64,000 nucleotides of DNA from Escherichia phage UFV-AREG1: sequence record KX009778. One strand, given 5' to 3'. The notes beneath the pieces were generated by a model. The model had not been told where the DNA came from. It saw only the letters and a list, made by a program, of their open reading frames with translations, and did not search any database. This document shows, piece after piece, positions 1 through 64,000 of this stretch; positions within the stretch are counted from its first letter, which is position 1, and every line of letters begins with the position of its first letter. The translations under genes and the position numbers were made by a program.

Positions 1-278
1 TCACGTACGCGTTTACGATAATGTCTTCCTTGATACCAGTATCCTACCCAATTTACCGGTACTAATAAAAGTGGAACTACCAATGGAAGAATTAGCATTA
101 ACATAAGTATTTCGCCAGAATCAATATCAGTCATAACATCTAAAACACCTCCAATAATCAATAGAATTACAAATGATATGAGTATAACAGGACCTATTAA
201 CACATCAGTAGAAATTATCTGACGCTTTGATTCATACTTCAACGGTTTACTTGGAAGGTATAGTGATGGTTTTGACAT
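1..278 (-). CDS. Partial CDS (N-terminal 92 codons; 3' end lies beyond window start), predicted small membrane protein
   Basis: Minus-strand frame open from ATG at 278 to window edge, not in ORF track; translation MSKPSLYLPSKPLKYESKRQIISTDVLIGPVILISFVILLIIGGVLDV... has two hydrophobic helices; weak AAGGAA SD upstream. Confidence 0.35.
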   Translation of the reverse strand, partial: MSKPSLYLPSKPLKYESKRQIISTDVLIGPVILISFVILLIIGGVLDVMTDIDSGEILMLMLILPLVVPLLLVPVNWVGYWYQGRHYRKRVR

Positions 279-855
279 ATTCTCTACATTCCTTAACAAA
301 TTTTTCTAATAATAAATCGCTTTCAAAATTTGGATTTTCCACGAATTTATCAAAAAGATCATCAACAATAGTTAAGATATTCTTTTTACTAAGAATACGT
401 TTATTTTCATGCTTCGTTTCAGAATCAACTATAAGAGTAAAGAAATATTTCTTGCCCTGAAATTTTACCGTAGTATCAATATAGAATAAATTTGACTTTT
501 GTAAATTACGTTTAAACCATGCGTCACTTAAACTATAAACGCCAAGATAGTCATAATCGTCGTTTAAATAACAAACTGTCCATTCAGGAGAAATGAAATC
601 AGTAAATTCAACATCAAAATCACACGTCAATGAATGAATTGATTCAATACTGTTAATAAGTATTCCAGGACGTATTAAAGACTTTTTACCTCTGGAAAAT
701 CTTCCAGAAAGACTTTCATCAGTTTCATACGAAGAACCCCAATAATAATTACGTCCTTCTGCCATACGTTTAAGAGCATTTAGTAATTGGTCTGGAACAT
801 CAACCTGTCTTTGGAACTCTTCAAACATTGAATTGAAATCACTTTGCATTTTCAT
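247..855 (-). CDS. Hypothetical protein, 202 aa
   Basis: ORF with GGAG SD before ATG at 855; preceded by UUCG-tetraloop hairpin; no recognisable motif. Confidence 0.55.
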   Translation of the reverse strand: MKMQSDFNSMFEEFQRQVDVPDQLLNALKRMAEGRNYYWGSSYETDESLSGRFSRGKKSLIRPGILINSIESIHSLTCDFDVEFTDFISPEWTVCYLNDDYDYLGVYSLSDAWFKRNLQKSNLFYIDTTVKFQGKKYFFTLIVDSETKHENKRILSKKNILTIVDDLFDKFVENPNFESDLLLEKFVKECREYVKTITIPSK

Positions 856-896
856 TCCTATTTACTCCAAGTAATAGGAGCCGAAGCCCCTTATCA

Positions 897-1490
897 TTAT
901 TTCAGAGAATTAATATATTCCTGGACATCGGCAGAGGTGGTTTCAACCCCAGAAATATTGCCGTTAAAAGTTTCAACTCGAGCAAGGGTATCTTCAATAT
1001 CAACCTTAGTCAGTGCTGCAATTTCAACTACATCATCGGCAGTACTAATTCCAAGGGCATTTGCTGCACGAGTTTCACGGATATATTCCAATTTAACTGC
1101 AAGTTCTTGACGAGCATCATCTAACTCAACTACTTTCTTGGCGATTTCAATTCGCATTTCAGCATAACCGTCAGCTTTAGTAGTCAACTGCTCAGCTGTT
1201 CGACGATATAGTAAACCAAGTTTAGCATGCATTGTTACATCTTGACCTTCAGAAAGAAGTTTACGAATTTCACGCTCTTTTGATTCGGCCTGTCGATTCT
1301 TTTCGATAACAAGTTCACGAATACGTTTTTCTTCATTAATAGATTTAATAGAAGCAGTTTTTAGATCTTTAATTTTATCAAGTAGTTTTGCCGCTGCGGC
1401 AGTATACTGCTCTTCAACAGATAGATTTTTAGCCATAGCAGAACCAAGTTTAGTGCGAATAAACTCAACAATTTTCTTCAGCATGTTCAT
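897..1490 (-). CDS. Coiled-coil protein, 197 aa, possibly PspA/IM30-like
   Basis: ORF with AAGGAA SD; highly charged heptad-rich sequence ([27 protein letters not shown]...); family assignment unverified. Confidence 0.55.
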
Positions 1491-1535
1491 AGCATTTCCT
1501 TTAGTTAATTAAGGGTTTTATAATCCGTAGGAGTA

Positions 1536-1712
1536 TTATACTCCGGATAGTTTGTAAACTATTTCAACATCGCCTTTTGCTGCTTTATAACCTTCAGCCC
1601 AAGATATAACCGAGTTTTTATCTGAAGATTCAAATTCTGGCATTGGGCTTTCGCCAATGTTCACGCAGTATGTTTCTTCATTTTCGTCGAACCAAATAAT
1701 TAAAGTAGTCAT
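1536..1712 (-). CDS. Small hypothetical protein, 58 aa
   Basis: Below ORF-track cutoff; ATG at 1712 preceded by GGAGA SD; upstream promoter-like element with stem-loop (AACACC..GGTGTT) and TATTAT. Confidence 0.4.
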   Translation of the reverse strand: MTTLIIWFDENEETYCVNIGESPMPEFESSDKNSVISWAEGYKAAKGDVEIVYKLSGV

Positions 1713-1780
1713 TTATTTCTCCGTTTCTGTATTTGTTTTGATAAGTCTATAATAACACCGTCCTTGGTGTTTGTACACAA

Positions 1781-2044
1781 TTATTTCATATTATTGAAAT
1801 ATTCTTCTGCGATTTCGTCGTTATCATGGTAAACTTTAGAAGACAGTTTAACATAACCTTCTGCCGTGAACATATTAATCACAACCTTTACAGTATACCA
1901 CTGACCATCTTCATTACCCATTACTGCGTAAGTTTCAAACATCGGATGATCAGGACCGATAACTTTAATATCATTCACTGTACGACCAAAATCTTCTGAA
2001 ACACATTTCATAAAGAAGTTGAACAGTTCTCCGTAATTATCCAT
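1781..2044 (-). CDS. Hypothetical early protein, 87 aa (start moved to internal ATG)
   Basis: Track ORF 1781..2176 has an N-terminal extension across a promoter; ATG at 2044 has GGAGA SD and a GTTTACA-N17-TACTAT early promoter just upstream. Confidence 0.5.
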   Translation of the reverse strand: MDNYGELFNFFMKCVSEDFGRTVNDIKVIGPDHPMFETYAVMGNEDGQWYTVKVVINMFTAEGYVKLSSKVYHDNDEIAEEYFNNMK

Positions 2045-2088
2045 TTCATTCTCCAAGTTGTTTTTCTGTATCAGTAGTTGATAGTTGT

Positions 2089-2118
2089 ATAGTACCATGG
2101 AAGAATAGGGATGTAAAC
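2089..2118 (-). promoter_or_regulatory. T4-type early promoter (GTTTACA -35, 17-nt spacer, TACTAT -10)
   Basis: Minus-strand sequence GTTTACAtccctattcttccatggTACTAT immediately upstream of the 87-aa gene. Confidence 0.55.
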
Positions 2119-2229
2119 AGTTTTGTGAAAAATTTTTTAAAAAGTTTTGGGGGAATTCTAGGGCAGGGAGGGGCAATTAAAGGATAGGATAATATATTAT
2201 AAAGGATAGAAACTAAATGATGCCTAGAG

Positions 2230-2280
2230 AGGCCCGGAAAGGCCTAGATACCAAAAAGCCCCAACCTTTTGGTCGGGGCT
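2230..2280 (-). terminator. Tandem hairpins, intrinsic-terminator-like (minus strand)
   Basis: aggcc-cggaaa-ggcct hairpin followed by gccccaacc-tttt-ggtcggggc hairpin with U-run on the minus strand, downstream of the 2288..2761 gene. Confidence 0.5.
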
Positions 2281-2287
2281 AAGAATG

Positions 2288-2761
2288 TTATTTGATTTGT
2301 TTAGCAGACCAAATGCGGTCTTTAATAATTTTTTGGATGTCTTCAATATACTCAAGAGAGTGAGCATGTGGGTTATCTTTGAAACTATAAGCACGAGCTA
2401 GCTTTTGGCCTTCAGTTTTGATTACTAAAAGCTCTTTAAGGATAGCTTCATATTTGGAGATAATTCCTTTAACGATATTTTTCTCTTGTGTGACTTTAGG
2501 ATCTGCTTTAGGAGCAGGTTTACCTGAAGCCTTTGCAAAAGCAGCGCCAGTAGCAACTAAACTTTTCCAGGCCATACTAACAGCATTCCCCGTAAATCCT
2601 TCTGCTTTCATGTCGCGAGCAAATTGGAATCGTGATTCATCAGAAGCATCTTTATAAGAATATTTACCCGCGGCAATGGCAGCTTTTGCAACAGCTTGAA
2701 TTTCAGTGCTAGATGCTTCATTTAACACCGCTTCATTTAAAAATTGAGCATATGATTTCAT
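2288..2761 (-). CDS. Internal-protein-like protein with capsid-targeting-sequence-like N-terminus, 157 aa
   Basis: N-terminus MKSYAQFLNEA resembles the T-even CTS (MKTYQEFIxEA) with LxE gp21-type cleavage motif; late promoter TATAAATA upstream; flanked by terminator hairpins. Confidence 0.6.
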   Translation of the reverse strand: MKSYAQFLNEAVLNEASSTEIQAVAKAAIAAGKYSYKDASDESRFQFARDMKAEGFTGNAVSMAWKSLVATGAAFAKASGKPAPKADPKVTQEKNIVKGIISKYEAILKELLVIKTEGQKLARAYSFKDNPHAHSLEYIEDIQKIIKDRIWSAKQIK

Positions 2762-2797
2762 CTTATTTCCTGTTTTAATTCGTGGTTTTAATATACT

Positions 2798-2805
2798 TAT
2801 TTATA
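2798..2805 (-). promoter_or_regulatory. T4 late promoter core TATAAATA (minus strand)
   Basis: Exact TATAAATA on the minus strand about 37 nt upstream of ATG at 2761. Confidence 0.5.
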
Positions 2806-2836
2806 CTAAAAAGCCCCAACCTTTCGGTCGGGGCTA
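2806..2836 (-). terminator. Intrinsic terminator hairpin (minus strand)
   Basis: gccccaacc-tttc-ggtcggggc stem-loop followed by UUUUU on the minus strand; near-identical copy at 2251..2280. Confidence 0.55.
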
Positions 2837-2839
2837 AGC

Positions 2840-3122
2840 CTTGCGGCAACCTTGTCGGGGTTCCACCTGCTAAGGCAAGTGTTTGTACGAAACGCCGGGA
2901 TTCGAACCCGGTTATTAAGCAGTTGACGCTACTCAATATTTTTAAAAGGCCATATCTCGACCATATCCGAACGTTCCGTCAAAAACGCTACTCGGCTTAT
3001 GGCAAAGATATTTCCTCGAATCGATAATTCGGTGCGCCGTTTCTGCTGTGATGTAAGAGGGCATCAATAAACGCAAAGATTATTAACGCAATTCCTTACT
3101 CAGGGAACATCAGTCCGACGAC
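2840..3122 (-). ncRNA. Candidate structured small RNA region (tRNA-like T-arm; possible stable-RNA locus or tRNA remnant)
   Basis: About 280 bp with no credible ORF on either strand; minus strand carries CCGGGTTCGAATCCCGG (canonical T-stem/loop) at 2895..2911 with a possible acceptor pairing CGGAACG/CGTTTCG, but no complete cloverleaf; several local hairpins. Confidence 0.3.
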
Positions 3123-3677
3123 TTACCGGTAGCGACCCGGTTTCTCATTTGGTATTTCAAATTGTGTAGATTTAGTATCTAATTTTTTAACTATGGAACT
3201 TATGTCATGAAAGAAAAACCATTCGCCATTTATATGGTCCTGATTATAAATGCTGTGCATATATTTTTCAAGTTCTACTGCATCCTGGGAATATCTAAAT
3301 GATACTATTTTAAAACTTTTAAACGGTGAAAATGTATTTGCTGTTATAACTCTAACATCAGGTTCTATACTTCTTCCTATTTTATAATAATTAGGATTTG
3401 TAGTATCTACCATTATGTATACGAAAGCCTGTCGATAGCTTTTTTCTATATCAAATTCATCTTTAAATTTCAAAAGATTTAGGGCGGCAGTCCTACAAAA
3501 TACTTTCCATTTTGACAAGCGTTTAGCTTTAGTCATAGAAAAGAATTTTTTCTTATCTGTTATTTTAAGAAAAGCAACATTTTCAATTAGTTCTTGTGTT
3601 ATTTCAAAATTACCATGGTATATTAATCCAGCTTTTATAGCCAAATTAATTTGGTCCCAGTCTACATCACTTCTCAT
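3123..3677 (-). CDS. T5orf172 / GIY-YIG-like domain protein, 184 aa
   Basis: C-terminal half carries FVYIMVDTTNPNYYKIGRS ... R ... E..E..MH ... NGEWFFF, matching the GIY-YIG-like T5orf172 signature; N-terminal 85 aa unassigned. Confidence 0.6.
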   Translation of the reverse strand: MRSDVDWDQINLAIKAGLIYHGNFEITQELIENVAFLKITDKKKFFSMTKAKRLSKWKVFCRTAALNLLKFKDEFDIEKSYRQAFVYIMVDTTNPNYYKIGRSIEPDVRVITANTFSPFKSFKIVSFRYSQDAVELEKYMHSIYNQDHINGEWFFFHDISSIVKKLDTKSTQFEIPNEKPGRYR

Positions 3678-3698
3678 AATATTATTCTCTCAATAATT

Positions 3699-3775
3699 TG
3701 GCCAGGGTGAAAGGATTCTAACCTTTAACCTGCGGTTTAGAGGACCGCTACTCTATACAATTGAGTTACACCCCG
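3699..3775 (-). tRNA. tRNA-Arg (anticodon TCT), CCA encoded
   Basis: Manual cloverleaf: acceptor CGGGGTG/CACCCTG, D-stem ACTC/GAGT, anticodon stem GCGGT/ACCGC with loop CCTCTAA, T-arm AAAGG-TTAGAAT-CCTTT. Confidence 0.8.
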
Positions 3776-3901
3776 TAATTAGTTCACAGCAATACCTACT
3801 CCAACAATCAAGATGTCTTCACACGAAATTAAGAGAAAAGTGATCAGTTCAACCCTTATAATCGCGTCAAGTAGATATTAATGTGACAACTGTCACAAGT
3901 T

Positions 3902-3976
3902 TGGCGGACATGCATGGATTCGAACCATGGACCAATTGATTAACAGTCAACTGCTCTACCACTGAGCTACACATCC
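3902..3976 (-). tRNA. tRNA-Asn (anticodon GTT), CCA encoded
   Basis: Manual cloverleaf: acceptor GGATGTG/CATGTCC, D-arm GCTC-AGTGGTA-GAGC, anticodon loop CTGTTAA, T-arm CATGG-TTCGAAT-CCATG. Confidence 0.75.
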
Positions 3977-3980
3977 AAAT

Positions 3981-4067
3981 TGGTGGGGAGTGATGGAGTC
4001 GAACCACCCGAGTCGCAATGACAATGGATTTACAGTCCACACCGCTACCTCTACGGGATAACTCCCC
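3981..4067 (-). tRNA. tRNA-Tyr (anticodon GTA), type II with long variable arm, CCA encoded
   Basis: Acceptor GGGGAGT/ACTCCCC, anticodon stem GTGGA/TCCAT with loop CTGTAAA, long variable arm, T-arm GGTGG-TTCGACT-CCATC; D-arm pairing is irregular. Confidence 0.6.
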
Positions 4068-4076
4068 AAATTAATT

Positions 4077-4153
4077 TGGTGACCCAGACCAGATTTGAAC
4101 TGGTAACCTTTCCCTTATGAGGGGACTGCTGCTAACCATTGAGCTACAGGGCC
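4077..4153 (-). tRNA. tRNA with CAT anticodon (Ile-lysidine type or elongator Met), CCA encoded
   Basis: T-arm ACCAG-TTCAAAT-CTGGT, anticodon loop CTCATAA; acceptor stem has one mismatch and one G-U. Confidence 0.6.
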
Positions 4154-4154
4154 T

Positions 4155-4230
4155 TGGTGCTGATTGACGGAATCGAACCGCCGACATCCTCATTACAAGT
4201 GAGGTGCTCTACCTACTGAGCTAAATCAGC
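4155..4230 (-). tRNA. tRNA-Thr (anticodon TGT), CCA encoded
   Basis: Acceptor GCTGATT/AATCAGC, D-arm GCTC-AGTAGGTA-GAGC, anticodon stem CCTCA/TGAGG with loop CTTGTAA, T-arm GGCGG-TTCGATT-CCGTC. Confidence 0.8.
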
Positions 4231-4232
4231 AA

Positions 4233-4319
4233 CGGAGGCGATAGGATTTGAACCTATGAGTCGCCGGAGCGACTGCCGGTTTTCAAGACCGGTGCATTAA
4301 ACCACTCTGCCACGCCTCC
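4233..4319 (-). tRNA. tRNA-Ser (anticodon TGA), type II
   Basis: Acceptor GGAGGCG/CGCCTCC, anticodon stem CCGGT/ACCGG with loop CTTGAAA, long variable arm, T-arm ATAGG-TTCAAAT-CCTAT; no encoded CCA. Confidence 0.75.
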
Positions 4320-4321
4320 AG

Positions 4322-4395
4322 TCTCCATACAAGGATTTGAACCTTGGACCTCCTGATCCCAAATCAGGCGCTCTACCAAACTGAGCTACACGGAG
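4322..4395 (-). tRNA. tRNA-Pro (anticodon TGG)
   Basis: Acceptor CTCCGTG/TATGGAG (two G-U), D-arm GCTC-AGTTTGGTA-GAGC, anticodon stem CCTGA/TCAGG with loop TTTGGGA, T-arm CAAGG-TTCAAAT-CCTTG. Confidence 0.75.
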
Positions 4396-4405
4396 TAAAT
4401 TAAAT

Positions 4406-4479
<74 letters not shown>

Positions 4480-4485
4480 AAACTT

Positions 4486-4572
4486 TGGTACGAGAAGTGG
4501 GACTCGAACCCACAAGGAAATCATTCCGCAGCATTTTAAGTGCTGTGCCTTTACCAATTTGACCATTCTCGC
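4486..4572 (-). tRNA. tRNA-Leu (anticodon TAA), type II, CCA encoded
   Basis: Acceptor GCGAGAA/TTCTCGT, anticodon stem CAGCA/TGCTG with loop CTTAAAA, long variable arm, T-arm TGTGG-GTTCGAGTC-CCACT region. Confidence 0.75.
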
Positions 4573-4573
4573 G

Positions 4574-4646
4574 CTGGGAATAAAGGACTCGAACCTTTGC
4601 ATCTAGCAGTCAAAGTGCTATGCCTTACCAACTTGGCTAATTCCCA
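4574..4646 (-). tRNA. tRNA-Gln (anticodon TTG)
   Basis: Acceptor TGGGAAT/ATTCCCA, anticodon stem TAGCA/TGCTA with loop CTTTGAC, T-arm AAAGG-TTCGAGT-CCTTT. Confidence 0.75.
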
Positions 4647-4743
4647 ATTATTAACAAAGGCTCTCAGGAAAGAACCCTTGATGATAGAGGGTATTAATCA
4701 GTGCGGTATGAGTTAATAATAACAAATAATTCTTAAAGCATAT

Positions 4744-5031
4744 TTACCATTTATGATAATACATATTTACAATGCATTCAAGACCTAAAGGATTCTTGAA
4801 AATATCATATTCAAGAGGACCTTTTTCTGTTTCAATAAAGAAATCAAAATTTACTGTATTAAATTTACGGTCTTCCTTCACTAATTTAACTTGAGAAGAT
4901 GAACGGTCAACATAAACCTTTTCAACTTCAAAACATGTTAAAATGCCATAATCATCGATCAAGGCTTTAGCTGCTTCTTGATCATATTTATATCCATTTT
5001 CAATTGACGATACTTTAGCATAAAGAATCAT
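4744..5031 (-). CDS. Hypothetical protein, 95 aa (ip-locus accessory gene)
   Basis: ORF co-oriented and tightly packed downstream of the 5034..5423 gene; no recognisable motif. Confidence 0.5.
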   Translation of the reverse strand: MILYAKVSSIENGYKYDQEAAKALIDDYGILTCFEVEKVYVDRSSSQVKLVKEDRKFNTVNFDFFIETEKGPLEYDIFKNPLGLECIVNMYYHKW

Positions 5032-5033
5032 TA

Positions 5034-5423
5034 TCAGCCTTCATCAACAATAGTATGAGTGTGGGCATTTACAATTTGCCACCAATCAAAGCGATTATAA
5101 CCATACATCGGTTTGTTTTCATTTTCTTTGATAATATCACGGAGTTCATCTTCGGTAGCGGCTTTCGCGATTAAATCAGCATATCCACCACGAGGATAAT
5201 AATTATCACCTGCAAAAAGTAAAAAGTTCGGTTTAATATTATTGAACTCTTCAAGAGTAATAACTTTTCCTGTCGGTTGAACAATCTCTACATATTTATA
5301 TCCTAATTTTTGAGCAGCATCTACTGCTTCAAGCAAAGTATCATGAGCCCATCCAATTTGACAACCTGGCTTTTCAGATGGATTAGCCTGATAATCCGCG
5401 TACACTTTATACATTCTATTCAC
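5034..5423 (-). CDS. Hypothetical protein, 129 aa (ip-locus accessory gene)
   Basis: ORF overlapping the upstream small membrane-protein gene by 8 nt (likely coupled translation); no recognisable motif. Confidence 0.5.
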   Translation of the reverse strand: MNRMYKVYADYQANPSEKPGCQIGWAHDTLLEAVDAAQKLGYKYVEIVQPTGKVITLEEFNNIKPNFLLFAGDNYYPRGGYADLIAKAATEDELRDIIKENENKPMYGYNRFDWWQIVNAHTHTIVDEG

Positions 5424-5601
5424 CTTTAGAAATTTTATCCATAACGATAGCGATTAAACCAATTAAAAATGCTACTACAAGTGAAAACACATTTTCTGCT
5501 GTAGTTAATAATCCGCATATAAATCCAGCAAACATTGAAAAACTAAAAGCAGAAGCAGAAATTGCAATAGCAACATTTCGAATTAATTCACAACGTTTCA
5601 T
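5416..5601 (-). CDS. Small membrane protein, 61 aa (start moved to internal ATG)
   Basis: Track ORF 5416..5670 extends across a promoter cassette; ATG at 5601 has GAGGAG SD; two predicted TM helices (AIAISASAFSFSMFAGFICGLL, VFSLVVAFLIGLIAIVM). Confidence 0.5.
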   Translation of the reverse strand: MKRCELIRNVAIAISASAFSFSMFAGFICGLLTTAENVFSLVVAFLIGLIAIVMDKISKGE

Positions 5602-5629
5602 TTTATTCTCCTCAGTAGTTGATAGGGTA

Positions 5630-5659
5630 ATAGTATCACTACTAAAACCCAATGTAAAC
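5630..5659 (-). promoter_or_regulatory. Early-promoter/stem-loop cassette (PeSL-like): GTTTACA-N17-TACTAT
   Basis: Minus-strand GTTTACA and TACTAT hexamers 17 nt apart, followed by the conserved GAGGAGAATAAAATG ribosome-binding module. Confidence 0.55.
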
Positions 5660-5662
5660 AAT

Positions 5663-5887
5663 TTATTCAACGCCAGCGGCTTTCAAAAGTTTTTTAAGAT
5701 TGGCAACACCTTGAGCAGAAAATGTGACCTTGCCACCTTTTTCACTGATAGAACCAACCAATTTAGCAAGTTTATCATTAGGAATTTTTTTAAAATCAGC
5801 CAATGTTCCATCAAAGGTTTTTGAAACAAAAGGCAGTTCGTCTTCGCGTCTTTTAGCTTCTACAATAAATTCTTGATATGTTTTCAT
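5663..5887 (-). CDS. Internal-protein-like protein with CTS, 74 aa
   Basis: N-terminus MKTYQEFIVEA matches the T-even capsid-targeting sequence; own promoter cassette upstream. Confidence 0.65.
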   Translation of the reverse strand: MKTYQEFIVEAKRREDELPFVSKTFDGTLADFKKIPNDKLAKLVGSISEKGGKVTFSAQGVANLKKLLKAAGVE

Positions 5888-5915
5888 TTTATTCTCCTCA
5901 GTAGTTGATAGGGTA

Positions 5916-5945
5916 ATAGTATCACTACCCCATCTAAAAGTAAAC
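5916..5945 (-). promoter_or_regulatory. Early-promoter/stem-loop cassette (PeSL-like)
   Basis: Minus-strand GTTTAC -35, TACTAT -10 lying in the loop of a GGGTA/TACCC stem, then GAGGAG SD. Confidence 0.55.
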
Positions 5946-5955
5946 GGTTTATAAA

Positions 5956-6264
5956 CTATTTTATTCCGCGTGATGCAATTGTGTTCTGCCGTTTAACGCC
6001 AGTTTGTTTAAAGTCATGATTGTCGATTTGATCGGTACGAGCAACTCCGAATGATGATTTGATCTTAGCTTTAGATCCTTTAGTTATAGAAATAAACATC
6101 TCGGAAGCCCCTTTCTTAAAGTCCGAAGCGATTACTTCAACGCCGTTCTTAGCAAGTGACTTCAGAATTGCCTCTGCATACTCATCGTCAAGACTCGTCT
6201 GAGTATTAATAACGAATGTCTTTGGCGCAGCCGCTTCATTGATAAATTCTTTGAAAGTTTTCAT
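5956..6264 (-). CDS. Internal-protein-like protein with CTS, 102 aa
   Basis: N-terminus MKTFKEFINEA (CTS); own promoter cassette upstream. Confidence 0.65.
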   Translation of the reverse strand: MKTFKEFINEAAAPKTFVINTQTSLDDEYAEAILKSLAKNGVEVIASDFKKGASEMFISITKGSKAKIKSSFGVARTDQIDNHDFKQTGVKRQNTIASRGIK

Positions 6265-6294
6265 TTTATTTTCCTAATTAAGTTTGATGAGATA

Positions 6295-6324
6295 ATAGTA
6301 TCACAACCCTATTTAAAAGTAAAC
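6295..6324 (-). promoter_or_regulatory. Early-promoter/stem-loop cassette (PeSL-like)
   Basis: Minus-strand GTTTAC -35 overlapping the stop of the upstream gene, TACTAT -10, then AGGAAAATAAAATG. Confidence 0.5.
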
Positions 6325-6597
6325 TCATTTTAAATAAATTGCGTATTTTTTATAACCCGCTGACTCATGACGAAGACCCTTATCATTAGCAAAACGCTCA
6401 ATGTTGTTAATTTGATTCTGGTCAAGTTCAGAGATGTCAAACACGAAAAAGTTACGTTTGTTACCAACTGTTACATAGTCAGTTAAATCAATATCATATA
6501 GGTAATTGATGTCAGCAATCAAAGTCTTGACAGCTTTGCTAATTTTTACTTTTTCGTTAAAAGTAGCTTCATTGATAAATTCTTGATATGTTTTCAT
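6325..6597 (-). CDS. Internal-protein-like protein with CTS, 90 aa
   Basis: N-terminus MKTYQEFINEA (CTS); own promoter cassette upstream. Confidence 0.65.
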   Translation of the reverse strand: MKTYQEFINEATFNEKVKISKAVKTLIADINYLYDIDLTDYVTVGNKRNFFVFDISELDQNQINNIERFANDKGLRHESAGYKKYAIYLK

Positions 6598-6625
6598 TTT
6601 ATTCTCCTCAGTAGTTGATAGGGTA

Positions 6626-6655
6626 ATAATATCACAACTAAAACCCTATGTAAAT
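6626..6655 (-). promoter_or_regulatory. Early-promoter/stem-loop cassette (PeSL-like)
   Basis: Minus-strand ATTTACA -35, 17-nt spacer, TATTAT -10, then GAGGAGAATAAAATG. Confidence 0.5.
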
Positions 6656-6673
6656 AACTTTGTGAAAAATTTA

Positions 6674-6961
6674 TTACAAAAGATTTTTAGCAATAATCTT
6701 GAGATGTGCCGCAGAAATGTGTTTAGCTTTAAACAACGCAGTTTCTTCAGCAGGAGAGATAACGATTGTAGCACCATCCTTTTTAGCAGACCACCCATCG
6801 CCTAGGTAAACAGTACCTTTGATTTCTTCGCCATCAACCAGACTAATCATTGGTTTACCTTCTCGTCCTTTATTTGCTTTAATAACTTCAGAAGTAAGAG
6901 TAGCTTCGGTAATAGTAGAAACCGGGGTAGTTGTAGAAGTAAATTCTTTGAAAGTTTTCAT
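6674..6961 (-). CDS. ipI: Internal protein I (IPI)-like, 95 aa; predicted 19-aa CTS leaving a 76-aa mature protein
   Basis: N-terminus MKTFKEFTSTTTPVSTITE|A with ITE gp21 cleavage motif; 95 aa precursor / 76 aa mature matches T4 IPI; located next to 57B as in T4. Confidence 0.7.
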   Translation of the reverse strand: MKTFKEFTSTTTPVSTITEATLTSEVIKANKGREGKPMISLVDGEEIKGTVYLGDGWSAKKDGATIVISPAEETALFKAKHISAAHLKIIAKNLL

Positions 6962-6982
6962 TTTATTTTCCTAATTAATTTT

Positions 6983-7021
6983 GATGAGGTAATAGTATCA
7001 CTACCTCATCAGTATGTAAAC
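6983..7021 (-). promoter_or_regulatory. Early-promoter/stem-loop cassette (PeSL-like) with perfect 9-bp hairpin
   Basis: Minus-strand GTTTACA-N17-TACTAT; the -10 lies in the loop of gatgaggta / tacctcatc (6983..7010). Confidence 0.6.
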
Positions 7022-7033
7022 AACTTTGTGAAA

Positions 7034-7730
<697 letters not shown>

Positions 7731-7731
<1 letters not shown>

Positions 7732-8444
7732 TATAGTACCTTTAGTGTATTTTTAATTTTAGAAAAAAGTTCTTCAAGAGAACCATCGTTTGTAATTACT
7801 AAATCGCCACCACGAATTGGCAATCCAGCTTCTGTAATGTGTGTATCATTGGATTTTTGACCAGGACGAACTACATGAATTACTGTAGCACCCATCGCCC
7901 TAGCCGCATCCATTTCATGATCTTGACGAGTATCAGGAACGATATAATAATCATAACCTGAGTTAAATTTATCAAGATAATCTAAAGCAAATAATTTTAC
8001 CCAGTACATGCGGTCGAAGTTATTAACAATCAAATCCGTACCTAGGGCTTGCATCAGACGACGGACTGACCATTGATCTTCAATATTATTTATAACATCA
8101 GTAATTTTGTTAAATGTTACGAAATTAACTGCGTCATCAAAAACAAACACACCTTTAATTGGGCTTTTACTATTAAGATAGCAAAATGCTTGTTCCATAA
8201 TCGTAATTACTTCTAATTTAGTCAGATTTAAATTAGTTTCACGATCATAGTCAATTCCTTCAAACTCTTTACGAGTTAAACAAGGATAGTCAGTGTTTGC
8301 TGCAAATACACCCCATGCATAAGCCAATGCATCCTTAATAGGACCAGCAAGTTGATATTTAACTGCAGAATAATTGCTCATGATAAAATCAGCAGTAGTA
8401 TCTTTTCCACTACGCTTTACACCGCTTAAAAAGATTAGTTTCAT
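7731..8444 (-). CDS. 1: gp1 deoxynucleoside monophosphate kinase
   Basis: P-loop GVKRSGKDT near N-terminus; start moved to ATG at 8444 with GAGGAG SD (track ORF has 13-aa extension); position matches T4. Confidence 0.85.
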
Positions 8445-8493
8445 GTGTTTCTCCTCAAATTTAATTAAGATTATAACACACAAAACTGAAGCA

Positions 8494-9024
8494 TTAAACT
8501 TCTGCTATAATTTTTCCATCTTTTTCTACTTGAAAATAGGTGTAAGGAATCGTTGCAGTACATACTAAAGCCGGGTCTGAATCTTCCGTATAGCTAAATT
8601 CTACTTCAGACAGGTCAGAAACCCAAGGCTTATAAAAATTTATTGACATCACGATTTCAGTTTTGCTATTATCTAAGATGTAAAGCGTAATGTACTCAGG
8701 ACCTGTTTTTTGGGCAGTATTTTCACCTGTAAGATAGTTGCTAGTTCCTAGCATCCATTCATACATTCCTATCCACGACTTAAGTTCTTCATCGACTATA
8801 AATCTCACAATGAGTGGATCATACTCAAATGTAACTCCTGGACGCTGTGCTCGGCCTAGTCCAAACGGCCCAGTCACGGTATCAGTAACAGGTATCCTAA
8901 TTCCTGGAATAGGAACTGACTGAGCATTTAAAGTAAAAGCAGATGTAGTATTACTATGCGGTATTGATACTACAAAGTTAGTTGTATTTGCTTGATTAAA
9001 AATTTGTTGCAATGCTTGCGACAT
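8494..9024 (-). CDS. 3: gp3 tail completion / sheath stabiliser
   Basis: 176 aa from internal ATG at 9024 (MSQALQQIFNQ...), matching T4 gp3 length; track ORF carries a 27-aa extension. Confidence 0.8.
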   Translation of the reverse strand: MSQALQQIFNQANTTNFVVSIPHSNTTSAFTLNAQSVPIPGIRIPVTDTVTGPFGLGRAQRPGVTFEYDPLIVRFIVDEELKSWIGMYEWMLGTSNYLTGENTAQKTGPEYITLYILDNSKTEIVMSINFYKPWVSDLSEVEFSYTEDSDPALVCTATIPYTYFQVEKDGKIIAEV

Positions 9025-9130
9025 ATATTCCTCATAATGCTTTATAAGTGTTGGTGGTATAATGGGTCTAAGTCCCTTCCATTCAATTCCAATTAGAACA
9101 AACAATAGAAAAGAATGGAAGATAATAGAA

Positions 9131-9955
9131 TTAAATATTTGACCAGACTTTGTTTGCAGAGAAACGTTTTCCTTTTGAAACGAACTGCTGAAGTGGCATC
9201 AACACAACGTTCGCCCAGTCTTTCGGGGCGATTTCAACAAGGCTACCCATAATATTACCGGGTATATATGCCTTAATCATTTGGTCTGCACCCCTAAATC
9301 CTTTCACTTGACTCCAATCAATTTTTAATTTCGTTTTATTAGTAATAGTAGGTGTATTTGAGTATTGCTTTAAAAGCTCTTCTAGAAATTGCTGACGAGC
9401 TTTAGGTGGAATATAGTGCAAGTTCAATCCGTACATTAAATTATGCTTACCTAAACCAAGGTAAATTATCAAAGGAAATTTATCCCAGTAAGGAAGAGTT
9501 TCCTTGTGTTTAGCATCATAAGCAAAAGCATATATTCGCCCCGGCTGCGGGCGAACAACTTTATGTCCTTTTACTTGCTTAATAGTTTCAGCAAACCACT
9601 TTCTGGTTTTATTATTAATTGCTGCGCCTTCATTACGAATTTTATCACGCAATGTTTGCCTGAATGAATTTATCATAAGCAGTTGTCTTTCTTGCTTATT
9701 GAGTTTATTCATTGGTTTTGATTCAAGCTTTTGAATCTTTTCAGCCGTTTTAATTCCTGAAGCATATTTTGACATTGCCGAAGTAAACGTAGAGTATTTG
9801 ATTCCTCTTTCTTCAGCAAATTGCTTTCCTGTCATTCCTTTTGCTTTGGCCTTTTTATATTCAAGACCTATCTGAATCCATTTCTTTTCGTTTAATGATT
9901 GCTTAACCTTTGGAACTTGGGGAGTGCTTTCATTAATTATTTGAAAAATAGCCAT
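9131..9955 (-). CDS. 2: gp2 DNA end protector protein
   Basis: 274 aa basic protein; length and order match T4. Confidence 0.85.
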
Positions 9956-10407
9956 TATGCCCCCTTAAAGCCAAGAGCTCGTAATCCATCTTCTGTCAGA
10001 ATTCTAAATTTTATTCCACGCTTTTCAGCTAAAGCTTGCGCTGCTTTCCATTTGTCGGTATTAACGGAATATGTATAAATTTCATTCATAAATCTTTTCT
10101 TCGCTGCAGTTGTTAGATGTGCTGGTTTAACTGGTGGTTGTGTTTCTTTTTTAGGTTTTATTTCAATAAAAAATTCTTGTCCAGAAGAATCTTTCATCCA
10201 AATATCCATGAAGTATCTACGTTTTTTCCCTTCTGCATTACAAAAATAAGGAATTACTGCTGTTTCACTACCCCATGCAATAATTTCTGGATTTTTATCT
10301 AACCATTCAAAAAAGAATTTTTCCCAATTTGATCTATACGTAATTTTTTTAGGGTCACCTCTATATTTTGATATATTTTTAGGAACCCATTTTCCAGAAT
10401 ATGCCAT
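9955..10407 (-). CDS. 4: gp4 head completion protein
   Basis: 150 aa; length and order match T4. Confidence 0.85.
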
Positions 10408-10418
10408 TGGATTCTCCT

Positions 10419-10426
10419 TATAAATA
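10419..10426 (+). promoter_or_regulatory. T4 late promoter core TATAAATA
   Basis: Exact TATAAATA 29 nt upstream of gene 53 ATG, in the divergent 4/53 intergenic region. Confidence 0.6.
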
Positions 10427-10454
10427 GATAATATATTTATAAACAGGAGGGCCC

Positions 10455-11045
10455 ATGCTCTTTACATTTTTTGATCCGATTGAATATGCGGCCAAAACGG
10501 TGAATAAAAACGCGCCGACTATTCCTATGACAGATATTTTTAGAAACTATAAAGACTATTTTAAACGCGCTCTTGCGGGATACCGCTTACGTACTTATTA
10601 TATCAAAGGTTCACCACGCCCGGAAGAATTAGCAAATACTATATATGGAAATCCACAGTTGTATTGGGTTTTATTGATGTGTAATGATAATTATGACCCG
10701 TATTATGGATGGATTACTTCACAAGAAGCTGCTTATCAAGCATCTATACAAAAATACAAAAATGTAGGTGGAGACCAAATAGTATATCATGTGAATGAGA
10801 ATGGTGAAAAATTTTATAATTTAGTATCATACGATGATAATCCATATGTTTGGTATGACAAAGGCGATAAAGCTAGAAAATATCCTCAATATGAAGGAGC
10901 ACTTGCTGCTGTTAATACGTATGAAGATGCTGTTCTTGAAAATGAAAAACTTCGTCAAATAAAAATAATAGCAAAATCAGACATCAATTCATTTATGAAC
11001 GACCTTATACGTATAATGGAGAAATCTTATGGAAATGATAAGTAA
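10455..11045 (+). CDS. 53: gp53 baseplate wedge subunit
   Basis: 196 aa; GGAGG SD; length and order match T4. Confidence 0.9.
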   Translation: MLFTFFDPIEYAAKTVNKNAPTIPMTDIFRNYKDYFKRALAGYRLRTYYIKGSPRPEELANTIYGNPQLYWVLLMCNDNYDPYYGWITSQEAAYQASIQKYKNVGGDQIVYHVNENGEKFYNLVSYDDNPYVWYDKGDKARKYPQYEGALAAVNTYEDAVLENEKLRQIKIIAKSDINSFMNDLIRIMEKSYGNDK

Positions 11046-12756
11046 TAACCTTAATTGGTTTGTTGGTGTTGTTGAAGATAGAATGGACCCATTAAAATTA
11101 GGTCGTGTTCGTGTTCGTGTGGTTGGTCTGCATCCACCACAAAGAGCACAAGGTGATGTAATGGGTATTCCAACTGAAAAATTGCCATGGATGTCAGTTA
11201 TTCAGCCTATAACTTCGGCAGCTATGTCTGGAATTGGAGGTTCTGTTACTGGACCGGTAGAAGGAACTAGAGTTTATGGTCATTTTTTAGACAAATGGAA
11301 AACTAACGGAATTGTCCTTGGAACGTATGGTGGAATAGTTCGCGAAAAACCGAATAGACTTGAAGGATTTTCTGACCCAACTGGGCAGTATCCTAGACGT
11401 TTAGGAAATGATACTAACGTACTAAACCAAGGCGGAGAAGTAGGATATGATTCGTCTTCTAACATTATCCAAGATAGTAACTTAGACACTGCAATAAATC
11501 CTGATGATAGACCACTATCAGAGATTCCAACTGATGATAATCCAAATATGTCAATGGCTGAAATGCTTCGCCGTGATGAAGGATTAAGACTAAAAGTTTA
11601 TTGGGATACCGAAGGATATCCGACAATTGGTATTGGTCATCTTATCATGAAGCAGCCAGTTCGTGATATGGCTCAAATTAATAAAGTTTTATCGAAACAA
11701 GTTGGTCGTGAAATTACTGGAAACCCAGGTTCTATTACAATGGAAGAAGCGGTAACTTTATTTGAACGTGATTTAGCTGATATGCAACGTGACATTAAAT
11801 CACATTCTAAAGTTGGCCCAGTTTGGAAAGCAGTTAATCGTTCTCGTCAAATGGCGTTAGAAAATATGGCATTTCAGATGGGTGTTGGTGGTGTAGCTAA
11901 ATTTAACACAATGTTAACTGCTATGTTAGCAGGAGATTGGGAAAAAGCATATAAAGCCGGTCGTGATTCATTGTGGTATCAACAAACAAAAGGCCGTGCA
12001 TCCCGTGTTACCATGATTATTCTTACGGGAAATTTGGAATCATACGGTGTTGAAGTGAAAACCCCAGCTAGGTCTCTATCAGCAATGGCTGCTACTGTAG
12101 CTAAATCTTCTGACCCTGCTGACCCTCCTATTCCAAATGACTCGAGAATTTTATTCAAAGAACCAGTTTCTTCATATAAAGGCGAATATCCTTATGTGCA
12201 TACAATGGAAACTGAAAGTGGACATATTCAGGAATTTGATGATACCCCTGGGCAAGAACGATACAGATTAGTTCATCCAACTGGAACTTATGAAGAAGTA
12301 TCACCGTCAGGGAGAAGAACAAGAAAAACTGTTGATAATTTGTATGATATAACCAACGCTGATGGTAATTTTTTGGTAGCCGGTGATAAAAAGACTAACG
12401 TCGGTGGATCAGAAATTTATTACAACATGGATAATCGTCTTCACCAAATAGATGGAAGCAATACAATATTTGTTCGAGGCGATGAAACTAAGACGGTTGA
12501 AGGTAATGGAACTATCCTAGTCAAAGGTAATGTTACTATTGTAGTTGAAGGTAATGCTGACATTACAGTTAAAGGAGATGCTACCACTTTAGTTGAAGGA
12601 AATCAAACTAATACAGTAAATGGAAATCTTTCTTGGAAAGTTGCTGGGACAGTTGATTGGGACGTTGGTGGTGATTGGACAGAAAAAATGGCATCTATGA
12701 GTTCTATTTCATCTGGTCAATACACAATTGATGGATCGAGGATTGACATTGGCTAA
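11029..12756 (+). CDS. 5: gp5 baseplate hub subunit and tail lysozyme (cell-puncturing device)
   Basis: 575 aa; lysozyme core DTEGYPTIGIGH; C-terminal VxGxxxxx beta-helix repeats; length and order match T4. Confidence 0.95.
   Translation: MEMISNNLNWFVGVVEDRMDPLKLGRVRVRVVGLHPPQRAQGDVMGIPTEKLPWMSVIQPITSAAMSGIGGSVTGPVEGTRVYGHFLDKWKTNGIVLGTYGGIVREKPNRLEGFSDPTGQYPRRLGNDTNVLNQGGEVGYDSSSNIIQDSNLDTAINPDDRPLSEIPTDDNPNMSMAEMLRRDEGLRLKVYWDTEGYPTIGIGHLIMKQPVRDMAQINKVLSKQVGREITGNPGSITMEEAVTLFERDLADMQRDIKSHSKVGPVWKAVNRSRQMALENMAFQMGVGGVAKFNTMLTAMLAGDWEKAYKAGRDSLWYQQTKGRASRVTMIILTGNLESYGVEVKTPARSLSAMAATVAKSSDPADPPIPNDSRILFKEPVSSYKGEYPYVHTMETESGHIQEFDDTPGQERYRLVHPTGTYEEVSPSGRRTRKTVDNLYDITNADGNFLVAGDKKTNVGGSEIYYNMDNRLHQIDGSNTIFVRGDETKTVEGNGTILVKGNVTIVVEGNADITVKGDATTLVEGNQTNTVNGNLSWKVAGTVDWDVGGDWTEKMASMSSISSGQYTIDGSRIDIG
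12470..12650 (+). repeat. Tandem 24-nt (octapeptide) repeats encoding the gp5 C-terminal beta-helix needle
   Basis: Repeated GTTGAAGGTAATG-type units translating to VEGNGTILVKGNVTIVVEGNADITVKGDATTLVEGNQTNTVNGN. Confidence 0.7.
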
Positions 12757-12790
12757 TATACTTCCAATGAGCGCTGATTTAGGAGAATCC

Positions 12791-13285
12791 ATGGAAGGTT
12801 CTTCTATCGACGTCACCTTTACCGCTCAATTAGAAACAGGTGAAACGTTAGTATCTATAAATATAACTAGTTACGAAGAAACTCCTGGGGTTTTAGTAGA
12901 AGAAAATCGTTTATATGGAACGTATGAATCTGTATTTGGATTTGGAAATGACGCGTTGAAATATCGTTTAGGTGATGAATTTAAAACTGCTGCTTCATGG
13001 GAAGAACTTCCTACTGATTCTGACACTCAGTTGTATTTGTGGAAAGCTCCTCAAAATCTCCAGAAGACATTCACTTACGAAGTAACATTAATATATGACT
13101 ACCAAGAACAAAGTGAATCTGGAGGTTCTGGCAGTAATTCTAGGTCATCTTCTGATACTACTGAACCAACAGATCCTCCTGCTCCAGTAAGAAAAACTCT
13201 CGTTAAAAATTATACTAAAACTATAGTTGGAAATTGGAGTCGTTGGGCTAATAAATTAAGAAGCTATGTGTATGAGAGGTCATAG
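12791..13285 (+). CDS. 5.1: gp5.1-like hypothetical protein, 164 aa
   Basis: Start placed at ATG 12791 after AGGAG SD, downstream of gp5 stop; track ORF 12728 start overlaps gp5. Confidence 0.6.
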
Positions 13286-13579
13286 ATGTCAGGATTAAGT
13301 TATGATAAATGTGTTACTGCTGGTCATGAAGCATGGCCTCCAACAGTTGTGAATGCTACACAAAGTAAAGTATTCACTGGAGGAATTGCTGTTCTCGTAG
13401 CAGGTGATCCAATTACAGAACATACAGAAATTAAAAAGCCATATGAAACACATGGCGGAGTGACACAACCTAGAACTTCTAAGGTATATGTCACTGGAAA
13501 GAAAGCTGTTCAAATGGCTGATCCAATATCATGCGGTGATACTGTGGCTCAGGCATCATCTAAAGTATTCATTAAATAG
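13286..13579 (+). CDS. 5.4: gp5.4 PAAR-repeat spike-tip protein
   Basis: 97 aa; position directly upstream of gene 6; size matches T4 gp5.4. Confidence 0.8.
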
Positions 13580-13587
13580 GATTTAAA

Positions 13588-15570
13588 ATGGCAAATACCC
13601 CTGTAAATTATCAATTAACAAGAACAGCAAATGCTATTCCCGAGATATTCGTCGGGGGTACGTTTGCTGAAATAAAACAAAACCTCATTGAATGGCTTAA
13701 TGGCCAAAATGAATTTTTGGATTATGATTTTGAAGGCTCAAGATTAAACGTTCTGTGTGACCTTTTGGCTTATAATACATTGTACATTCAACAATTTGGT
13801 AATGCTGCTGTGTATGAAAGCTTTATGCGTACTGCTAACTTACGAAGTTCAGTTGTTCAAGCTGCACAAGATAACGGATATTTACCTACTTCAAAATCCG
13901 CTGCGCAGACCGAAATTATGTTAACATGCACCGACGCATTGAATAGGAATTACATTACAATTCCTCGTGGAACTCGCTTTTTAGCATATGCAAAAGATAC
14001 TTCTGTTAATCCATATAACTTCGTTTCTACCGAAGACGTTATTGCTATTCGTGATAAAAATAACCAATATTTTCCACGTTTAAAATTGGCTCAGGGACGT
14101 ATAGTAAGAACTGAAATCATTTATGATAAATTAACACCTATTATCATTTATGATAAAAATATTGATAGAAACCAGGTTAAATTATATGTTGATGGAGCGG
14201 AATGGATTAACTGGACAAGAAAGTCAATGGTTCATGCTGGTTCAACATCAACGATTTACTATATGCGTGAAACTATTGATGGAAACACTGAATTCTATTT
14301 TGGCGAAGGTGAAATTTCTGTTAATGCTTCTGAAGGAGCTTTGACCGCTAATTATATCGGAGGTCTTAAACCTACTCAGAACTCTACGATTGTTATTGAG
14401 TACATCAGTACTAATGGTGCTGACGCGAACGGAGCAGTCGGATTTTCATACGCAGATACATTAACAAATATAACTGTCATCAATATTAATGAAAATCCAA
14501 ACGATGACCCAGATTTTGTTGGGGCAGATGGTGGTGGTGATCCAGAAGATATTGAGCGTATCCGCGAATTGGGTACTATTAAACGCGAAACCCAGCAACG
14601 ATGCGTAACTGCGACTGACTATGATACATTCGTTTCAGAGAGATTTGGTTCTATTATTCAAGCCGTTCAGACTTTCACTGATTCTACTAAACCTGGATAT
14701 GCATTTATTGCTGCTAAACCTAAATCAGGATTGTATTTAACTACTGTGCAGCGTGAAGATATTAAAAATTATCTCAAAGACTATAATTTAGCTCCTATTA
14801 CGCCATCAATTATTTCTCCTAATTATCTTTTTATTAAGACTAATTTAAAAGTCACATATGCTTTAAATAAGCTGCAAGAATCTGAACAGTGGCTTGAAGG
14901 TCAAATAATTGATAAAATTGACCGCTATTATACTGAAGATGTAGAAATTTTTAACTCGTCTTTTGCCAAGTCTAAGATGTTAACTTATGTAGATGATGCA
15001 GATCATTCTATCATTGGTTCATCAGCGACTATTCAAATGGTTCGTGAAGTACAAAATTTCTATAAAACTCCTGAAGCGGGTATTAAATACAATAATCAAA
15101 TAAAAGACCGTTCTATGGAATCTAATACGTTTTCATTTAATTCTGGACGAAAAGTTGTAAATCCTGATACTGGTTTAGAAGAAGATGTATTATATGACGT
15201 TCGCATAGTATCAACAGACCGAGATTCTAAAGGAATTGGTAAAGTTATTATTGGTCCATTTGCTTCTGGCGATGTTACAGAAAATGAAAACATTCAGCCA
15301 TATACAGGCAATGATTTTAATAAATTAGCAAATTCTGATGGACGCGACAAATACTATGTTATCGGTGAAATAAATTATCCAGCTGATGTGATTTATTGGA
15401 ATATCGCTAAAATTAATTTAACATCTGAAAAATTTGAAGTTCAGACTATTGAATTATATTCTGACCCAACCGATGATGTTATCTTTACTCGCGATGGTTC
15501 ACTGATTGTATTTGAAAATGACTTACGTCCACAATACTTAACTATCGATTTGGAGCCTATATCACAATGA
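13588..15570 (+). CDS. 6: gp6 baseplate wedge subunit
   Basis: 660 aa; length and order match T4. Confidence 0.95.
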   Translation: MANTPVNYQLTRTANAIPEIFVGGTFAEIKQNLIEWLNGQNEFLDYDFEGSRLNVLCDLLAYNTLYIQQFGNAAVYESFMRTANLRSSVVQAAQDNGYLPTSKSAAQTEIMLTCTDALNRNYITIPRGTRFLAYAKDTSVNPYNFVSTEDVIAIRDKNNQYFPRLKLAQGRIVRTEIIYDKLTPIIIYDKNIDRNQVKLYVDGAEWINWTRKSMVHAGSTSTIYYMRETIDGNTEFYFGEGEISVNASEGALTANYIGGLKPTQNSTIVIEYISTNGADANGAVGFSYADTLTNITVININENPNDDPDFVGADGGGDPEDIERIRELGTIKRETQQRCVTATDYDTFVSERFGSIIQAVQTFTDSTKPGYAFIAAKPKSGLYLTTVQREDIKNYLKDYNLAPITPSIISPNYLFIKTNLKVTYALNKLQESEQWLEGQIIDKIDRYYTEDVEIFNSSFAKSKMLTYVDDADHSIIGSSATIQMVREVQNFYKTPEAGIKYNNQIKDRSMESNTFSFNSGRKVVNPDTGLEEDVLYDVRIVSTDRDSKGIGKVIIGPFASGDVTENENIQPYTGNDFNKLANSDGRDKYYVIGEINYPADVIYWNIAKINLTSEKFEVQTIELYSDPTDDVIFTRDGSLIVFENDLRPQYLTIDLEPISQ

Positions 15571-18500
15571 CAGTAAAAGCACCTTCAGTCACTAGTCTCA
15601 GAATTTCCAAGTTATCCGCAAATCAGGTGCAAGTACGCTGGGATGACGTTGGTGCTAATTTCTACTATTTTGTAGAAATCGCTGAGACAAAAACAGACTC
15701 GGGGGAAAATCTCCCGAGTAATCAATATCGTTGGATTAATTTAGGATATACAGCAAATAATAGTTTCTTTTTTGATGACGCTGATCCGCTGACATCGTAT
15801 GTTATTAGAGTAGCTACGGCGGCGCAAGATTTTGAGCAGTCTGATTGGATTTATACCGAAGAGTTTGAAACTTTTGCTACGAATGCTTATACATTTCAAA
15901 ACATGATTGAAATGCAATTAGCTAATAAATTCATTCAAGAAAAGTTCACTCTTAATAATTCTGATTATGTTAATTTTAATAATGACACTATAATGGCTGC
16001 ATTGATGAATGAATCATTTCAATTCAGCCCATCGTATGTTGATGTTTCATCAATAAGTAATTTTATTATTGGTGAAAATGAGTATCATGAAATACAAGGT
16101 TCTATTCAGCAAGTATGTAAGGATATTAACCGAGTTTATTTGATGGAATCAGAAGGAATTCTATATCTTTTTGAGCGCTATCAACCTGTAGTTAAAGTAT
16201 CTAATGATAAAGGACAAACCTGGAAAGCTGTAAAGCTCTTCAATGACCGCGTAGGATATCCTTTATCTAAGACAGTATATTACCAATCTGCAAACACAAC
16301 ATACGTTCTAGGATACGACAAGATTTTCTATGGCCGTAAATCGACTGACGTTAGATGGTCAGCAGATGATGTCAGATTCAGTTCACAGGATATAACATTT
16401 GCTAAACTTGGTGACCAACTTCATTTAGGATTCGATGTTGAAATCTTCGCTACTTACGCGACTTTACCGGCGAATGTATACCGCATTGCAGAAGCTATTA
16501 CTTGCACCGATGATTACATTTACGTTGTCGCCAGAGACAAAGTTAGATACATAAAAACGAGTAATGCACCTATAGATTCTGATCCATTATCTCCAACATA
16601 TTCGGAAAGACTTTTTGAACCTGATACTATGACTATAACCGGAAATCCTAAAGCAGTATGTTATAAAATGGATTCTATTGGTGATAAAGTTTTTGCTCTT
16701 ATTATTGGTGAAGTTGAAACATTAAATGCTAATCCTAGAACATCAAAAATAATTGATTCTACTGATAAAGGAATATATGTTTTAAATCATGACGAAAAGA
16801 CATGGAAAAGAGTTTTCGGTAATACTGAAGAAGAAAGAAGACGTATTCAACCTGGATATGCGAATATGTCAACTGACGGTAAATTAGTTTCTCTGTCTTC
16901 GAGTAATTTTAAATTTTTAAGTGATAATGTTGTTAATGACCCTGAAACTGCAGCAAAATATCAGTTAATTGGTGCCGTCAAATATGAATTTCCTCGTGAA
17001 TGGTTAGCTGATAAGCATTATCATATGATGGCATTTATAGCGGATGAAAAATCTGACTGGGAGACTTTTACTCCTCAACCAATGAAATACTACGCAGAAC
17101 CGTTCTTTAACTGGTCTAAAAAATCTAACACGCGTTGTTGGATAAACAACTCTGATAGAGCTGTAGTAGTTTATGCTGATTTAAAATACACCAAAGTTAT
17201 AGAAAATATTCCGGAAACATCACCAGATAGATTAGTTCATGAATACTGGGATGATGGTGATTGCACTATAGTAATGCCAAATGTTAAATTCACTGGATTT
17301 AAAAAATACGCATCAGGAATGCTTTTCTACAAAGCCTCCGGTGAAATAATTTCTTACTATGATTTTAACTATCGTGTGAGAGATACAGTAGAAATTATTT
17401 GGAAGCCAACTGAAGTATTTTTAAAAGCATTTTTACAAAACCAAGAGCATGAGACTCCTTGGTCACCAGAAGAAGAGCGTGGACTAGCTGACCCCGATTT
17501 AAGACCATTAATTGGCACAATGATGCCTGATTCTTATTTGTTACAGGATTCGAATTTTGAGGCATTTTGCGAAGCATATATTCAGTATCTTTCTGATGGA
17601 TATGGAACTCAGTATAACAATTTACGAAATTTAATTCGTAACAAATATCCACGAGAAGAGCATGCATGGGAATATTTGTGGTCAGAGATATATAAAAGAA
17701 ACATTTATTTAAATGCTGACAAACGTGATGCTGTTGCAAGATTTTTCGAATCACGTAGCTATGATTTTTATTCTACTAAAGGAATTGAAGCATCATACAA
17801 ATTTCTTTTTAAAGTTCTTTATAATGAAGAAGTTGAAATTGAAATTGAATCTGGGGCTGGTACTGAATATGATATAATCGTTCAATCTGATTCTTTGACT
17901 GAAGACTTAGTAGGACAAACGATTTATACGGCAACAGGAAGATGTAATGTTACTTATATAGAAAGAAGCTATTCTAATGGTAAATTGCAATGGACCGTAA
18001 CTATTCATAATCTTTTAGGACGATTAATTGCTGGTCAAGAAGTTAAAGCAGAAAGACTCCCTAGTTTTGAAGGCGAAATTATTCGTGGGGTTAAAGGAAA
18101 GGATTTGCTTCAAAATAATATAGACTATATTAATAGAAGTCGATCATATTATGTAATGAAAATTAAATCCAATTTACCTTCTTCTCGTTGGAAATCTGAC
18201 GTTATTCGTTTTGTTCATCCAGTAGGATTTGGATTTATAGCAATTACCCTTTTAACGATGTTTATTAATGTTGGTTTAACTCTTAAACACACAGAGACTA
18301 TAATTAATAAATACAAAAACTATAAATGGGATTCTGGATTGCCTACTGAATATGCTGATAGAGTAGCTAAATTGACTCCAACCGGTGAAATTGAGCATGA
18401 TTCAGTAACAGGCGAAGCAATTTATGAGCCTGGCCCAATGGCTGGTGTAAAATATCCTCTTCCTGATGACTATAATGCTGAAAATAATAATTCAATATTT

Positions 18501-18665
18501 CAAGGTCAATTGCCGTCTGAACGACGTAAATTAATGAGTCCTTTATTTGATGCATCTGGAACAACATTTGCGCAATTTAGAGATTTAGTTAATAAACGTC
18601 TAAAAGACAATATAGGAAATCCAAGAGACCCTGAAACTCCAACACAGGTTAAAATATATGAATGA
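15567..18665 (+). CDS. 7: gp7 baseplate wedge initiator
   Basis: 1032 aa; length and order match T4; overlapping stop/start with gene 6. Confidence 0.95.
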   Translation: MTVKAPSVTSLRISKLSANQVQVRWDDVGANFYYFVEIAETKTDSGENLPSNQYRWINLGYTANNSFFFDDADPLTSYVIRVATAAQDFEQSDWIYTEEFETFATNAYTFQNMIEMQLANKFIQEKFTLNNSDYVNFNNDTIMAALMNESFQFSPSYVDVSSISNFIIGENEYHEIQGSIQQVCKDINRVYLMESEGILYLFERYQPVVKVSNDKGQTWKAVKLFNDRVGYPLSKTVYYQSANTTYVLGYDKIFYGRKSTDVRWSADDVRFSSQDITFAKLGDQLHLGFDVEIFATYATLPANVYRIAEAITCTDDYIYVVARDKVRYIKTSNAPIDSDPLSPTYSERLFEPDTMTITGNPKAVCYKMDSIGDKVFALIIGEVETLNANPRTSKIIDSTDKGIYVLNHDEKTWKRVFGNTEEERRRIQPGYANMSTDGKLVSLSSSNFKFLSDNVVNDPETAAKYQLIGAVKYEFPREWLADKHYHMMAFIADEKSDWETFTPQPMKYYAEPFFNWSKKSNTRCWINNSDRAVVVYADLKYTKVIENIPETSPDRLVHEYWDDGDCTIVMPNVKFTGFKKYASGMLFYKASGEIISYYDFNYRVRDTVEIIWKPTEVFLKAFLQNQEHETPWSPEEERGLADPDLRPLIGTMMPDSYLLQDSNFEAFCEAYIQYLSDGYGTQYNNLRNLIRNKYPREEHAWEYLWSEIYKRNIYLNADKRDAVARFFESRSYDFYSTKGIEASYKFLFKVLYNEEVEIEIESGAGTEYDIIVQSDSLTEDLVGQTIYTATGRCNVTYIERSYSNGKLQWTVTIHNLLGRLIAGQEVKAERLPSFEGEIIRGVKGKDLLQNNIDYINRSRSYYVMKIKSNLPSSRWKSDVIRFVHPVGFGFIAITLLTMFINVGLTLKHTETIINKYKNYKWDSGLPTEYADRVAKLTPTGEIEHDSVTGEAIYEPGPMAGVKYPLPDDYNAENNNSIFQGQLPSERRKLMSPLFDASGTTFAQFRDLVNKRLKDNIGNPRDPETPTQVKIYE

Positions 18666-19662
18666 TTCAAGTGTTATCTATCGTGCGATAGTTACTTCAA
18701 AATTTAGAACAGAAAAAATGTTGAATTTTTATAATTCAATTGGAAGTGGTCCGGATAAAAACACTATCTTTATCACATTTGGAAGATCAGAACCATGGTC
18801 ATCAAATGAAAATGAGGCGGGCTTTGCCCCGCCTTATCCAACCGATTCTGTATTAGGTGTAACTGACATGTGGACTCATATGATGGGAACAGTAAAAGTT
18901 CTTCCATCAATGCTTGATGCTGTTATTCCTCGCAGAGATTGGGGAGATACTAGATATCCGGATCCATACACATTTAGAATTAACGATATTGTAGTGTGTA
19001 ACTCAGCTCCTTACAATGCTACTGAATCAGGCGCAGGCTGGCTAGTATATCGTTGTTTAGATGTTCCTGATACTGGAATGTGTTCAATAACATCTTTAAC
19101 TGATAAGGATGAATGCCTCAAATTAGGTGGAAAATGGACTCCTTCTGCTAGGTCAATGACTCCTCCTGAAGGTCGAGGAGATGCTGAAGGAACAATTGAA
19201 CCTGGAGACGGATATGTTTGGGAATATCTATTTGAGATTCCACCTGATGTATCTATAAATAGATGCACAAATGAATATATCGTGGTTCCTTGGCCTGAGG
19301 AATTAAAAGAAGACCCGACTAGATGGGGATATGAAGATAATCTCACTTGGCAACAAGATGATTTTGGATTAATTTACCGTGTTAAGGCAAATACTATCCG
19401 TTTTAAAGCATATTTAGATTCAGTTTATTTTCCTGAAGCTGCATTGCCGGGAAATAAAGGATTTAGACAAATATCAATAATCACGAATCCTCTTGAAGCT
19501 AAAGCTCATCCAAATGACCCAAACGTTAAAGCTGAAAAGGATTATTATGATCCAGAAGATTTAATGAGGCATTCGGGCGAAATGATTTATATGGAAAATA
19601 GGCCACCTATTATTATGGCAATGGATCAAACAGAAGAAATCAATATTCTGTTTACATTTTAA
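18658..19662 (+). CDS. 8: gp8 baseplate wedge subunit
   Basis: 334 aa; length and order match T4. Confidence 0.95.
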   Translation: MNDSSVIYRAIVTSKFRTEKMLNFYNSIGSGPDKNTIFITFGRSEPWSSNENEAGFAPPYPTDSVLGVTDMWTHMMGTVKVLPSMLDAVIPRRDWGDTRYPDPYTFRINDIVVCNSAPYNATESGAGWLVYRCLDVPDTGMCSITSLTDKDECLKLGGKWTPSARSMTPPEGRGDAEGTIEPGDGYVWEYLFEIPPDVSINRCTNEYIVVPWPEELKEDPTRWGYEDNLTWQQDDFGLIYRVKANTIRFKAYLDSVYFPEAALPGNKGFRQISIITNPLEAKAHPNDPNVKAEKDYYDPEDLMRHSGEMIYMENRPPIIMAMDQTEEINILFTF

Positions 19663-19667
19663 ATTAA

Positions 19668-19690
19668 GGGAGCCCATGGGCTCCCTTTTT
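19668..19690 (+). terminator. Intrinsic terminator after gene 8
   Basis: gggagc-ccatgg-gctccc palindromic hairpin followed by TTTTT. Confidence 0.6.
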
Positions 19691-19693
19691 CTT

Positions 19694-19701
19694 TATAAAT
19701 A
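19694..19701 (+). promoter_or_regulatory. T4 late promoter core TATAAATA (gene 9)
   Basis: Exact TATAAATA 25 nt upstream of gene 9 ATG. Confidence 0.6.
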
Positions 19702-19725
19702 CTATAAACTCATAAGGAAACCGCT

Positions 19726-20592
19726 ATGTTCATTCAAGAACCAAAGAAATTGATTGATACCGGCGAAATTGGTAACGCTTCTACTGGTGATATCTTATTC
19801 GACGGTGGTAATAAAATTAATAGTGATTTTAACGCAATTTATAATGCGTTTGGCGATCAACGTAAAATGGCAGTAGCAAATGGAACCGGAACAGATGGTC
19901 AAATTATCCATGCTACTGGATATTATCAAAAACACTCTATTGCAGAGTACGCAACTCCAGTGAAAGTTGGCACTAGGCATGATATTGATACCTCTACTGT
20001 AGGTGTTAAAGTTATCATTGAAAGAGGCGAACTCGGCGATTGTGTTGAATTCATTAACTCAAATGGATCAATATCAGTTACTAATCCTTTAACAATTCAA
20101 GCTATTGATTCAATTAAAGGTGTTTCGGGTAATTTAGTAGTAACTAGTCCATATAGTAAAGTAACTTTACGCTGTATTTCATCTGATAATTCTACATCGG
20201 TTTGGAACTATTCTATTGAAAGTATGTTTGGGCAAAAGGAATCACCAGCTGAAGGTACATGGAATATTTCTACATCCGGATCAGTTGATATTCCACTATT
20301 TCATCGCACTGAATACAATATGGCTAAATTGCTAGTTACGTGCCAATCGGTAGATGGAAGAAAAATTAAAACAGCAGAAATAAATATTCTTGTGGATACT
20401 GTTAATTCAGAGGTAATTTCTTCTGAATATGCTGTCATGCGAGTTGGGAATGAAACCGAAGAAGACGAAATCGCTAATATTGCATTTAGTATTAAAGAAA
20501 ATTATGTAACGGCGACTATAAGTTCTTCAACTGTCGGTATGAGAGCAGCAGTTAAAGTTATCGCTACGCAGAAAATCGGGGTGGCTCAATAA
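19726..20592 (+). CDS. 9: gp9 baseplate wedge / long tail fibre socket
   Basis: 288 aa; length and order match T4. Confidence 0.95.
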   Translation: MFIQEPKKLIDTGEIGNASTGDILFDGGNKINSDFNAIYNAFGDQRKMAVANGTGTDGQIIHATGYYQKHSIAEYATPVKVGTRHDIDTSTVGVKVIIERGELGDCVEFINSNGSISVTNPLTIQAIDSIKGVSGNLVVTSPYSKVTLRCISSDNSTSVWNYSIESMFGQKESPAEGTWNISTSGSVDIPLFHRTEYNMAKLLVTCQSVDGRKIKTAEINILVDTVNSEVISSEYAVMRVGNETEEDEIANIAFSIKENYVTATISSSTVGMRAAVKVIATQKIGVAQ

Positions 20593-22397
20593 TGAAACAA
20601 AATATTAATATCGGTAATGTTGTAGATGATGGTACCGGTGACTACCTGCGTAAAGGTGGTATAAAAATAAATGAAAACTTTGATGAGCTTTATTATGAAC
20701 TCGGTGATGGTGATGTTCCATATTCAGCCGGTGCCTGGAAAACTTATGATGCTTCATCTGGACAAACACTAACGGCAGAATGGGGAAAATCATATGCCAT
20801 TAATACTTCGTCTGGAAGAGTAACTCTACAACTTCCTAAAGGAACTGTTAATGATTACAACAAGGTAATTAGAGCTAGAGACGTATTCGCTACATGGAAC
20901 ATCAATCCAGTTACTTTAGTAGCTGCTTCCGGAGATACAATTAAAGGGTCGTCATCGTCAGTTGAAATTAATATTCAATTTAGTGATTTAGAGCTCGTTT
21001 ATTGCGCTCCAGGACGTTGGGAATATGTCAAAAACAAACAAATTGACAAAATTGTTAGTTCAGATATTAGTAATGTAGCTCGCAAAGAATTTTTAGTTGA
21101 AGTTCAAGGACAAACTGACTTTTTAGATGTTTTCAATGGAACTAGTTATAATGTCAATAACATCAGAGTAAAACATCGTGGTAACGAATTGTATTACGGT
21201 GATGTATTTAGCGAAAACAGTGACTTTGGCTCTCCGGGCGAAAATGAAGGCGAATTAGTTCCTCTTGATGGATTTAATATTCGATTAAGACAGCCTTGTA
21301 ATATTGGTGACACTGTTCAAATTGAAACATTTATGGATGGTGTATCACAATGGAGAAGTTCATATACAAGACGCCAAATAAAAGTACTGGATTCAAAACT
21401 AACATCAAAGACTTCTTTAGAAGGAAGCATTTATGTTACTGATTTATCGGCGATGAAATCAATTCCATTTTCCGCTTTTGGATTAATTCCTGGTGAACCC
21501 ATTAATCCTAATTCTCTTGAGGTTCGTTTTAATGGAATTTTACAGCAGCAGGCTGGAACAGCTGGATATCCTCTGTTTTTGTGTGAAGGCGCTAATTCAG
21601 ATACGCAAGAAGGATGTATATCTCTTGGCGGCGAATGGAAAGAATCAAACACCGATTATTCTATAGAATATGAAGACGGAAAACCTATCAGTCTTTTATT
21701 TGATAGAAAATTTGAATCCGGTGACATTATCGTTATAACATGGTTCAATAATGATTTAGGAACTCTTTTAGAAAAAGATGACATCGTTGAATTGACTGAT
21801 GACCGTTATGTTAGTAAAGGATCATCTACTGAAGTTACTGGTGATGTGGCCTTAACAGATTTTGATAAAATCGGTTGGCCAAATGTTGAAAAAGTTGATT
21901 CTTATACTAGAACGTATAATTCAATATCATCTATTTTCGACAGCATTTATCCTGTTGGTTCAATTTATGAAAATGCTATAAACCCAAATAATCCGGTGAC
22001 TTATATGGGATTTGGTTCATGGAAATTATTTGGTAAAGGACAAGTTTTAGTAGGATGGAATGATGATGTTACGGATCCAAACTTTGCTTTAAACAATAAT
22101 GATTTAGATTCTAGCGGAAATCCTTCACATACTGCCGGTGGAACGGTTGGAACAACATCAGTAACGCTTGAAAACGCAAATCTTCCTGCAACTAAAACTG
22201 ACGAAAGAGTTTTAATTGAAGACGAAAACGGATCGGTTATTATTGGAGGTTGCCAATATGACCCAGATGAAACTGGTCCTATATATACAAAATATCGTGA
22301 AGACTACGCAACAACAAACTCTTCACATACTCCTCCTGCTAATATTAGTAATATTCAACCGTCTATTACTGTATACCGTTGGATAAGGATTGCATAA
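20592..22397 (+). CDS. 10: gp10 baseplate wedge subunit and tail pin
   Basis: 601 aa; length and order match T4. Confidence 0.95.
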
Positions 22398-23056
22398 TGA
22401 GTTTACTTAATAATAAAGCGGGGGTTATTTCCCGCTTAGCAGATTTTCTTGGTTTTAGAACTAAGAAAAATGATATTTCGGTTATGAATAATCAGCCAGT
22501 AGGCGCTGTGACAATTTCACAAATAGCAAAAGGTTTTTATGACTCAAATGTAGAATCTGCTATTAATGATGTTAGAAATATGGCAGAGCAACAGGTTGGA
22601 GCTGTATTAGTTAATATAAGTGGCGTATCTCCTACTGGCGTGCAGCAAACAGACTATTGGTCATTTGAAGGAACTGTCAATGATACTTCAGCCAAACCAG
22701 GTGACCCAGTTATTGTTAACATGTTTGGCATTCCTGTTAAAGCTACTAATGGAATGACTTCAGTCGAATTTACCAGTGCCGTTAGAACAGCTCTGCAGGA
22801 AATGGTTGCAAAATTTATTGCAATTGATTCATTTGAAGACCATCCTACCATAGGAAATAAAATACAAGTTAAGTATTTAGATAACCAAGAACATATCTTA
22901 GAACAATACTCTGATAAAGGAATTACTTTCAAACAAGAAATAATTTCTCCTTCTAAACCTGGATACGGAACTTGGCAATTATTAGGTGCGCAAACTGTCA
23001 CGCTAGATAGTCACACACAACCTACGGTATTTTATTATTTTGAGAGAATAGCATGA
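22397..23056 (+). CDS. 11: gp11 baseplate wedge subunit and tail pin
   Basis: 219 aa from ATG at 22397 (TAATG overlap with gp10 stop); track ORF start 22379 is upstream in-frame. Confidence 0.9.
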
Positions 23057-24603
23057 GTAACAATACATATCAGCACGTATCAAATGAATCAAAATATGTT
23101 AAATTCGATCCTACTGGATCGAATTTTCCTGACACTGTCACGACAGTGCAGTCTGCATTATCAAAAATAAGTAATATCGGCGTAAATGGTATTCCTGATG
23201 CAACTATGGAAGTTAAAGGAATAGCAATGATTGCGTCAGAGCAAGAGGTTTTAGATGGAACTAATAATTCTAAAATCGTTACACCAGCTACATTAGCAAC
23301 AAGATTATTATATCCAAATGCTACTGAAACTAAGTATGGTTTAACGCGCTATTCAACAAATGAAGAAACATTAGAAGGCTCAGATAATAATTCATCAATA
23401 ACGCCGCAAAAACTGAAATACCATACTGACGATGTGTTCCAAAATAGATATTCGTCTGAGTCATCAAACGGGGTTATTAAAATATCATCTACACCTGCAG
23501 CTTTAGCTGGAGTTGATGATACTACGGCAATGACTCCATTAAAAACGCAAAAACTTGCAATAAAATTAATTTCACAAATAGCTCCTTCCGAAGATACTGC
23601 ATCAGAATCTGTGAGAGGTGTAGTTCAATTATCTACTGTTGCGCAAACTCGTCAAGGAACTCTCCGCGAAGGATATGCAATTTCTCCGTATACCTTTATG
23701 AATTCTGTTGCAACACAAGAATATAAGGGTGTTATACGTTTAGGAACACAATCGGAAATTAACAGTAATTTGGGAGATGTTGCAGTAACGGGTGAAACAC
23801 TAAATGGTCGAGGAGCTACTGGTTCTATGCGTGGAGTAGTTAAATTAACGACGCAAGCCGGTATTGCCCCTGAAGGTGATAGCTCTGGTGCATTAGCATG
23901 GAACGCAGATGTAATTAATACTCGTGGTGGACAAACTATTAATGGTTCTTTAAATTTAGACCATCTTACAGCAAACGGAATTTGGTCGCGCGGCGGAATG
24001 TGGAAAAATGGCGATCAACCTGTTGCCACTGAAAGATATGCGTCCGAAAGGGTTCCAGTCGGAACTATTATGATGTTTGCGGGTGATTCAGCACCTCCGG
24101 GTTGGATTATGTGCCACGGTGGAACAGTGTCAGGAGATCAATATCCTGATTATAGAAACACAGTTGGAACAAGATTTGGTGGTGATTGGAATAACCCTGG
24201 CATTCCTGATATGCGAGGTCTTTTCGTCAGAGGAGCTGGCACGGGAGGTCATATTTTAAATCAACGAGGACAAGATGGCTATGGGAAGGATAGACTTGGT
24301 GTAGGATGTGACGGAATGCATGTTGGTGGTGTTCAGGCACAACAAATGTCATACCATAAACATGCTGGTGGTTGGGGAGAATACCAAAGACATGAAGCTC
24401 CATTTGGCGCGTCCGTTTATCAAGGATATCTTGGAACTAGAAAATATGCCGACTGGGATAATGCTTCATACTTCACTAATGATGGATTTGAATTGGGTGG
24501 ACCGAGAGATGCCCTTGGTACACTTAATCGTGAAGGATTAATTGGTTATGAAACTAGACCATGGAATATATCATTAAACTATATTATTAAAATTCATTAC
24601 TAA
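23053..24603 (+). CDS. 12: gp12 short tail fibre
   Basis: 516 aa; order matches T4 (T4 gp12 recalled as slightly longer). Confidence 0.9.
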
Positions 24604-24612
24604 GGATTACAA

Positions 24613-26070
24613 ATGATTGAATTAAAAGAGTTACCTTTTGTTGATAGCGTTCCTGGCGAAGGTCAGGAACGTATTTCATGGATTAAAAATGGTGAAGAAA
24701 TATTAGGAGCTAGTACTAAGTATGGAAACGATGGGTCAATGAATAGACCAACTGTTTCCGTGTTTAAAAATGTCGAGGTTCTCGACGAAAATGTAGGAAT
24801 TCTTAAAACTGCCATTGAAACATCTCAGGAAGATATTAAAACCATTCAAGGCATTTTAGATGTATCAGGAGATATAGAAGCGCTATCACAGATCAGCATT
24901 AATAAAAATGATATATCAAATTTAAAGACACTCACGAATGAACACACTGATATATTAAATGGTACAAATACCACGGTTGACAATATTCTTTCTGATATTG
25001 GTCCATTTAATTCGCAAGCAAATTCAGTTTATAGAACGATTAGAAATGATTTGTTATGGATTAAAAGAGAATTAGGACAATATGCTGGGCAAGACATTAA
25101 TGGTCTTCCTGTTGTAGGAAATAGCAGCACGGGTATGAAGCACCGCATCATTAATAATACAGATGCTATAACTTCCCAAGGAATACGTCTAAGTGATTTG
25201 GAAGAAAAATTTATTGAATCTGATGTAGGTTCACTGACAATTGAAGTCGGAAATCTTAGACAAGAGCTTGGACAAAGACCATCTTCATTCAGTGAAAGCA
25301 TATATTCACGTGTTCATAATTTAGATCAATCGCAGATTAATCTTAGTTCCGAAATTAAATCTATCAAAACTTCTATTGGATATCCAGGAAATACTTCAAT
25401 AATCACAGATGTTAACACTAATACACGAGAAGTTTCAGCTTTAAATGATGAACTAAATAAAAGCGGAGGTATTAAACAGCGATTGACTGTCATTGAAACA
25501 TCAATTGGCTCAGATGATATTCCTTCTAGTATTAAAGGTCGAATTAAAGATAATACAACATCTATTGAGTTTTTAAATGGAATTGTTGGTGAAAACACTT
25601 CATCTGGACTACGAGCAAACGTTTCATGGCTAAACCAAATCGTTGGAACTGATTCTAGTGGAGGTCAGCCTTCTCCTCCTGGGTCTCTTTTAAATAGGGT
25701 TTCAACTATTGAAACTTCAGTTAATAGACTGAACAATGATGTTCAAAACTTACAAGTTGAAATTGGTAATAACACTACTGGAATTAAAGGCCAAGTTGTT
25801 GCACTAAATAAACTAGTAAGCGGCACAAATCCAAATGGTTCAACAGTAGAAGAGCGCGGATTAACTAATTCAATAAAAGCTAATGAAACTAACATTTCTT
25901 CTATTAATCAAGAAATGCGTAGTATTAAAAGTAATGTATCTTCATTACAGGGGGATGTTCAGACTTTACAGGAAGCAGGTTATATCCCTGAAGCTCCAAA
26001 AGATGGCCAAGCTTACGTTCGTAAAGACGGCGAATGGGTATTACTTTCTACCTTTTTATCACCAGCATAA
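24613..26070 (+). CDS. wac: Fibritin (whisker antigen control) neck whiskers
   Basis: 485 aa with long coiled-coil segments and C-terminal foldon-like [27 protein letters not shown]. Confidence 0.95.
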
Positions 26071-26073
26071 CAT

Positions 26074-26100
26074 GGGGCCGCAAGGCCCCAAAGGATTTTT
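26074..26100 (+). terminator. Hairpin at wac 3' end (terminator / RNA-stability element)
   Basis: ggggcc-gcaa-ggcccc GNRA-type tetraloop hairpin followed by a T-rich tract. Confidence 0.5.
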
Positions 26101-26102
26101 AA

Positions 26103-27804
<1,702 letters not shown>

Positions 27805-27845
27805 TAAATATTATAAACTAATTAAAGCCCAGATTAGGAGAAATC

Positions 27846-30986
<3,141 letters not shown>

Positions 30987-31014
30987 TATTAAAGCATATT
31001 AAAGAGGATTAAAA

Positions 31015-32994
31015 ATGACTTTATTATCTCCGGGCATTGAGCTCAAAGAAACTACGGTTCAAAGCACCGTGGTTAATAACTCTACTGGTACAGCAGCTTT
31101 GGCCGGTAAATTCCAGTGGGGTCCTGCTTTTCAGATCAAACAGGTTACAAACGAAGTAGATTTAGTTAATACTTTTGGTCAACCTACAGCTGAAACTGCT
31201 GACTATTTTATGTCTGCAATGAATTTCTTACAATATGGAAATGATTTGCGAGTTGTGCGCGCTGTCGACAGAGATACCGCTAAAAACTCATCTCCGATTG
31301 CCGGTAATATTGAATACACTATTTCTACCCCAGGTAGTAACTACGCGGTTGGAGATAAAATCACAGTTAAGTATGTTTCAGAAGACATTGAAACAGAAGG
31401 TAAAATTACCGAAGTAGATGCTGATGGAAAAATTAAGAAAATTAATATTCCTACTGCAAAAATTATCGCTAAAGCGAAAGAAGTAGGCGAATATCCAACA
31501 CTAGGTTCTAACTGGACTGCGGAAATTTCTTCATCTTCCTCTGGTTTAGCTGCAGTAATAACTCTTGGAAAAATTATTACTGATTCTGGTATTTTATTAG
31601 CTGAAATTGAAAATGCTGAAGCTGCTATAACAGCTGTTGATTTTCAGGAAAATCTTAAAAAATATGGAATTCCAGGAGTAGTAGCTCTTTATCCAGGCGA
31701 ATTAGGCGATAAAATCGAAATCGAAATCGTATCTAAAGCTGACTATGCAAAAGGAGCTTCTGCATTACTCCCAATTTATCCGGGCGGTGGTACTCGTGCA
31801 TCTACTGCTAAAGCAGTGTTTGGATATGGACCACAAACTGATTCACAGTACGCTATTATAGTTCGTCGCAATGATGCTATTGTTCAAAGCGTTGTTCTTT
31901 CAACGAAGCGTGGTGAAAAAGATATTTACGATAGTAACATTTATATTGATGACTTTTTCGCAAAAGGTGGTTCAGAATATATTTTCGCAACTGCACAAAA
32001 CTGGCCAGAAGGATTCTCTGGAATTTTAACTCTGTCTGGTGGATTATCATCAAATGCTGAAGTAACAGCAGGAGATTTGATGGAAGCCTGGGACTTCTTT
32101 GCTGACCGTGAATCTGTTGACGTTCAACTGTTTATTGCGGGTTCTTGTGCTGGTGAATCTTTAGAAACAGCATCTACTGTCCAAAAACACGTCGTTTCAA
32201 TTGGTGATGCTCGTCAAGATTGCTTAGTATTGTGCTCACCACCGCGTGAAACTGTAGTTGGAATTCCTGTAACCCGTGCTGTTGATAACTTAGTCAATTG
32301 GAGAACTGCAGCAGGTTCATACACTGATAATAACTTTAATATCAGTTCAACCTACGCAGCAATTGATGGTAACTACAAATATCAGTATGACAAATATAAT
32401 GATGTGAATCGTTGGGTCCCATTAGCAGCTGATATTGCTGGATTGTGTGCAAGAACTGATAACGTTTCTCATACTTGGATGTCTCCAGCTGGTTATAATC
32501 GTGGCCAGATTCTTAACGTTATTAAACTTGCTATTGAAACTCGCCAGGCTCAGCGCGACCGTTTATACCAAGAAGCTATCAACCCAGTAACTGGTACAGG
32601 TGGTGATGGTTACGTATTGTATGGTGATAAAACAGCTACTTCTGTTCCTTCTCCATTTGATCGTATTAACGTTCGTCGTCTGTTTAATATGTTGAAAACG
32701 AATATCGGACGCAGTTCAAAATATCGTTTGTTCGAATTAAACAATGCGTTTACTCGTTCTTCATTCCGTACAGAAACTGCTCAGTACTTGCAAGGAATTA
32801 AAGCTCTTGGCGGAATTTATGAATATCGTGTAGTTTGCGATACAACAAATAACACTCCGTCAGTAATTGATAGAAATGAGTTTGTTGCAACATTCTACAT
32901 CCAACCGGCGCGCAGTATAAATTATATTACTTTGAATTTCGTCGCAACTGCTACTGGTGCAGATTTCGATGAGTTAACTGGTCTTGCAGGTTAA
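31015..32994 (+). CDS. 18: gp18 contractile tail sheath protein
   Basis: 659 aa; length and order match T4. Confidence 0.95.
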   Translation: MTLLSPGIELKETTVQSTVVNNSTGTAALAGKFQWGPAFQIKQVTNEVDLVNTFGQPTAETADYFMSAMNFLQYGNDLRVVRAVDRDTAKNSSPIAGNIEYTISTPGSNYAVGDKITVKYVSEDIETEGKITEVDADGKIKKINIPTAKIIAKAKEVGEYPTLGSNWTAEISSSSSGLAAVITLGKIITDSGILLAEIENAEAAITAVDFQENLKKYGIPGVVALYPGELGDKIEIEIVSKADYAKGASALLPIYPGGGTRASTAKAVFGYGPQTDSQYAIIVRRNDAIVQSVVLSTKRGEKDIYDSNIYIDDFFAKGGSEYIFATAQNWPEGFSGILTLSGGLSSNAEVTAGDLMEAWDFFADRESVDVQLFIAGSCAGESLETASTVQKHVVSIGDARQDCLVLCSPPRETVVGIPVTRAVDNLVNWRTAAGSYTDNNFNISSTYAAIDGNYKYQYDKYNDVNRWVPLAADIAGLCARTDNVSHTWMSPAGYNRGQILNVIKLAIETRQAQRDRLYQEAINPVTGTGGDGYVLYGDKTATSVPSPFDRINVRRLFNMLKTNIGRSSKYRLFELNNAFTRSSFRTETAQYLQGIKALGGIYEYRVVCDTTNNTPSVIDRNEFVATFYIQPARSINYITLNFVATATGADFDELTGLAG

Positions 32995-33010
32995 TACGGT
33001 GCATTCTAAA

Positions 33011-33029
33011 GGCCTGTTTCGGCAGGCCA
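33011..33029 (+). terminator. Hairpin after gene 18
   Basis: ggcctg-tttcgg-caggcc stem-loop directly followed by the TATAAATA late promoter. Confidence 0.45.
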
Positions 33030-33037
33030 TATAAATA
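33030..33037 (+). promoter_or_regulatory. T4 late promoter core TATAAATA (gene 19, distal)
   Basis: Exact TATAAATA 74 nt upstream of gene 19 ATG. Confidence 0.55.
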
Positions 33038-33088
33038 CACTATATCCTTAATTCTTTAATTCTATATGCCCTAGGTTAAACATAGGGA

Positions 33089-33096
33089 TATAAATA
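33089..33096 (+). promoter_or_regulatory. T4 late promoter core TATAAATA (gene 19, proximal)
   Basis: Exact TATAAATA 15 nt upstream of gene 19 ATG; second copy within 60 bp. Confidence 0.55.
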
Positions 33097-33110
33097 CTAC
33101 AGAGGCTAAT

Positions 33111-33602
33111 ATGTTTGTAGATGATGTAACACGAGCGTTTGAATCTGGTGATTTTGCTCGACCTAACTTGTTCCAAGTAGAAATTTCTTATCTTGGACAA
33201 AATTTTACGTTTCAATGTAAAGCCACTGCTTTACCAGCTGGTATTGTAGAAAAAATTCCAGTCGGATTTATGAACCGTAAAATTAACGTAGCAGGCGATC
33301 GTACATTCGATGACTGGACTATTACAGTAATGAATGATGAGGCGCATGATGCACGCCAGAAGTTTGTTGACTGGCAAAGCATTGCTGCTGGGCAAGGAAA
33401 CGAAATTACCGGTGGAAAACCAGCAGAGTATAAAAAGAGCGCTATTGTACGCCAATATGCTCGTGACGCTAAAACTGTAACAAAAGAAGTCGAAATTAAA
33501 GGCCTGTGGCCTACTAACGTGGGTGAACTTCAATTAGATTGGGATTCAAACAATGAAATCCAAACATTTGAAGTAACTCTTGCTCTCGATTATTGGGAAT
33601 AA
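33111..33602 (+). CDS. 19: gp19 tail tube protein
   Basis: 163 aa; length and order match T4. Confidence 0.95.
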   Translation: MFVDDVTRAFESGDFARPNLFQVEISYLGQNFTFQCKATALPAGIVEKIPVGFMNRKINVAGDRTFDDWTITVMNDEAHDARQKFVDWQSIAAGQGNEITGGKPAEYKKSAIVRQYARDAKTVTKEVEIKGLWPTNVGELQLDWDSNNEIQTFEVTLALDYWE

Positions 33603-33608
33603 AATGAA

Positions 33609-33624
33609 TGGGGAGAAATCCCCA
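33609..33624 (+). terminator. GNRA-tetraloop hairpin after gene 19
   Basis: tgggga-gaaa-tcccca hairpin; a second small hairpin ctgctt-aa-agcag follows. Confidence 0.45.
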
Positions 33625-33634
33625 TCCTGCTTAA

Positions 33635-35259
<1,625 letters not shown>

Positions 35260-35260
<1 letters not shown>

Positions 35261-35499
35261 TGGAAGGTTTAATTGAAGCTATTAAATCAAACGACCTCGT
35301 AGCCGCTCGTAAATTATTTTCTGAAGCCATGGCTGCAAGAACGATTGATTTAATTAAAGAAGAAAAAATCGCTATCGCTCGTAATTTCTTAATCGAAGGT
35401 GAAGAACCTGAAGACGAGGATGAAGATGATGACGAAGATAGCGATGATAAAGACGACAAAAAAGACAAAGACTCTGACGAAGACGAGGATGATGAATAA
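35260..35499 (+). CDS. 67: gp67 prohead core protein
   Basis: 79 aa with C-terminal poly-acidic tail; ATGA-type overlap with gp20 stop. Confidence 0.9.
35407..35496 (+). repeat. Low-complexity GAA/GAT-rich tract encoding the gp67 acidic tail
   Basis: Codes [32 protein letters not shown]; the antisense frame yields a spurious poly-Ser ORF. Confidence 0.6.
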
Positions 35500-35924
35500 T
35501 GCTTCTGATCCCTGAAACTCATGAATTAGTTCTCGAGAATGTCGAAGCACTTATTCCTGAAGCACAGGGTCGCTTTGACGAATTGTCTTCTGCTTTAAAT
35601 AAAGACGATATAAATACAATTGTCGAGAATATGCTTGATGATGAAACTGATTTAGCGATTGCATTAGCTTCTATTAATGAAAATATGCCGTTAAATGAAT
35701 TCATTGTTAAGCATGTTTCAGCTCGTGGTGAAATTACTCGCACTAAAGATCGCAAAACCCGCGAACGAAATGCATTTCAAACCACTGGGCTGTCTAAAGC
35801 AAAACGTAGACAAATTGCTCGTAAAGCTACCAAAACGAAGATTGCCAATCCAGCAGGTCAATCTCGTGCTCAGCGTAAGCGTAAAAAAGCTCTTAAACGC
35901 CGTAAAGCATTAGGATTAAGCTAA
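35499..35924 (+). CDS. 68: gp68 prohead core protein
   Basis: 141 aa; length and order match T4. Confidence 0.9.
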
Positions 35925-36562
35925 TGAATGAACCCCAATTACTAATTGAAACTTGGGGTCAACCTGGCGAAATTATTGATGGCGTGCCAATGCTTGAATC
36001 TCACGATGGAAAAGACTTAGGTTTAAAACCGGGTTTATACATCGAAGGAATATTCATGCAAGCGGAAGTCGTCAATAGAAATAAACGTCTTTATCCAAAA
36101 CGCATATTAGAAAAAGCGGTAAAAGACTATATCAATGAGCAAGTTTTAACTAAACAAGCTCTCGGAGAATTAAATCATCCTCCACGCGCTAATGTTGACC
36201 CGATGCAAGCCGCTATCATTATAGAAGATATGTGGTGGAAAGGAAATGACGTATACGGACGAGCTCGTGTTATTGAAGGTGACCACGGTCCTGGAGATAA
36301 ATTAGCAGCTAATATTCGTGCCGGATGGATTCCAGGAGTTTCTTCTCGTGGATTAGGTTCATTGACTGACACAAATAAAGGTTATCGTATCGTAAACGAA
36401 GGATTCAAATTAACTGTAGGTGTTGATGCAGTATGGGGTCCAAGTGCTCCAGATGCATGGGTAACTCCTAAGGAAATTACCGAATCACAGACGGCGGAAG
36501 CCGATACAAGTGCCGATGACGCCTATATGGCTCTCGCAGAGGCCATGAAAAAAGCGTTATAA
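35924..36562 (+). CDS. 21: gp21 prohead core scaffold protein and protease
   Basis: 212 aa; length and order match T4. Confidence 0.95.
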   Translation: MNEPQLLIETWGQPGEIIDGVPMLESHDGKDLGLKPGLYIEGIFMQAEVVNRNKRLYPKRILEKAVKDYINEQVLTKQALGELNHPPRANVDPMQAAIIIEDMWWKGNDVYGRARVIEGDHGPGDKLAANIRAGWIPGVSSRGLGSLTDTNKGYRIVNEGFKLTVGVDAVWGPSAPDAWVTPKEITESQTAEADTSADDAYMALAEAMKKAL

Positions 36563-36592
36563 ATATTATTATCTAAACAACAGGACTACAAA

Positions 36593-37402
36593 ATGCTTAA
36601 AGAACAACTGATTGCCGAAGCGCAGAAAATTGATGCTTCCGTTGCTCTTGATAGTATTTTCGAATCAGTTAATATTTCTCCGGAAGCAAAAGAAACTTTC
36701 GGCACTGTATTCGAAGCTACCGTCAAGCAGCACGCCGTTAAATTAGCTGAATCTCATATCGCTAAAATTGCTGAAAAAGCAGAAGAAGAAGTAGAAAAAA
36801 ATAAAGAAGAAGCCGAAGAAAAAGCTGAGAAGAAAATCGCTGAGCAAGCTTCTAAATTCATCGACCATCTTGCGAAAGAATGGCTCGCTGAAAATAAATT
36901 AGCAGTTGATAAAGGCATCAAAGCCGAACTGTTTGAATCCATGCTTGGTGGATTAAAAGAGCTCTTTGTTGAACACAACGTTGTTGTTCCAGAAGAATCA
37001 GTTGATGTTGTAGCTGAAATGGAAGAAGAGCTGCAAGAACATAAAGAAGAATCAGCTCGTCTGTTCGAAGAACTCAATAAGCGTGACGCATATATCAATT
37101 ATGTGCAGCGTGAAGTGGCATTGAGCGAAAGTACTAAAGATCTGACTGAGTCTCAAAAAGAAAAAGTCTCTGCTCTGGTCGAAGGTATGGATTATTCAGA
37201 TGAATTCTCAAGTAAATTGAGTGCCATCGTAGAAATGGTGAAGAAGTCTAATAAAGATGAAAGCACTATTACTGAGGGTATAAATACTCCTGATACTGAA
37301 GCAGCCGGACTGAATTTCGTCACTGAAGCTGTAGAAGATAAAGCTGCACCTGGTGCAGAAGATATTGTAAGTGTATATGCGAAAGTCGCATCTCGTTTCT
37401 AA
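36593..37402 (+). CDS. 22: gp22 prohead core scaffold protein
   Basis: 269 aa; acidic coiled-coil; length and order match T4. Confidence 0.95.
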   Translation: MLKEQLIAEAQKIDASVALDSIFESVNISPEAKETFGTVFEATVKQHAVKLAESHIAKIAEKAEEEVEKNKEEAEEKAEKKIAEQASKFIDHLAKEWLAENKLAVDKGIKAELFESMLGGLKELFVEHNVVVPEESVDVVAEMEEELQEHKEESARLFEELNKRDAYINYVQREVALSESTKDLTESQKEKVSALVEGMDYSDEFSSKLSAIVEMVKKSNKDESTITEGINTPDTEAAGLNFVTEAVEDKAAPGAEDIVSVYAKVASRF

Positions 37403-37420
37403 TTTTAAAGGTTAACACAA

Positions 37421-38986
37421 ATGACTATCAAAACTAAAGCTGAACTTTTGAACAAATGGAAGCCATTACTGGAAGGTGAAGGTTTACCGGAAATTGCTAA
37501 TAGCAAACAAGCGATTATCGCTAAAATCTTTGAAAACCAGGAAAAAGATTTCCAGACAGCTCCGGAATATAAAGACGAAAAAATTGCTCAGGCATTTGGT
37601 TCTTTCTTAACAGAAGCTGAAATCGGTGGTGACCACGGTTACAATGCTACTAACATCGCTGCAGGTCAGACTTCTGGCGCAGTAACTCAGATTGGCCCGG
37701 CTGTTATGGGTATGGTACGTCGTGCTATTCCTAACCTGATTGCTTTCGATATTTGCGGTGTTCAACCAATGAGCAGCCCAACCGGTCAGGTATTCGCACT
37801 CCGCGCGGTATATGGTAAAGATCCGATCGCTTCCGATGCTAAAGAAGCATTCCACCCAATGTATGGTCCAGACGCAATGTTCTCTGGTCAGGGTGCTGCT
37901 AAGAAATTCCCAGCTCTGGCTGCTAGCACACAAACCGTTGTAGGTGATATCTATACTCACTTCTTCCAGGAAACTGGTACTGTGTATCTGCAAGCTTCCG
38001 CTGTAGTAACAATCGATGCTGGTGCGACTGATGCTGCTAAATTAGATGCTGAAATTAAGAAACAAATGGAAGCTGGTGTACTGGTAGAAATCGCTGAAGG
38101 TATGGCTACTTCTATCGCTGAACTTCAGGAAGGTTTCAACGGTTCTACCGATAACCCATGGAATGAAATGGGCTTCCGTATCGATAAACAAGTTATCGAA
38201 GCTAAATCTCGCCAGCTGAAAGCTGCTTACTCTATCGAATTAGCACAAGACCTCCGCGCTGTTCACGGTATGGATGCTGATGCTGAACTGTCTGGTATTC
38301 TGGCTACCGAAATCATGCTGGAAATCAACCGCGAAGTTGTTGATTGGATTAACTACTCGGCTCAGGTTGGTAAATCTGGTATGACCCTGACTCCGGGTTC
38401 TAAAGCTGGTGTATTTGACTTCCAGGATCCGATTGATATTCGTGGTGCTCGCTGGGCGGGTGAATCCTTTAAAGCTCTGTTGTTCCAGATTGACAAAGAA
38501 GCAGTTGAAATTGCTCGTCAGACCGGTCGTGGTGAAGGTAACTTCATTATCGCTTCCCGTAACGTAGTTAACGTTCTGGCTTCAGTTGATACTGGCATTT
38601 CTTATGCTGCACAGGGTCTGGCTACCGGCTTTAACACTGATACTACCAAGTCAGTATTTGCGGGTGTTCTGGGTGGTAAATACCGTGTATATATCGACCA
38701 GTATGCTAAACAGGATTATTTCACTGTAGGTTATAAAGGTCCGAACGAAATGGATGCTGGTATTTACTATGCTCCATATGTAGCTCTGACTCCGCTGCGT
38801 GGTTCCGATCCGAAGAACTTCCAACCAGTAATGGGATTCAAAACTCGTTACGGTATCGGTATCAACCCATTTGCAGAATCCGCTGCTCAGGCTCCGGCTT
38901 CTCGCATCCAGAGCGGTATGCCTTCTATTCTGAATAGCCTTGGTAAAAACGCTTACTTCCGCCGTGTATATGTTAAAGGTATCTAA
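37421..38986 (+). CDS. 23: gp23 major capsid protein
   Basis: 521 aa; codon usage shifts to highly expressed pattern (ctg/ggt/cgt rich); length matches T4. Confidence 0.97.
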   Translation: MTIKTKAELLNKWKPLLEGEGLPEIANSKQAIIAKIFENQEKDFQTAPEYKDEKIAQAFGSFLTEAEIGGDHGYNATNIAAGQTSGAVTQIGPAVMGMVRRAIPNLIAFDICGVQPMSSPTGQVFALRAVYGKDPIASDAKEAFHPMYGPDAMFSGQGAAKKFPALAASTQTVVGDIYTHFFQETGTVYLQASAVVTIDAGATDAAKLDAEIKKQMEAGVLVEIAEGMATSIAELQEGFNGSTDNPWNEMGFRIDKQVIEAKSRQLKAAYSIELAQDLRAVHGMDADAELSGILATEIMLEINREVVDWINYSAQVGKSGMTLTPGSKAGVFDFQDPIDIRGARWAGESFKALLFQIDKEAVEIARQTGRGEGNFIIASRNVVNVLASVDTGISYAAQGLATGFNTDTTKSVFAGVLGGKYRVYIDQYAKQDYFTVGYKGPNEMDAGIYYAPYVALTPLRGSDPKNFQPVMGFKTRYGIGINPFAESAAQAPASRIQSGMPSILNSLGKNAYFRRVYVKGI

Positions 38987-39001
38987 TCTTTGACGATTTA
39001 A

Positions 39002-39030
39002 GGGACCTTCGGGTCCCTTTAGTTGTTTTT
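39002..39030 (+). terminator. Intrinsic terminator after gene 23
   Basis: gggacc-ttcg-ggtccc UUCG-tetraloop hairpin followed by TTT...TTTTT. Confidence 0.6.
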
Positions 39031-39034
39031 ATGG

Positions 39035-39042
39035 TATAAATA
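39035..39042 (+). promoter_or_regulatory. T4 late promoter core TATAAATA (gene 24)
   Basis: Exact TATAAATA 27 nt upstream of gene 24 ATG. Confidence 0.6.
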
Positions 39043-39069
39043 AATCATATAAACCAAAAGGAAAGCGCA

Positions 39070-40353
39070 ATGGCTAAAATCAACGAACTTCTGCGCGAAT
39101 CAACCACAACGAATAGCAACTCAATCGGTCGCCCAAATCTCGTTGCTTTGACTCGCGCTACCACTAAATTAATATATTCTGACATTGTAGCAACGCAAAG
39201 AACTAATCAACCTGTTGCTGCTTTTTATGGTATCAAATACCTTAACCCAGATAACGAATTTACGTTTAAAACTGGTGCTACTTACGCTGGCGAAGCTGGA
39301 TATGTAGACCGAGAACAAATCACAGAATTAACAGAAGAGTCTAAATTAACTCTCAATAAAGGCGATTTATTCAAATATAATAATATCGTTTATAAAGTAT
39401 TAGAAGATACACCATTTGCTGATATTGAAGAAAGCGATTTAGAATTAGCTCTTCAGATTGCAATCGTTCTTTTAAAGGTTCGTCTATTTTCTGATGCTGC
39501 AGTAACAAGCAAATTTGAAAGCTCTGATAGTGAAATTGCGGATGCTAGATTCCAGATTAATAAATGGCAAACCGCAGTTAAATCTCGTAAACTTAAAACT
39601 GGTATCACAGTTGAATTAGCACAAGATTTAGAAGCAAATGGATTCGATGCTCCTAATTTCTTAGAAGATTTGCTTGCAACTGAAATGGCAGATGAAATCA
39701 ATAAAGATATTCTGCAGTCTTTGATTACAGTGTCAAAACGCTATAAAGTTACAGGAATTACTGACACTGGATTCATTGATTTGAGTTATGCATCTGCACC
39801 TGAAGCTGGTCGTTCATTATACCGAATGGTATGTGAAATGGTTTCACATATCCAAAAAGAATCAACTTACACAGCAACGTTCTGTGTTGCTTCAGCTCGT
39901 GCCGCCGCGATTCTTGCTGCATCAGGTTGGTTAAAACATAAACCAGAAGATGACAAATATCTTTCACAAAATGCCTATGGATTCTTAGCTAATGGTTTAC
40001 CGCTTTATTGCGATACTAACAGCCCATTAGATTATGTAATCGTTGGTGTAGTAGAAAATATTGGCGAAAAAGAAATTGTTGGGTCAATTTTCTATGCTCC
40101 GTATACAGAAGGTCTCGACTTAGATGACCCTGAACATGTAGGTGCATTTAAAGTTGTAGTTGATCCAGAAAGTTTGCAGCCATCTATCGGTTTATTGGTT
40201 AGATATGCTTTATCTGCAAATCCTTACACTGTAGCAAAAGATGAAAAAGAAGCAAGAATAATTGATGGTGGAGACATGGATAAAATGGCGGGTCGTTCAG
40301 ATTTGTCTGTTTTATTAGGTGTTAAGCTACCAAAAATTATTGTTGATGAATAA
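39070..40353 (+). CDS. 24: gp24 head vertex protein
   Basis: 427 aa, paralogous to gp23; length matches T4; no ORF between 23 and 24. Confidence 0.95.
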   Translation: MAKINELLRESTTTNSNSIGRPNLVALTRATTKLIYSDIVATQRTNQPVAAFYGIKYLNPDNEFTFKTGATYAGEAGYVDREQITELTEESKLTLNKGDLFKYNNIVYKVLEDTPFADIEESDLELALQIAIVLLKVRLFSDAAVTSKFESSDSEIADARFQINKWQTAVKSRKLKTGITVELAQDLEANGFDAPNFLEDLLATEMADEINKDILQSLITVSKRYKVTGITDTGFIDLSYASAPEAGRSLYRMVCEMVSHIQKESTYTATFCVASARAAAILAASGWLKHKPEDDKYLSQNAYGFLANGLPLYCDTNSPLDYVIVGVVENIGEKEIVGSIFYAPYTEGLDLDDPEHVGAFKVVVDPESLQPSIGLLVRYALSANPYTVAKDEKEARIIDGGDMDKMAGRSDLSVLLGVKLPKIIVDE

Positions 40354-40382
40354 AACAAAGGGACCTTTCGGTCCCTTTTTAT
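40352..40382. terminator. Bidirectional intrinsic terminator between gene 24 and rnlB
   Basis: agggacc-tttc-ggtccct hairpin flanked by A-run on one side and T-run on the other, between convergent genes. Confidence 0.6.
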
Positions 40383-41387
40383 TTAACTTACCAATTCAAT
40401 CCAAGCCGGACGAAGTACATCTTGTACCATTTTAACTAATTCCTTTTTAATCAAAGAAGGATTATCCGCTTGAGTTAGAGTAATACCTTCACGAGAAGTT
40501 TCTTCCAAAATATCTTGAACAGTTAGTCCCATCACCTTTCCAAAATCTTTTGGACCAATTTCACCAATTTTAGAAATAACGTTATTTACTCGGTTCAGTG
40601 TAACGTAGCAAGCTAAAATTCCCAGCAATTTATTATCAGCTTCTGACAGCTCAACTTTAGCTTTAATAGGCTTATCAGACTTTTTCTTTTCGCTAAATTT
40701 AGAGTTCTTGCATTTGATGGCTACACGATTGCCATTAGGCATCCAAGAAGGATAACAAGGTTTCAATACATATCCTTCAGCGGTAAATACTTCGCCTTTG
40801 GCTTCGGCATTCCAAACGCATTTATTTGCATCAACTAATCCAGCATGGTCTACTGTAAAATTATAATCTTGGACAACAGAATCTAAATCATTTGGCAATT
40901 TAATAAGCTCTTCAAATTTACCGCGGCCTAAAAGTGGAGCCATTTTAAATTTAAATGTATTACAGAATGATTCCATCATATAATCATCGACATAAGTCAC
41001 ATCACCACTTTCTGTAGTGACAATAATGTCAAATACATAAAAATCTTTATCACCATAATCAACATTCTTCTGAATGCCAGGTCCAGCGAATTCACCAAAG
41101 ACTTGATAAGATACAACTGCTGAAGTTTCCATAATATCTTGTACTGCTTTAATGGAATCAGCGTAATTCTTCAAAATAATTTCATACCCAAAGAAATCTT
41201 CAGCAGGAAGAATAGGACCAGTACGTTTAGCGCAAGTTACTTTATCACGCTCAATAATCAACGAGAAATTTGTGCCATGAATCTTTTCACGAGCTACCCA
41301 CTCCCCACCAGTCAATCCCAAGCTATAAAGTTTTTCAATAAATTTAGAGTTGTAATGATTTTCAAGACTGCTATACTTTTTAAACAT
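40383..41387 (-). CDS. rnlB: RNA ligase 2 (Rnl2)
   Basis: 334 aa; nucleotidyltransferase motif I KIHGTN with adenylated lysine; length matches T4 Rnl2. Confidence 0.9.
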
Positions 41388-41396
41388 AATTAATCC

Positions 41397-41675
41397 TCAA
41401 AATGTAATTTCTAACCAATCACCATCACGCTGATCACTATTAACTTTAAAGCTAAATCCTTCTTTTCTCAGCCAATCACCAATTTCTTCAGTAATCAATT
41501 TATCACGAGCAATGCAATAATAACTAAAATGTGTTTTACCTTGTTCAGCTGCTTTATTAGCAAGTTCTGAAAAATCTTTAATAAAGCACTCTAGCTTAAA
41601 CTGTTTACTTTTTAATGCTTTTTCGCGCAATTGATTAGCAAAAGATTCATTTTCATAAAGATCATACTGTTCCAT
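41397..41675 (-). CDS. Hypothetical protein, 92 aa (24.2-like position)
   Basis: ORF between rnlB and hoc as in T4; no motif. Confidence 0.6.
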   Translation of the reverse strand: MEQYDLYENESFANQLREKALKSKQFKLECFIKDFSELANKAAEQGKTHFSYYCIARDKLITEEIGDWLRKEGFSFKVNSDQRDGDWLEITF

Positions 41676-41877
41676 TTTTCACCTTTTTATTGATATGTCT
41701 TTTTCTATAGACAACTTTTTCTCGAGTTTCAAATTTATTCTTAGCAGTCATAGCTCGAGCCCATAATACAGCCACTTCTTTTGCCTGTAAGTTTAATTCA
41801 CGAGCAATTTCAATGAATGACTTTCCAGACTCATGAAGAGTAAACACCACAACCTCAGTTCTCATAATCAATCTCAT
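41662..41877 (-). CDS. Hypothetical small protein with helix-turn-helix-like segment, 71 aa (24.3-like position)
   Basis: ORF overlapping downstream gene; ESGKSFIEIARELNLQAKEV resembles an HTH. Confidence 0.55.
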   Translation of the reverse strand: MRLIMRTEVVVFTLHESGKSFIEIARELNLQAKEVAVLWARAMTAKNKFETREKVVYRKRHINKKVKNGTV

Positions 41878-41939
41878 GTTATCGAGTTGGTGCCATTATA
41901 TACATCATTTTCTGATTGTGTTTTGTGTGCTTTCAAAAT

Positions 41940-41962
41940 GAAGAAAGGGGCCGAAGCCCCTT
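41940..41962 (-). terminator. UUCG-tetraloop hairpin after hoc (minus strand)
   Basis: ggggc-cgaa-gcccc on plus, GGGGCUUCGGCCCC on the minus transcript followed by a U-rich tract. Confidence 0.5.
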
Positions 41963-41966
41963 ACGA

Positions 41967-43097
41967 TTATGGATAGGTATAGATGATACCAGTTTCTAAA
42001 GCAGTTTTATGAATGATGTATCCATTACGTGATTCTTGAACATCAACTTCTGGATAGTCTTTCATCATCTTCTGAAGAGTATAACGATGCAAGTAGTATT
42101 TACTATCTGGATCGTCAGTTTTCCAATCTTTACCTTCTTCGGTCATTTTTTGGATTTCATCCATAACCCACCAACCGCACCAGATGTAAGCTGAAGTACG
42201 ATGTGGAAGAGGATGAACATAAGGTAATTCACCTTCTGGTTCTGGAGCAACTTTATCAGTTACCTGAACTTGACCTTCTGCTGTAATAGTTTTGCTATCA
42301 TAATCAGTAGCAGTAACAGTTGCAGTAACTTCAATAGTTTGACTTCCAATAGATGAGGTATCAACGGTATATACATTAGTTGACCCTTCTACAGGAGAAG
42401 AATCTTTCTTCCATGAATATTCAATTTGCGCTTCTTCTGGAGCATCCGTAACATTAGCCGTAAATGTAGCCGAAGCATCTTGCTGAACGTTAATAGAAGG
42501 AGGAGTCAATGTAATCTGTGGATTCATTGTCTTCTTATTAACAGTCAGTGATACTTCATTAGAAGTAACTTCTTTTGCATCATAATCTGTTGCCGTCACT
42601 TGGGCTACACATTTAATTCTTTTTACTCCACTTGTAGTTGGAGTATAGCTAAATGTAGCGTTAGTTGCTTCGCTCACAGGAGAATCATCTACATGCCACT
42701 GATACGTAGCAGATGCGCCTGATGGTTGAGAAGCTAAAGCAGCAGTAAATTCAACAGCTGTTCCGATTACTCCAGCAGCAGGGCTATCAGGAGTTACAGC
42801 CAATGTAGTTGTCTGAGTTTTATTTTGAACTGTGATAGTAGTTGACGCTTGAGCTGTTTCAGCTTCAGTATCAGGAACTGGATTTGTTGCAACTACCTTA
42901 ATAGTCTTTTGACCGGCAGGTCCTTTTAACACATAATCAAAAGTTGCCTCTGATCCTTCCTGAGGAACATCATCTACAGTCCAAGCATATGTAATAGGTC
43001 CATCTCCAGTTTGACCACTGGGCGTAGCAGTAAACTGCTGAGTCTGATCTATAACTCCAGTAGGTGTTTTAGGAGTTATATCAACTGTAAAAGCCAT
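41967..43097 (-). CDS. hoc: Hoc, highly immunogenic outer capsid protein (Ig-like domains)
   Basis: 376 aa; three internally repeated Ig-like modules (TYAWTVDD..., TYQWHVDD..., EYSWKKDS...); length matches T4. Confidence 0.9.
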   Translation of the reverse strand: MAFTVDITPKTPTGVIDQTQQFTATPSGQTGDGPITYAWTVDDVPQEGSEATFDYVLKGPAGQKTIKVVATNPVPDTEAETAQASTTITVQNKTQTTTLAVTPDSPAAGVIGTAVEFTAALASQPSGASATYQWHVDDSPVSEATNATFSYTPTTSGVKRIKCVAQVTATDYDAKEVTSNEVSLTVNKKTMNPQITLTPPSINVQQDASATFTANVTDAPEEAQIEYSWKKDSSPVEGSTNVYTVDTSSIGSQTIEVTATVTATDYDSKTITAEGQVQVTDKVAPEPEGELPYVHPLPHRTSAYIWCGWWVMDEIQKMTEEGKDWKTDDPDSKYYLHRYTLQKMMKDYPEVDVQESRNGYIIHKTALETGIIYTYP

Positions 43098-43106
43098 AAG
43101 TTATCC

Positions 43107-43787
43107 TTATTTTAATGTTACGAAAGAAGAATTGCGTGTTTCACGAATTAAAACTGATCCGTCACGGTTAATGTAATAAATTAAGCTAAATAAAGTTTGG
43201 TGTGCTGACGCGTGTTCAAAACTAGTTGGGTGAGATTTCCAATCCGGAGTTTCAGCAATCCATTGATAAATCCACCAAGGAACAGTACAGAATCCTGGAT
43301 TTTTTCCAATCAGCTGAAGATTCGGACTAAAGTTTTCCGGAAGAGTAAATACAGACGGCTTTTCAGATTCAATAATCTCAGCTACGGCCTGCTCGAATTT
43401 TTCTTCAACAAAAGGAGTATCTTCAATCAAAACATCGGTATTTTCGGGAATTTTATCCGTTTCGACTACTTCAATTTTAATGTCAGATTTAACCGGAGAA
43501 TCAATCAGAAGTGCTGCTTCTGGATTGACTTCTTCATCGTCATATTTTAATCCCTCTGCGGCATCAGCAGCATTGATTAAGTCTTTAATAGATAACCCAT
43601 CAGTCTCTGGCATAGGTTCACTAGCGAGCTTCTGGAGGGCTTCTTCAATATCAATAACGATATTATCAAAAGATTTATTCTTTTTGACCTTTATACCAAA
43701 CTGTTCAGCATATTCAGCTAATTTAGCTTTAGCTTCTTTATTATCATCAAGAGCCTTCAGCTCTGCAATATAATCTTTATCTATCAT
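43107..43787 (-). CDS. inh: Inh, inhibitor of prohead protease gp21
   Basis: 226 aa; position between hoc and uvsW as in T4. Confidence 0.8.
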   Translation of the reverse strand: MIDKDYIAELKALDDNKEAKAKLAEYAEQFGIKVKKNKSFDNIVIDIEEALQKLASEPMPETDGLSIKDLINAADAAEGLKYDDEEVNPEAALLIDSPVKSDIKIEVVETDKIPENTDVLIEDTPFVEEKFEQAVAEIIESEKPSVFTLPENFSPNLQLIGKNPGFCTVPWWIYQWIAETPDWKSHPTSFEHASAHQTLFSLIYYINRDGSVLIRETRNSSFVTLK

Positions 43788-43800
43788 AATATTTCCTCAG

Positions 43801-43808
43801 TATAAATA
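43801..43808 (+). promoter_or_regulatory. T4 late promoter core TATAAATA (uvsW)
   Basis: Exact TATAAATA 30 nt upstream of uvsW ATG in the divergent inh/uvsW intergenic region. Confidence 0.55.
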
Positions 43809-43837
43809 TAGATATATTTATTACATGGTATTTAGAC

Positions 43838-45349
43838 ATGACTGACATTAAAGTACATTTTTATGATTTTAGTCACGTGAGAATTGATTGTGAAGAAAGT
43901 ACATTTCATGAACTCCGTGATTTCTTTAGCTTTGAAGCTGATGGGTATCGTTTTAATCCTCGCTTCAGATATGGCAACTGGGATGGGCGAATCCGTCTTT
44001 TAGATTATAATCGACTTCTTCCATTCGGCTTAGTCGGGCAAATTAAAAAGTTCTGTGATAACTTTGGCTATAAAGCCTGGATTGACCCGCAGATTAACGA
44101 AAAAGAAGAATTATCAAGAAAAGATTTTGATGAATGGCTTTCTAAATTAGAAATCTATTCAGGAAATAAAAGAATTGAACCGCATTGGTATCAAAAAGAT
44201 GCAGTGTTCGAAGGATTAGTTAATCGTCGTAGAATTCTTAATCTTCCAACATCCGCAGGTAAATCCTTAATTCAAGCTTTGCTTGCACGTTATTATTTGG
44301 AAAATTATGAAGGTAAAATTCTTATCATTGTTCCAACAACTGCTTTGACAACTCAGATGGCTGATGACTTTGTTGACTATCGTTTATTCAGTCATGCAAT
44401 GATAAAGAAAATCGGTGGTGGAGCATCAAAAGATGATAAATATAAAAATGATGCACCAGTCGTTGTTGGTACATGGCAAACTGTAGTAAAACAACCAAAA
44501 GAATGGTTTTCCCAATTTGGTATGATGATGAATGATGAATGCCATCTTGCTACAGGAAAAAGTATTTCATCTATCATATCAGGTTTAAATAACTGCATGT
44601 TCAAATTTGGTCTATCGGGTTCATTACGTGATGGCAAAGCTAATATCATGCAGTATGTTGGAATGTTTGGTGAAATATTTAAGCCAGTAACGACTTCTAA
44701 ATTAATGGAAGATGGACAAGTAACTGAGTTAAAAATTAATAGTATTTTTCTTCGTTATCCTGATGAGTTCACTACTAAATTAAAGGGAAAAACTTACCAA
44801 GAAGAAATAAAAATTATTACTGGGCTCAGTAAAAGAAATAAATGGATCGCTAAATTAGCTATTAAACTTGCGCAAAAAGATGAAAACGCTTTTGTCATGT
44901 TTAAGCATGTATCACATGGTAAAGCTATTTTCGATTTAATTAAAAATGAATACGATAAAGTTTATTACGTATCAGGGGAAGTTGATACCGAAACCCGTAA
45001 TGTAATGAAAACATTAGCTGAAAACGGTAAAGGAATAATTATAGTAGCTAGTTATGGTGTATTTTCTACTGGTATTTCAGTTAAAAATCTGCATCACGTT
45101 GTTTTAGCGCACGGTGTTAAATCTAAAATTATTGTATTGCAAACAATAGGTCGTGTATTACGTAAGCATGGTTCTAAGACAATAGCAACAGTCTGGGACC
45201 TCATAGATGACGCGGGCGTGGTTTCTAAATCAAAAACATCTTCTAAAAAATACTCGCATTTAAACTATCTTTTAAAACATGGACTTGATCGTATTCAGCG
45301 TTATGCTGATGAAAAGTTTAATTATGTGATGAAAGAGGTTAAACTTTGA
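43838..45349 (+). CDS. uvsW: UvsW ATP-dependent DNA/RNA helicase (SF2)
   Basis: 503 aa; Walker A PTSAGKS, DECH box (MNDECHLA), C-terminal helicase motifs. Confidence 0.9.
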   Translation: MTDIKVHFYDFSHVRIDCEESTFHELRDFFSFEADGYRFNPRFRYGNWDGRIRLLDYNRLLPFGLVGQIKKFCDNFGYKAWIDPQINEKEELSRKDFDEWLSKLEIYSGNKRIEPHWYQKDAVFEGLVNRRRILNLPTSAGKSLIQALLARYYLENYEGKILIIVPTTALTTQMADDFVDYRLFSHAMIKKIGGGASKDDKYKNDAPVVVGTWQTVVKQPKEWFSQFGMMMNDECHLATGKSISSIISGLNNCMFKFGLSGSLRDGKANIMQYVGMFGEIFKPVTTSKLMEDGQVTELKINSIFLRYPDEFTTKLKGKTYQEEIKIITGLSKRNKWIAKLAIKLAQKDENAFVMFKHVSHGKAIFDLIKNEYDKVYYVSGEVDTETRNVMKTLAENGKGIIIVASYGVFSTGISVKNLHHVVLAHGVKSKIIVLQTIGRVLRKHGSKTIATVWDLIDDAGVVSKSKTSSKKYSHLNYLLKHGLDRIQRYADEKFNYVMKEVKL

Positions 45350-46038
45350 ATTATAAATTAATATATGATAATTTAATTAATAGAGCCCAGAATCGGGCTC
45401 GCCTTAATGGATACACTGAAACTCATCATATAATTCCTAGATGTATGGGTGGTACAGATGATAGGTGTAATTTAGTAGAACTAACAGCTGAAGAACATTT
45501 TATAGCCCATAAACTTTTAGCTAAAATTCATCCAAATCATTACGGTATAATTAAAGCCGTTATATGTATGGGAATGAACTCAAAGACTCATGAAAGACAC
45601 GTTAATAAATCTTACGCATGGGAACGTCGTAAAATGGCAGAACTTCAATCCGGTGAAGGTAATCCATTTTACGGAAAACACCATACGGAAGAACATAAAC
45701 AATATATGTCAAAACTCATGAAAAGTCGTCCAATTACATGGGGAAATAAAATTAGTAAAACTAAAAGAATGAACCCAACAAAATGGACCGAAGAAGCTAA
45801 AAGATTACATTCAATCAATCAATCGGGTAAAAATAATGGCATGTATGGAAGGAAACATTCCGCTAAATCTATTCAGAAAATTAAAGATAACATGCCAGAT
45901 AATTCAGGAGCTAATAACCCAGCTGCTAAACCTATAGAAGTAAATGGTGTTAAATATAAATGTATGAAAGACGCTTCTAAAGCTGCTGGATTATCAATGT
46001 ACAAACTAAGAATACTCAGAAAAACAGTTAATTTATAA
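45346..46038 (+). mobile_element. Freestanding HNH homing endonuclease (Mob-like), 230 aa, probable TTG start overlapping uvsW stop
   Basis: HNH motif ETHHIIPRCMGGTDDRCNLVELTAEEHFIAH; repeated NPFYGKHH / NNGMYGRKH NUMOD-like segments; C-terminal DNA-binding-like tail; AAGAGG SD 7 nt before TTG; no ATG upstream of the HNH motif. Confidence 0.7.
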
Positions 46039-46052
46039 GGGCTTCGGCCCTT
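46037..46052 (+). terminator. UUCG-tetraloop hairpin after the HNH gene
   Basis: aagggc-ttcg-gccctt followed by TT. Confidence 0.45.
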
Positions 46053-46063
46053 TGGAGAAAAAG

Positions 46064-46294
46064 ATGTTACTAGAATTTAAACAATTTCTTTATGAAGCTT
46101 CTATTGATGAATTTATGGGTAAAATTGCCTCTTGCCAAACGATAGAAGGTTTAGAAGAACTTGAAGCTTATTATAAGAAAAGAGTTAAAGAAACTGAATT
46201 AAAAGATACTGATGACATCTCAGTCAGAGATGCTTTGGCAGGAAAAAGAGCTGAATTAGAAGATTCAGACGATGAAGTAGAAGAAAGCTTTTAA
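46064..46294 (+). CDS. uvsW.1: UvsW.1-like small acidic protein, 76 aa
   Basis: Start moved to ATG 46064 (GGAG SD); track ORF start at 46052 is a TTG. Confidence 0.6.
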   Translation: MLLEFKQFLYEASIDEFMGKIASCQTIEGLEELEAYYKKRVKETELKDTDDISVRDALAGKRAELEDSDDEVEESF

Positions 46295-46349
46295 ATTAAA
46301 AAAGGCCCAACCAAAAAGGAAGGGCCAAAACTATAGACTAAAGGTCACA

Positions 46350-46517
46350 CTATAGCAAAAGTTGTGTTTCATTTAATTGTTCTTCAGAACTTTCTGAAAC
46401 TGGTAGTTCTTTAATGTAATTATAGCAAGGCCCAGGATGTACAGGACCTTTGTCTGTTTCAACAACCAATGCAGAATCGATTGGAGTTTTACAGACAACA
46501 CAAATCTTATCTGACAT
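46350..46517 (-). CDS. Small Cys-rich protein, 55 aa (uvsY.-2-like position)
   Basis: Not in ORF track (below cutoff); GAGGAG SD before ATG at 46517; translation MSDKICVVCKTPIDSALVVETDKGPVHPGPCYNYIKELPVSESSEEQLNETQLLL with CxxC...C arrangement. Confidence 0.45.
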   Translation of the reverse strand: MSDKICVVCKTPIDSALVVETDKGPVHPGPCYNYIKELPVSESSEEQLNETQLLL

Positions 46518-46545
46518 GATTGTCTCCTCTAAATTATATATCTAT

Positions 46546-46770
46546 TTATATAACTCTCATATGCATATCAATACCCATATCTTTAGAATAAAAATATTCA
46601 TCAAGATATCCGGCAAATTTTCCTTTAATATAAAGTACATCTTCACCGCATGGGTGGTCGGCCAGGATACGAATATCCTGACGCTTGAGATTATACTTTT
46701 TCATTAAGAATTGAATTTCCGTTTCGAATTCTTCTTCATAATTAAAAGCATCATCAATGCTATATTTCAT
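46546..46770 (-). CDS. Hypothetical protein, 74 aa (uvsY.-1-like position)
   Basis: ORF abutting uvsY stop; same strand. Confidence 0.6.
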   Translation of the reverse strand: MKYSIDDAFNYEEEFETEIQFLMKKYNLKRQDIRILADHPCGEDVLYIKGKFAGYLDEYFYSKDMGIDMHMRVI

Positions 46771-47183
46771 TATTTTCCAGCCTCAAATGCTCGCATGTCT
46801 TGAATATGCTTAATAGCAAATCCACGTGATTTAATAGCATCAAGAGCTCCGCTACAGAAATCCAATAAAATTCCCCAATATTGTAATGAAGTATCAACTT
46901 TTAAAACATCCTTATCAGCTGATAGAACTGTCTTCATTTCTGATTTCTCATAACGATCCATACTAAATTCATCACCATCTCCTCGTCCCGAGTAGTAGTC
47001 TAATTTAGCTTTAAGAGCAACTTTTTTCTGTGCTTCAATTCTAAGCATTTCCTTTTTAATACTTGAATGCTTATTAAGCCATTTACTATATAACATCACA
47101 TTATTAGCTGCTTCATATTGCAATTTAGTCGAATCTATAAACACATCTTTCTTCAATTCTTCTTGAAGATCTTCTAATCTCAT
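46770..47183 (-). CDS. uvsY: UvsY recombination mediator protein
   Basis: 137 aa; length and position (between uvsW and gene 25) match T4. Confidence 0.9.
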   Translation of the reverse strand: MRLEDLQEELKKDVFIDSTKLQYEAANNVMLYSKWLNKHSSIKKEMLRIEAQKKVALKAKLDYYSGRGDGDEFSMDRYEKSEMKTVLSADKDVLKVDTSLQYWGILLDFCSGALDAIKSRGFAIKHIQDMRAFEAGK

Positions 47184-47223
47184 ATTGTTCTCTATTCAAT
47201 TGTTATTGGATGGACTTAGATTC

Positions 47224-47250
47224 ATTATACCACGTTTATACGTGAAGCAT
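47224..47250 (-). promoter_or_regulatory. Candidate MotA-dependent middle promoter for uvsY
   Basis: Minus-strand ATGCTTCA (MotA-box-like) followed 15 nt later by TATAAT, upstream of uvsY ATG. Confidence 0.4.
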
Positions 47251-47648
47251 TATACTCTATTACTGGAAGCCAGTTGCAGTTTTATCTGCTCAATATCATC
47301 AGGGTTATCGATGACCGAAAAGCGTATTTCTACTATCAGAGTATAATCATCATAAACTGGTATTACATTAACTGCTAATTTATCAATACGTGGCTCGTAG
47401 TTTCTTACTGCGCTTTCAATGTTACGCTCAACGGTATCAGCAGTAAGAGGAGTCATATTCTCAAAAAGTTGATCAGATAAATCGCATCCAAATTCTGGGT
47501 CAAATGGCCTTGACCCTTTCCTGGTTGTAATAATTCCCAAAAGGCTATTTTTAATTGACCTTAATCCAAGGGATCTAGAAACATCTTTATCCCAATCCAT
47601 TTTCATTTCTGGGTCAATGTCAGAATAAAGCTTATTAATATTTGCCAT
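47250..47648 (-). CDS. 25: gp25 baseplate wedge subunit (lysozyme-fold / LysM-like)
   Basis: 132 aa; length and order match T4. Confidence 0.9.
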   Translation of the reverse strand: MANINKLYSDIDPEMKMDWDKDVSRSLGLRSIKNSLLGIITTRKGSRPFDPEFGCDLSDQLFENMTPLTADTVERNIESAVRNYEPRIDKLAVNVIPVYDDYTLIVEIRFSVIDNPDDIEQIKLQLASSNRV

Positions 47649-48274
47649 TACAATAGCTCAAAGAATTCTTTGAGCCCTCTTATTACATGAGCGTGAGTTT
47701 TTCCACACTCTGGACACTTAATTGGAACAGCCAAATAAACAGTAGGCTTTAAAAGCATATCTTTTATAGCTACAATATCTGACTCTGTGATGATAGAATA
47801 TAAATCTTCCAACTCTTTTTCATTCAAGTCTTCAATTGGAATGCTTTCCCCGTTAGCATGAATCGTTTCTATGCATGATACTATCATGTGGGCTATATTT
47901 TTATCATCAAAAATTTTAGGGTAATGGAACTTAATTTTGATGTCACCCAGTGTATACCAGAGGTCTTCTGGTGCATCTATTTGCGTATGTAATAGATTTA
48001 TATGGGTTGGTATTTCAGTTCCACAGGTGCACTTCCAGGAGTTTTCGTGATTAACTTCCCCAAGAGAATGTGCCCATAAATGAATCAACAAGAGTTCTGA
48101 TTCTTGGCGGTTTAAATCTTTTGCATTTGTACAGTCTTTGATTAGCTTTTTAACAATCTCTTCTACTGAACCATTCTTTTTAGCAGTAATAAGTTCTAGA
48201 TATTCTTTAAGAGTAAATGCGCGACAGTTGATTATTTTAGAACCAACTCTCACATCAAATTTGTATTCATACAT
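47648..48274 (-). CDS. 26: gp26 baseplate hub subunit
   Basis: 208 aa; length and order match T4. Confidence 0.85.
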
Positions 48275-48299
48275 ATTTAGCTCCTTTATTTATCATATT

Positions 48300-48307
48300 T
48301 ATAAATA
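48300..48307 (+). promoter_or_regulatory. T4 late promoter core TATAAATA (gene 51)
   Basis: Exact TATAAATA 17 nt upstream of gene 51 ATG; divergent 26/51 region. Confidence 0.55.
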
Positions 48308-48324
48308 GAATAAAAGGAGCATCT

Positions 48325-49077
48325 ATGGCAAACATTATTCGTTGTAAATTACCAGATGGTGTTCATCGTTTTAAACCATTTACGGTAGAAGATTATCGAG
48401 ATTTTTTGTTAGTTCGAAACGATATAGAACATCGGTCACCACAAGAACAAAAAGAAGTAATTGCTGATTTAATTGCTGATTATTTTGGAGACTATCCAAA
48501 GACTTGGCAACCATTTATATTTTTGCAGGTATTTGTAGGTTCAATAGGTAAAACTAAAGTACCAGTCACATTCATATGTCCAAAATGTAAAAAAGAAAAG
48601 ACAGTTCCATTTGAAATATATCAAAAAGAATTAAAGGAACCTATTTTTGATGTAGCTAATGTTAAAATTAAATTAAATTTTCCTTCTGAGTTTTATGAAA
48701 ATAAAGCAAAGATGATTACTGAAAATATTCATTCTGTTCAAGTAGATGAAATGTGGTATGATTGGAAGGAAATTAGTGAATCAAGTCAAATAGAACTTGT
48801 TGACGCCATCGAGATAGAAACATTAGAAAAAATTCTCGATGCAATGAATCCTATTAATTTAACATTGCACATGTCGTGTTGTGATAAGTACATTAAAAAA
48901 TACACTGATATAGTAGATGTGTTTAAGCTATTAGTTAATCCAGATGAGATATTTACTTTTTATCAAATTAATCACACACTTGTAAAAAGTAATTATAGCT
49001 TAAATTCAATAATGAAAATGATTCCTGCCGAGCGCGGATTCGTATTAAAACTGATTGAGAAGGATAAACATCAATGA
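48325..49077 (+). CDS. 51: gp51 baseplate hub assembly catalyst
   Basis: 250 aa; length and order match T4. Confidence 0.85.
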
Positions 49078-50246
49078 GTATGTTACAACGTCCTGGATAT
49101 CCAAATCTCAGCGTTAAATTATTTGAGAGTTATGACGCTTGGAGTAATAATAGATTTGTTGAATTAGCTGCTACTATTACCACATTAACTATGCGTGACT
49201 CTCTTTATGGTCGAAATGAAGGAATGCTACAATTTTATGATTCTAAAAACATTCATACAAAAATGGATGGAAATGAAATAATTCAGATTTCTGTAGCTAA
49301 TGCAAACGATATTAATAATGTTAAAACACGAATTTATGGATGCAAGCATTTTTCCGTGTCAGTAGATTCAAAAGGCGATAACATCATTGCTATTGAATTA
49401 GGAACTATTCATTCTATAGAAAATCTTAAATTTGGTAGACCATTTTTCCCTGATGCCGGTGAATCTATAAAGGAAATGCTTGGCGTCATTTATCAAGACC
49501 GTACATTATTAACGCCAGCGATAAATGCTATTAATGCTTATGTTCCTGATATTCCATGGACTAGCACATTTGAAAACTATTTGTCATATGTAAGAGAAGT
49601 TGCTCTAGCGGTAGGAAGCGATAAGTTCGTATTTGTATGGCAAGACATCATGGGAGTTAACATGATGGACTATGATATGATGATAAATCAAGAACCATAT
49701 CCAATGATTGTAGGTGAGCCAACTTTAATAGGTCAATTTGTCCAAGAATTGAAATATCCATTAGCATATGATTTTGTTTGGTTGACTAAATCAAATCCGC
49801 ATAAACGTGATCCAATGAAAAATGCTACTATCTATGCTCATTCATTTTTAGATTCTTCATTACCAATGATTACTACAGGAAAGGGTGAAAACTCTATTGT
49901 AGTGTCAAGGTCAGGTGCTTATTCTGAAATGACTTATAGAAATGGATATGAAGAAGCTATTCGTCTTCAGACTATGGCGCAGTATGATGGTTACGCTAAA
50001 TGTTCTACTGTCGGTAATTTTAACTTGACTCCTGGCGTTAAAATTATTTTTAATGATAGTAAAAACCAATTTAAAACAGAATTTTACGTTGATGAAGTTA
50101 TTCACGAATTATCAAATAATAATTCCGTAACTCATCTTTATATGTTCACTAATGCAACGAAACTGGAAACAATCGACCCAGTTAAGGTTAAAAATGAATT
50201 TAAAACTGATACTACCACTGAAGAAAGTAGTTCTTCCGATAAGTAA
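49074..50246 (+). CDS. 27: gp27 baseplate hub subunit
   Basis: 390 aa; length and order match T4. Confidence 0.9.
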
Positions 50247-50727
50247 TAAAGAAGTTTCTATTCCTAAGATGGGTCTTAAACATTATAACATTTTAAAAGA
50301 TGTTAAAGGTCCTGATGAAAATTTAAAGCTTCTTATTGATTCTATTTGTCCAAATTTATCACCGGCAGAAGTTGATTTCGTTTCTATTCATTTATTGGAA
50401 TTTAATGGAAAGATTAAATCTCGTAAAGAAATAGATGGTTATACTTATGATATTAATGACGTTTATGTATGTCAAAGATTGGAATTTCAATACCAAGGAA
50501 ATACATTTTATTTTAGACCTCCTGGAAAATTTGAACAATTTTTAACTGTAAGCGATATGTTATCCAAATGCTTGCTTAAGGTCAATGATGAAGTTAAAGA
50601 AATTAATTTTCTTGAGATGCCAGCATTTGTTTTAAAATGGGCAAATGATATTTCTACAACTTTAGCAATTCCTGGCCCTAATGGTCCAATAACCGGAATT
50701 GGCAATATTATTGGATTATTTGAATGA
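50194..50727 (+). CDS. 28: gp28 baseplate hub distal subunit
   Basis: 177 aa from ATG 50194 ([11 protein letters not shown]...), overlapping gp27 3' end in another frame; track ORF starts further upstream. Confidence 0.7.
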
Positions 50728-52496
50728 AAAAGCCACAAGAAATGCAAACGATGCGTAGAAAAGTTATTTCAGATAATAAACCAACACAGGAAGCGGCTAA
50801 ATCCGCTTCTAATACTTTATCTGGTCTTAATGACATTTCTACAAAATTAGATGATGCTCAAGCTGCCTCTGAATTAATAGCTCAGACTGTTGAAGAAAAA
50901 TCAAATGAAATAGTTGGAGCAATTGATAACGTTGAAAGCGCAGTAAGTGATACTACTGCCGGTTCTGAGTTAATTGCTGAAACTGTTGAAATTGGAAACA
51001 ATATTAATAAAGAAATCGGTGAATCGCTCGGAAGCAAATTAGATAAATTAACAAGTTTACTGGAACAAAAAATTCAGACAGCTGGAATTCAGCAAACTGG
51101 AACGAGTTTAGCAGTAGTCGAAAATGCTATTCCTGTTAAAGTCGTCGAGGATGATACGGCTGAATCTGTGGGTCCTTTATTACCGGCTCCTGAAGCAGTT
51201 AATAATGATCCTGATGCTGATTTTTTCCCTACTCCTCAGCCAATTGAACCAAAACAAGAGTCTCCAGAAGAGAAGCAAAAAAGAGACGCATTTAACTTAA
51301 AATTATCTCAAGCTTTAGATAAATTAACAAAGACAGTTGATTTCGGATTTAAGAAATCTATTTCAATTACTGATAAAATATCTAGCATGCTATTTAAGTA
51401 TACCGTCAGTGCTGCTATTGAAGCTGCTAAAATGGTTGCATTGATAATGGCTGTTGTTATTGGAATAGACCTGCTGATGGTTCATTTTAAATACTGGTCA
51501 GATAAATTTTCAAAAGCCTGGGATTTATTTAGCACTGATTTTAAAACTTTCTCAAGCGAAACAGGAACTTGGGGCCCTTTATTACAAAGCATCTTTGAAT
51601 CTATTGATGAAATTAAAAAGTTCTGGGAAGCTGGAGATTGGGGCGGATTAACAGTAGCTATTGTTGAAGGGCTTGGAAGTGTTCTTTATAATTTAGGAGA
51701 GCTTATTCAATTAGGTATGGCTAAATTATCTGCTGCAATTCTTCGAGTCATTCCTGGCATGAAGGATACTGCTGATGAAGTAGAAGGAAGAGCATTAGAA
51801 AATTTCCAAAATTCTACTGGAGCATCTCTTAATAAAGAAGACCAAGAAAAAGTAGCAAATTATCAAGATAAACGAATGAATGACGATCTTGGCCCAATAG
51901 CAAAAGGATTAGACAAAATTGCGAACTGGAAAACTCGTGCATCTAACTGGATTCGTGGTGTAGATAATAAAGAAGCATTGACTACTGACGAAGAACGTGC
52001 AGCAGAAGAAGAAAAATTAAAACAACTTTCACCGGAAGAAAGAAAAAATGCTTTAATGAAAGCTAATGAAGCTCGTGCTGCGATGATTCGTTTTGAAAAA
52101 TACGCTGATTCAGCTGATATGAGCAAAGACTCGACAGTTAAATCAATTGAAGCTGCTCATGAAGACCTTAAAAAACGAATGAATGATCCGGATTTAAATA
52201 ATTCACCAGCGGTTAAAAAAGAACTTGCTTCTAGATTTGCTAAAATTGATGCCACTTATCAAGAGCTCAAGAAAAATCAACCTGAAGCAAAACCTGAAAC
52301 TTCTGCTAAATCACCAGAAGCAAAACAGGTCCAGGTGATTGAAAAGAACAAAGCACAACAAGCTCCTGTTCAACAAGCATCTCCTTCAATCAATAATACT
52401 AATAATGTTATTAAGAAAAATACTGTCGTTCATAATATGACACCTGTCACAAGCACAACTGCTCCTGGTGTATTTGGTGCGACGGGAGTTAATTAA
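50724..52496 (+). CDS. 29: gp29 baseplate hub subunit / tail length determinator
   Basis: 590 aa; length and order match T4. Confidence 0.9.
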   Translation: MKKPQEMQTMRRKVISDNKPTQEAAKSASNTLSGLNDISTKLDDAQAASELIAQTVEEKSNEIVGAIDNVESAVSDTTAGSELIAETVEIGNNINKEIGESLGSKLDKLTSLLEQKIQTAGIQQTGTSLAVVENAIPVKVVEDDTAESVGPLLPAPEAVNNDPDADFFPTPQPIEPKQESPEEKQKRDAFNLKLSQALDKLTKTVDFGFKKSISITDKISSMLFKYTVSAAIEAAKMVALIMAVVIGIDLLMVHFKYWSDKFSKAWDLFSTDFKTFSSETGTWGPLLQSIFESIDEIKKFWEAGDWGGLTVAIVEGLGSVLYNLGELIQLGMAKLSAAILRVIPGMKDTADEVEGRALENFQNSTGASLNKEDQEKVANYQDKRMNDDLGPIAKGLDKIANWKTRASNWIRGVDNKEALTTDEERAAEEEKLKQLSPEERKNALMKANEARAAMIRFEKYADSADMSKDSTVKSIEAAHEDLKKRMNDPDLNNSPAVKKELASRFAKIDATYQELKKNQPEAKPETSAKSPEAKQVQVIEKNKAQQAPVQQASPSINNTNNVIKKNTVVHNMTPVTSTTAPGVFGATGVN

Positions 52497-52504
52497 GGAA
52501 TAAT

Positions 52505-53599
52505 ATGGCAATTGTTAAAGAAATAACTGCTGATTTAATTAAAAAGTCCGGTGAAACAATTTCAGCCGGACAGAGTACTAAATCAGAAGTAGGAACTAAA
52601 ACATACACAGCCCAGTTTCCAACTGGGCGTGCTAGTGGTAATGACACTACAGGGGACTTCCAGGTAACAGATCTATATAAGAATGGATTATTATTTACTG
52701 CATACAATATGTCATCTAGGGATTCTGGAAGTCTTAGAACGATGAGATCTAACTACTCTTCTTCATCTTCGAGTATTTTACGTACAGCCAGAAACACTAT
52801 CAGTAATACAGTATCAAAACTATCAAATGGACTAATATCAGATAATAATTCAGGAACAATAAGTAAAGTTCCTGTTGCAAATATTCTTTTACCTAGATCT
52901 AAATCTGACGTCGATACGTCATCACATAGATTTAATGATGTTCAAGATAGTCTTATTACAAAAGGCGGAGGAACTGCTACGGGCGTATTAAGTAATATGG
53001 CTTCAACTGCAGTATTTGGAGCGTTGGAAAGTATAACACAAGGTATAATGGCTGATAATAATGAACAGATTTATACGACAGCCAGAAGCATGTACGGCGG
53101 TGCTGAAAATAGAACTAAAGTGTTCACCTGGGATTTGACTCCGCGCTCAACAGAAGATTTAATGGCTATTATTAATATCTATCAGTATTTTAACTATTTT
53201 TCTTACGGTGAAACTGGTAAATCTCAATATGCTGCTGAAATAAAAGGATATCTAGATGAGTGGTACCGTTCTACTTTTATTGAGCCGTTAACTCCAGAAG
53301 ATGCAGTTAAAAATAAGACGTTATTTGAGAAAATGACATCGAGTTTAACTAACGTTCTTGTAGTTTCAAACCCGACAATTTGGATGGTGAAAAACTTTGG
53401 TGCAACATCTAAGTTTGATGGAAAAACGGAAATATTCGGTCCATGTCAAATCCAGAGTATCAGATTTGATAAAACACCTAATGGTAACTTTAACGGATTA
53501 GCTATTGCTCCAAATCTCCCTAGTACATTTACTCTCGAGATTACTATGAGAGAAATTATCACGTTAAACCGTGCTTCTTTATATGCGGGGACTTTTTAA
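52505..53599 (+). CDS. 48: gp48 baseplate tail-tube cap
   Basis: 364 aa; length and order match T4. Confidence 0.9.
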   Translation: MAIVKEITADLIKKSGETISAGQSTKSEVGTKTYTAQFPTGRASGNDTTGDFQVTDLYKNGLLFTAYNMSSRDSGSLRTMRSNYSSSSSSILRTARNTISNTVSKLSNGLISDNNSGTISKVPVANILLPRSKSDVDTSSHRFNDVQDSLITKGGGTATGVLSNMASTAVFGALESITQGIMADNNEQIYTTARSMYGGAENRTKVFTWDLTPRSTEDLMAIINIYQYFNYFSYGETGKSQYAAEIKGYLDEWYRSTFIEPLTPEDAVKNKTLFEKMTSSLTNVLVVSNPTIWMVKNFGATSKFDGKTEIFGPCQIQSIRFDKTPNGNFNGLAIAPNLPSTFTLEITMREIITLNRASLYAGTF

Positions 53600-54564
53600 T
53601 GTATTCTTTAGAGGAATTTAATAATCAAGCAATAAACGCAGATTTCCAACGTAATAATATGTTTAGCTGCGTTTTTGCAACAACTCCATCAACTAAAAGC
53701 TCTTCGTTGATAAGTTCAATTAGCAACTTTTCTTATAATAACTTGGGCCTAAATTCAGATTGGTTAGGATTAACTCAAGGTGATATTAATCAGGGAATTA
53801 CCACGCTAATTACAGCTGGCACACAAAAACTGATAAGAAAATCGGGAGTCAGTAAATATCTTATTGGTGCCATGAGTCAACGTACAGTTCAAAGTTTATT
53901 AGGTTCATTTACAGTTGGTACATATTTAATTGACTTCTTTAACATGGCATATAACGCATCTGGATTGATGATATATTCTGTAAAAATGCCAGAGAATAGA
54001 TTATCCTATGAAACTGACTGGAACTATAATTCTCCTAATATTCGTATAACTGGGAGAGAATTAGACCCTTTGGTTATTTCATTTAGAATGGATTCAGAAG
54101 CATGTAATTATCGTGCAATGCAAGACTGGGTTAACGCTGTTCAAGACCCAGTAACTGGACTGCGTGCTTTGCCACAAGATGTCGAGGCAGACATTCAGGT
54201 TAATCTTCATGCTCGTAATGGATTACCTCATACTGCTGTGATGTTCACTGGATGCATTCCAGTGTCAGTGAGCGCTCCTGAGTTATCATACGATGGAGAT
54301 AACCAAATAACTACATTTGATGTTACTTTTGCATATAGAGTCATGCAGGCTGGAGCGGTTGATAGACAAGCTGCTCTTGAATGGCTTGAATCTGCTACTA
54401 TAAACGGTATTCAAAGCGTTCTCGGAAATAGTGGAGGTGTTACTGGACTATCTAATTCGCTTTCACGACTTAGTAGATTAGGAGGAACTGCAGGAAGCAT
54501 TTCAAACATTAATACTATGACAGGAATTGTCAATTCGCAAAGTAAAATATTAGGAGCAATATAA
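53599..54564 (+). CDS. 54: gp54 baseplate tail-tube initiator
   Basis: 321 aa; length and order match T4. Confidence 0.9.
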   Translation: MYSLEEFNNQAINADFQRNNMFSCVFATTPSTKSSSLISSISNFSYNNLGLNSDWLGLTQGDINQGITTLITAGTQKLIRKSGVSKYLIGAMSQRTVQSLLGSFTVGTYLIDFFNMAYNASGLMIYSVKMPENRLSYETDWNYNSPNIRITGRELDPLVISFRMDSEACNYRAMQDWVNAVQDPVTGLRALPQDVEADIQVNLHARNGLPHTAVMFTGCIPVSVSAPELSYDGDNQITTFDVTFAYRVMQAGAVDRQAALEWLESATINGIQSVLGNSGGVTGLSNSLSRLSRLGGTAGSISNINTMTGIVNSQSKILGAI

Positions 54565-54598
54565 CAATGGGGACCGAAAGGTCCCCATATTTTTATTT
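54565..54598. terminator. Bidirectional intrinsic terminator between gene 54 and the alt region
   Basis: ggggacc-gaaa-ggtcccc hairpin followed by ATATTTTTATTT; sits between convergent genes. Confidence 0.6.
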
Positions 54599-54883
54599 AC
54601 GGAATGAAATAAAAGCAGCAACTGAAGCAACAGAGGTTTCTTCAATATAAACCTCAATTTTTACCGGAGCTTCTGACTCAAATTTACCTGTTACTACACC
54701 TTGGAAAATACTTTCAGTCTGTTCTGGCTTTGAAAAATTTTCAGAAGGAAAAATTCCAAACTTTTTATCGGTTCCGAAAATTTTAATAAATTCATCATAA
54801 ACTGCTTCATTGAAAGCGTTATCAGCGGGAATAACGCCTTCAACGACGAGTTCTTGACCTAAAAAGCGCAAAGAAGATTTCAT
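54593..54883 (-). CDS. Hypothetical protein, 96 aa (alt-region small gene)
   Basis: ORF directly downstream of the Alt-like genes on the minus strand. Confidence 0.55.
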   Translation of the reverse strand: MKSSLRFLGQELVVEGVIPADNAFNEAVYDEFIKIFGTDKKFGIFPSENFSKPEQTESIFQGVVTGKFESEAPVKIEVYIEETSVASVAAFISFRK

Positions 54884-54943
54884 TTTGTGTTCCTCATGTT
54901 ATGTCAGTAAAACTACTATAACACAATACGAGGGACTTGTAAA

Positions 54944-57001
54944 CTACATTTTGAACTTTTTAGACATTCTGTTGATGTTAACCAAAGAAGCTAAGATTTG
55001 AGAAACTTCGCTTTCCTCTTCTTTTGATTCTTCTACAAGGAATTGATTAAATCCAGCCATTGGACGAACTTCACCAGTTTCCATCAGATGGTCGCCATCA
55101 TATACTGATTCTTCTAATTGTTCAGAAGGAGGAACGATTGTACCTTCGATTAGATACTTATTATAAGCAGTTTCTTTCATCATGTACGTACTTACTTTAT
55201 TAATCTTCAGTAAAATTCCACGTGGTAGAATAACTTCAGCTTCTGATGGAAATCCTGATAAATGACCCGGAACGATAACTTTAACTCGTTCAGCTCCTTT
55301 AATTACCATACCTACATTAGTTTCAGCGTCTTCATTCGCATATGTAGAATGACTACCCATATGCATTAAATCTTCAGCATCAACTGAACCTTCTCCTTCA
55401 CCAGAAAATACTGCTCCGGAATCATCTAAGGCCATATAATTTTTACCATATTCACCGAAGATATTTGGCTTGAGTGAAGTAGATACAAAGTTCTTGAAAT
55501 AGAACATTTTATTTTCTATATTATGACGCAAAGTTTTAAAGGTAACTTCTTGCCCACGATAAAGAGTAGTTCCTGGAGGAAGAACTGAACCTTTAGAAAA
55601 TGCAGAATCCAGCGTCTCAATATGTTTAATAGCTCGTTCCATATATTCTTCACGGGTAGAATCAGGTTTACCTAAAAGGAATGAGTTCATTTCAACATAT
55701 GAATCTGCACAATAATCTTCAATTACATCAGATTCAGCCTGAGTTAATCCTTTTGGAGTTACTTCAGTGCTTGCATATTCATATGCCTGAGCAGCAGATT
55801 CATCAATTAATTTATAAATTCCATTCATTACAAATTGAATAATAGCTGTCTTTTCATCTGGTGTAGCTTTAGAACCTTTAACTAAATCATTGATAATTTT
55901 CTTAATAACATCAAAACTATTAGAAATATTAATGTCAGCAAGATCGCTTAAAATTTTATCAGTTTTATAATCAAAGAATTCTTTATTCTTTAAATATTCT
56001 TGAGAACCTTGATATGTTATATCGCTCTGCAGCTTGATAGATGGATCGCGTAAACGTGCATGGGCCAATGCAATATGATTTCGGAAGCTTTCTAGTTCAT
56101 AATCGCTAGATTTAAAACGAGAAGCACTTCTCATACCACCGATAGCTCCTTTGCTAAAGTTTGAACCAATCTGAATAACGCCAGAGTTCATTGATCCTTC
56201 TGCTTTATATACCGGAACTTTAGATTCAAACTCTTGATATTTCTTAGCAGCGAAGCTATCACCCTGGAGTGAAGCGTCAACAGTAGAATATTGAGCTTGG
56301 GCTGCTAATCGACGACTGATTTTAGTTTTCTGAATAACAGCTTGATCCGTGCGCTTATCATTTTCTAAAGCAATAGAAGCAGCAACAGCAACAGCTTTAG
56401 GAACAGCATTACCTGTTTTAACGTCTACATAAACATCACCAACCTTTGATTCAACTTTTGTGAATAACTCGGTTGAAATAGGAGGTACACCTGGAATGTC
56501 TTCTAATTTGGCATTTTTACGGTAAACCATAATATATGCGTACTTTTTATCATAATCCCAGATTTCCTTTAAAAGAACATATCGACCTGCTCCTTTAGTA
56601 CGTACTAAACGGTCAGCAATAACTTGCATTTGCCGAGCAGCGCCATTTGTTTTACTTTTTAGTACGCGGAATAGGCATGCATCAATTTTATACTGTTTCA
56701 TTGTTTGAAGAGCAGTATCAAAAACAGCATTAATGACGCCAATTGGATTTCCACCCAAGTTTTTAAGCTTAACTAATGATAGTTTCTCATTAACACCTAT
56801 CATTACGATATGCATCATTTTGTCGCCTGGCTTAACGTTTTTATTCGTATCACCGCCAGAGGTGTATGTACAAAATCTAAATCCAGGAAGCACGCTTTCT
56901 TCACCTGCTTGAATAGCAAAAATTTGAGGTATTTTATGCTTAGGATTTAAGTTAACAACCGGCGCCGAAGCGCCGTCAAATAATTCTGTAATAAGTTCCA
57001 T
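54944..57001 (-). CDS. alt: Alt-like NAD:protein ADP-ribosyltransferase, 685 aa (paralog A)
   Basis: R-S-ExE ART triad in C-terminal domain (LYRGQ, FVSTSL, SEAEVILPRG); N-terminus MELITE with gp21-type ITE cleavage motif; length close to T4 Alt. Confidence 0.8.
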   Translation of the reverse strand: MELITELFDGASAPVVNLNPKHKIPQIFAIQAGEESVLPGFRFCTYTSGGDTNKNVKPGDKMMHIVMIGVNEKLSLVKLKNLGGNPIGVINAVFDTALQTMKQYKIDACLFRVLKSKTNGAARQMQVIADRLVRTKGAGRYVLLKEIWDYDKKYAYIMVYRKNAKLEDIPGVPPISTELFTKVESKVGDVYVDVKTGNAVPKAVAVAASIALENDKRTDQAVIQKTKISRRLAAQAQYSTVDASLQGDSFAAKKYQEFESKVPVYKAEGSMNSGVIQIGSNFSKGAIGGMRSASRFKSSDYELESFRNHIALAHARLRDPSIKLQSDITYQGSQEYLKNKEFFDYKTDKILSDLADINISNSFDVIKKIINDLVKGSKATPDEKTAIIQFVMNGIYKLIDESAAQAYEYASTEVTPKGLTQAESDVIEDYCADSYVEMNSFLLGKPDSTREEYMERAIKHIETLDSAFSKGSVLPPGTTLYRGQEVTFKTLRHNIENKMFYFKNFVSTSLKPNIFGEYGKNYMALDDSGAVFSGEGEGSVDAEDLMHMGSHSTYANEDAETNVGMVIKGAERVKVIVPGHLSGFPSEAEVILPRGILLKINKVSTYMMKETAYNKYLIEGTIVPPSEQLEESVYDGDHLMETGEVRPMAGFNQFLVEESKEEESEVSQILASLVNINRMSKKFKM

Positions 57002-57004
57002 GAT

Positions 57005-59098
57005 TTATCCTTGAACGAACTTGTAAGGCATGTTTGTAATATCTATGCAAGACGCAATAATTCCAAGAGATGATTCTACTTTCTGTTTAATATTTGATGA
57101 AACAAATGATGCAAAGTCAACTCTGTCTTCTATTTCAATATCACCTGTCATTGCAACCAATTCACCAGTTTCCATTAAATGGTCTCCATCATAGATTACC
57201 GATTCGGTGAGCTCTTCCGTGGTCATAACTTCAGCTTGAATGAGTTTTGTATTATTAGATGTTGTTCCGTCATTATTAGAAGCATCGATTATTTTATTAA
57301 CTTTGACCATCAATCCACGCGGTAGAATAACTTCAGCTTCTGTTGCTATTCCGAGACTTCCTGGATATACAACATTAACTTTATGAGCTCCATCAATTGC
57401 CCATCCTATTTGAACTTTAACATATTCAGGATTTTCTTTATACGCTCTTATTTCGTTTGGATTAATAGTTATTCCTTCTTCATTTTTATCAACTGTTAAT
57501 TCATTGCGAGCTCCTGGTTCTAAAAGACCAATACCAGCATGTGTGATTCCAAAACGTCCAAAAATGATAGGAGTTAAAGAAGTAGATACAAAATTTCTGA
57601 AGTAGAACACTTTATTTTTAACTAACGCTTCATATATAGGAGCAGTCATACTTTGAGCACGATAAACTGTAATGCCTTCTGGTATACGGTCACCATTTTC
57701 AAAAGCTGAATCTAAGTTATTTATAGCAGATTCAATTTCTTTTTCACTCATTACATCATATCGTTCTGGATTGTAACGACCTAAAAGAAGATTATTGATG
57801 TCAGTATATCCTGAACCGCAATATTCTCTAATGCCACGCTTTTGTGATGGAGTATATTTAGAACCATCGCGGGCAATAGTAATATCAATCATTGGACCAG
57901 CACCAATTCCAGAAAAACTGTAAATCATTCGTTTGAGGAATTTAGTTTTTGCTGCGTTCCAGGAATTTTTAGTTATTTCTTCCCAGACTTCATCTGGTTG
58001 TCCTTTACGATTTTTATTATGATTAGCAAGCCATTTATCTTTATAATCTTCAAAGAATTGATTTACAGCTGCTGCGTATTTCTCTAAACATTTTATTGAA
58101 GTAGTTGGTTCATTTTTAATTGCATTAAAAATTACTTCTTTAATTTTTTCTGAAACTTCACCGACTTGACTCATTGGAAAGAATTTATAATCATAGTGAA
58201 GTTCATCTGCCGTTCCTTCAGCAATAATTTTTGCTGCCTTTGTTTTAGAAGCTAATGAATTAATTCCAATTTTCATTTCTTCTGCTTCGGGAATTAAAGG
58301 TGCAGTAGCTGGTTTATTAAAATTAGCTGCTGTAGATTCATACTTCTGGAATAATTCACTTTCAAATCTAGAAGATTCCAATGACTGACTTTGTGCAATT
58401 GCTCTACGGGAAATTTTAACTTTAACGATTACAGCTTGGTCAGAACGTTTATCATTTTCTTGCGCAATAGATGCTGCAATTGCTTCATTTTTAGTTACTT
58501 GAGCTCCAGTATCTTTATTGATATAAACATCACCGACCTTCGATTCAACTTTAGTAAAGAGTTCAGTGCTAATTTCTGGAACTCCTGGAATGTCTTCTAG
58601 TGATACATTTTTGCGATGTATAAGAATATATGCATACTTTTTATCATAATCCCAGAGTTCCTTAAGAAGGACGTATCTGCCACCTGAACGACTACGGATA
58701 AGTCTATCAGCAATAACTTGAATTTGTCGAGCTTGGCCAGCAGTTTTAGACTTAAGAATACGAAGCATACAAGCATCAATTTTATACTGACGCATTGTTT
58801 GCATTGCAACAGTAAAAACTGAATTGATATAATTAATTGGGCTTGGCCCAAGACCTTTCAATTTAGCAATTGAACCTTTAGCAGTTAATGTAAAAGGAAC
58901 AATATGCATCATTTTATCGCCCATCTTTAAATCACGATTAGTATCACCTCCAGATGTATAGGTACATAAACGAAAGCCTGGTTGTTCAATTGCGTCATCG
59001 ACATGAACTGAAAAAATTTGTGGTATCTTCTTCTTTGGATTTAAGTTTGTAATCGGAAGAGTAGTATCTTCGTCAAATAATTCTGTAATAAGTTCCAT
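57005..59098 (-). CDS. alt: Alt-like NAD:protein ADP-ribosyltransferase, 697 aa (paralog B)
   Basis: Same N-terminus MELITELFD and conserved first ~200 aa as paralog A; ART triad VYRAQ, FVSTSL, TEAEVILPRG; divergent central region. Confidence 0.8.
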   Translation of the reverse strand: MELITELFDEDTTLPITNLNPKKKIPQIFSVHVDDAIEQPGFRLCTYTSGGDTNRDLKMGDKMMHIVPFTLTAKGSIAKLKGLGPSPINYINSVFTVAMQTMRQYKIDACMLRILKSKTAGQARQIQVIADRLIRSRSGGRYVLLKELWDYDKKYAYILIHRKNVSLEDIPGVPEISTELFTKVESKVGDVYINKDTGAQVTKNEAIAASIAQENDKRSDQAVIVKVKISRRAIAQSQSLESSRFESELFQKYESTAANFNKPATAPLIPEAEEMKIGINSLASKTKAAKIIAEGTADELHYDYKFFPMSQVGEVSEKIKEVIFNAIKNEPTTSIKCLEKYAAAVNQFFEDYKDKWLANHNKNRKGQPDEVWEEITKNSWNAAKTKFLKRMIYSFSGIGAGPMIDITIARDGSKYTPSQKRGIREYCGSGYTDINNLLLGRYNPERYDVMSEKEIESAINNLDSAFENGDRIPEGITVYRAQSMTAPIYEALVKNKVFYFRNFVSTSLTPIIFGRFGITHAGIGLLEPGARNELTVDKNEEGITINPNEIRAYKENPEYVKVQIGWAIDGAHKVNVVYPGSLGIATEAEVILPRGLMVKVNKIIDASNNDGTTSNNTKLIQAEVMTTEELTESVIYDGDHLMETGELVAMTGDIEIEDRVDFASFVSSNIKQKVESSLGIIASCIDITNMPYKFVQG

Positions 59099-59136
59099 GT
59101 TATCCTCTCTAGTGTTTATTCTATTTATAAAATTAA

Positions 59137-59150
59137 AGGCCCGAAGGCCT
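59137..59150 (-). terminator. Tetraloop hairpin upstream of the Alt-like genes
   Basis: aggcc-cgaa-ggcct hairpin between the 61-aa ORF and the Alt-like gene start. Confidence 0.4.
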
Positions 59151-59154
59151 TTAA

Positions 59155-59340
59155 TTAATAGAGAGCTAAAAGAGTACGATATACTTCAAACTTTGGACCT
59201 TTTTCATATGGATCAAATCTTTCCGTGAATTCATCATATGCTAGTTTATCTGGGAATTCAAGAATAACCTGCGATACCGCAGTGGAAACATCTCCACCTT
59301 CTTTTTGAGCCACGACAATTGTTTCTAAGTAAGCTTTCAT
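59155..59340 (-). CDS. Hypothetical small protein, 61 aa
   Basis: ORF overlapping the ligase stop by 4 nt. Confidence 0.5.
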   Translation of the reverse strand: MKAYLETIVVAQKEGGDVSTAVSQVILEFPDKLAYDEFTERFDPYEKGPKFEVYRTLLALY

Positions 59341-60800
59341 AAACCAGTTACCTCATGAAAATCGCCAAATACATCTTCGAACGTATTAGCTTTAGTTTTA
59401 TCTTCACGTAAACGAATTGCAATTGGAAGAAATAGCTTAACGTAATCAGTACGTCCATCTAATTTTACCCAGCCGTTGCATTCGCACTCTAGAATTTTTC
59501 CAATATAATAATTTTGGTTTTCCATAATGCGAGTACGATCAAGTTCATGCGATTTTATACCGGCTTTATCTTTTAAGCCTGAACCAGCATTTACTTTAAT
59601 TTTTCCACACTCTGATTCAAGAATGAAACCACCTGCTTTAGTAGGGTCTTTACGGTGAGGATAAATTCCTACAATTTTTAAATCAACATCAATTACTTCT
59701 TTAAATTTATAAAGATTTTTTGAACGAGCATTTTCCCATAATCCATCGATATTTTTGAGAATAATACCTTCAAGACCTTGGTCAATATACTTTTTGTAAA
59801 TAACCTTAGCTTCATCTAGGTTATTTACTACTTGGTTTTCAATTAAAATTACTTTATCATAGCCTGATGTCATTTGTTCTAGTTTAGAAAAACGTACATC
59901 ATATTTTAAACGAAATGCTGGAAGACCATATATTTCTACTAATGGAACATAGTCCCAGACCTGAAACTTCATGCATTGTGCTTCTTTTTCAGAAATGGTT
60001 CCCTTTAAAGATTTATTAGCGATTCCATTAGAAGTAGTACGTGATTCAGCTACTTCGGCGAATTCTTTAGCTTTACTAATTTCAGGATAAGCATCAAAAA
60101 GAAAATCTAGGCCTTCTGGCTCCTTTTTAACTTGCTCATGGTATACCAATTCGCCATCAATTAACACACCTTCTGGATGAATCTGGCGAGCTTCTGCAGT
60201 CATTTTGATTAACTCTTCTTTGAGAAGGTCTAATCCTAGATATTCATTACCAGCTCGTGATAAAAGACGAACATCATCTAATTCATCACCTCTGACTTCG
60301 GCAAAGCACCGAGCTCCATCAGCTTTTAATTGGGCAAAGGCTGGAAATTTGATATTCTTATTAATGCCTTTTTCATCATAAGAACTTGCCAGCATTTGAG
60401 GTTGTTCAGGAATTAAACCTGGCCAAACTTTGTTTGCAATAGATACTGATGCACCGCATTCAAGGTCTCGCATCATCACCCGACGCAAAACTTCAACATC
60501 ATCTTTTTTACCGTCAGCAATATATCCAGTCAATTCCTCAATTGCCGCATTTCCAGTCAATTTCCGAGTAGCTAATGTGAATTCAATGAAGTCAAGCATA
60601 TCGGTAAGAGTCAACATTCCAAAACTCTGGGTAGCAATACCAGGTTTAGGCCATTTCTTGATATAATACTGTAACCCACGAGAATAAGTTAGACGATATA
60701 CTCGTTTAAGCAATTCATTATCTTTATTCTTTTCAAGAATTGCTTGCTTCTGCTTAGTTGAACCAATAGATGCTATTTCATTCAGAATTTTAAGAATCAT
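59337..60800 (-). CDS. 30: gp30 ATP-dependent DNA ligase
   Basis: 487 aa; adenylation motif KADGAR; length matches T4 DNA ligase. Confidence 0.95.
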   Translation of the reverse strand: MILKILNEIASIGSTKQKQAILEKNKDNELLKRVYRLTYSRGLQYYIKKWPKPGIATQSFGMLTLTDMLDFIEFTLATRKLTGNAAIEELTGYIADGKKDDVEVLRRVMMRDLECGASVSIANKVWPGLIPEQPQMLASSYDEKGINKNIKFPAFAQLKADGARCFAEVRGDELDDVRLLSRAGNEYLGLDLLKEELIKMTAEARQIHPEGVLIDGELVYHEQVKKEPEGLDFLFDAYPEISKAKEFAEVAESRTTSNGIANKSLKGTISEKEAQCMKFQVWDYVPLVEIYGLPAFRLKYDVRFSKLEQMTSGYDKVILIENQVVNNLDEAKVIYKKYIDQGLEGIILKNIDGLWENARSKNLYKFKEVIDVDLKIVGIYPHRKDPTKAGGFILESECGKIKVNAGSGLKDKAGIKSHELDRTRIMENQNYYIGKILECECNGWVKLDGRTDYVKLFLPIAIRLREDKTKANTFEDVFGDFHEVTGL

Positions 60801-61066
60801 TGTTCATCCTTTAGAGTTTGGTTTACAGCTCTATTATAAATCAATTCATCATTAAGCTCAGTCAAAGACCTGTGGTACGTGGTTCTAACTTTATTTCCTT
60901 GCATCCAGTGCTTGACGTAAATGAAACCTTGCTCTACACATTTTTTAAAAATTCGTTCGTCTTTTTGAGCTCGGAATTCTGGATTGCATCTAAAAAATTG
61001 ATTTACGTGACCGTAATCACGTGTAGTATTACCTTCATTTTCATAAATAGTGTGAACGACAAACAT
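60797..61066 (-). CDS. Hypothetical protein, 89 aa (30.1-like position)
   Basis: ORF overlapping ligase start by 4 nt. Confidence 0.6.
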   Translation of the reverse strand: MFVVHTIYENEGNTTRDYGHVNQFFRCNPEFRAQKDERIFKKCVEQGFIYVKHWMQGNKVRTTYHRSLTELNDELIYNRAVNQTLKDEQ

Positions 61067-61902
61067 TAGAATGCTCCTTGGAAAATATTATCACCACTAG
61101 TAGGTCTATTATACAAATACTCTATGCCACCGGGTTTAATATAGTTCCATGTCTGAAACGGATGTGTATAATATGGATGATATGGATTATAAGGATTAAA
61201 TCCAGGAGTTCTCCAGGTAGTATTCCAACGAAAAGAATCGTTTTTAATCATCTTTTCAATTACATCTTTTATAGCTTTTTCACTATCAAAACTTTCTTTA
61301 TTTTCCTTCGATGGAAAAAGCTTATTCTCTACATCATTCCATGTATAAACTCGCTGTGCAGTTTTTGGAATACTATCACGCTCCCCTCGAGCCATCCAAT
61401 AAACAGGAACATTTAATATTTCACTCGCGTGATCGCAGTGGTGAGCGAGATCGTCAATATAACAAATTACGTTATATTTCTCTTTTGCCTTTTTGAACAA
61501 CTCTTCTTTTGAAGAATCATGACCACACATCAATACTTCTGAAAAGGCACCAGGAAAAAGAGCATTCAAATTAAATTGACGATTCAGCAGAGCGTCAATA
61601 GAATCACCCAATGCTGTAACAGCTACAAAATTATAATCTTCTTTTAATTTGTTAATTACGCACAGAGCATCTTTATATGGAGACAAGTAACGAATAAAAT
61701 CTGAACGATTGTATTTTTCAATTAACTTGACGCCAAGTTCTTCATCACAATTAAAGAGTTTACCTGGAGAAATAAATTTCTCATCTTGGATCATTTTTAA
61801 AATATGTTCCAACGGAAGATTATATTTCTGAGCAAAATAAGGAAGACCTGATTGCCAGCTTAAACATACTCCATCAATATCAGTTAAAATAGTAGGCTTC
61901 AT
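61066..61902 (-). CDS. HAD-superfamily hydrolase-like protein, 278 aa (30.2-like position)
   Basis: N-terminal HAD motif I ILTDIDGV. Confidence 0.65.
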   Translation of the reverse strand: MKPTILTDIDGVCLSWQSGLPYFAQKYNLPLEHILKMIQDEKFISPGKLFNCDEELGVKLIEKYNRSDFIRYLSPYKDALCVINKLKEDYNFVAVTALGDSIDALLNRQFNLNALFPGAFSEVLMCGHDSSKEELFKKAKEKYNVICYIDDLAHHCDHASEILNVPVYWMARGERDSIPKTAQRVYTWNDVENKLFPSKENKESFDSEKAIKDVIEKMIKNDSFRWNTTWRTPGFNPYNPYHPYYTHPFQTWNYIKPGGIEYLYNRPTSGDNIFQGAF

Positions 61903-62363
61903 AAAGAGTCTCTTAATAAGTTTAACACATCAATAAATTCAGCTTCGGTTAGTATTGTATCATCTTTTGTTAGACCACTAGCCATGCTGTGCTTCAAAAT
62001 TTTTCCTTTAGAGGCTTGTAAGGCATCACGAAACCCCTTGTTTTGGATCGCGGCTTCAAAATATGCATTTGTGTATAATTCTTTCCACGCCGGGGAGTAT
62101 CTTGAAAACGGAACTCCAAGCCAAAAGAGGGTCCCACGGTCCTGAGCTCTAGCATAAGACCTTCCAGCTTGTTGGGCGGCAAGCCCGGATAACCCAAATA
62201 TACGACGTTGTTGTTCAACATTTTTCACCTTACACCCTTGGAGGAATCCTTCAAGACCTCCAAATTGAATACCATCCATAACGAAAGGCCATTGGGCGAA
62301 ATTACTTAATGCACATGATGGCCATCTAAAATTACTTCTAATCTCTAACTCAGACATTTTCAA
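61899..62363 (-). CDS. DUF1768 / YbiA-like protein, 154 aa (30.3-like position)
   Basis: SNFAQWPF...GIQFGGLEGFLQGCK resembles the YbiA/DUF1768 N-glycosidase-like signature. Confidence 0.6.
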   Translation of the reverse strand: MKMSELEIRSNFRWPSCALSNFAQWPFVMDGIQFGGLEGFLQGCKVKNVEQQRRIFGLSGLAAQQAGRSYARAQDRGTLFWLGVPFSRYSPAWKELYTNAYFEAAIQNKGFRDALQASKGKILKHSMASGLTKDDTILTEAEFIDVLNLLRDSL

Positions 62364-62556
62364 TGCTTATAATTTCAACATCAGCCCAATGACCATAGCA
62401 AGGAAGACGAAATTCAACTGGCCAGTTAGGGTCCTTTTCTAATATAATAGACTCAACTTGTGGTTCTTCATGTTCATCAGTATATGGATTTTTATATGTT
62501 ACTTTATATGTGACCTTAATGTACTGAATTCCAAAAATCTTATTAATTATATTCAT
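62350..62556 (-). CDS. Hypothetical small protein, 68 aa
   Basis: Tightly overlapping ORF in the 30.x early gene block. Confidence 0.5.
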   Translation of the reverse strand: MNIINKIFGIQYIKVTYKVTYKNPYTDEHEEPQVESIILEKDPNWPVEFRLPCYGHWADVEIISIENV

Positions 62557-62750
62557 ACTAATTCCTTTAATCCGTAGATAGGAGATAATTCATCACCCAT
62601 ACGAAGGTCTTCATTTCCATCTACCCAGGAAACAATATAAGCCTCTTTTATTTGAATACCACTCCATTTAAATGGAGGTAGAACCTTAGAAATTAATCCA
62701 GGTATACCAACTCCCTTTAATTCAACAGTTTGACCTAAAAAGAATTTCAT
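62553..62750 (-). CDS. Hypothetical small protein, 65 aa
   Basis: Tightly overlapping ORF in the 30.x early gene block. Confidence 0.5.
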   Translation of the reverse strand: MKFFLGQTVELKGVGIPGLISKVLPPFKWSGIQIKEAYIVSWVDGNEDLRMGDELSPIYGLKELV

Positions 62751-63037
62751 TAGAACCTCATCTGAAAACCATGCGATTTAACATTACCACCACCAATGTC
62801 AGAAATATTAATTTCACGCGCAATTGAAGGGTCAATGTCAATTTCGCGATTGAGTTTAGTGATAGCTAAAGTATCACGCCCATTTACTGTACGGAATTCT
62901 AAAGGACAAACCACATCAACGTAATTTTTAATCGATTCACTAGTAGGCTGCAAATGAGCAGGAAGGTCTTTAGGCGCCTTTGAGAAAACAACTTCACAGA
63001 AATTTTTGCGGGTATCAAAATAAGTAGTCATAAACAT
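62750..63037 (-). CDS. Hypothetical protein, 95 aa
   Basis: ORF in the 30.x early gene block. Confidence 0.55.
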   Translation of the reverse strand: MFMTTYFDTRKNFCEVVFSKAPKDLPAHLQPTSESIKNYVDVVCPLEFRTVNGRDTLAITKLNREIDIDPSIAREINISDIGGGNVKSHGFQMRF

Positions 63038-63054
63038 AATATTTTCCTCAGTAA

Positions 63055-63068
63055 GGGGCCGAAGCCCC
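63055..63068 (-). terminator. UUCG-tetraloop hairpin between 30.x genes
   Basis: ggggc-cgaa-gcccc; minus transcript GGGGCUUCGGCCCC followed by a U-rich tract. Confidence 0.45.
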
Positions 63069-63078
63069 TCATTTTATT

Positions 63079-63444
63079 TTAAATATCAAATTCGTTAAGA
63101 ACTACATCAAAGATTGCTTCAAGATGCTCAGGTTTAGCTCTGTTACTCAGAATATGACGAATCCAAGTTTTAACTAGAAGCTTGCGATTAGCACCATTCC
63201 AGCAAGGATGAGTCCCTAAATCGCGTTGACGGAAATCATCATCTAATGCGATTTTGAAGTTGGAACCTTCCATCGTGATGGAAACTGTAATACCATTTTC
63301 AAATCGCATATAAACGTAGTTAGGAGTCATATACTGTTCAATTTCGCATACTGATCCATTTTGATGTTTCCAAAGGCAGATGGTATCAATAGAACCTGCA
63401 ATACCATTAGAAACATATTTACGTTCAAAGTTGATGTAGTTCAT
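63079..63444 (-). CDS. Hypothetical protein, 121 aa
   Basis: ORF in the 30.x early gene block. Confidence 0.55.
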   Translation of the reverse strand: MNYINFERKYVSNGIAGSIDTICLWKHQNGSVCEIEQYMTPNYVYMRFENGITVSITMEGSNFKIALDDDFRQRDLGTHPCWNGANRKLLVKTWIRHILSNRAKPEHLEAIFDVVLNEFDI

Positions 63445-63512
63445 TTTTATTCTCCGAGATGTTTAATTGCGGTACAGGTATATAATATCATATCCTGTAC
63501 CAAAGTAAACAA

Positions 63513-63845
63513 TTATTTTACTACTTTCCAATGCTTCATGTCAAGTTTACCAACTTTTTTCATCTTCTCAATTAAGCGTTCGGCACGTTGGCGAGCTGTA
63601 ACATAATGCCATTCGCCTAATTCATTTTGTTCAATTTTTCCAACGATTACTGTATTCAATTCATAAATCCAACCAGTAAAGAAATTATGAACTTGAATTG
63701 TAAAGGTGAAATCTGTTCCCATACCTTCTGTTGTTTCTACTTCAATAATATCACCTTCAACTGCCATTAAGAACCACATAGTTTCATCATATTTACCATT
63801 GAAGCATTTAGTTTTAACTGTAGCGTTCAGATTAATCGTTTTCAT
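63513..63845 (-). CDS. Hypothetical protein, 110 aa, behind a PeSL-like cassette
   Basis: ORF with the same upstream promoter/RBS cassette as the ip-locus genes; no CTS. Confidence 0.55.
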   Translation of the reverse strand: MKTINLNATVKTKCFNGKYDETMWFLMAVEGDIIEVETTEGMGTDFTFTIQVHNFFTGWIYELNTVIVGKIEQNELGEWHYVTARQRAERLIEKMKKVGKLDMKHWKVVK

Positions 63846-63863
63846 TTTATTCTCCTTTGTTTG

Positions 63864-63902
63864 TGTAAGATAATACTATCACAAAGGAACTATACTGTAA
63901 AC
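63864..63902 (-). promoter_or_regulatory. Early-promoter/stem-loop cassette (PeSL-like): GTTTACA-N17-TAGTAT
   Basis: Minus-strand GTTTACA -35, TAGTAT -10 within the loop of cctttgt / acaaagg hairpin, then AGGAGAATAAAATG. Confidence 0.55.
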
Positions 63903-63932
63903 AACTTTATGCAATCTTTGGAAAATAAAAAA

Positions 63933-63950
63933 GGACTCCCGAAGGAGTCC
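63933..63950 (-). terminator. Intrinsic terminator hairpin (minus strand)
   Basis: ggactcc-cgaa-ggagtcc; on the minus transcript followed by UUUUUUAUUUU; directly after the stop of a gene entering from the right edge. Confidence 0.55.
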
Positions 63951-63955
63951 TCAAC

Positions 63956-64000
63956 TTATGCTTTCTGCTTACCAAAACGAGAAGCATCATCTCGAAGAAC
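63956..64000 (-). CDS. Partial CDS (C-terminal 14 codons of a gene entering from beyond the window end)
   Basis: Minus-strand frame open from window edge to TAA at 63956..63958, followed by the terminator hairpin. Confidence 0.25.
   Translation of the reverse strand, partial: VLRDDASRFGKQKA

Follow-up and report, generated by a model that had tools for sequence, protein, structure and literature searches.

The window, a 64,000-nt stretch of DNA from Escherichia phage UFV-AREG1 (sequence record KX009778), belongs to a Tequatrovirus (T4/T6-like phage). In the region considered here, three reading frames follow each other on the + strand: the uvsW helicase gene (43838..45349, 503 aa; Pfam UvsW_N at 7e-43, together with helicase domains), an endonuclease ORF of 230 codons (45346..46038) and uvsW.1 (46064..46294, 76 aa; PF11637 at 6.5e-30), which has a separate ribosome-binding site, GGAG, at 46054-57.

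The TTG start of the endonuclease ORF (45346-48) overlaps the uvsW TGA (45347-49), and AAGAGG is located at 45333-38, 7 nt 5′ of the TTG. A sequence-only reading of this DNA had proposed a 230-aa ORF starting in the uvsW stop codon, initiated at TTG 45346 behind AAGAGG and lacking any ATG before its HNH motif. The start coordinate, overlap and AAGAGG were all borne out. The end of the feature, placed at 46052, was not: the ORF stops at 46038, and the span to 46052 takes in a hairpin (46039-46050). Initiation at the TTG is supported by several observations. An in-frame TAA (45340-42) excludes any start farther upstream, and the earliest in-frame ATG is codon 34, within the HNH motif. In alignments, the TTG corresponds to the Met of MNY, the invariant N-terminus of the Mob proteins, and in the orthologues of Klebsiella phage Roth04 and Morganella phage Rgz1 an ATG lies over the uvsW TGA in its place. 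We infer from this arrangement that translation of the endonuclease gene is coupled to that of uvsW.

An exact match to the T4 late-promoter consensus, TATAAATA, is present on the + strand at 43801..43808, 30 nt upstream of the uvsW ATG. Since this consensus is known from T4, the element is expected to function as a promoter and is the likely source of a transcript carrying uvsW, the endonuclease gene and uvsW.1. No second exact late-promoter consensus was found on the + strand between 43808 and 46294, where near-consensus motifs are present inside the endonuclease ORF, and scanning the locus for sigma-70 promoters and terminators gave nothing above shuffled expectation.

Codons 13-18 of the ORF can form a GC-rich hairpin, GAGCCC-AGAAUC-GGGCUC (45383..45400, + strand; -12.8 kcal/mol, z = -2.8). 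T4 mobE and five related genes have, at about this place in the ORF, a hairpin whose stem sequence differs, and the internal terminator of T4 mobE has been tested (PMC2790892). Because its place in the ORF is roughly that of the mobE terminator (the hairpins begin 37 nt downstream of the UUG here and 27 nt downstream of the AUG in mobE), the present hairpin is a probable attenuator of endonuclease expression. A second potential hairpin, sequestering the ribosome-binding site and TTG (45313-23 with 45337-47), was not recovered as a consensus structure by RNAalifold: its pairs are 80% kept across six lineages, a value equalled by 118 of 500 shuffles of this AT-rich sequence.

A Mob-type nuclease domain joined to a probable I-TevI-like end

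Three parts can be distinguished in the endonuclease protein: the Mob-type HNH nuclease domain spans about aa 1-105, NUMOD3 repeats lie at about aa 94-128 and aa 158-185, and a probable helix-turn-helix end resembling that of I-TevI occupies about aa 195-225. The HNH motif HHIIPRCMGGTDDRCNLVELTAEEHFIAH covers aa 27-55 and is laid out as ETHH(27-28)IIPRCMGGTDDRCN(42)LVELTAEEH(51)FIAH(55). The catalytic histidine and asparagine, whose loss had been named beforehand as evidence against an endonuclease, are in place: H28, N42, H51 and H55 are invariant in 13 homologues. The endonuclease profile aligns this motif with the HNH motifs of McrA and group II introns. The Pfam HNH family itself (PF01844) scored 16.0 bits, below its cut-off of 21.4 (E = 0.014), and the HNH assignment is based mainly on the 51% identity to MobE and on the invariance of these four residues.

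Comparison of the N-terminus (aa 1-105) with the T4 Mob proteins, proposed as a check by the sequence-only reading, gave identities of 51% to MobE (1e-31), 59% to MobD (9e-26), 44% to MobB (7e-26), 45% to MobC (8e-20) and 67% to the MobA remnant. The alignment begins with MNY, as do T4 MobB-E, and with MobB, MobC and MobD (44-59% identity) the pattern MNY...HHIIP...NLV...EH..AH is held in common. These three are free-standing genes, and several of them overlap the upstream ORF (PMC2988022); their C-terminal halves, however, are unrelated to the one described here and they occupy other genome sites. A match to phrog_655 ‘homing endonuclease’ was obtained at 1e-59. The predicted relationship to the Mob proteins is supported by homology to MobB-E, and the predicted HNH nuclease by the conserved His and Asn.

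The NUMOD-like repeats were likewise recovered, PF07460 scoring 51.8 bits in two stretches (cut-off 20.4). Between residues 158-222 and I-TevI 169-234 (PDB 1i3j) identity is 32%, with BLASTP against I-TevI at 3e-7 and the profile against 1i3j at 6.4e-7; the score of the Pfam I-TevI_DNA-bd family (PF20987), 14.5 bits, is below the cut-off of 27. In contrast to the present protein, I-TevI is intron-encoded, has a GIY-YIG nuclease domain and carries a Cys4 zinc finger, which is absent here since cysteines are found only at positions 33, 41, 74 and 206. The resemblance to I-HmuI suggested earlier was not found: the DNA-binding half resembles I-TevI instead, and PDB searches to an E of 1 retrieved no I-HmuI chain, either with the single sequence or with the profile.

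With respect to the beta-beta-alpha fold of HNH nucleases, the AlphaFold model (mean pLDDT 70.5) places strands at 25-28 and 43-46 and, after them, a helix at 48-61; pLDDT is around 76-88 for this region. Foldseek against the PDB returned no match at E ≤ 0.001, the best being I-TevI at E = 0.17 (probability 0.96) and Cas8-HNH at E = 0.68 (0.84). The model and this search support the family assignment only weakly. A dN/dS of 0.07-0.33 against orthologues, and 14 synonymous versus 5 non-synonymous changes relative to T6, argue that the ORF is not a product of chance. As judged by sequence, the gene would encode an uncharacterised free-standing homing endonuclease of the Mob family, as which it is already annotated; a literature search found no paper on it.

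Occupied and empty sites, the cassette and its flanks

Presence of the gene in all relatives, without empty-site alleles, had been named beforehand as evidence against the mobile-gene reading, and this is not what the records show. Forty-seven GenBank records, including T6, carry the endonuclease at 95% identity or more, and about 446 records display a precise, one-piece empty site matching the window with the insert removed; carriers represent about 10% of Tequatrovirus records. Orthologues of 54-70% identity are present at the same junction in Dhakavirus, Klebsiella and Morganella T4-like phages (Roth04, Dhakavirus PSD2002, MT446411 and Rgz1), with ATG or TTG over the uvsW TGA. Empty sites were also found in Dhakavirus and Klebsiella-type phages, so that occupied and precisely empty sites stand side by side in three genera. 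The genomic backgrounds are varied, with or without segE. A frameshifted copy occurs in phage BF15, which is what one would expect of such a gene towards the end of its life cycle, and a 146-aa fragment is encoded in UFV-AREG1.

Alignment of the junction with insert-free relatives, the check first proposed for this locus, defined the insertion to within 3 nt. The cassette measures 689 bp (45335..46023, + strand), its ends being ambiguous by at most 3 nt because of a shared AAA, and removal of its bases leaves a one-piece alignment to empty-site phages over 800 of 800 nt. The site is not intergenic between uvsW and uvsW.1, as had been thought: the junction alignment places it inside uvsW, four codons short of the stop, and the cassette swaps the tail of the gene. 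The cassette-borne surrogate tail, GAG GTT AAA CTT TGA (E V K L stop; 45335..45349, + strand), gives the endonuclease-linked uvsW allele the end NYVMK-EVKL-stop, whereas empty-site alleles end in NYVMK-TVNL-stop. The same short segment holds most of the ribosome-binding site (AAGAGG) and the TTG start. The module is also present in Dhakavirus phage PSD2002 (GAGGTCCAAATTTGA) and phage Bp7 (GAGGTGCAGCTTTGA).

The native tail, ACA GTT AAT TTA TAA (T V N L stop), is found at 46024..46038 (+ strand), identical to the tail of empty alleles, and is now read as the C-terminus and stop of the endonuclease, whose ORF has no stop codon of its own. The downstream copy matches the native tail at all 18 nt compared in the window and at all 21 nt compared in PSD2002. 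The idea that the ORF ends in a longer, degenerate copy of the 3′ end of uvsW was rejected, the codons concerned (YKLRxLxK) being conserved in orthologues without the tail copy. In genera where uvsW and uvsW.1 overlap by ATGA, the retained native tail preserves this overlap in Roth04 and PSD2002, so that uvsW.1 would there be coupled to the endonuclease ORF. The order first described, endonuclease gene, hairpin, uvsW.1, is correct, although the hairpin (GGGCTTCGGCCC / GGGCUUCGGCCC, UUCG loop; 46039..46050, + strand) belongs to the host locus and not to the insert: it lies unchanged right after the uvsW stop in all empty sites, its fold being computed.

Dhakavirus phage Bp7 (HQ829472) carries an endonuclease at the same junction, with a left junction of ATGAAA followed by GAGGTGCAGCTTTGAATTATCAG and a TTG start. 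Its Mob-type N-terminus is 49% identical to that of the window, but its C-terminal half is MobD-like (30% to MobD over the full length), and it replaces the native uvsW tail into which the window ORF reads. The two sequences together indicate a fixed 5′ module on which one DNA-binding half has been swapped for another.

All 29 fixed differences between occupied and empty loci fall in a diverged uvsW tract linked to the endonuclease gene (45214..45334, + strand). They are confined to 45214-45328, within the 121 nt upstream of the insert, and none was observed either in the 300 nt on the downstream side or in about 480 further nt examined on the upstream side. Adding the mosaic empty allele of phage OES_C-1 reduces the fixed differences to 8 (45262-45328). 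The tract is read as a putative co-conversion or immunity tract containing the probable target. A matching divergence signature is seen at the uvsW 5′ end for SegE, a known endonuclease targeting uvsW (PMC2988022).

Within the tract, 5-14 nt upstream of the insertion point, ATTATGTGAT (45321..45330) is the broken counterpart of a 10-bp palindrome of empty alleles, ATTACGTAAT. Of 26 empty loci, drawn from four lineages, 24 have TACGTA intact (the exceptions being L026 and L028), compared to none of the 13 occupied loci; the fixed positions in the palindrome are 45325 and 45328. We therefore hypothesize that ATTACGTAAT may be the core of the recognition or nick site.

Homing and the alternatives to it

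Taken together, these results suggest, with a probability that we put at roughly 0.8, a T4 Mob-family free-standing homing endonuclease gene, combining HNH with an I-TevI-like NUMOD3/helix-turn-helix region and carried by a presumably promoterless 689-bp cassette in the end of uvsW. The late promoter at 43801 would drive transcription of the gene together with uvsW, and ribosomes that terminate on uvsW would provide a low level of translation, with the weak TTG and the internal GC hairpin, like that of mobE, restricting expression. In mixed infection, the endonuclease is predicted to nick or cut the uvsW 3′ end of gene-free phages, probably at or near ATTACGTAAT; recombinational repair of the cut genome would then copy the cassette into it, along with a short tract from upstream, and carrier genomes would be shielded by synonymous changes at the target site. 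Cleavage and homing are what we infer from the sequence comparisons.

T4 mobE is the closest precedent. mobE is a promoterless cassette, as the present one would be, both start codons overlap the stop of the upstream gene (UAAUGA in mobE, UUUGA here), and both carriers differ from their targets by polymorphisms in an adjoining essential gene. MobE, however, has 141 aa and is without NUMOD3 or the I-TevI-like region. Its gene occupies a true intergenic site (nrdA/nrdB) and targets the downstream gene, whereas the present insert lies in the 3′ end of the upstream gene, starts with TTG and borrows the stop codon of that gene. Nicking and homing by MobE were shown experimentally (Wilson & Edgell 2009, PMC2790892), while the gene of the window is known from sequence. 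Inserts within coding regions have precedents in Aeromonas phage Aeh1 mobE, in nrdA, and T4 mobA, in the gene 39/60 topoisomerase (PMC2988022). Those inserts split the host protein in two working parts; here, four uvsW codons are displaced and a surrogate is supplied.

A broader view, in which the gene belongs to a lineage specialised for coupled gene junctions, is tentative, and we consider it somewhat less probable than its opposite. The cassette would be a portable copy of the junction, bringing ribosome-binding site and start codon within a surrogate uvsW end, and the native uvsW end would restart uvsW.1 in some genera, so that neither neighbour would lose expression. DNA-binding halves would be exchanged on the fixed 5′ module (window type versus Bp7 type), and synonymous changes breaking ATTACGTAAT, the presumed core of the target, would protect carriers.

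Part of the evidence for homing could be read otherwise. The upstream tract could mark one old transfer from some donor followed by ordinary recombination, not continuing homing, and the association of the palindrome with empty sites could reflect inherited donor sequence rather than immunity. One alternative is that the insert is an inactive relic, which entered Tequatrovirus once, perhaps by illegitimate recombination, and which is now passed on only by descent and ordinary recombination; on this view the TTG start and the internal hairpin would keep expression minimal. The weak TTG start, found in three lineages, and the degenerate copies (the BF15 frameshift and the UFV-AREG1 fragment) fit such a history, as does the search for a donor: sensitive BLAST detected no gene-free phage with the tract except mosaic alleles such as OES_C-1, which has the distal block only (45214-45256). 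The closest phages without the gene are, mosaic allele apart, about 81% identical, and the tract shows no clearly greater similarity to the alleles of Dhakavirus, Klebsiella or Morganella. Nevertheless, a relic is difficult to reconcile with strong purifying selection both in Tequatrovirus (the 14 synonymous versus 5 non-synonymous changes) and between genera, with invariant catalytic residues, with a very short linked tract on varied backgrounds bearing segE or not, and with occupied and empty sites together in three genera. We consider it unlikely.

Long-term purifying selection would also be expected if the gene benefited the phage and were not purely selfish, either by cutting co-infecting relatives (marker exclusion or competition) or through a recombination role beside UvsW. 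The location in the recombination cluster uvsW, uvsW.1, uvsY is compatible with this, and work on such competition between intron endonucleases is listed among the references of the T4 mobile-element review (PMC2988022). However, presence in only about a tenth of Tequatrovirus records, together with decayed copies, fits a dispensable gene, and position is the only link of the endonuclease function to UvsW; a beneficial role appears quite improbable.

We give virtually no credence to an intron-encoded endonuclease with uvsW and uvsW.1 as two exons of one gene: phages G28 and G8 are annotated ‘group I intron endonuclease’ in GenBank, TIGR01453 matches weakly (30 bits versus a cut-off of 56) and the T4 reference record has a single 587-aa UvsW, but this single ORF is a known sequencing error (PMC1524935), the TIGR01453 match is limited to NUMOD3 and the DNA-binding region, a permissive Rfam search of 43000-47500 gave no group I intron or other family at E up to 1, in empty sites the two ORFs are separated by a stop codon and a hairpin, the second ORF having a ribosome-binding site to itself, and UvsW.1 homologues stand alone in 74 of 74 cases (52-96 aa). 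The Rfam, empty-site and UvsW.1 tests refute this possibility, and the gene is freestanding, as first described, between two separately translated ORFs. A related idea, that an ancient endonuclease insertion split uvsW from uvsW.1, is unsupported, no fused form being present among the 74 UvsW.1 homologues.

The Mob-family cassette extends the small group of T-even free-standing HNH endonucleases by a defined, testable member; within that group, experimental data exist only for MobE and MobA. For laboratory work T6 is at hand as a carrier, with T4 and T2 as natural recipients. The target is predicted to span about 120 bp, with a 10-bp candidate core, in which two synonymous bases differ between carriers and non-carriers. 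Current understanding of homing endonucleases is unchanged, the locus being a tidy and unsurprising case of a selfish element sparing its host. By the tail swap, a selfish gene would settle at the end of an essential gene, and within a coupled pair, while host protein length and downstream coupling are kept, and the cassette would account for the uvsW 3′ end as a local divergence hot spot in T4-like genomes.

The endonuclease ORF and its family

The endonuclease ORF (45346..46038, + strand, 230 aa) lies between the ORFs of UvsW (43838..45349, +, 503 aa) and UvsW.1 (46064..46294, +, 76 aa), in a window collinear with T4 positions 68.4-130.4 kb. Closest to the locus (97-99%) are Tequatrovirus phages such as ACG-C40, PST and T6. 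The sequence-only reading had placed the start at TTG 45346-48 (+), with AAGAGG (45333-38, +) 7 nt upstream. This was borne out: earlier starts are ruled out by an in-frame TAA (45340-42), and the ORF reaches its first ATG only at codon 34, within the catalytic motif. Since all Mob proteins start with MNY and this ORF with (TTG)-N-Y, the TTG aligns with the Mob initiator methionine. The length of 230 aa also stood, while the end first given, 46052, includes the hairpin GGGCTTCGGCCC (46039-50) and was moved to 46038. This hairpin and then uvsW.1 indeed follow the gene, but the hairpin is native to the locus and occurs in empty sites too. The dN/dS ratio was 0.10-0.33 between genera and 0.07-0.08 within Tequatrovirus, where 14 synonymous changes stood against 4-5 non-synonymous ones. 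These values show that the ORF is a translated, constrained gene.

Direct comparison with T4 proteins gave 51% identity to MobE over residues 1-105 (1e-31), 59% to MobD over residues 1-71 and 44-45% to MobB and MobC. NUMOD3 scored above the Pfam cut-off in two stretches of the protein; HNH (16 bits, cut-off 21.4) and I-TevI_DNA-bd (14.5, cut-off 27) scored below theirs. PHROGs returned phrog_655 ‘homing endonuclease’ (1e-59). Over residues 158-222, identity to the I-TevI DNA-binding domain is 32% (3e-7), and a profile made from 13 full-length homologues matched the solved structure of this domain at 6.4e-7. With the same profile, the HNH motifs of McrA and of a group II intron maturase aligned with that of the endonuclease; H28, N42, H51 and H55 were invariant across the 13 homologues. 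In the AlphaFold model, the motif forms a pair of strands and then a helix, and the C-terminal helix-turn-helix is confidently predicted; no significant match was obtained in a Foldseek search with this model. As judged by the sequence-level features that could be checked, the endonuclease is a member of the Mob family, and the gene would work like MobE. Likeness to I-HmuI and an intron-encoded origin were both rejected. Existing GenBank labels for the gene are ‘homing endonuclease’, ‘MobE’ or ‘mobD’.

Insertion inside uvsW and exchange of its tail

The endonuclease is encoded at ≥95% identity in 47 GenBank phage records. When the window with 45335-46023 deleted was used as an empty-site query, ~446 records at 90-95% identity aligned in one piece over exactly 800/800 nt, whereas carriers gave a two-piece match (97-98.5%). 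The proposed insertion was thus upheld by relatives, with the insert in 47 records and a precisely empty site in ~446. Its position was not: comparison of the empty site (...AATTACGTAATGAAA|ACAGTTAATTTATAA GGGCTTCGGCCC...) with the window junctions (...AATTATGTGATGAAA|GAGGTTAAACTTTGAATTAT ... CTCAGAAA|ACAGTTAATTTATAA GGGCTTCGGCCC) places the 689-bp insert within the uvsW coding sequence, behind Lys499 with four codons left before the stop, instead of in the intergenic site between uvsW and uvsW.1. As a consequence, uvsW still encodes 503 aa, an insert-encoded EVKL-stop replacing the native TVNL-stop; this surrogate tail also houses the start codon of the endonuclease and its ribosome-binding site; and the endonuclease ORF, without a stop of its own, runs into the native TVNL-stop, a stretch matching empty alleles at 18/18 nt.

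Orthologues 54-70% identical were found between uvsW and uvsW.1 in four further phages, Klebsiella phage Roth04 and Morganella phage Rgz1 (start ATG), and Dhakavirus phage PSD2002 and phage MT446411 (start TTG). All four overlap the uvsW TGA with their start codon, as does the ORF of the window (TGA 45347-49). In the Dhakavirus empty sites of QL01 and JS98 (...GTAATGAAA|CAGGTGGATTTATGAAAACC), it is the uvsW.1 ATG that overlaps the uvsW TGA, with a ribosome-binding site in the tail; the ATGA overlap was also observed in Klebsiella-type empty sites (loci L029 and L043). PSD2002 carries its insert at the point defined by these Dhakavirus sites: GAGGTCCAAATTTGA forms the surrogate tail, and the endonuclease ORF terminates in the native tail, retained at 21/21 nt and still overlapping the uvsW.1 ATG. 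The two tail copies of MT446411 are identical at 19/21 nt. Escherichia phage Bp7 (L023, 718-1500) harbors a different, 260-aa Mob-like gene at the same junction, with a TTG start. Since its 5′ junction is almost identical to the window type while its C-terminal half is MobD-like, the comparison suggests that DNA-binding halves have been swapped on a fixed 5′ module. The Bp7-type gene was seen at this junction in some Dhakavirus phages.

In the T4 reference NC_000866.4 (L001, 4170-4200), uvsW is annotated as a single 587-aa ORF. The record has ...AATTTAATAAGCTTCGGCCC at the point where ...AATTTATAAGGGCTTCGGCCC is found in all relatives and in resequenced T4; the 587-aa UvsW is a known sequencing error which fuses uvsW with uvsW.1. 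An ancestral insertion as the cause of the uvsW/uvsW.1 split was unsupported, all UvsW.1 homologues found (74/74) standing alone.

Candidate target and other variable loci

Eight carrier and eight non-carrier Tequatrovirus loci were compared over 600 nt upstream and 300 nt downstream of the insert. Fixed differences numbered 29 (45214-45328), all within 121 nt upstream of the insert; with a mosaic non-carrier, Escherichia phage OES_C-1, added to the comparison, eight were left (45262-45328). The remainder of the 600 nt upstream and the whole 300 nt downstream had none. The changes closest to the insert are nearly all synonymous. In OES_C-1 (L025, 1440-1700; identity band of ~4 records), the uvsW 3′ end combines a carrier-type distal block (GVVSKSKTSSKKYS) with a T4-type proximal 70 nt and tail, and represents a recombinant or else an allele remaining after gene loss.

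At 5-14 nt from the insertion point, empty alleles carry a perfect palindrome of 10 bp, ATTACGTAAT. Its TACGTA was intact in 24/26 empty loci from four lineages, and 13/13 carrier loci had TAT GTB instead. This polymorphism tracks the gene across genera, unlike neighbouring synonymous sites, which are inconsistent between genera. We therefore hypothesize that ATTACGTAAT is a candidate target core and that the two substitutions would protect the carrier; the two empty loci without intact TACGTA are exceptions, and the difference could also reflect shared inheritance from a donor.

The uvsW 5′ end served as a positive control for this tract approach, since SegE is known to target uvsW (PMC2988022): phages with and without segE are ~25% divergent in the 100 nt at the start of uvsW, the footprint expected around such a target. 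Two independent insertion sites for endonuclease genes thus lie one on each side of uvsW. In the window (43788-43937, compared with L002-L011), inh and uvsW are not separated by segE, which T4, T6, ACG-C40 and PST do have there; the first 100 nt of its uvsW differ by ~25% from segE phages and by 0-4% from segE-less BF15 and UFV11.

Other differences from T4 were observed elsewhere. In the tRNA region, a 184-aa ORF (3123-3677, - strand) with a MUG113/T5orf172 domain (2.7e-9) occupies the place of the T4 GIY-YIG endonuclease gene segB, and 3155-4080 has no T4 counterpart. Beside ipI, ~930 bp missing from T4 are occupied by three small ORFs (5663-6597, -; 74-102 aa), each opening with MKT(Y/F)(Q/K)EFI.EA; by their appearance, these are additional internal-protein genes bearing the usual leader for capsid targeting. 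At ~13282-13287, ~560 bp of T4 (80217-80775; segC, gene 5.3) are missing, which is another empty endonuclease site. Two tandem full-length Alt-like ADP-ribosyltransferase ORFs of 685 and 697 aa (54944-59098, -; PF03496 at 2e-20 and 3e-36) correspond in T4 to a single alt gene and the remnants alt.-1 and alt.-2.

Expression, decay and novelty

An exact T4 late-promoter consensus occurs just once on the + strand of the region, at 43801-08, 30 nt 5′ of uvsW, and a sigma-70 scan of the locus gave nothing above shuffled expectation, so the cassette is probably promoterless and mobE-like. Two near-consensus late-promoter motifs, with one mismatch each, are present in the endonuclease ORF (+), TATAAATT at 45352-45359 and TATAAATG at 45955-45962. 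The latter, ~100 nt 5′ of uvsW.1 and missing from the corresponding Roth04 stretch (one orthologue, compared by eye), might drive uvsW.1 independently. Of the translational coupling first suggested, the overlap of TTG with the uvsW TGA and the ribosome-binding site in the last uvsW codons were confirmed; both fit translation by ribosomes terminating on uvsW, and coupling itself stays a prediction. A start-codon-hiding hairpin had no support beyond chance.

A GC-rich hairpin (45383-45400; -12.8 kcal/mol, z = -2.8) begins 37 nt into the ORF, roughly the position of the internal terminator of T4 mobE, which begins 27 nt after the AUG and stops 30-50% of transcripts (PMC2790892). Hairpins occur at a similar position in mobE and five related genes (the four orthologues and the Bp7 gene), the seven including that of the window ranging from -12 to -16.7 kcal/mol (z -2.7 to -4.4). 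Because this position is shared despite different stem sequences and encoded amino acids, it points to selection on nucleic acid structure, probably limiting expression.

Decayed copies were also found: a 4-nt deletion in BF15 cuts the protein to 195 aa, and a 146-aa fragment is encoded by UFV-AREG1. The coexistence of intact and decayed copies is in line with the typical homing endonuclease life cycle. A literature search found no paper describing this gene, and its exact anatomy with tail swap and borrowed stop codon, its recurrence at the uvsW/uvsW.1 junction across genera and its candidate target appear undescribed. The tail swap, the recurrence and the candidate target are refinements inside a well-understood class.

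Follow-up and report, generated by a model that had tools for sequence, protein, structure and literature searches.

The stretch of DNA analysed here (the window) covers 64,000 nucleotides of Escherichia phage UFV-AREG1 (sequence record KX009778) and contains, at positions 54944-59098, two tandem genes on the minus strand encoding proteins of 697 amino acids (57005-59098) and 685 amino acids (54944-57001). Both proteins start with MELITELFD, and the stop codon of the upstream gene is separated from the ATG of the downstream gene by only 3 nucleotides (57002-57004). An earlier note made from the letters of the sequence had described this pair, and its coordinates agree exactly with the ORF list. 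The features of the region are compiled in Table 1.

Table 1. Features of the alt region, ordered by position in the window.
Feature	Position	Strand	Remarks
Bidirectional terminator hairpin between gene 54 (+) and alt.-3 (-)	54567..54588	.	9-bp stem, 6 GC pairs, both strands
alt.-3, 96 aa, last gene of the minus-strand block	54593..54883	-	DUF5498
Early-type sigma-70 promoter in the paralog/alt.-3 spacer	54915..54943	-	(G)TTTACA-N17-TATAGT with TG; consensus match only
Full-length Alt paralog, 685 aa	54944..57001	-	'alt.-2' in RB51
Paralog C-terminal propeptide, aa 632-685	54947-55108	-
Paralog stretch absent from T4 (~1.69-kb deletion)	54964..56653	-	blastn, T4 locus against window
Paralog ART domain, to LEE-631	55109-55741	-	Arg482, Ser507-Thr-Ser509, Glu587-Ala-Glu589
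Paralog-specific helical centre, aa 239-420	55742-56287	-
Paralog N-terminal domain, aa 7-238	56288-56983	-
Paralog N-terminal propeptide, aa 1-6	56984-57001	-
alt, 697 aa	57005..59098	-	T2/T6/RB51 allele
alt C-terminal propeptide, aa 633-697	57008-57202	-
Ribosome-binding site of the paralog	57008..57012	-	AAGGA, within the last alt codons
alt ART domain, to LTE-632	57203-57844	-
alt variable helical centre, aa 239-~418	57845-58384	-
alt N-terminal domain, aa 7-238	58385-59080	-
alt N-terminal propeptide, aa 1-6	59081-59098	-
T4-type late promoter, starting 31 nt 5' of the alt ATG	59122..59129	-	TATAAATA; motif
Terminator-like GC-rich hairpin followed by AATTTT, just past the alt.1 stop and upstream of alt	59135..59152	-	AAAGGCCTTCGGGCCTTT
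alt.1, 61 aa, upstream neighbour	59155..59340	-	Pfam Phage_blade
Gene 30 (DNA ligase), beyond alt.1	59337-60800

According to its sequence motif, one predicted late promoter precedes both genes. The motif is found at the same distance (-31) in RB51, T6, T2 and JoYop (T4 has it at -36), and the junction between alt and the paralog, CAAGGATAAATCATG, is identical in RB51, T6, T2 and JoYop. A terminator upstream of alt has been predicted in five of six genomes, comprising T4 and five T4-like phages (Nolan et al. 2006, PMC1524935). As for the last gene of the block, alt.-3, C-terminally extended variants of T4 Alt.-3 escape the CmdTAC defence system (PMC11618068).

In the pairwise alignment, which the earlier note had proposed as a check, BLASTP matched the two proteins from end to end with 42% identity (E 8e-166), a likeness that cannot be due to chance at this E value. 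The similarity is distributed unevenly. The common N-terminal block, which had been put at about 200 residues, is present but longer, with about 238 residues and 68% identity, and the ART domains are about 36% identical. For the centres, the claim that they are unrelated held, the extent given for them (about 250 residues) did not: they comprise about 180 residues (239-420), reach 15-25% identity when an alignment is forced, and hhalign found no detectable homology between them (probability 0.6%), with a probability of 100% for the N-terminal and for the ART regions of the same protein pair. At the other end, both proteins have in common the C-terminal block SVYDGDHLMETGE, which follows immediately on a further L-x-E site of the gp21 type and had been missed in the first reading.

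Both proteins have the sequence characteristics of R-S-E class ADP-ribosyltransferases, as had been claimed. The Pfam family PF03496 (ADPrib_exo_Tox, gathering cut-off 23.4 bits) matches the 685-aa protein with 73.6 bits and the 697-aa protein with 125.1 bits, and the Arg/Ser-Thr-Ser/Glu-x-Glu motifs, the last in the arginine-specific form of the ARTT loop, are located at YRAQ from 479 (Arg480), STS 505-507 and EAE 587-589 in the 697-aa protein and at YRGQ from 481 (Arg482), STS 507-509 and EAE 587-589 in the 685-aa protein. In 28 family members the residues Arg482, Ser507, Ser509, Glu587, Glu589, Glu6 and Glu631 (paralog numbering) are invariant. In T4 Alt, mutation of the catalytic glutamate, designated E577A, abolishes activity (PMC11404850); by our count the Glu-x-Glu of T4 Alt is at 574-576, which is offset from the published numbering. 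For the paralog, an AlphaFold model with a mean pLDDT of 74.5 predicts an ART fold, with most blocks of the ART domain at pLDDT 80-92 and low values in the insertion 517-554 and in the C-terminal tail. When this model was compared with the PDB using Foldseek, Vis was found with an E value of 1.8e-7 and C3bot, Certhrax, CDTa, VIP2 and iota Ia with a probability of 1.00.

The upstream gene can be assigned to alt, with the allele that is present in T2, T6 and RB51. It is the positional ortholog of T4 alt (682 aa, UniProt P12726), whose product modifies RNA polymerase alpha, and is located between alt.1 and the paralog, preceded by the same late-promoter motif. The proteins are 70% identical overall, with the same ITE-6 and LTE cleavage motifs, the same R-S-ExE residues, nearly 100% identity in residues 1-238 (one difference) and 88-100% identity in the C-terminal tail. 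In contrast, residues 239-630 of the 697-aa protein represent a deeply diverged allele with 12-33% identity in the centre and 53-75% in the ART domain, and dS between the two alleles is 1.2-1.35 in this part and 0.07-0.13 in the flanks. The T2/T6/RB51-type allele was found at 90% identity or more in 314 records; the T4-type allele reaches only about 34% in the centre.

The downstream gene, on the other hand, encodes a protein with 41% identity to T4 Alt that would not be its ortholog. It belongs to a separate paralog clade, with an ART domain that is 36-37% identical and a centre without homology, and is an old Alt paralog that has been conserved separately. Its centre is present at 90% amino-acid identity or more in 400 GenBank phage records, in which the frame of 685 codons is intact. 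Both alt and the paralog are under strong purifying selection (dN/dS 0.04-0.08; for the paralog 0.04-0.06 and for its centre 0.02-0.11), with low values in the N-terminal, central and ART domains and higher values in the short C-terminal tail, which has few sites.

The earlier note implied that the pair is novel. This is not supported, since close relatives have the same two genes at near identity: both were read directly in T2, T6, RB51 and JoYop, and alt.-2 of RB51, like the second 'Alt-like' gene in T2 and in T6, is the same gene as the paralog, each with 685 aa. Both proteins are contained verbatim in the UFV-AREG1 deposit under the name 'Alt-like RNA polymerase ADP-ribosyltransferase', a name given to both genes in many of the records listed. 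The pair is thus already known, with the tandem annotated in relatives and the duplication described in the literature.

The note had given T4 a single Alt of 682 aa, and indeed T4 has no second large paralog but only the fragments alt.-1 and alt.-2, for which the T4 record states that the initial portion of alt has been duplicated. The PHROG families of these fragments match residues 1-56 and 62-117 of the paralog, and they match the 685-aa protein better than Alt. Because the gene is intact in relatives, including another genus, the fragments are what an internal deletion has left of a full-length paralog. T4 lacks 54964-56653 of the window and therefore has no second enzyme. A different arrangement is found in Yersinia phage PST, ECML-134 and vB_EcoM_SCS4, in which a single chimeric gene is the sole member of the Alt family. 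It joins the N-terminal part of Alt to the body of the paralog (centre, ART domain and tail, about 96-99% amino-acid identity) whereas the centre and the ART domain of Alt itself are missing. Breakpoints vary from lineage to lineage and are located at patches of 14-17 identical bases, which points to unequal crossing-over within the common N-terminal domain. Judged by these genomes, T4 is the exception, whereas T2, T6 and most sequenced Tequatroviruses have a second intact Alt-family enzyme.

T4 Alt is present in about 40 copies per head, is ejected and modifies RNA polymerase and other proteins (PMC9026906, PMC5512222, PMC10468400). It is cut by the prohead protease gp21 at ITE-6 and LTE-619, yielding a protein of 68.2 kDa (PMC5694885); the mass that we calculated for the trimmed protein is the same. 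The ITE in the common N-terminus, which had been interpreted as a gp21 signal, is therefore at the published cleavage site. The sites aligned with LTE-619 are LTE-632 in the 697-aa protein and LEE-631 in the 685-aa protein, each followed by S-V/I-Y-D-G-D, so that both proteins contain both known gp21 motifs, N-terminal ITE-6 and C-terminal LxE. The N-terminal domain of Alt is recorded in Pfam as PF26846 (Tevenvirinae_ADPRT) for family members, including near-identical ones. The fold of this domain was also seen in uncharacterised phage proteins that carry other names.

Since both genes encode both gp21 motifs and have one predicted late promoter in common, packaging, trimming and injection are probable for both proteins. 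Entry into the prohead would depend on the conserved N-terminal domain together with the two propeptides, and trimming by gp21 would leave mature proteins of about 70.0 and 69.2 kDa. Once ejected, the enzymes would each ADP-ribosylate arginines of host proteins using host NAD+, Alt acting on RNA polymerase and other proteins and the paralog on a partly different set of targets, selected by its ARTT loop, which is clade-specific, and by its helical centre, which is unrelated to that of Alt. Our literature searches found no virion proteomics of a phage with both genes, no experiments on the 685-aa enzyme or its targets, and no direct evidence of the 685-aa protein in virions, gp21-cut, ejected or enzymatically active. 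The region is likely to be a Tequatrovirus late operon for two paralogous arginine-type mono-ADP-ribosyltransferases, which are most probably incorporated into the core of the prohead, processed by gp21 and ejected together with the DNA.

That the two enzymes may have different targets, as the earlier note had proposed from their unrelated centres, is plausible, and the ARTT loops lend this some support. The ARTT loops of Alt and the paralog differ by clade, with an aromatic residue three positions before Glu-x-Glu in the paralog, and the residues of the YR(G/S/A)Q motif are clade-specific as well; that ARTT residues bear on the choice of substrate is known from C3-like and iota-like toxins and not from Alt itself. 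Natural phages manage without either enzyme body, the paralog's being absent in T4 and Alt's in PST, ECML-134 and SCS4, and for this reason the two may overlap in function. It might even be that the paralog serves as a redundant or dosage copy which, after packaging and injection in the manner of Alt, is directed against essentially the same targets, RNA polymerase above all, so that the pair merely raises or secures the injected activity. The same catalytic motifs, N-terminal domain and processing motifs, the natural loss of either body and the fact that T4 Alt is non-essential (PMC9026906) would agree with this, but we consider such a copy rather unlikely. The Alt and paralog clades have been distinct at least since before the split of Tequatrovirus and Dhakavirus, their centres have no detectable homology, the ARTT loops are consistently clade-specific and strong purifying selection acts on the paralog's centre itself (dN/dS 0.02-0.11), whereas pure redundancy would be expected to end in decay of the copy or in its homogenisation through gene conversion.

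It is even less probable that the paralog is made late, remains unpackaged and acts in the producing cell, for instance on host or phage proteins. T4 ModA and ModB do act without being packaged (PMC5512222), but the paralog has an N-terminal domain 68% identical to that of Alt, keeps the MELITE N-terminus and has the aligned C-terminal LxE followed by the YDGDHLMETGE block, with Glu6 and Glu631 invariant, features without obvious use beyond prohead targeting and processing by gp21. Furthermore, in PST, ECML-134 and SCS4 it is the N-terminal part of Alt that is joined to the paralog body in the only Alt-family gene. A decaying or catalytically dead duplicate, as might be suggested by the T4 fragments, which show that the gene can be destroyed with the phage still viable, is highly improbable and already contradicted by the sequence data: the frame is intact in the 400 records with at least 90% identity in the centre, dN/dS is 0.04-0.06, all catalytic residues are invariant and the Pfam score is three times the cut-off.

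Beyond the reading as two injected enzymes, the alt locus of T-even phages may possibly be a two-slot cassette system for injected effectors, in which a constant delivery module is combined with exchangeable modules for target recognition and catalysis; we put this forward only tentatively. The delivery module would consist of the N-terminal domain and the two gp21-cut propeptides. An exchange of modules is suggested by the bodies that are in circulation and recombine in a single genus, of which there are at least three, all deeply diverged: T4-type Alt, T2/T6-type Alt and the paralog. If this holds true, the paralog would act on host proteins other than the targets of Alt, perhaps on factors of defence or stress, and T4 would be an impoverished model, as in most T-even phages two different ADP-ribosyltransferases would be injected. 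Present knowledge of such injected phage enzymes derives, as far as we found, from T4, which carries one (Alt). T4 is said to use three ADP-ribosyltransferases in all (PMC10468400); with the cassette system, four would be encoded in total instead of three. Should the targets of the paralog differ from those of Alt, this could be part of the reason why T4 and its relatives differ in host takeover or in the evasion of bacterial defences. The gap in knowledge about the second enzyme is modest, and the pair is not a system of a new type.

Similar duplications are known from other genera. Alt duplications have been mentioned for the Dhakaviruses JS98 and JS10, in tandem, and for 44RR, Bp7, Ac42 and ZZ1 (PMC1524935, PMC4177764); there, the duplication was noted and the second enzyme was not studied. 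These cases are from different genera and show much lower identity. In Dhakavirus JS10, two full-length alt genes are found at the same place, in the same order and likewise 3 nucleotides apart, and the downstream copy has a paralog-type centre (46% identity). An Alt/VIP2 clade has been described, with ModA and ModB as paralogs (PMC5512222); unlike the Alt family, ModA and ModB of T4 are small and not packaged. The C3-like, Vis, VIP2, iota and CDTa ADP-ribosyltransferases have the R/S-T-S/ExE residues and the catalytic fold predicted for the paralog in common with it; however, sequence identity to these toxins is only 13-20%, and they have no counterpart of the Alt N-terminal domain, of the helical centre or of the gp21 propeptides.

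The two adjacent minus-strand genes of the alt locus encode two ADP-ribosyltransferases (ART) of the Alt family, as proposed in the earlier note from the sequence alone; the coordinates were exact, and the 697-aa and 685-aa proteins each have the N-terminus MELITELFD and the R-S-ExE residues. Both match Pfam PF03496 (ADP-ribosyltransferase exoenzyme) far over the curated cut-off, both are assigned to PHROG 802 ("Alt-like RNA polymerase ADP-ribosyltransferase"), and they are 42% identical over the full length (BLASTP, E 8e-166). Proteins identical residue for residue have been deposited at NCBI for Escherichia phage UFV-AREG1 (YP_009281528.1 and YP_009281529.1), both named "Alt-like RNA polymerase ADP-ribosyltransferase". 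The gene order at the locus is that of T4. Ten tRNA genes are clustered elsewhere in the window (Arg, Asn, Tyr, Met/Ile(CAT), Thr, Ser, Pro, Gly, Leu and Gln); T4 has 8 tRNA genes, without Asn and Tyr.

Features of the alt locus, its configurations in related phages and further features of the window
Feature	Position	Strand	Details
Alt ORF	57005..59098	-	697 aa; ORF listing of the window
Paralog ORF	54944..57001	-	685 aa; ORF listing of the window
Catalytic residues, 697-aa protein			Arg480, Ser505-Thr-Ser507, Glu587-Ala-Glu589
Catalytic residues, 685-aa protein			Arg482, Ser507-Thr-Ser509, Glu587-Ala-Glu589
Plus-strand neighbours of the ART pair		+	gp29, gp48, gp54
Minus-strand order around the pair		-	alt.-3 (DUF5498), two ART genes, alt.1, DNA ligase gene 30
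Second TATAAATA, within alt	57718-57725	-	724 nt upstream of the paralog
alt.-3	54593-54883	-	96 aa, DUF5498
Early-type promoter match of alt.-3	54915-54943	-	GTTTACA-N17-TATAGT
tRNA cluster	3699-4646	-	10 genes
T2/T6-type Alt + paralog			the window, T2, T6, RB51
T4-type Alt + paralog			JoYop
T4-type Alt + remnant			T4
Single chimeric gene, Alt N-terminal part fused to paralog body	L009:1742-3802		Yersinia phage PST
Single chimeric gene, Alt N-terminal part + paralog body	L005:5001-7061		
Single chimeric gene, Alt N-terminal part + paralog body	L006:5001-7055		

The upstream gene is Alt, in its T2/T6 allele. Its product shares 70% identity with T4 Alt (682 aa), which is encoded at the equivalent position; identity rises to ~100% in residues 1-238 (1 difference) and to 88-100% in the tail. 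The downstream protein shares only 41% identity with T4 Alt; it is a member of the Alt family, yet no ortholog of T4 Alt. T2 and T6 carry an equivalent pair of 697 and 685 aa, and in RB51 the counterpart of the paralog is annotated alt.-2. In T4, however, two small ORFs, alt.-1 and alt.-2, are found where the paralog stands in the window, and the T4 record puts them down to an old duplication that covered the first part of alt. Against such a partial duplication, the full gene is present in relatives and in another genus, and blastn revealed a clean 1.69-kb gap, window 54964-56653 being absent from T4, which points to a deletion. Since T4 lacks this stretch and the PHROGs of the two fragments align better to the 685-aa protein (residues 1-56 and 62-117) than to Alt, alt.-1/alt.-2 are the deletion remnant of a full-length paralog. 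In the T4 Alt RefSeq sequence (L001:8455-10503, minus strand) we counted the ExE motif as Glu574-Met-Glu576; the inactivating T4 Alt mutation is named E577A (PMC11404850), a numbering offset from these residues.

It is very improbable that the paralog of the window is a pseudogene or dead copy. Its frame is intact in 400 records, and dN/dS (Nei-Gojobori, among the window, RB51, T2 and T6) is 0.04-0.06, compared to 0.05-0.08 for Alt. In both genes the ratio is low across the N-terminal, central and ART domains (0.02-0.11 for the paralog centre); the short C-terminal tail, with few sites, has a higher one. Arg482, Ser507, Ser509, Glu587 and Glu589 are invariant in 28 of 28 sequences. NCBIfam gave no match, and a sequence search of the PDB detected no relative of Alt, the matches being weak (E 0.04-0.55) and to unrelated ADP-ribosyltransferases. 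In an AlphaFold model (mean pLDDT 74.5), the paralog is predicted to consist of an N-terminal domain of alpha/beta type, a centre made up of helices only and an ART domain, for which the top PDB matches were Vis, C3, Certhrax, CDTa, VIP2 and iota toxin. With invariant catalytic residues and a modelled ART domain, the defective NAD site in one copy that the earlier note had considered is not indicated.

Alt and the paralog differ most in their centres. Residues 1-238 are 68% identical, the ART domains ~36% and the final ~55 residues ~46%; residues 239-420 reach 15-25% in a forced alignment. Profile-profile comparison with hhalign, using small family alignments, put the probability at 100% in the N-terminal and ART regions versus 0.6% in the centres, which argues that the centres are truly unrelated and makes a hidden homology between them improbable at the level of these profiles. 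The earlier description of an unrelated centre thus holds, its length being ~180 and not ~250 residues, and the shared N-terminal block, given there as ~200 residues, extends to residue 238. A helical fold may be common to both centres. A phmmer search of 1.84 billion representative proteins found no relatives of the paralog centre outside the Alt family, the sole match being an Alt-family protein.

Both enzymes contain Glu-x-Glu, the form tied to arginine targets in this enzyme class (C3-like and iota-like toxins). Three residues ahead of the first Glu, the paralog clade has Phe or Tyr (GFPSEAE, EYPEEAE, AFPDECE) and the Alt clade Ala, Pro, Gln or Ile, a consistent difference between the clades. 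The equivalent loop position in C3-like and iota-like toxins contributes to substrate recognition. Because of this clade-specific loop residue and the unrelated centres, it is plausible that Alt and the paralog have partly different targets, which says nothing of the identity of these targets.

A T4 head contains ~40 copies of Alt, which are ejected along with the DNA (PMC9026906). In T4 Alt, gp21 cleaves at ITE-6 and, according to a newer finding, at LTE-619, resulting in a 68.2 kDa protein (PMC5694885), a mass reproduced by our calculation. LTE-619 aligns to LTE-632 in the Alt of the window and to LEE-631 in the paralog; the predicted mature masses are 70.0 and 69.2 kDa, respectively. Glu6 and Glu631 are invariant across the family, and [ILM]-x-E followed by Ser/Ala and then a YDGD block is kept in all members examined. 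A T4-type late promoter motif, TATAAATA, follows the hairpin ending alt.1 and begins 31 nt ahead of the alt ATG, a position kept in RB51, T2, T6 and JoYop. The paralog starts 3 nt past the alt stop codon, with AAGGA within the final alt codons, and a bidirectional terminator after alt.-3 closes the block. As for a late promoter of the paralog's own, the sole other TATAAATA, located within alt, is kept in T2/T6-type alleles; since it is missing in JoYop, which has a T4-type Alt and the paralog, it is probably incidental and not a needed promoter. The most economical reading is a single late transcript from which both genes would be translated, both proteins then being packaged and trimmed; for the paralog, packaging and cleavage are predicted from its sequence. 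The gene alt.-3 has an early-type promoter match of its own, and C-terminal extensions of T4 Alt.-3 lead to escape from the CmdTAC defence system (PMC11618068).

The locus has been reshaped repeatedly. Comparing the Alt genes of the window and T4 (L001:8455-10503) yields dS values of 0.13 in codons 1-238 and 0.07 in the tail, but 1.35 in the centre (57845-58384) and 1.19 in the ART domain (57203-57844); Alt is evidently a recombinant mosaic within the genus. The allele of the window (T2/T6/RB51 type) was found with at least 90% identity in 314 records; the T4-type centre is ~34% identical to its centre, and each of the two Alt types occurs alongside the paralog. Four configurations of the alt locus were read directly (see table), including single chimeric genes. 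ECML-134 and vB_EcoM_SCS4 gave a 2653-bp single-piece match like PST, and two metagenomic contigs also contain a single chimeric gene. Assembly artefacts are an improbable source of the chimeras, as the arrangement recurs in three isolates (PST, ECML-134 and SCS4) and DNA identity between the N-terminal regions of the paralogs is only 67%. The crossover points differ by lineage (~nt 310-327 in PST, 160-184 in L005 and 500-540 in L006), each coinciding with a patch of 14-17 bases identical between the paralogs, and the chimeras stem from independent unequal crossovers at differing short identity patches. At least one enzyme body (centre, ART domain and tail) is kept in every genome examined here, and since T4 has lost the paralog body and PST-type chimeras the Alt body, loss of either occurs in nature.

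By megablast, 540 phage records match the 4.9-kb stretch, and in 353 of these a single piece spans at least 80% of it, with up to 99.1% identity; the phages are Tequatroviruses of Escherichia, Shigella, Yersinia and Salmonella. The central 187 residues of the paralog were found with at least 90% identity in 400 phage records and with ~46% identity in 44 more, with Dhakaviruses among the matches listed. By the standard set in the earlier note, the pair is not novel, both genes being present in close relatives (T2, T6, RB51), deposited and annotated. Literature searches found neither virion proteomics nor biochemical work on the second enzyme and no paper testing its presence in the virion or its targets, questions that T4, the model phage, is unable to answer. 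The ART domains form two clades, paralog type and Alt type, in the 28-sequence family alignment. JS10 has the same tandem pair as the window, with a downstream copy of the paralog type and again only 3 nt between the genes, showing that the duplication is older than the split of these genera. Duplications have been noted previously for T4 alt.-1/alt.-2, RB49 and 44RR by Nolan et al. 2006 (PMC1524935) and for JS98, Bp7, Ac42 and ZZ1 by Jin et al. 2014 (PMC4177764), and the paralog is already known as the "Alt-like" or "alt.-2" gene of most Tequatroviruses.

Follow-up and report, generated by a model that had tools for sequence, protein, structure and literature searches.

Near the right-hand end of the DNA analysed here, a stretch of 64,000 nucleotides from Escherichia phage UFV-AREG1 (sequence record KX009778; hereafter the window), a promoter and a stem-loop lie directly upstream of a small gene of 110 codons. 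An earlier note on this DNA took them for a distant copy of a cassette that is found repeatedly at the ip locus, about 57 kb away, and proposed that the cassette itself moves or serves as a target of recombination. The question is whether the element arrived as such a copy or belongs to the gene behind it, and what, in either case, it marks.

The sequence upstream of gene 30.8

The window comes from a T4-like phage (Tequatrovirus), and its positions 63000-64000 share 99.7% identity with Escherichia phage vB_EcoM_ASO78A and 97.7% with T4. The 110-aa open reading frame is T4 gene 30.8 (Pfam Phage_30_8, E = 1.6e-58), with 30.9 upstream and 30.7 downstream, all on the minus strand. The flagged element consists of the early promoter, leader and ribosome-binding site of this gene. 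The features of the region are as follows, in the direction of transcription.

63921..63952, minus strand: intrinsic terminator after gene 30.9, GAGGACTCC-ttcg-GGAGTCCTT then TTTTTATTTT; hairpin at 63952..63931 followed by a T-run
63903..63920, minus strand: A/T-rich upstream region, ccaaagattgcataaagtt, the stretch ending in CATAAAGTT
63897..63902, minus strand: -35 GTTTAC, the T4 early-promoter hexamer
63852..63889, minus strand: inverted repeat around the -10, with arms UUCCUUUGU (63889..63881) and ACAAAGGAG (63860..63852)
63873..63881, minus strand: extended -10 TG-a-TAGTAT found by promoter scan, TG at 63881..63880 and TAGTAT at 63878..63873
63843..63855, minus strand: ribosome-binding site (RBS) and start codon of gene 30.8, GGAGAATAAAATG
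63513..63845, minus strand: gene 30.8, 110 aa, variable cargo between two cassettes

The promoter has the layout of the T4 early class, whose members are sigma-70 promoters of the 'uber' UP/-35/TGn/-10 type (Wilkens & Rueger and Miller et al. 2003, as presented in Hinton 2010, PMC2988021). The spacer is 18 nt in the GTTTAC register and ends in TG-a; in the register of the earlier note the same sequence reads TTTACA-17-TAGTAT. Upstream of the -35 stands ttttttattttccaaagattgcataaagtt, which has the A/T-rich composition of a putative UP-like element, and the A/T-rich region as a whole may be read as one (PMC2988021; PMC1524935). The block CAYAAAGTT abuts the -35, and is common to several early promoters, including promoters of the related Tequatrovirus BCH953P2 that do not belong to ip genes. 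Between the -10 and the ATG lie 27 nt that contain GGAGAATAAA; the ATG is at 63845, and the Shine-Dalgarno (SD) sequence GGAG is 7 nt 5′ of it. Thus all the sequence characters of a T4-type early promoter are present, namely the -35, the TGn/-10 spacing, the A/T-rich upstream region, and the orientation toward a gene with an SD sequence. The depositors of the ASO78A record independently marked two terminators and a T4 early promoter at the matching places. An Rfam search found no family over the cassette and matched only tRNAs. Activity of the promoter is predicted from its sequence, with a transcription start that would fall at about 63866, some 7 nt past the -10 and 20 nt before the ATG. Taken as a whole, the flagged sequence is very probably an ordinary cassette of the T4 early type that serves as the regulatory module of gene 30.8.

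The terminator between 30.9 and 30.8 was found by a terminator scan and also forms in the minimum free energy (MFE) fold. It corresponds to the stem-loop part of a module of the PeSL (promoter-early stem-loop) type, and it is kept in T2, G8, fFiEco06, and 101117BS1. Relatives of the Dhakavirus type as well as RB69 carry a terminator hairpin of their own at the same position, with a different sequence.

The leader contains GGAGAATAAAA (63855..63845, minus strand), a sequence that fits the strong RegB/S1 cleavage consensus GG*AGRAYARAA at every position. Sites of this kind are found where the translation of T4 early mRNAs is initiated (Durand et al., PMC3014915). The site at 30.8 resembles the described strong RegB sites both in its exact match and in its place in what would be the translation initiation region of an early gene, and RegB cleavage of the 30.8 message is suggested by this match. 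Five exact occurrences of GGAGAATAAAA are found in the window (0.36 expected), all at the ribosome-binding sites of early genes: three ip genes, 30.8, and 30.7. BCH953P2 likewise has five, every one behind a GTTTAC promoter.

The module can be proposed to work as follows. The intrinsic terminator would stop transcription arriving from 30.9, and the strong sigma-70 early promoter, through its A/T-rich region, GTTTAC, TGn and TAGTAT, would restart it some 20 nt upstream of the ATG. In the short leader, GGAGAATAAAA would serve as Shine-Dalgarno sequence and RegB match in one, so that the message may be translated at once and inactivated minutes later.

The early-promoter family and the ip-locus cassettes

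The earlier note was right that a promoter/stem-loop cassette precedes the 110-aa gene, although its stem, at 9 bp, is slightly longer than was described. Whether it is the same cassette as that of the ip genes depends on how similar T4 early promoters are in general, and three further sets of features enter the comparison.

5596..7043, minus strand: ip-locus cassettes, with -35 elements starting at 7021, 6655 (ATTTAC), 6324, 5945, and 5659
2042..2140, minus strand: cassette of gene e.8, TTTTCACAAAACT-GTTTAC-N18-TACTAT-ACAACTATCAACTACTGA...GGAGAATGAAATG, with the promoter site at 2118..2089
63443..63510, minus strand: cassette of gene 30.7, GTTTAC-N17-TATTAT, with hairpin GGTACAGGATAT/ATATACCTGTACC around the -10 and RBS GGAGAATAAAAATG

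The ip locus at 5.6-7.0 kb corresponds to the T4 ipI region, which holds several ip-type genes here versus one in T4; in each of its cassettes the -10 occupies the tip of a stem-loop. The whole genome of BCH953P2 was scanned for GTTTAC-N18-TAnnnT followed by an SD sequence, an ATG and an open reading frame. Approximately 31 such cassettes were found, spread across all early regions, with a long consensus in common that reads roughly tttTCACAAAgtt-GTTTAC-N14-gtgg-TAcTAT-acaaCTATCAACTACtGAGGAGAAtaaaATGAAA. This agrees with the description of T4 early promoters as UP/-35/TGn/-10 promoters with extra conserved regions (PMC2988021; PMC1524935).

Identity was scored without gaps in a fixed 85-nt register, and about 28 other early promoters of BCH953P2 served as the background. 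The 30.8 cassette is identical to the five ip cassettes at 32-49 of 85 positions. Pairs of unrelated early promoters have a mean of 38 identities, a 95th percentile of 49 and a maximum of 66, and 30.8 itself reaches 47/85 with each of three non-ip promoters (B-50829, B-81219, and B-51537). Specific homology between the 30.8 and ip cassettes was rejected on this basis, since its scores lie inside the background of unrelated pairs.

The similarity between 30.8 and the ip cassettes does extend past the two promoter hexamers. The blocks that they have in common are CAYAAAGTTGTTTACA, GTGATAnTATTA, and AGGAGAATAAAATGAAAAC, and the longest exact words that the 30.8 cassette has in common with other parts of the window measure 19 nt (AGGAGAATAAAATGAAAAC) and 13 nt (AAAGTTGTTTACA). 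GGAGAATAAAATGAAA occurs exactly four times in the window (seven times with one mismatch allowed), against 0.02 expected. A 29-nt family has members at 2112-2140, 6649-6677, 7015-7043, and 63896-63924. The 19-nt word covers the RBS and start of 30.8 and of three ip cassettes and contains GGAGAATAAAA. This longest identity therefore overlaps the RegB consensus match, which offers a functional explanation for it. The dot plot at a word size of 20-30 bp that had been suggested for detecting copies would be empty, the longest exact shared word being 19 nt. The alternative posed alongside it, similarity limited to the hexamers expected of any T4 early promoter, is not what is found either: the similarity goes beyond the hexamers, but it consists of a family-wide consensus and the 19-nt RBS word and does not identify a specific copy.

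A transposed or converted ip copy is a rival explanation, under which the cassettes of 30.8 and e.8 belong to a mobile element that moved some 57 kb and carried or captured genes. The nearest non-orthologous neighbors of 30.8 are indeed the ip cassette W-7021 and its orthologue (49-51/85), the 19-nt RBS/start word is exact in 30.8 and three ip cassettes, and the placement of the -10 in a hairpin is an architecture common to both. Furthermore, mini-circles of PeSLs have been demonstrated in RB49/phi1 (PMC2839356). However, the lead of W-7021 over other promoters amounts to 2-4 nt of 85 and is inside the background range, and the 30.8-type RBS is present also at 30.7 and at two other non-ip cassettes. 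The stem arms of 30.8 and the ip cassettes are unrelated, with no sequence in common between them. The leader peptide of the internal proteins (MKTYQEFI/MKTFKEFI type) is absent from gp30.8 (MKTINLNATVK), which shares only MKT with it, and also from gp e.8 (MDNYGELF). In Tequatrovirus, Dhakavirus, and Mosigvirus alike, an orthologous cassette occupies the 30.8 locus, which indicates that the cassette is old and resident there. We consider an origin by transposition or conversion from the ip locus very unlikely, and the claim that these are copies of one and the same ip cassette does not hold. On this sequence evidence, the likeness is the family resemblance of T4 early promoters.

The same holds for the second site that had been singled out, near 2 kb. 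The 87-aa open reading frame at 1781..2044 (minus strand) is T4 gene e.8, and a promoter is present at 2089..2118 as had been noticed; its description as a degenerate ip version fails. No ip cassette resembles the e.8 cassette as closely as five non-ip promoters do; B-67731 and B-51537 each match it at 64/85 positions, and two others at 57/85. The e.8 cassette falls in another promoter subfamily, a tighter one, and lacks a hairpin, its fold being non-significant (z = -0.96). Spacers near-identical to its own (ATCCCTGTTCTTCCATGG) are found at several genome positions.

Deletions and allele swaps at the borders of small early genes

Comparison of relatives at the 30.8 and e.8 loci gave no evidence that the cassette transposes by itself, and the suggestion that it moves finds nothing in its favor, with the orthologous cassette in place in three genera. 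What had been proposed in its stead, a recombination target, fared better. Gene 30.8 is absent from seven records among the matches listed, among them T2, the near-identical SV76, and the distinct Salmonella phage Manna (171 kb). In T2 and Manna a complete 30.8 cassette is fused to the 30.7 open reading frame, and the junction lies inside the repeat GGAGAATAAA(A)ATGAA. Two copies of this repeat are found in the window exactly 400 nt apart, the left copy being the RBS of 30.8 and the right copy the RBS of 30.7, GGAGAATAAAAATG; the halves of the T2 junction correspondingly sit 400 nt further apart in other phages. The search for junctions of the T2 type used a query of 301 nt, an 81-nt query having been ambiguous because split matches were joined.

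Other relatives have lost or exchanged different segments. G8 is without both 30.8 and 30.7, and its cassette is joined to the terminator and RBS of 30.6, with no clean repeat at the junction. In fFiEco06 and 101117BS1 the place of 30.8 is taken by another allele, a gp30.8 of 122 aa that is 44% identical to that of the window and 54% identical to that of RB69, while gp30.7 is identical at 120 of 121 positions. Nucleotide identity in this swap is 97-100% through GGAGAATAAAATGAAA, falls to about 50% over the open reading frame, and exceeds 95% from the GTTTAC of 30.7 onward, so that the borders are exactly the RBS/ATG and the next GTTTAC. At the e.8 end, the T4 e.7 module, comprising a hairpin promoter, the open reading frame and the e.6 promoter, is swapped for a GTGTAC promoter and an unrelated 58-aa open reading frame, the swap extending from the e.8 stop codon to the e.6 SD. 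The synteny comparison at 63.5 kb and 2 kb that the earlier note had called for thus reveals variation at both places. A further deletion, in the unverified record CJY920, begins at codon 6 of 30.8 and extends through 30.4; its junction is within open reading frames and not in a cassette. A search of IMG/VR for relatives of gp30.8 returned 9 loci only.

These junctions, like the anatomy of the cassette and its membership in the early-promoter family, are matters of observation. Judged from the sequences compared, they support the view that the cassettes mark recombination seams and variable early genes: 30.8 is lacking in T2, Manna, and G8 and replaced in fFiEco06 and 101117BS1. A mechanism may be proposed in which the small early genes are bordered by recurrent blocks, ...AAAGTT-GTTTAC on the 5′ side and GGAGAATAAAATGAA on the 3′ side. 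Since these blocks are repeated at gene borders, they would supply microhomologies for deleting or replacing the gene between two cassettes. The blocks that recur at cassette borders can be written AAAGTTGTTTAC and GGAGRAYARAATG.

The same pattern might arise without any recombinogenic role of the cassettes, if their likeness reflects selection on strong promoters and RegB-sensitive ribosome-binding sites, and the borders reflect the survival of recombinants in which genes are intact. The shared blocks are all known functional elements, namely UP/-35/TGn/-10 and the RegB site, and the junctions of CJY920 and G8 lie off clean cassette homology. Against this, the junctions of T2 and Manna fall exactly inside a direct repeat of 11-15 nt, which is the signature of a homology-dependent deletion; the identity of the swapped alleles changes, at either end, a few nucleotides at most from a conserved block; and the same border pattern recurs at e.7. 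A pure by-product of function is accordingly an improbable account, although the survival of viable recombinants, as opposed to preferential recombination, could partly explain why junctions are seen at gene borders. The two explanations differ in emphasis only. With microhomology at the cassette borders as the preferred reading, gene 30.8 appears as accessory cargo that comes in two classes of allele and that T2, Manna, and G8 lack, and the e.7 slot is likewise a position for accessory cargo. The value for annotation is that cassettes delimit exchangeable single-gene modules. In the T2-type deletion, an RBS of 11-15 nt that matches the RegB consensus is the microhomology of a precise 400-nt loss, and a regulatory consensus coincides with a recombination seam.

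The inverted repeat around the -10 and known systems

The 30.8 hairpin folds at -12.1 kcal/mol (z = -3.06; 1 of 200 shuffles as good) and has a stem of 9 bp, including one G-U, and a 20-nt loop. Its 3′ arm pairs with the whole SD GGAG and its 5′ arm is in the promoter spacer. Because the 5′ arm is upstream of the predicted transcription start, formation of the hairpin would require read-through RNA or single-stranded DNA. Several related cassettes fold comparably: that of 30.7 at -16.1 kcal/mol (z = -3.95), with a hairpin that is kept in RB69; the ip cassettes at 7021, 5945, and 6655 at -17.4 (z = -5.6), -16.1 (z = -3.0), and -11.4 kcal/mol (z = -1.9), respectively; and that of T4 e.7 at -18.1 kcal/mol (z = -6.1).

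For the family as a whole, permuted pairs were formed by matching the 5′ side of one cassette to the 3′ side of another. Perfect inverted repeats of at least 6 nt flank the -10 in 16 of 31 cassettes versus 16% of permuted pairs, and repeats of at least 7 nt do so in 8 of 31 versus 5%. The perfect repeat at 30.8 measures 8 nt in the window and 9 nt in BCH953P2, and about 1% of permuted pairs have at least 8 nt. This agrees with the existence of PeSL subclasses whose stem-loop overlaps the -10 (PMC2839356).

Complementarity between spacer and SD was considered separately. In the orthologous cassettes of the Dhakavirus type and of RB69, the MFE structure pairs a spacer UCUCC with the SD GGAGA, in sequences that differ from those of the window; shuffled sequences fold equally well (z = -1.2 and -0.4, respectively). 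Across the family, 5 of 31 cassettes have spacer-SD complementarity of at least 6 nt where approximately 1-2 are expected. A general rule of an anti-SD in the spacer of early cassettes was dropped in view of this weak enrichment, and the idea was kept for this locus, where the complement is the longest among the 31. Within Tequatrovirus, whose orthologues are very similar, the 30.8 hairpin has no compensatory change, only U/C opposite G; the cassettes of more distant genera are non-alignable.

In read-through RNA the hairpin would hide both the SD and the RegB site, with the result that 30.8 would be translated mainly from its own promoter. This masking role, which derives from the predicted fold, is put forward tentatively, at somewhat less than even chances. 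A fortuitous hairpin without function is about equally plausible. The stem is short, with one G-U in its 9 bp, and the loop is 20 nt long; compensatory changes are absent within Tequatrovirus; the orthologous folds in other genera are non-significant; and read-through would be limited by the strong terminator upstream. Chance sits less easily with a z of -3.06 matched by 1 of 200 shuffles, with the longest spacer-SD complement of 31 cassettes, with the enrichment of inverted repeats around the -10 across the family, and with an anti-SD that recurs in the spacer, in other sequence, in three genera. A bolder proposal, which we regard as unlikely, is that promoter-embedded inverted repeats are selected, and that the 30.8 spacer acts as an anti-SD in Tequatrovirus, Dhakavirus, and Mosigvirus, such that translation and exposure to RegB would be confined to transcripts from the gene's own promoter. 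These hairpins, when formed on single-stranded DNA, might also bias recombination to the borders of cassettes. If this were true, selected repeats would extend to early promoters the logic known from the late promoters of e, soc, and 49, and would tie it mechanistically to modular shuffling.

Masking of the SD on long transcripts has been demonstrated for T4 e, soc, 49, and I-TevI, with late promoters (PMC3014915). The predicted arrangement at 30.8 is alike in that the 5′ arm is upstream of the start defined by the promoter, which would hide the SD in long transcripts only. The difference is that those genes have an internal late promoter and a demonstrated effect, whereas 30.8 has an early promoter, a terminator upstream, and a predicted effect.

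As for the promoter itself, 30.8 shares with T4 early promoters the GTTTAC, the 17/18-nt spacing, the TG and TAnnnT, the A/T-rich upstream region, and a place 5′ of a small early open reading frame. Nothing material differs, the -10 being TAGTAT rather than TATAAT. The shuffling of genes by cassettes was described for the IP loci of T-even phages by Repoila in 1994, as credited by both PMC2839356 and PMC4122927; such cassettes were formalized as PeSLs by Arbiol 2010 (PMC2839356) and extended to the PST/T4 pair by Comeau 2014 (PMC4122927). The intergenic segments of the IP locus, of about 70 bp (Repoila et al. 1994), resemble the 30.8 cassette in their RBS, GGAGAATAAAATGAAAAC, and in an early promoter whose -10 sits at a stem-loop tip. 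Unlike them, 30.8 is outside the IP locus, has an unrelated stem, matches them at the level of the promoter background, and lacks the IP leader.

The 30.8 module is alike to PeSLs in combining a terminator or stem-loop, an early promoter, an SD, and an ATG in one intergenic unit, and in its setting, a hyperplastic region of small open reading frames with deletions or replacements in close relatives adjoining it and junctions in the cassette. The original PeSLs of RB49/phi1 have TTGACA promoters and G/C-rich stems, whereas 30.8 has a T4-type promoter. It also differs from them in having two stem-loops, the upstream terminator and a weak, A/T-rich one around the -10. Compared with the PST/T4 PeSL consensus TTTACW-N17-TAYWAT (Comeau 2014, PMC4122927), TTTACA-N17-TAGTAT fits at the -35 and departs at position 3 of the -10, with G instead of Y. 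Cassette-bounded gene shuffling in T-even phages has thus been in print since 1994, with PeSLs following in 2010 and 2014, and as a discovery the 30.8 cassette matters little, being an annotated T4 early promoter with a known mode of shuffling. Mildly new are the RegB-matching RBS as the microhomology of a deletion and the pairing of spacer and SD at 30.8, in different sequence, in three genera. Ultimately, set beside these systems, the 30.8 element is real, ordinary, and of an already-known kind.

Early-promoter cassettes and a 30.8 deletion

The early-promoter cassette upstream of e.8, an 87-aa gene, belongs to a tight subfamily in which both the spacers (ATCCCTGTTCTTCCATGG) and the leaders (ACAACTATCAACTACTGATACAG) are near-identical, although its members, at least five of them, are widely scattered over the genome. 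The likeness among these cassettes far exceeds that of the pair formed by the 30.8 and internal-protein (ip) cassettes.

Tight-subfamily cassettes
Window, 2042-2140: cassette of e.8
BCH953P2, a related Tequatrovirus (L004-L007), positions 142523, 101109, 67731, 51537 and 127838: one cassette each

In CJY920 (L023, an unverified phage record), at about minus-strand position 2459 of the locus, codon 6 of 30.8 is fused to the last codons of 30.4. The junction of this deletion of about 1.3 kb lies within coding sequence and not in a cassette.

Replacement and insertion around e.8

At 1502-1780, a GTGTAC-type promoter and a 58-aa ORF stand in place of T4 gene e.7, its own promoter and hairpin, and the e.6 promoter. 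The borders of this replacement are the e.8 stop codon and the e.6 Shine-Dalgarno, and a Pfam search with the 58-aa ORF returned no match.

Relative to T4, the window also carries about 519 additional bp at 2284-2802 (2248-2838 with the flanks).

Features of the insertion
2248-2283 and 2803-2838: flanking direct repeats of a terminator-like hairpin, 36 nt each, 94% identical
2288..2761, minus strand: 157-aa ORF

The N-terminus of this ORF, MKSYAQFLNEA, is similar to an internal-protein leader, and a late-promoter-like motif, TATAAATA, lies upstream; a Pfam search with the 157-aa ORF likewise gave no match. The insertion looks like a gene module that entered via terminator duplication.

Diverged repeats and the tRNA region

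Several diverged direct repeats, spaced by about 2.1 kb and 71-80% identical, occur at 55053-59056.

Direct-repeat pairs
55.05-55.5 kb and 57.1-57.6 kb
56.8 kb and 58.9 kb

These repeats suggest tandem paralogous genes, probably in the alt region. The matching region of BCH953P2 contains two near-identical early promoters.

A further difference from T4 is found at 3123-4646.

ORF and tRNA genes of this segment
3123..3677: unrelated 184-aa ORF, in place of the T4 segB homing-endonuclease region
3702-4646: tRNA genes, ten by Rfam in the window versus eight annotated in T4T
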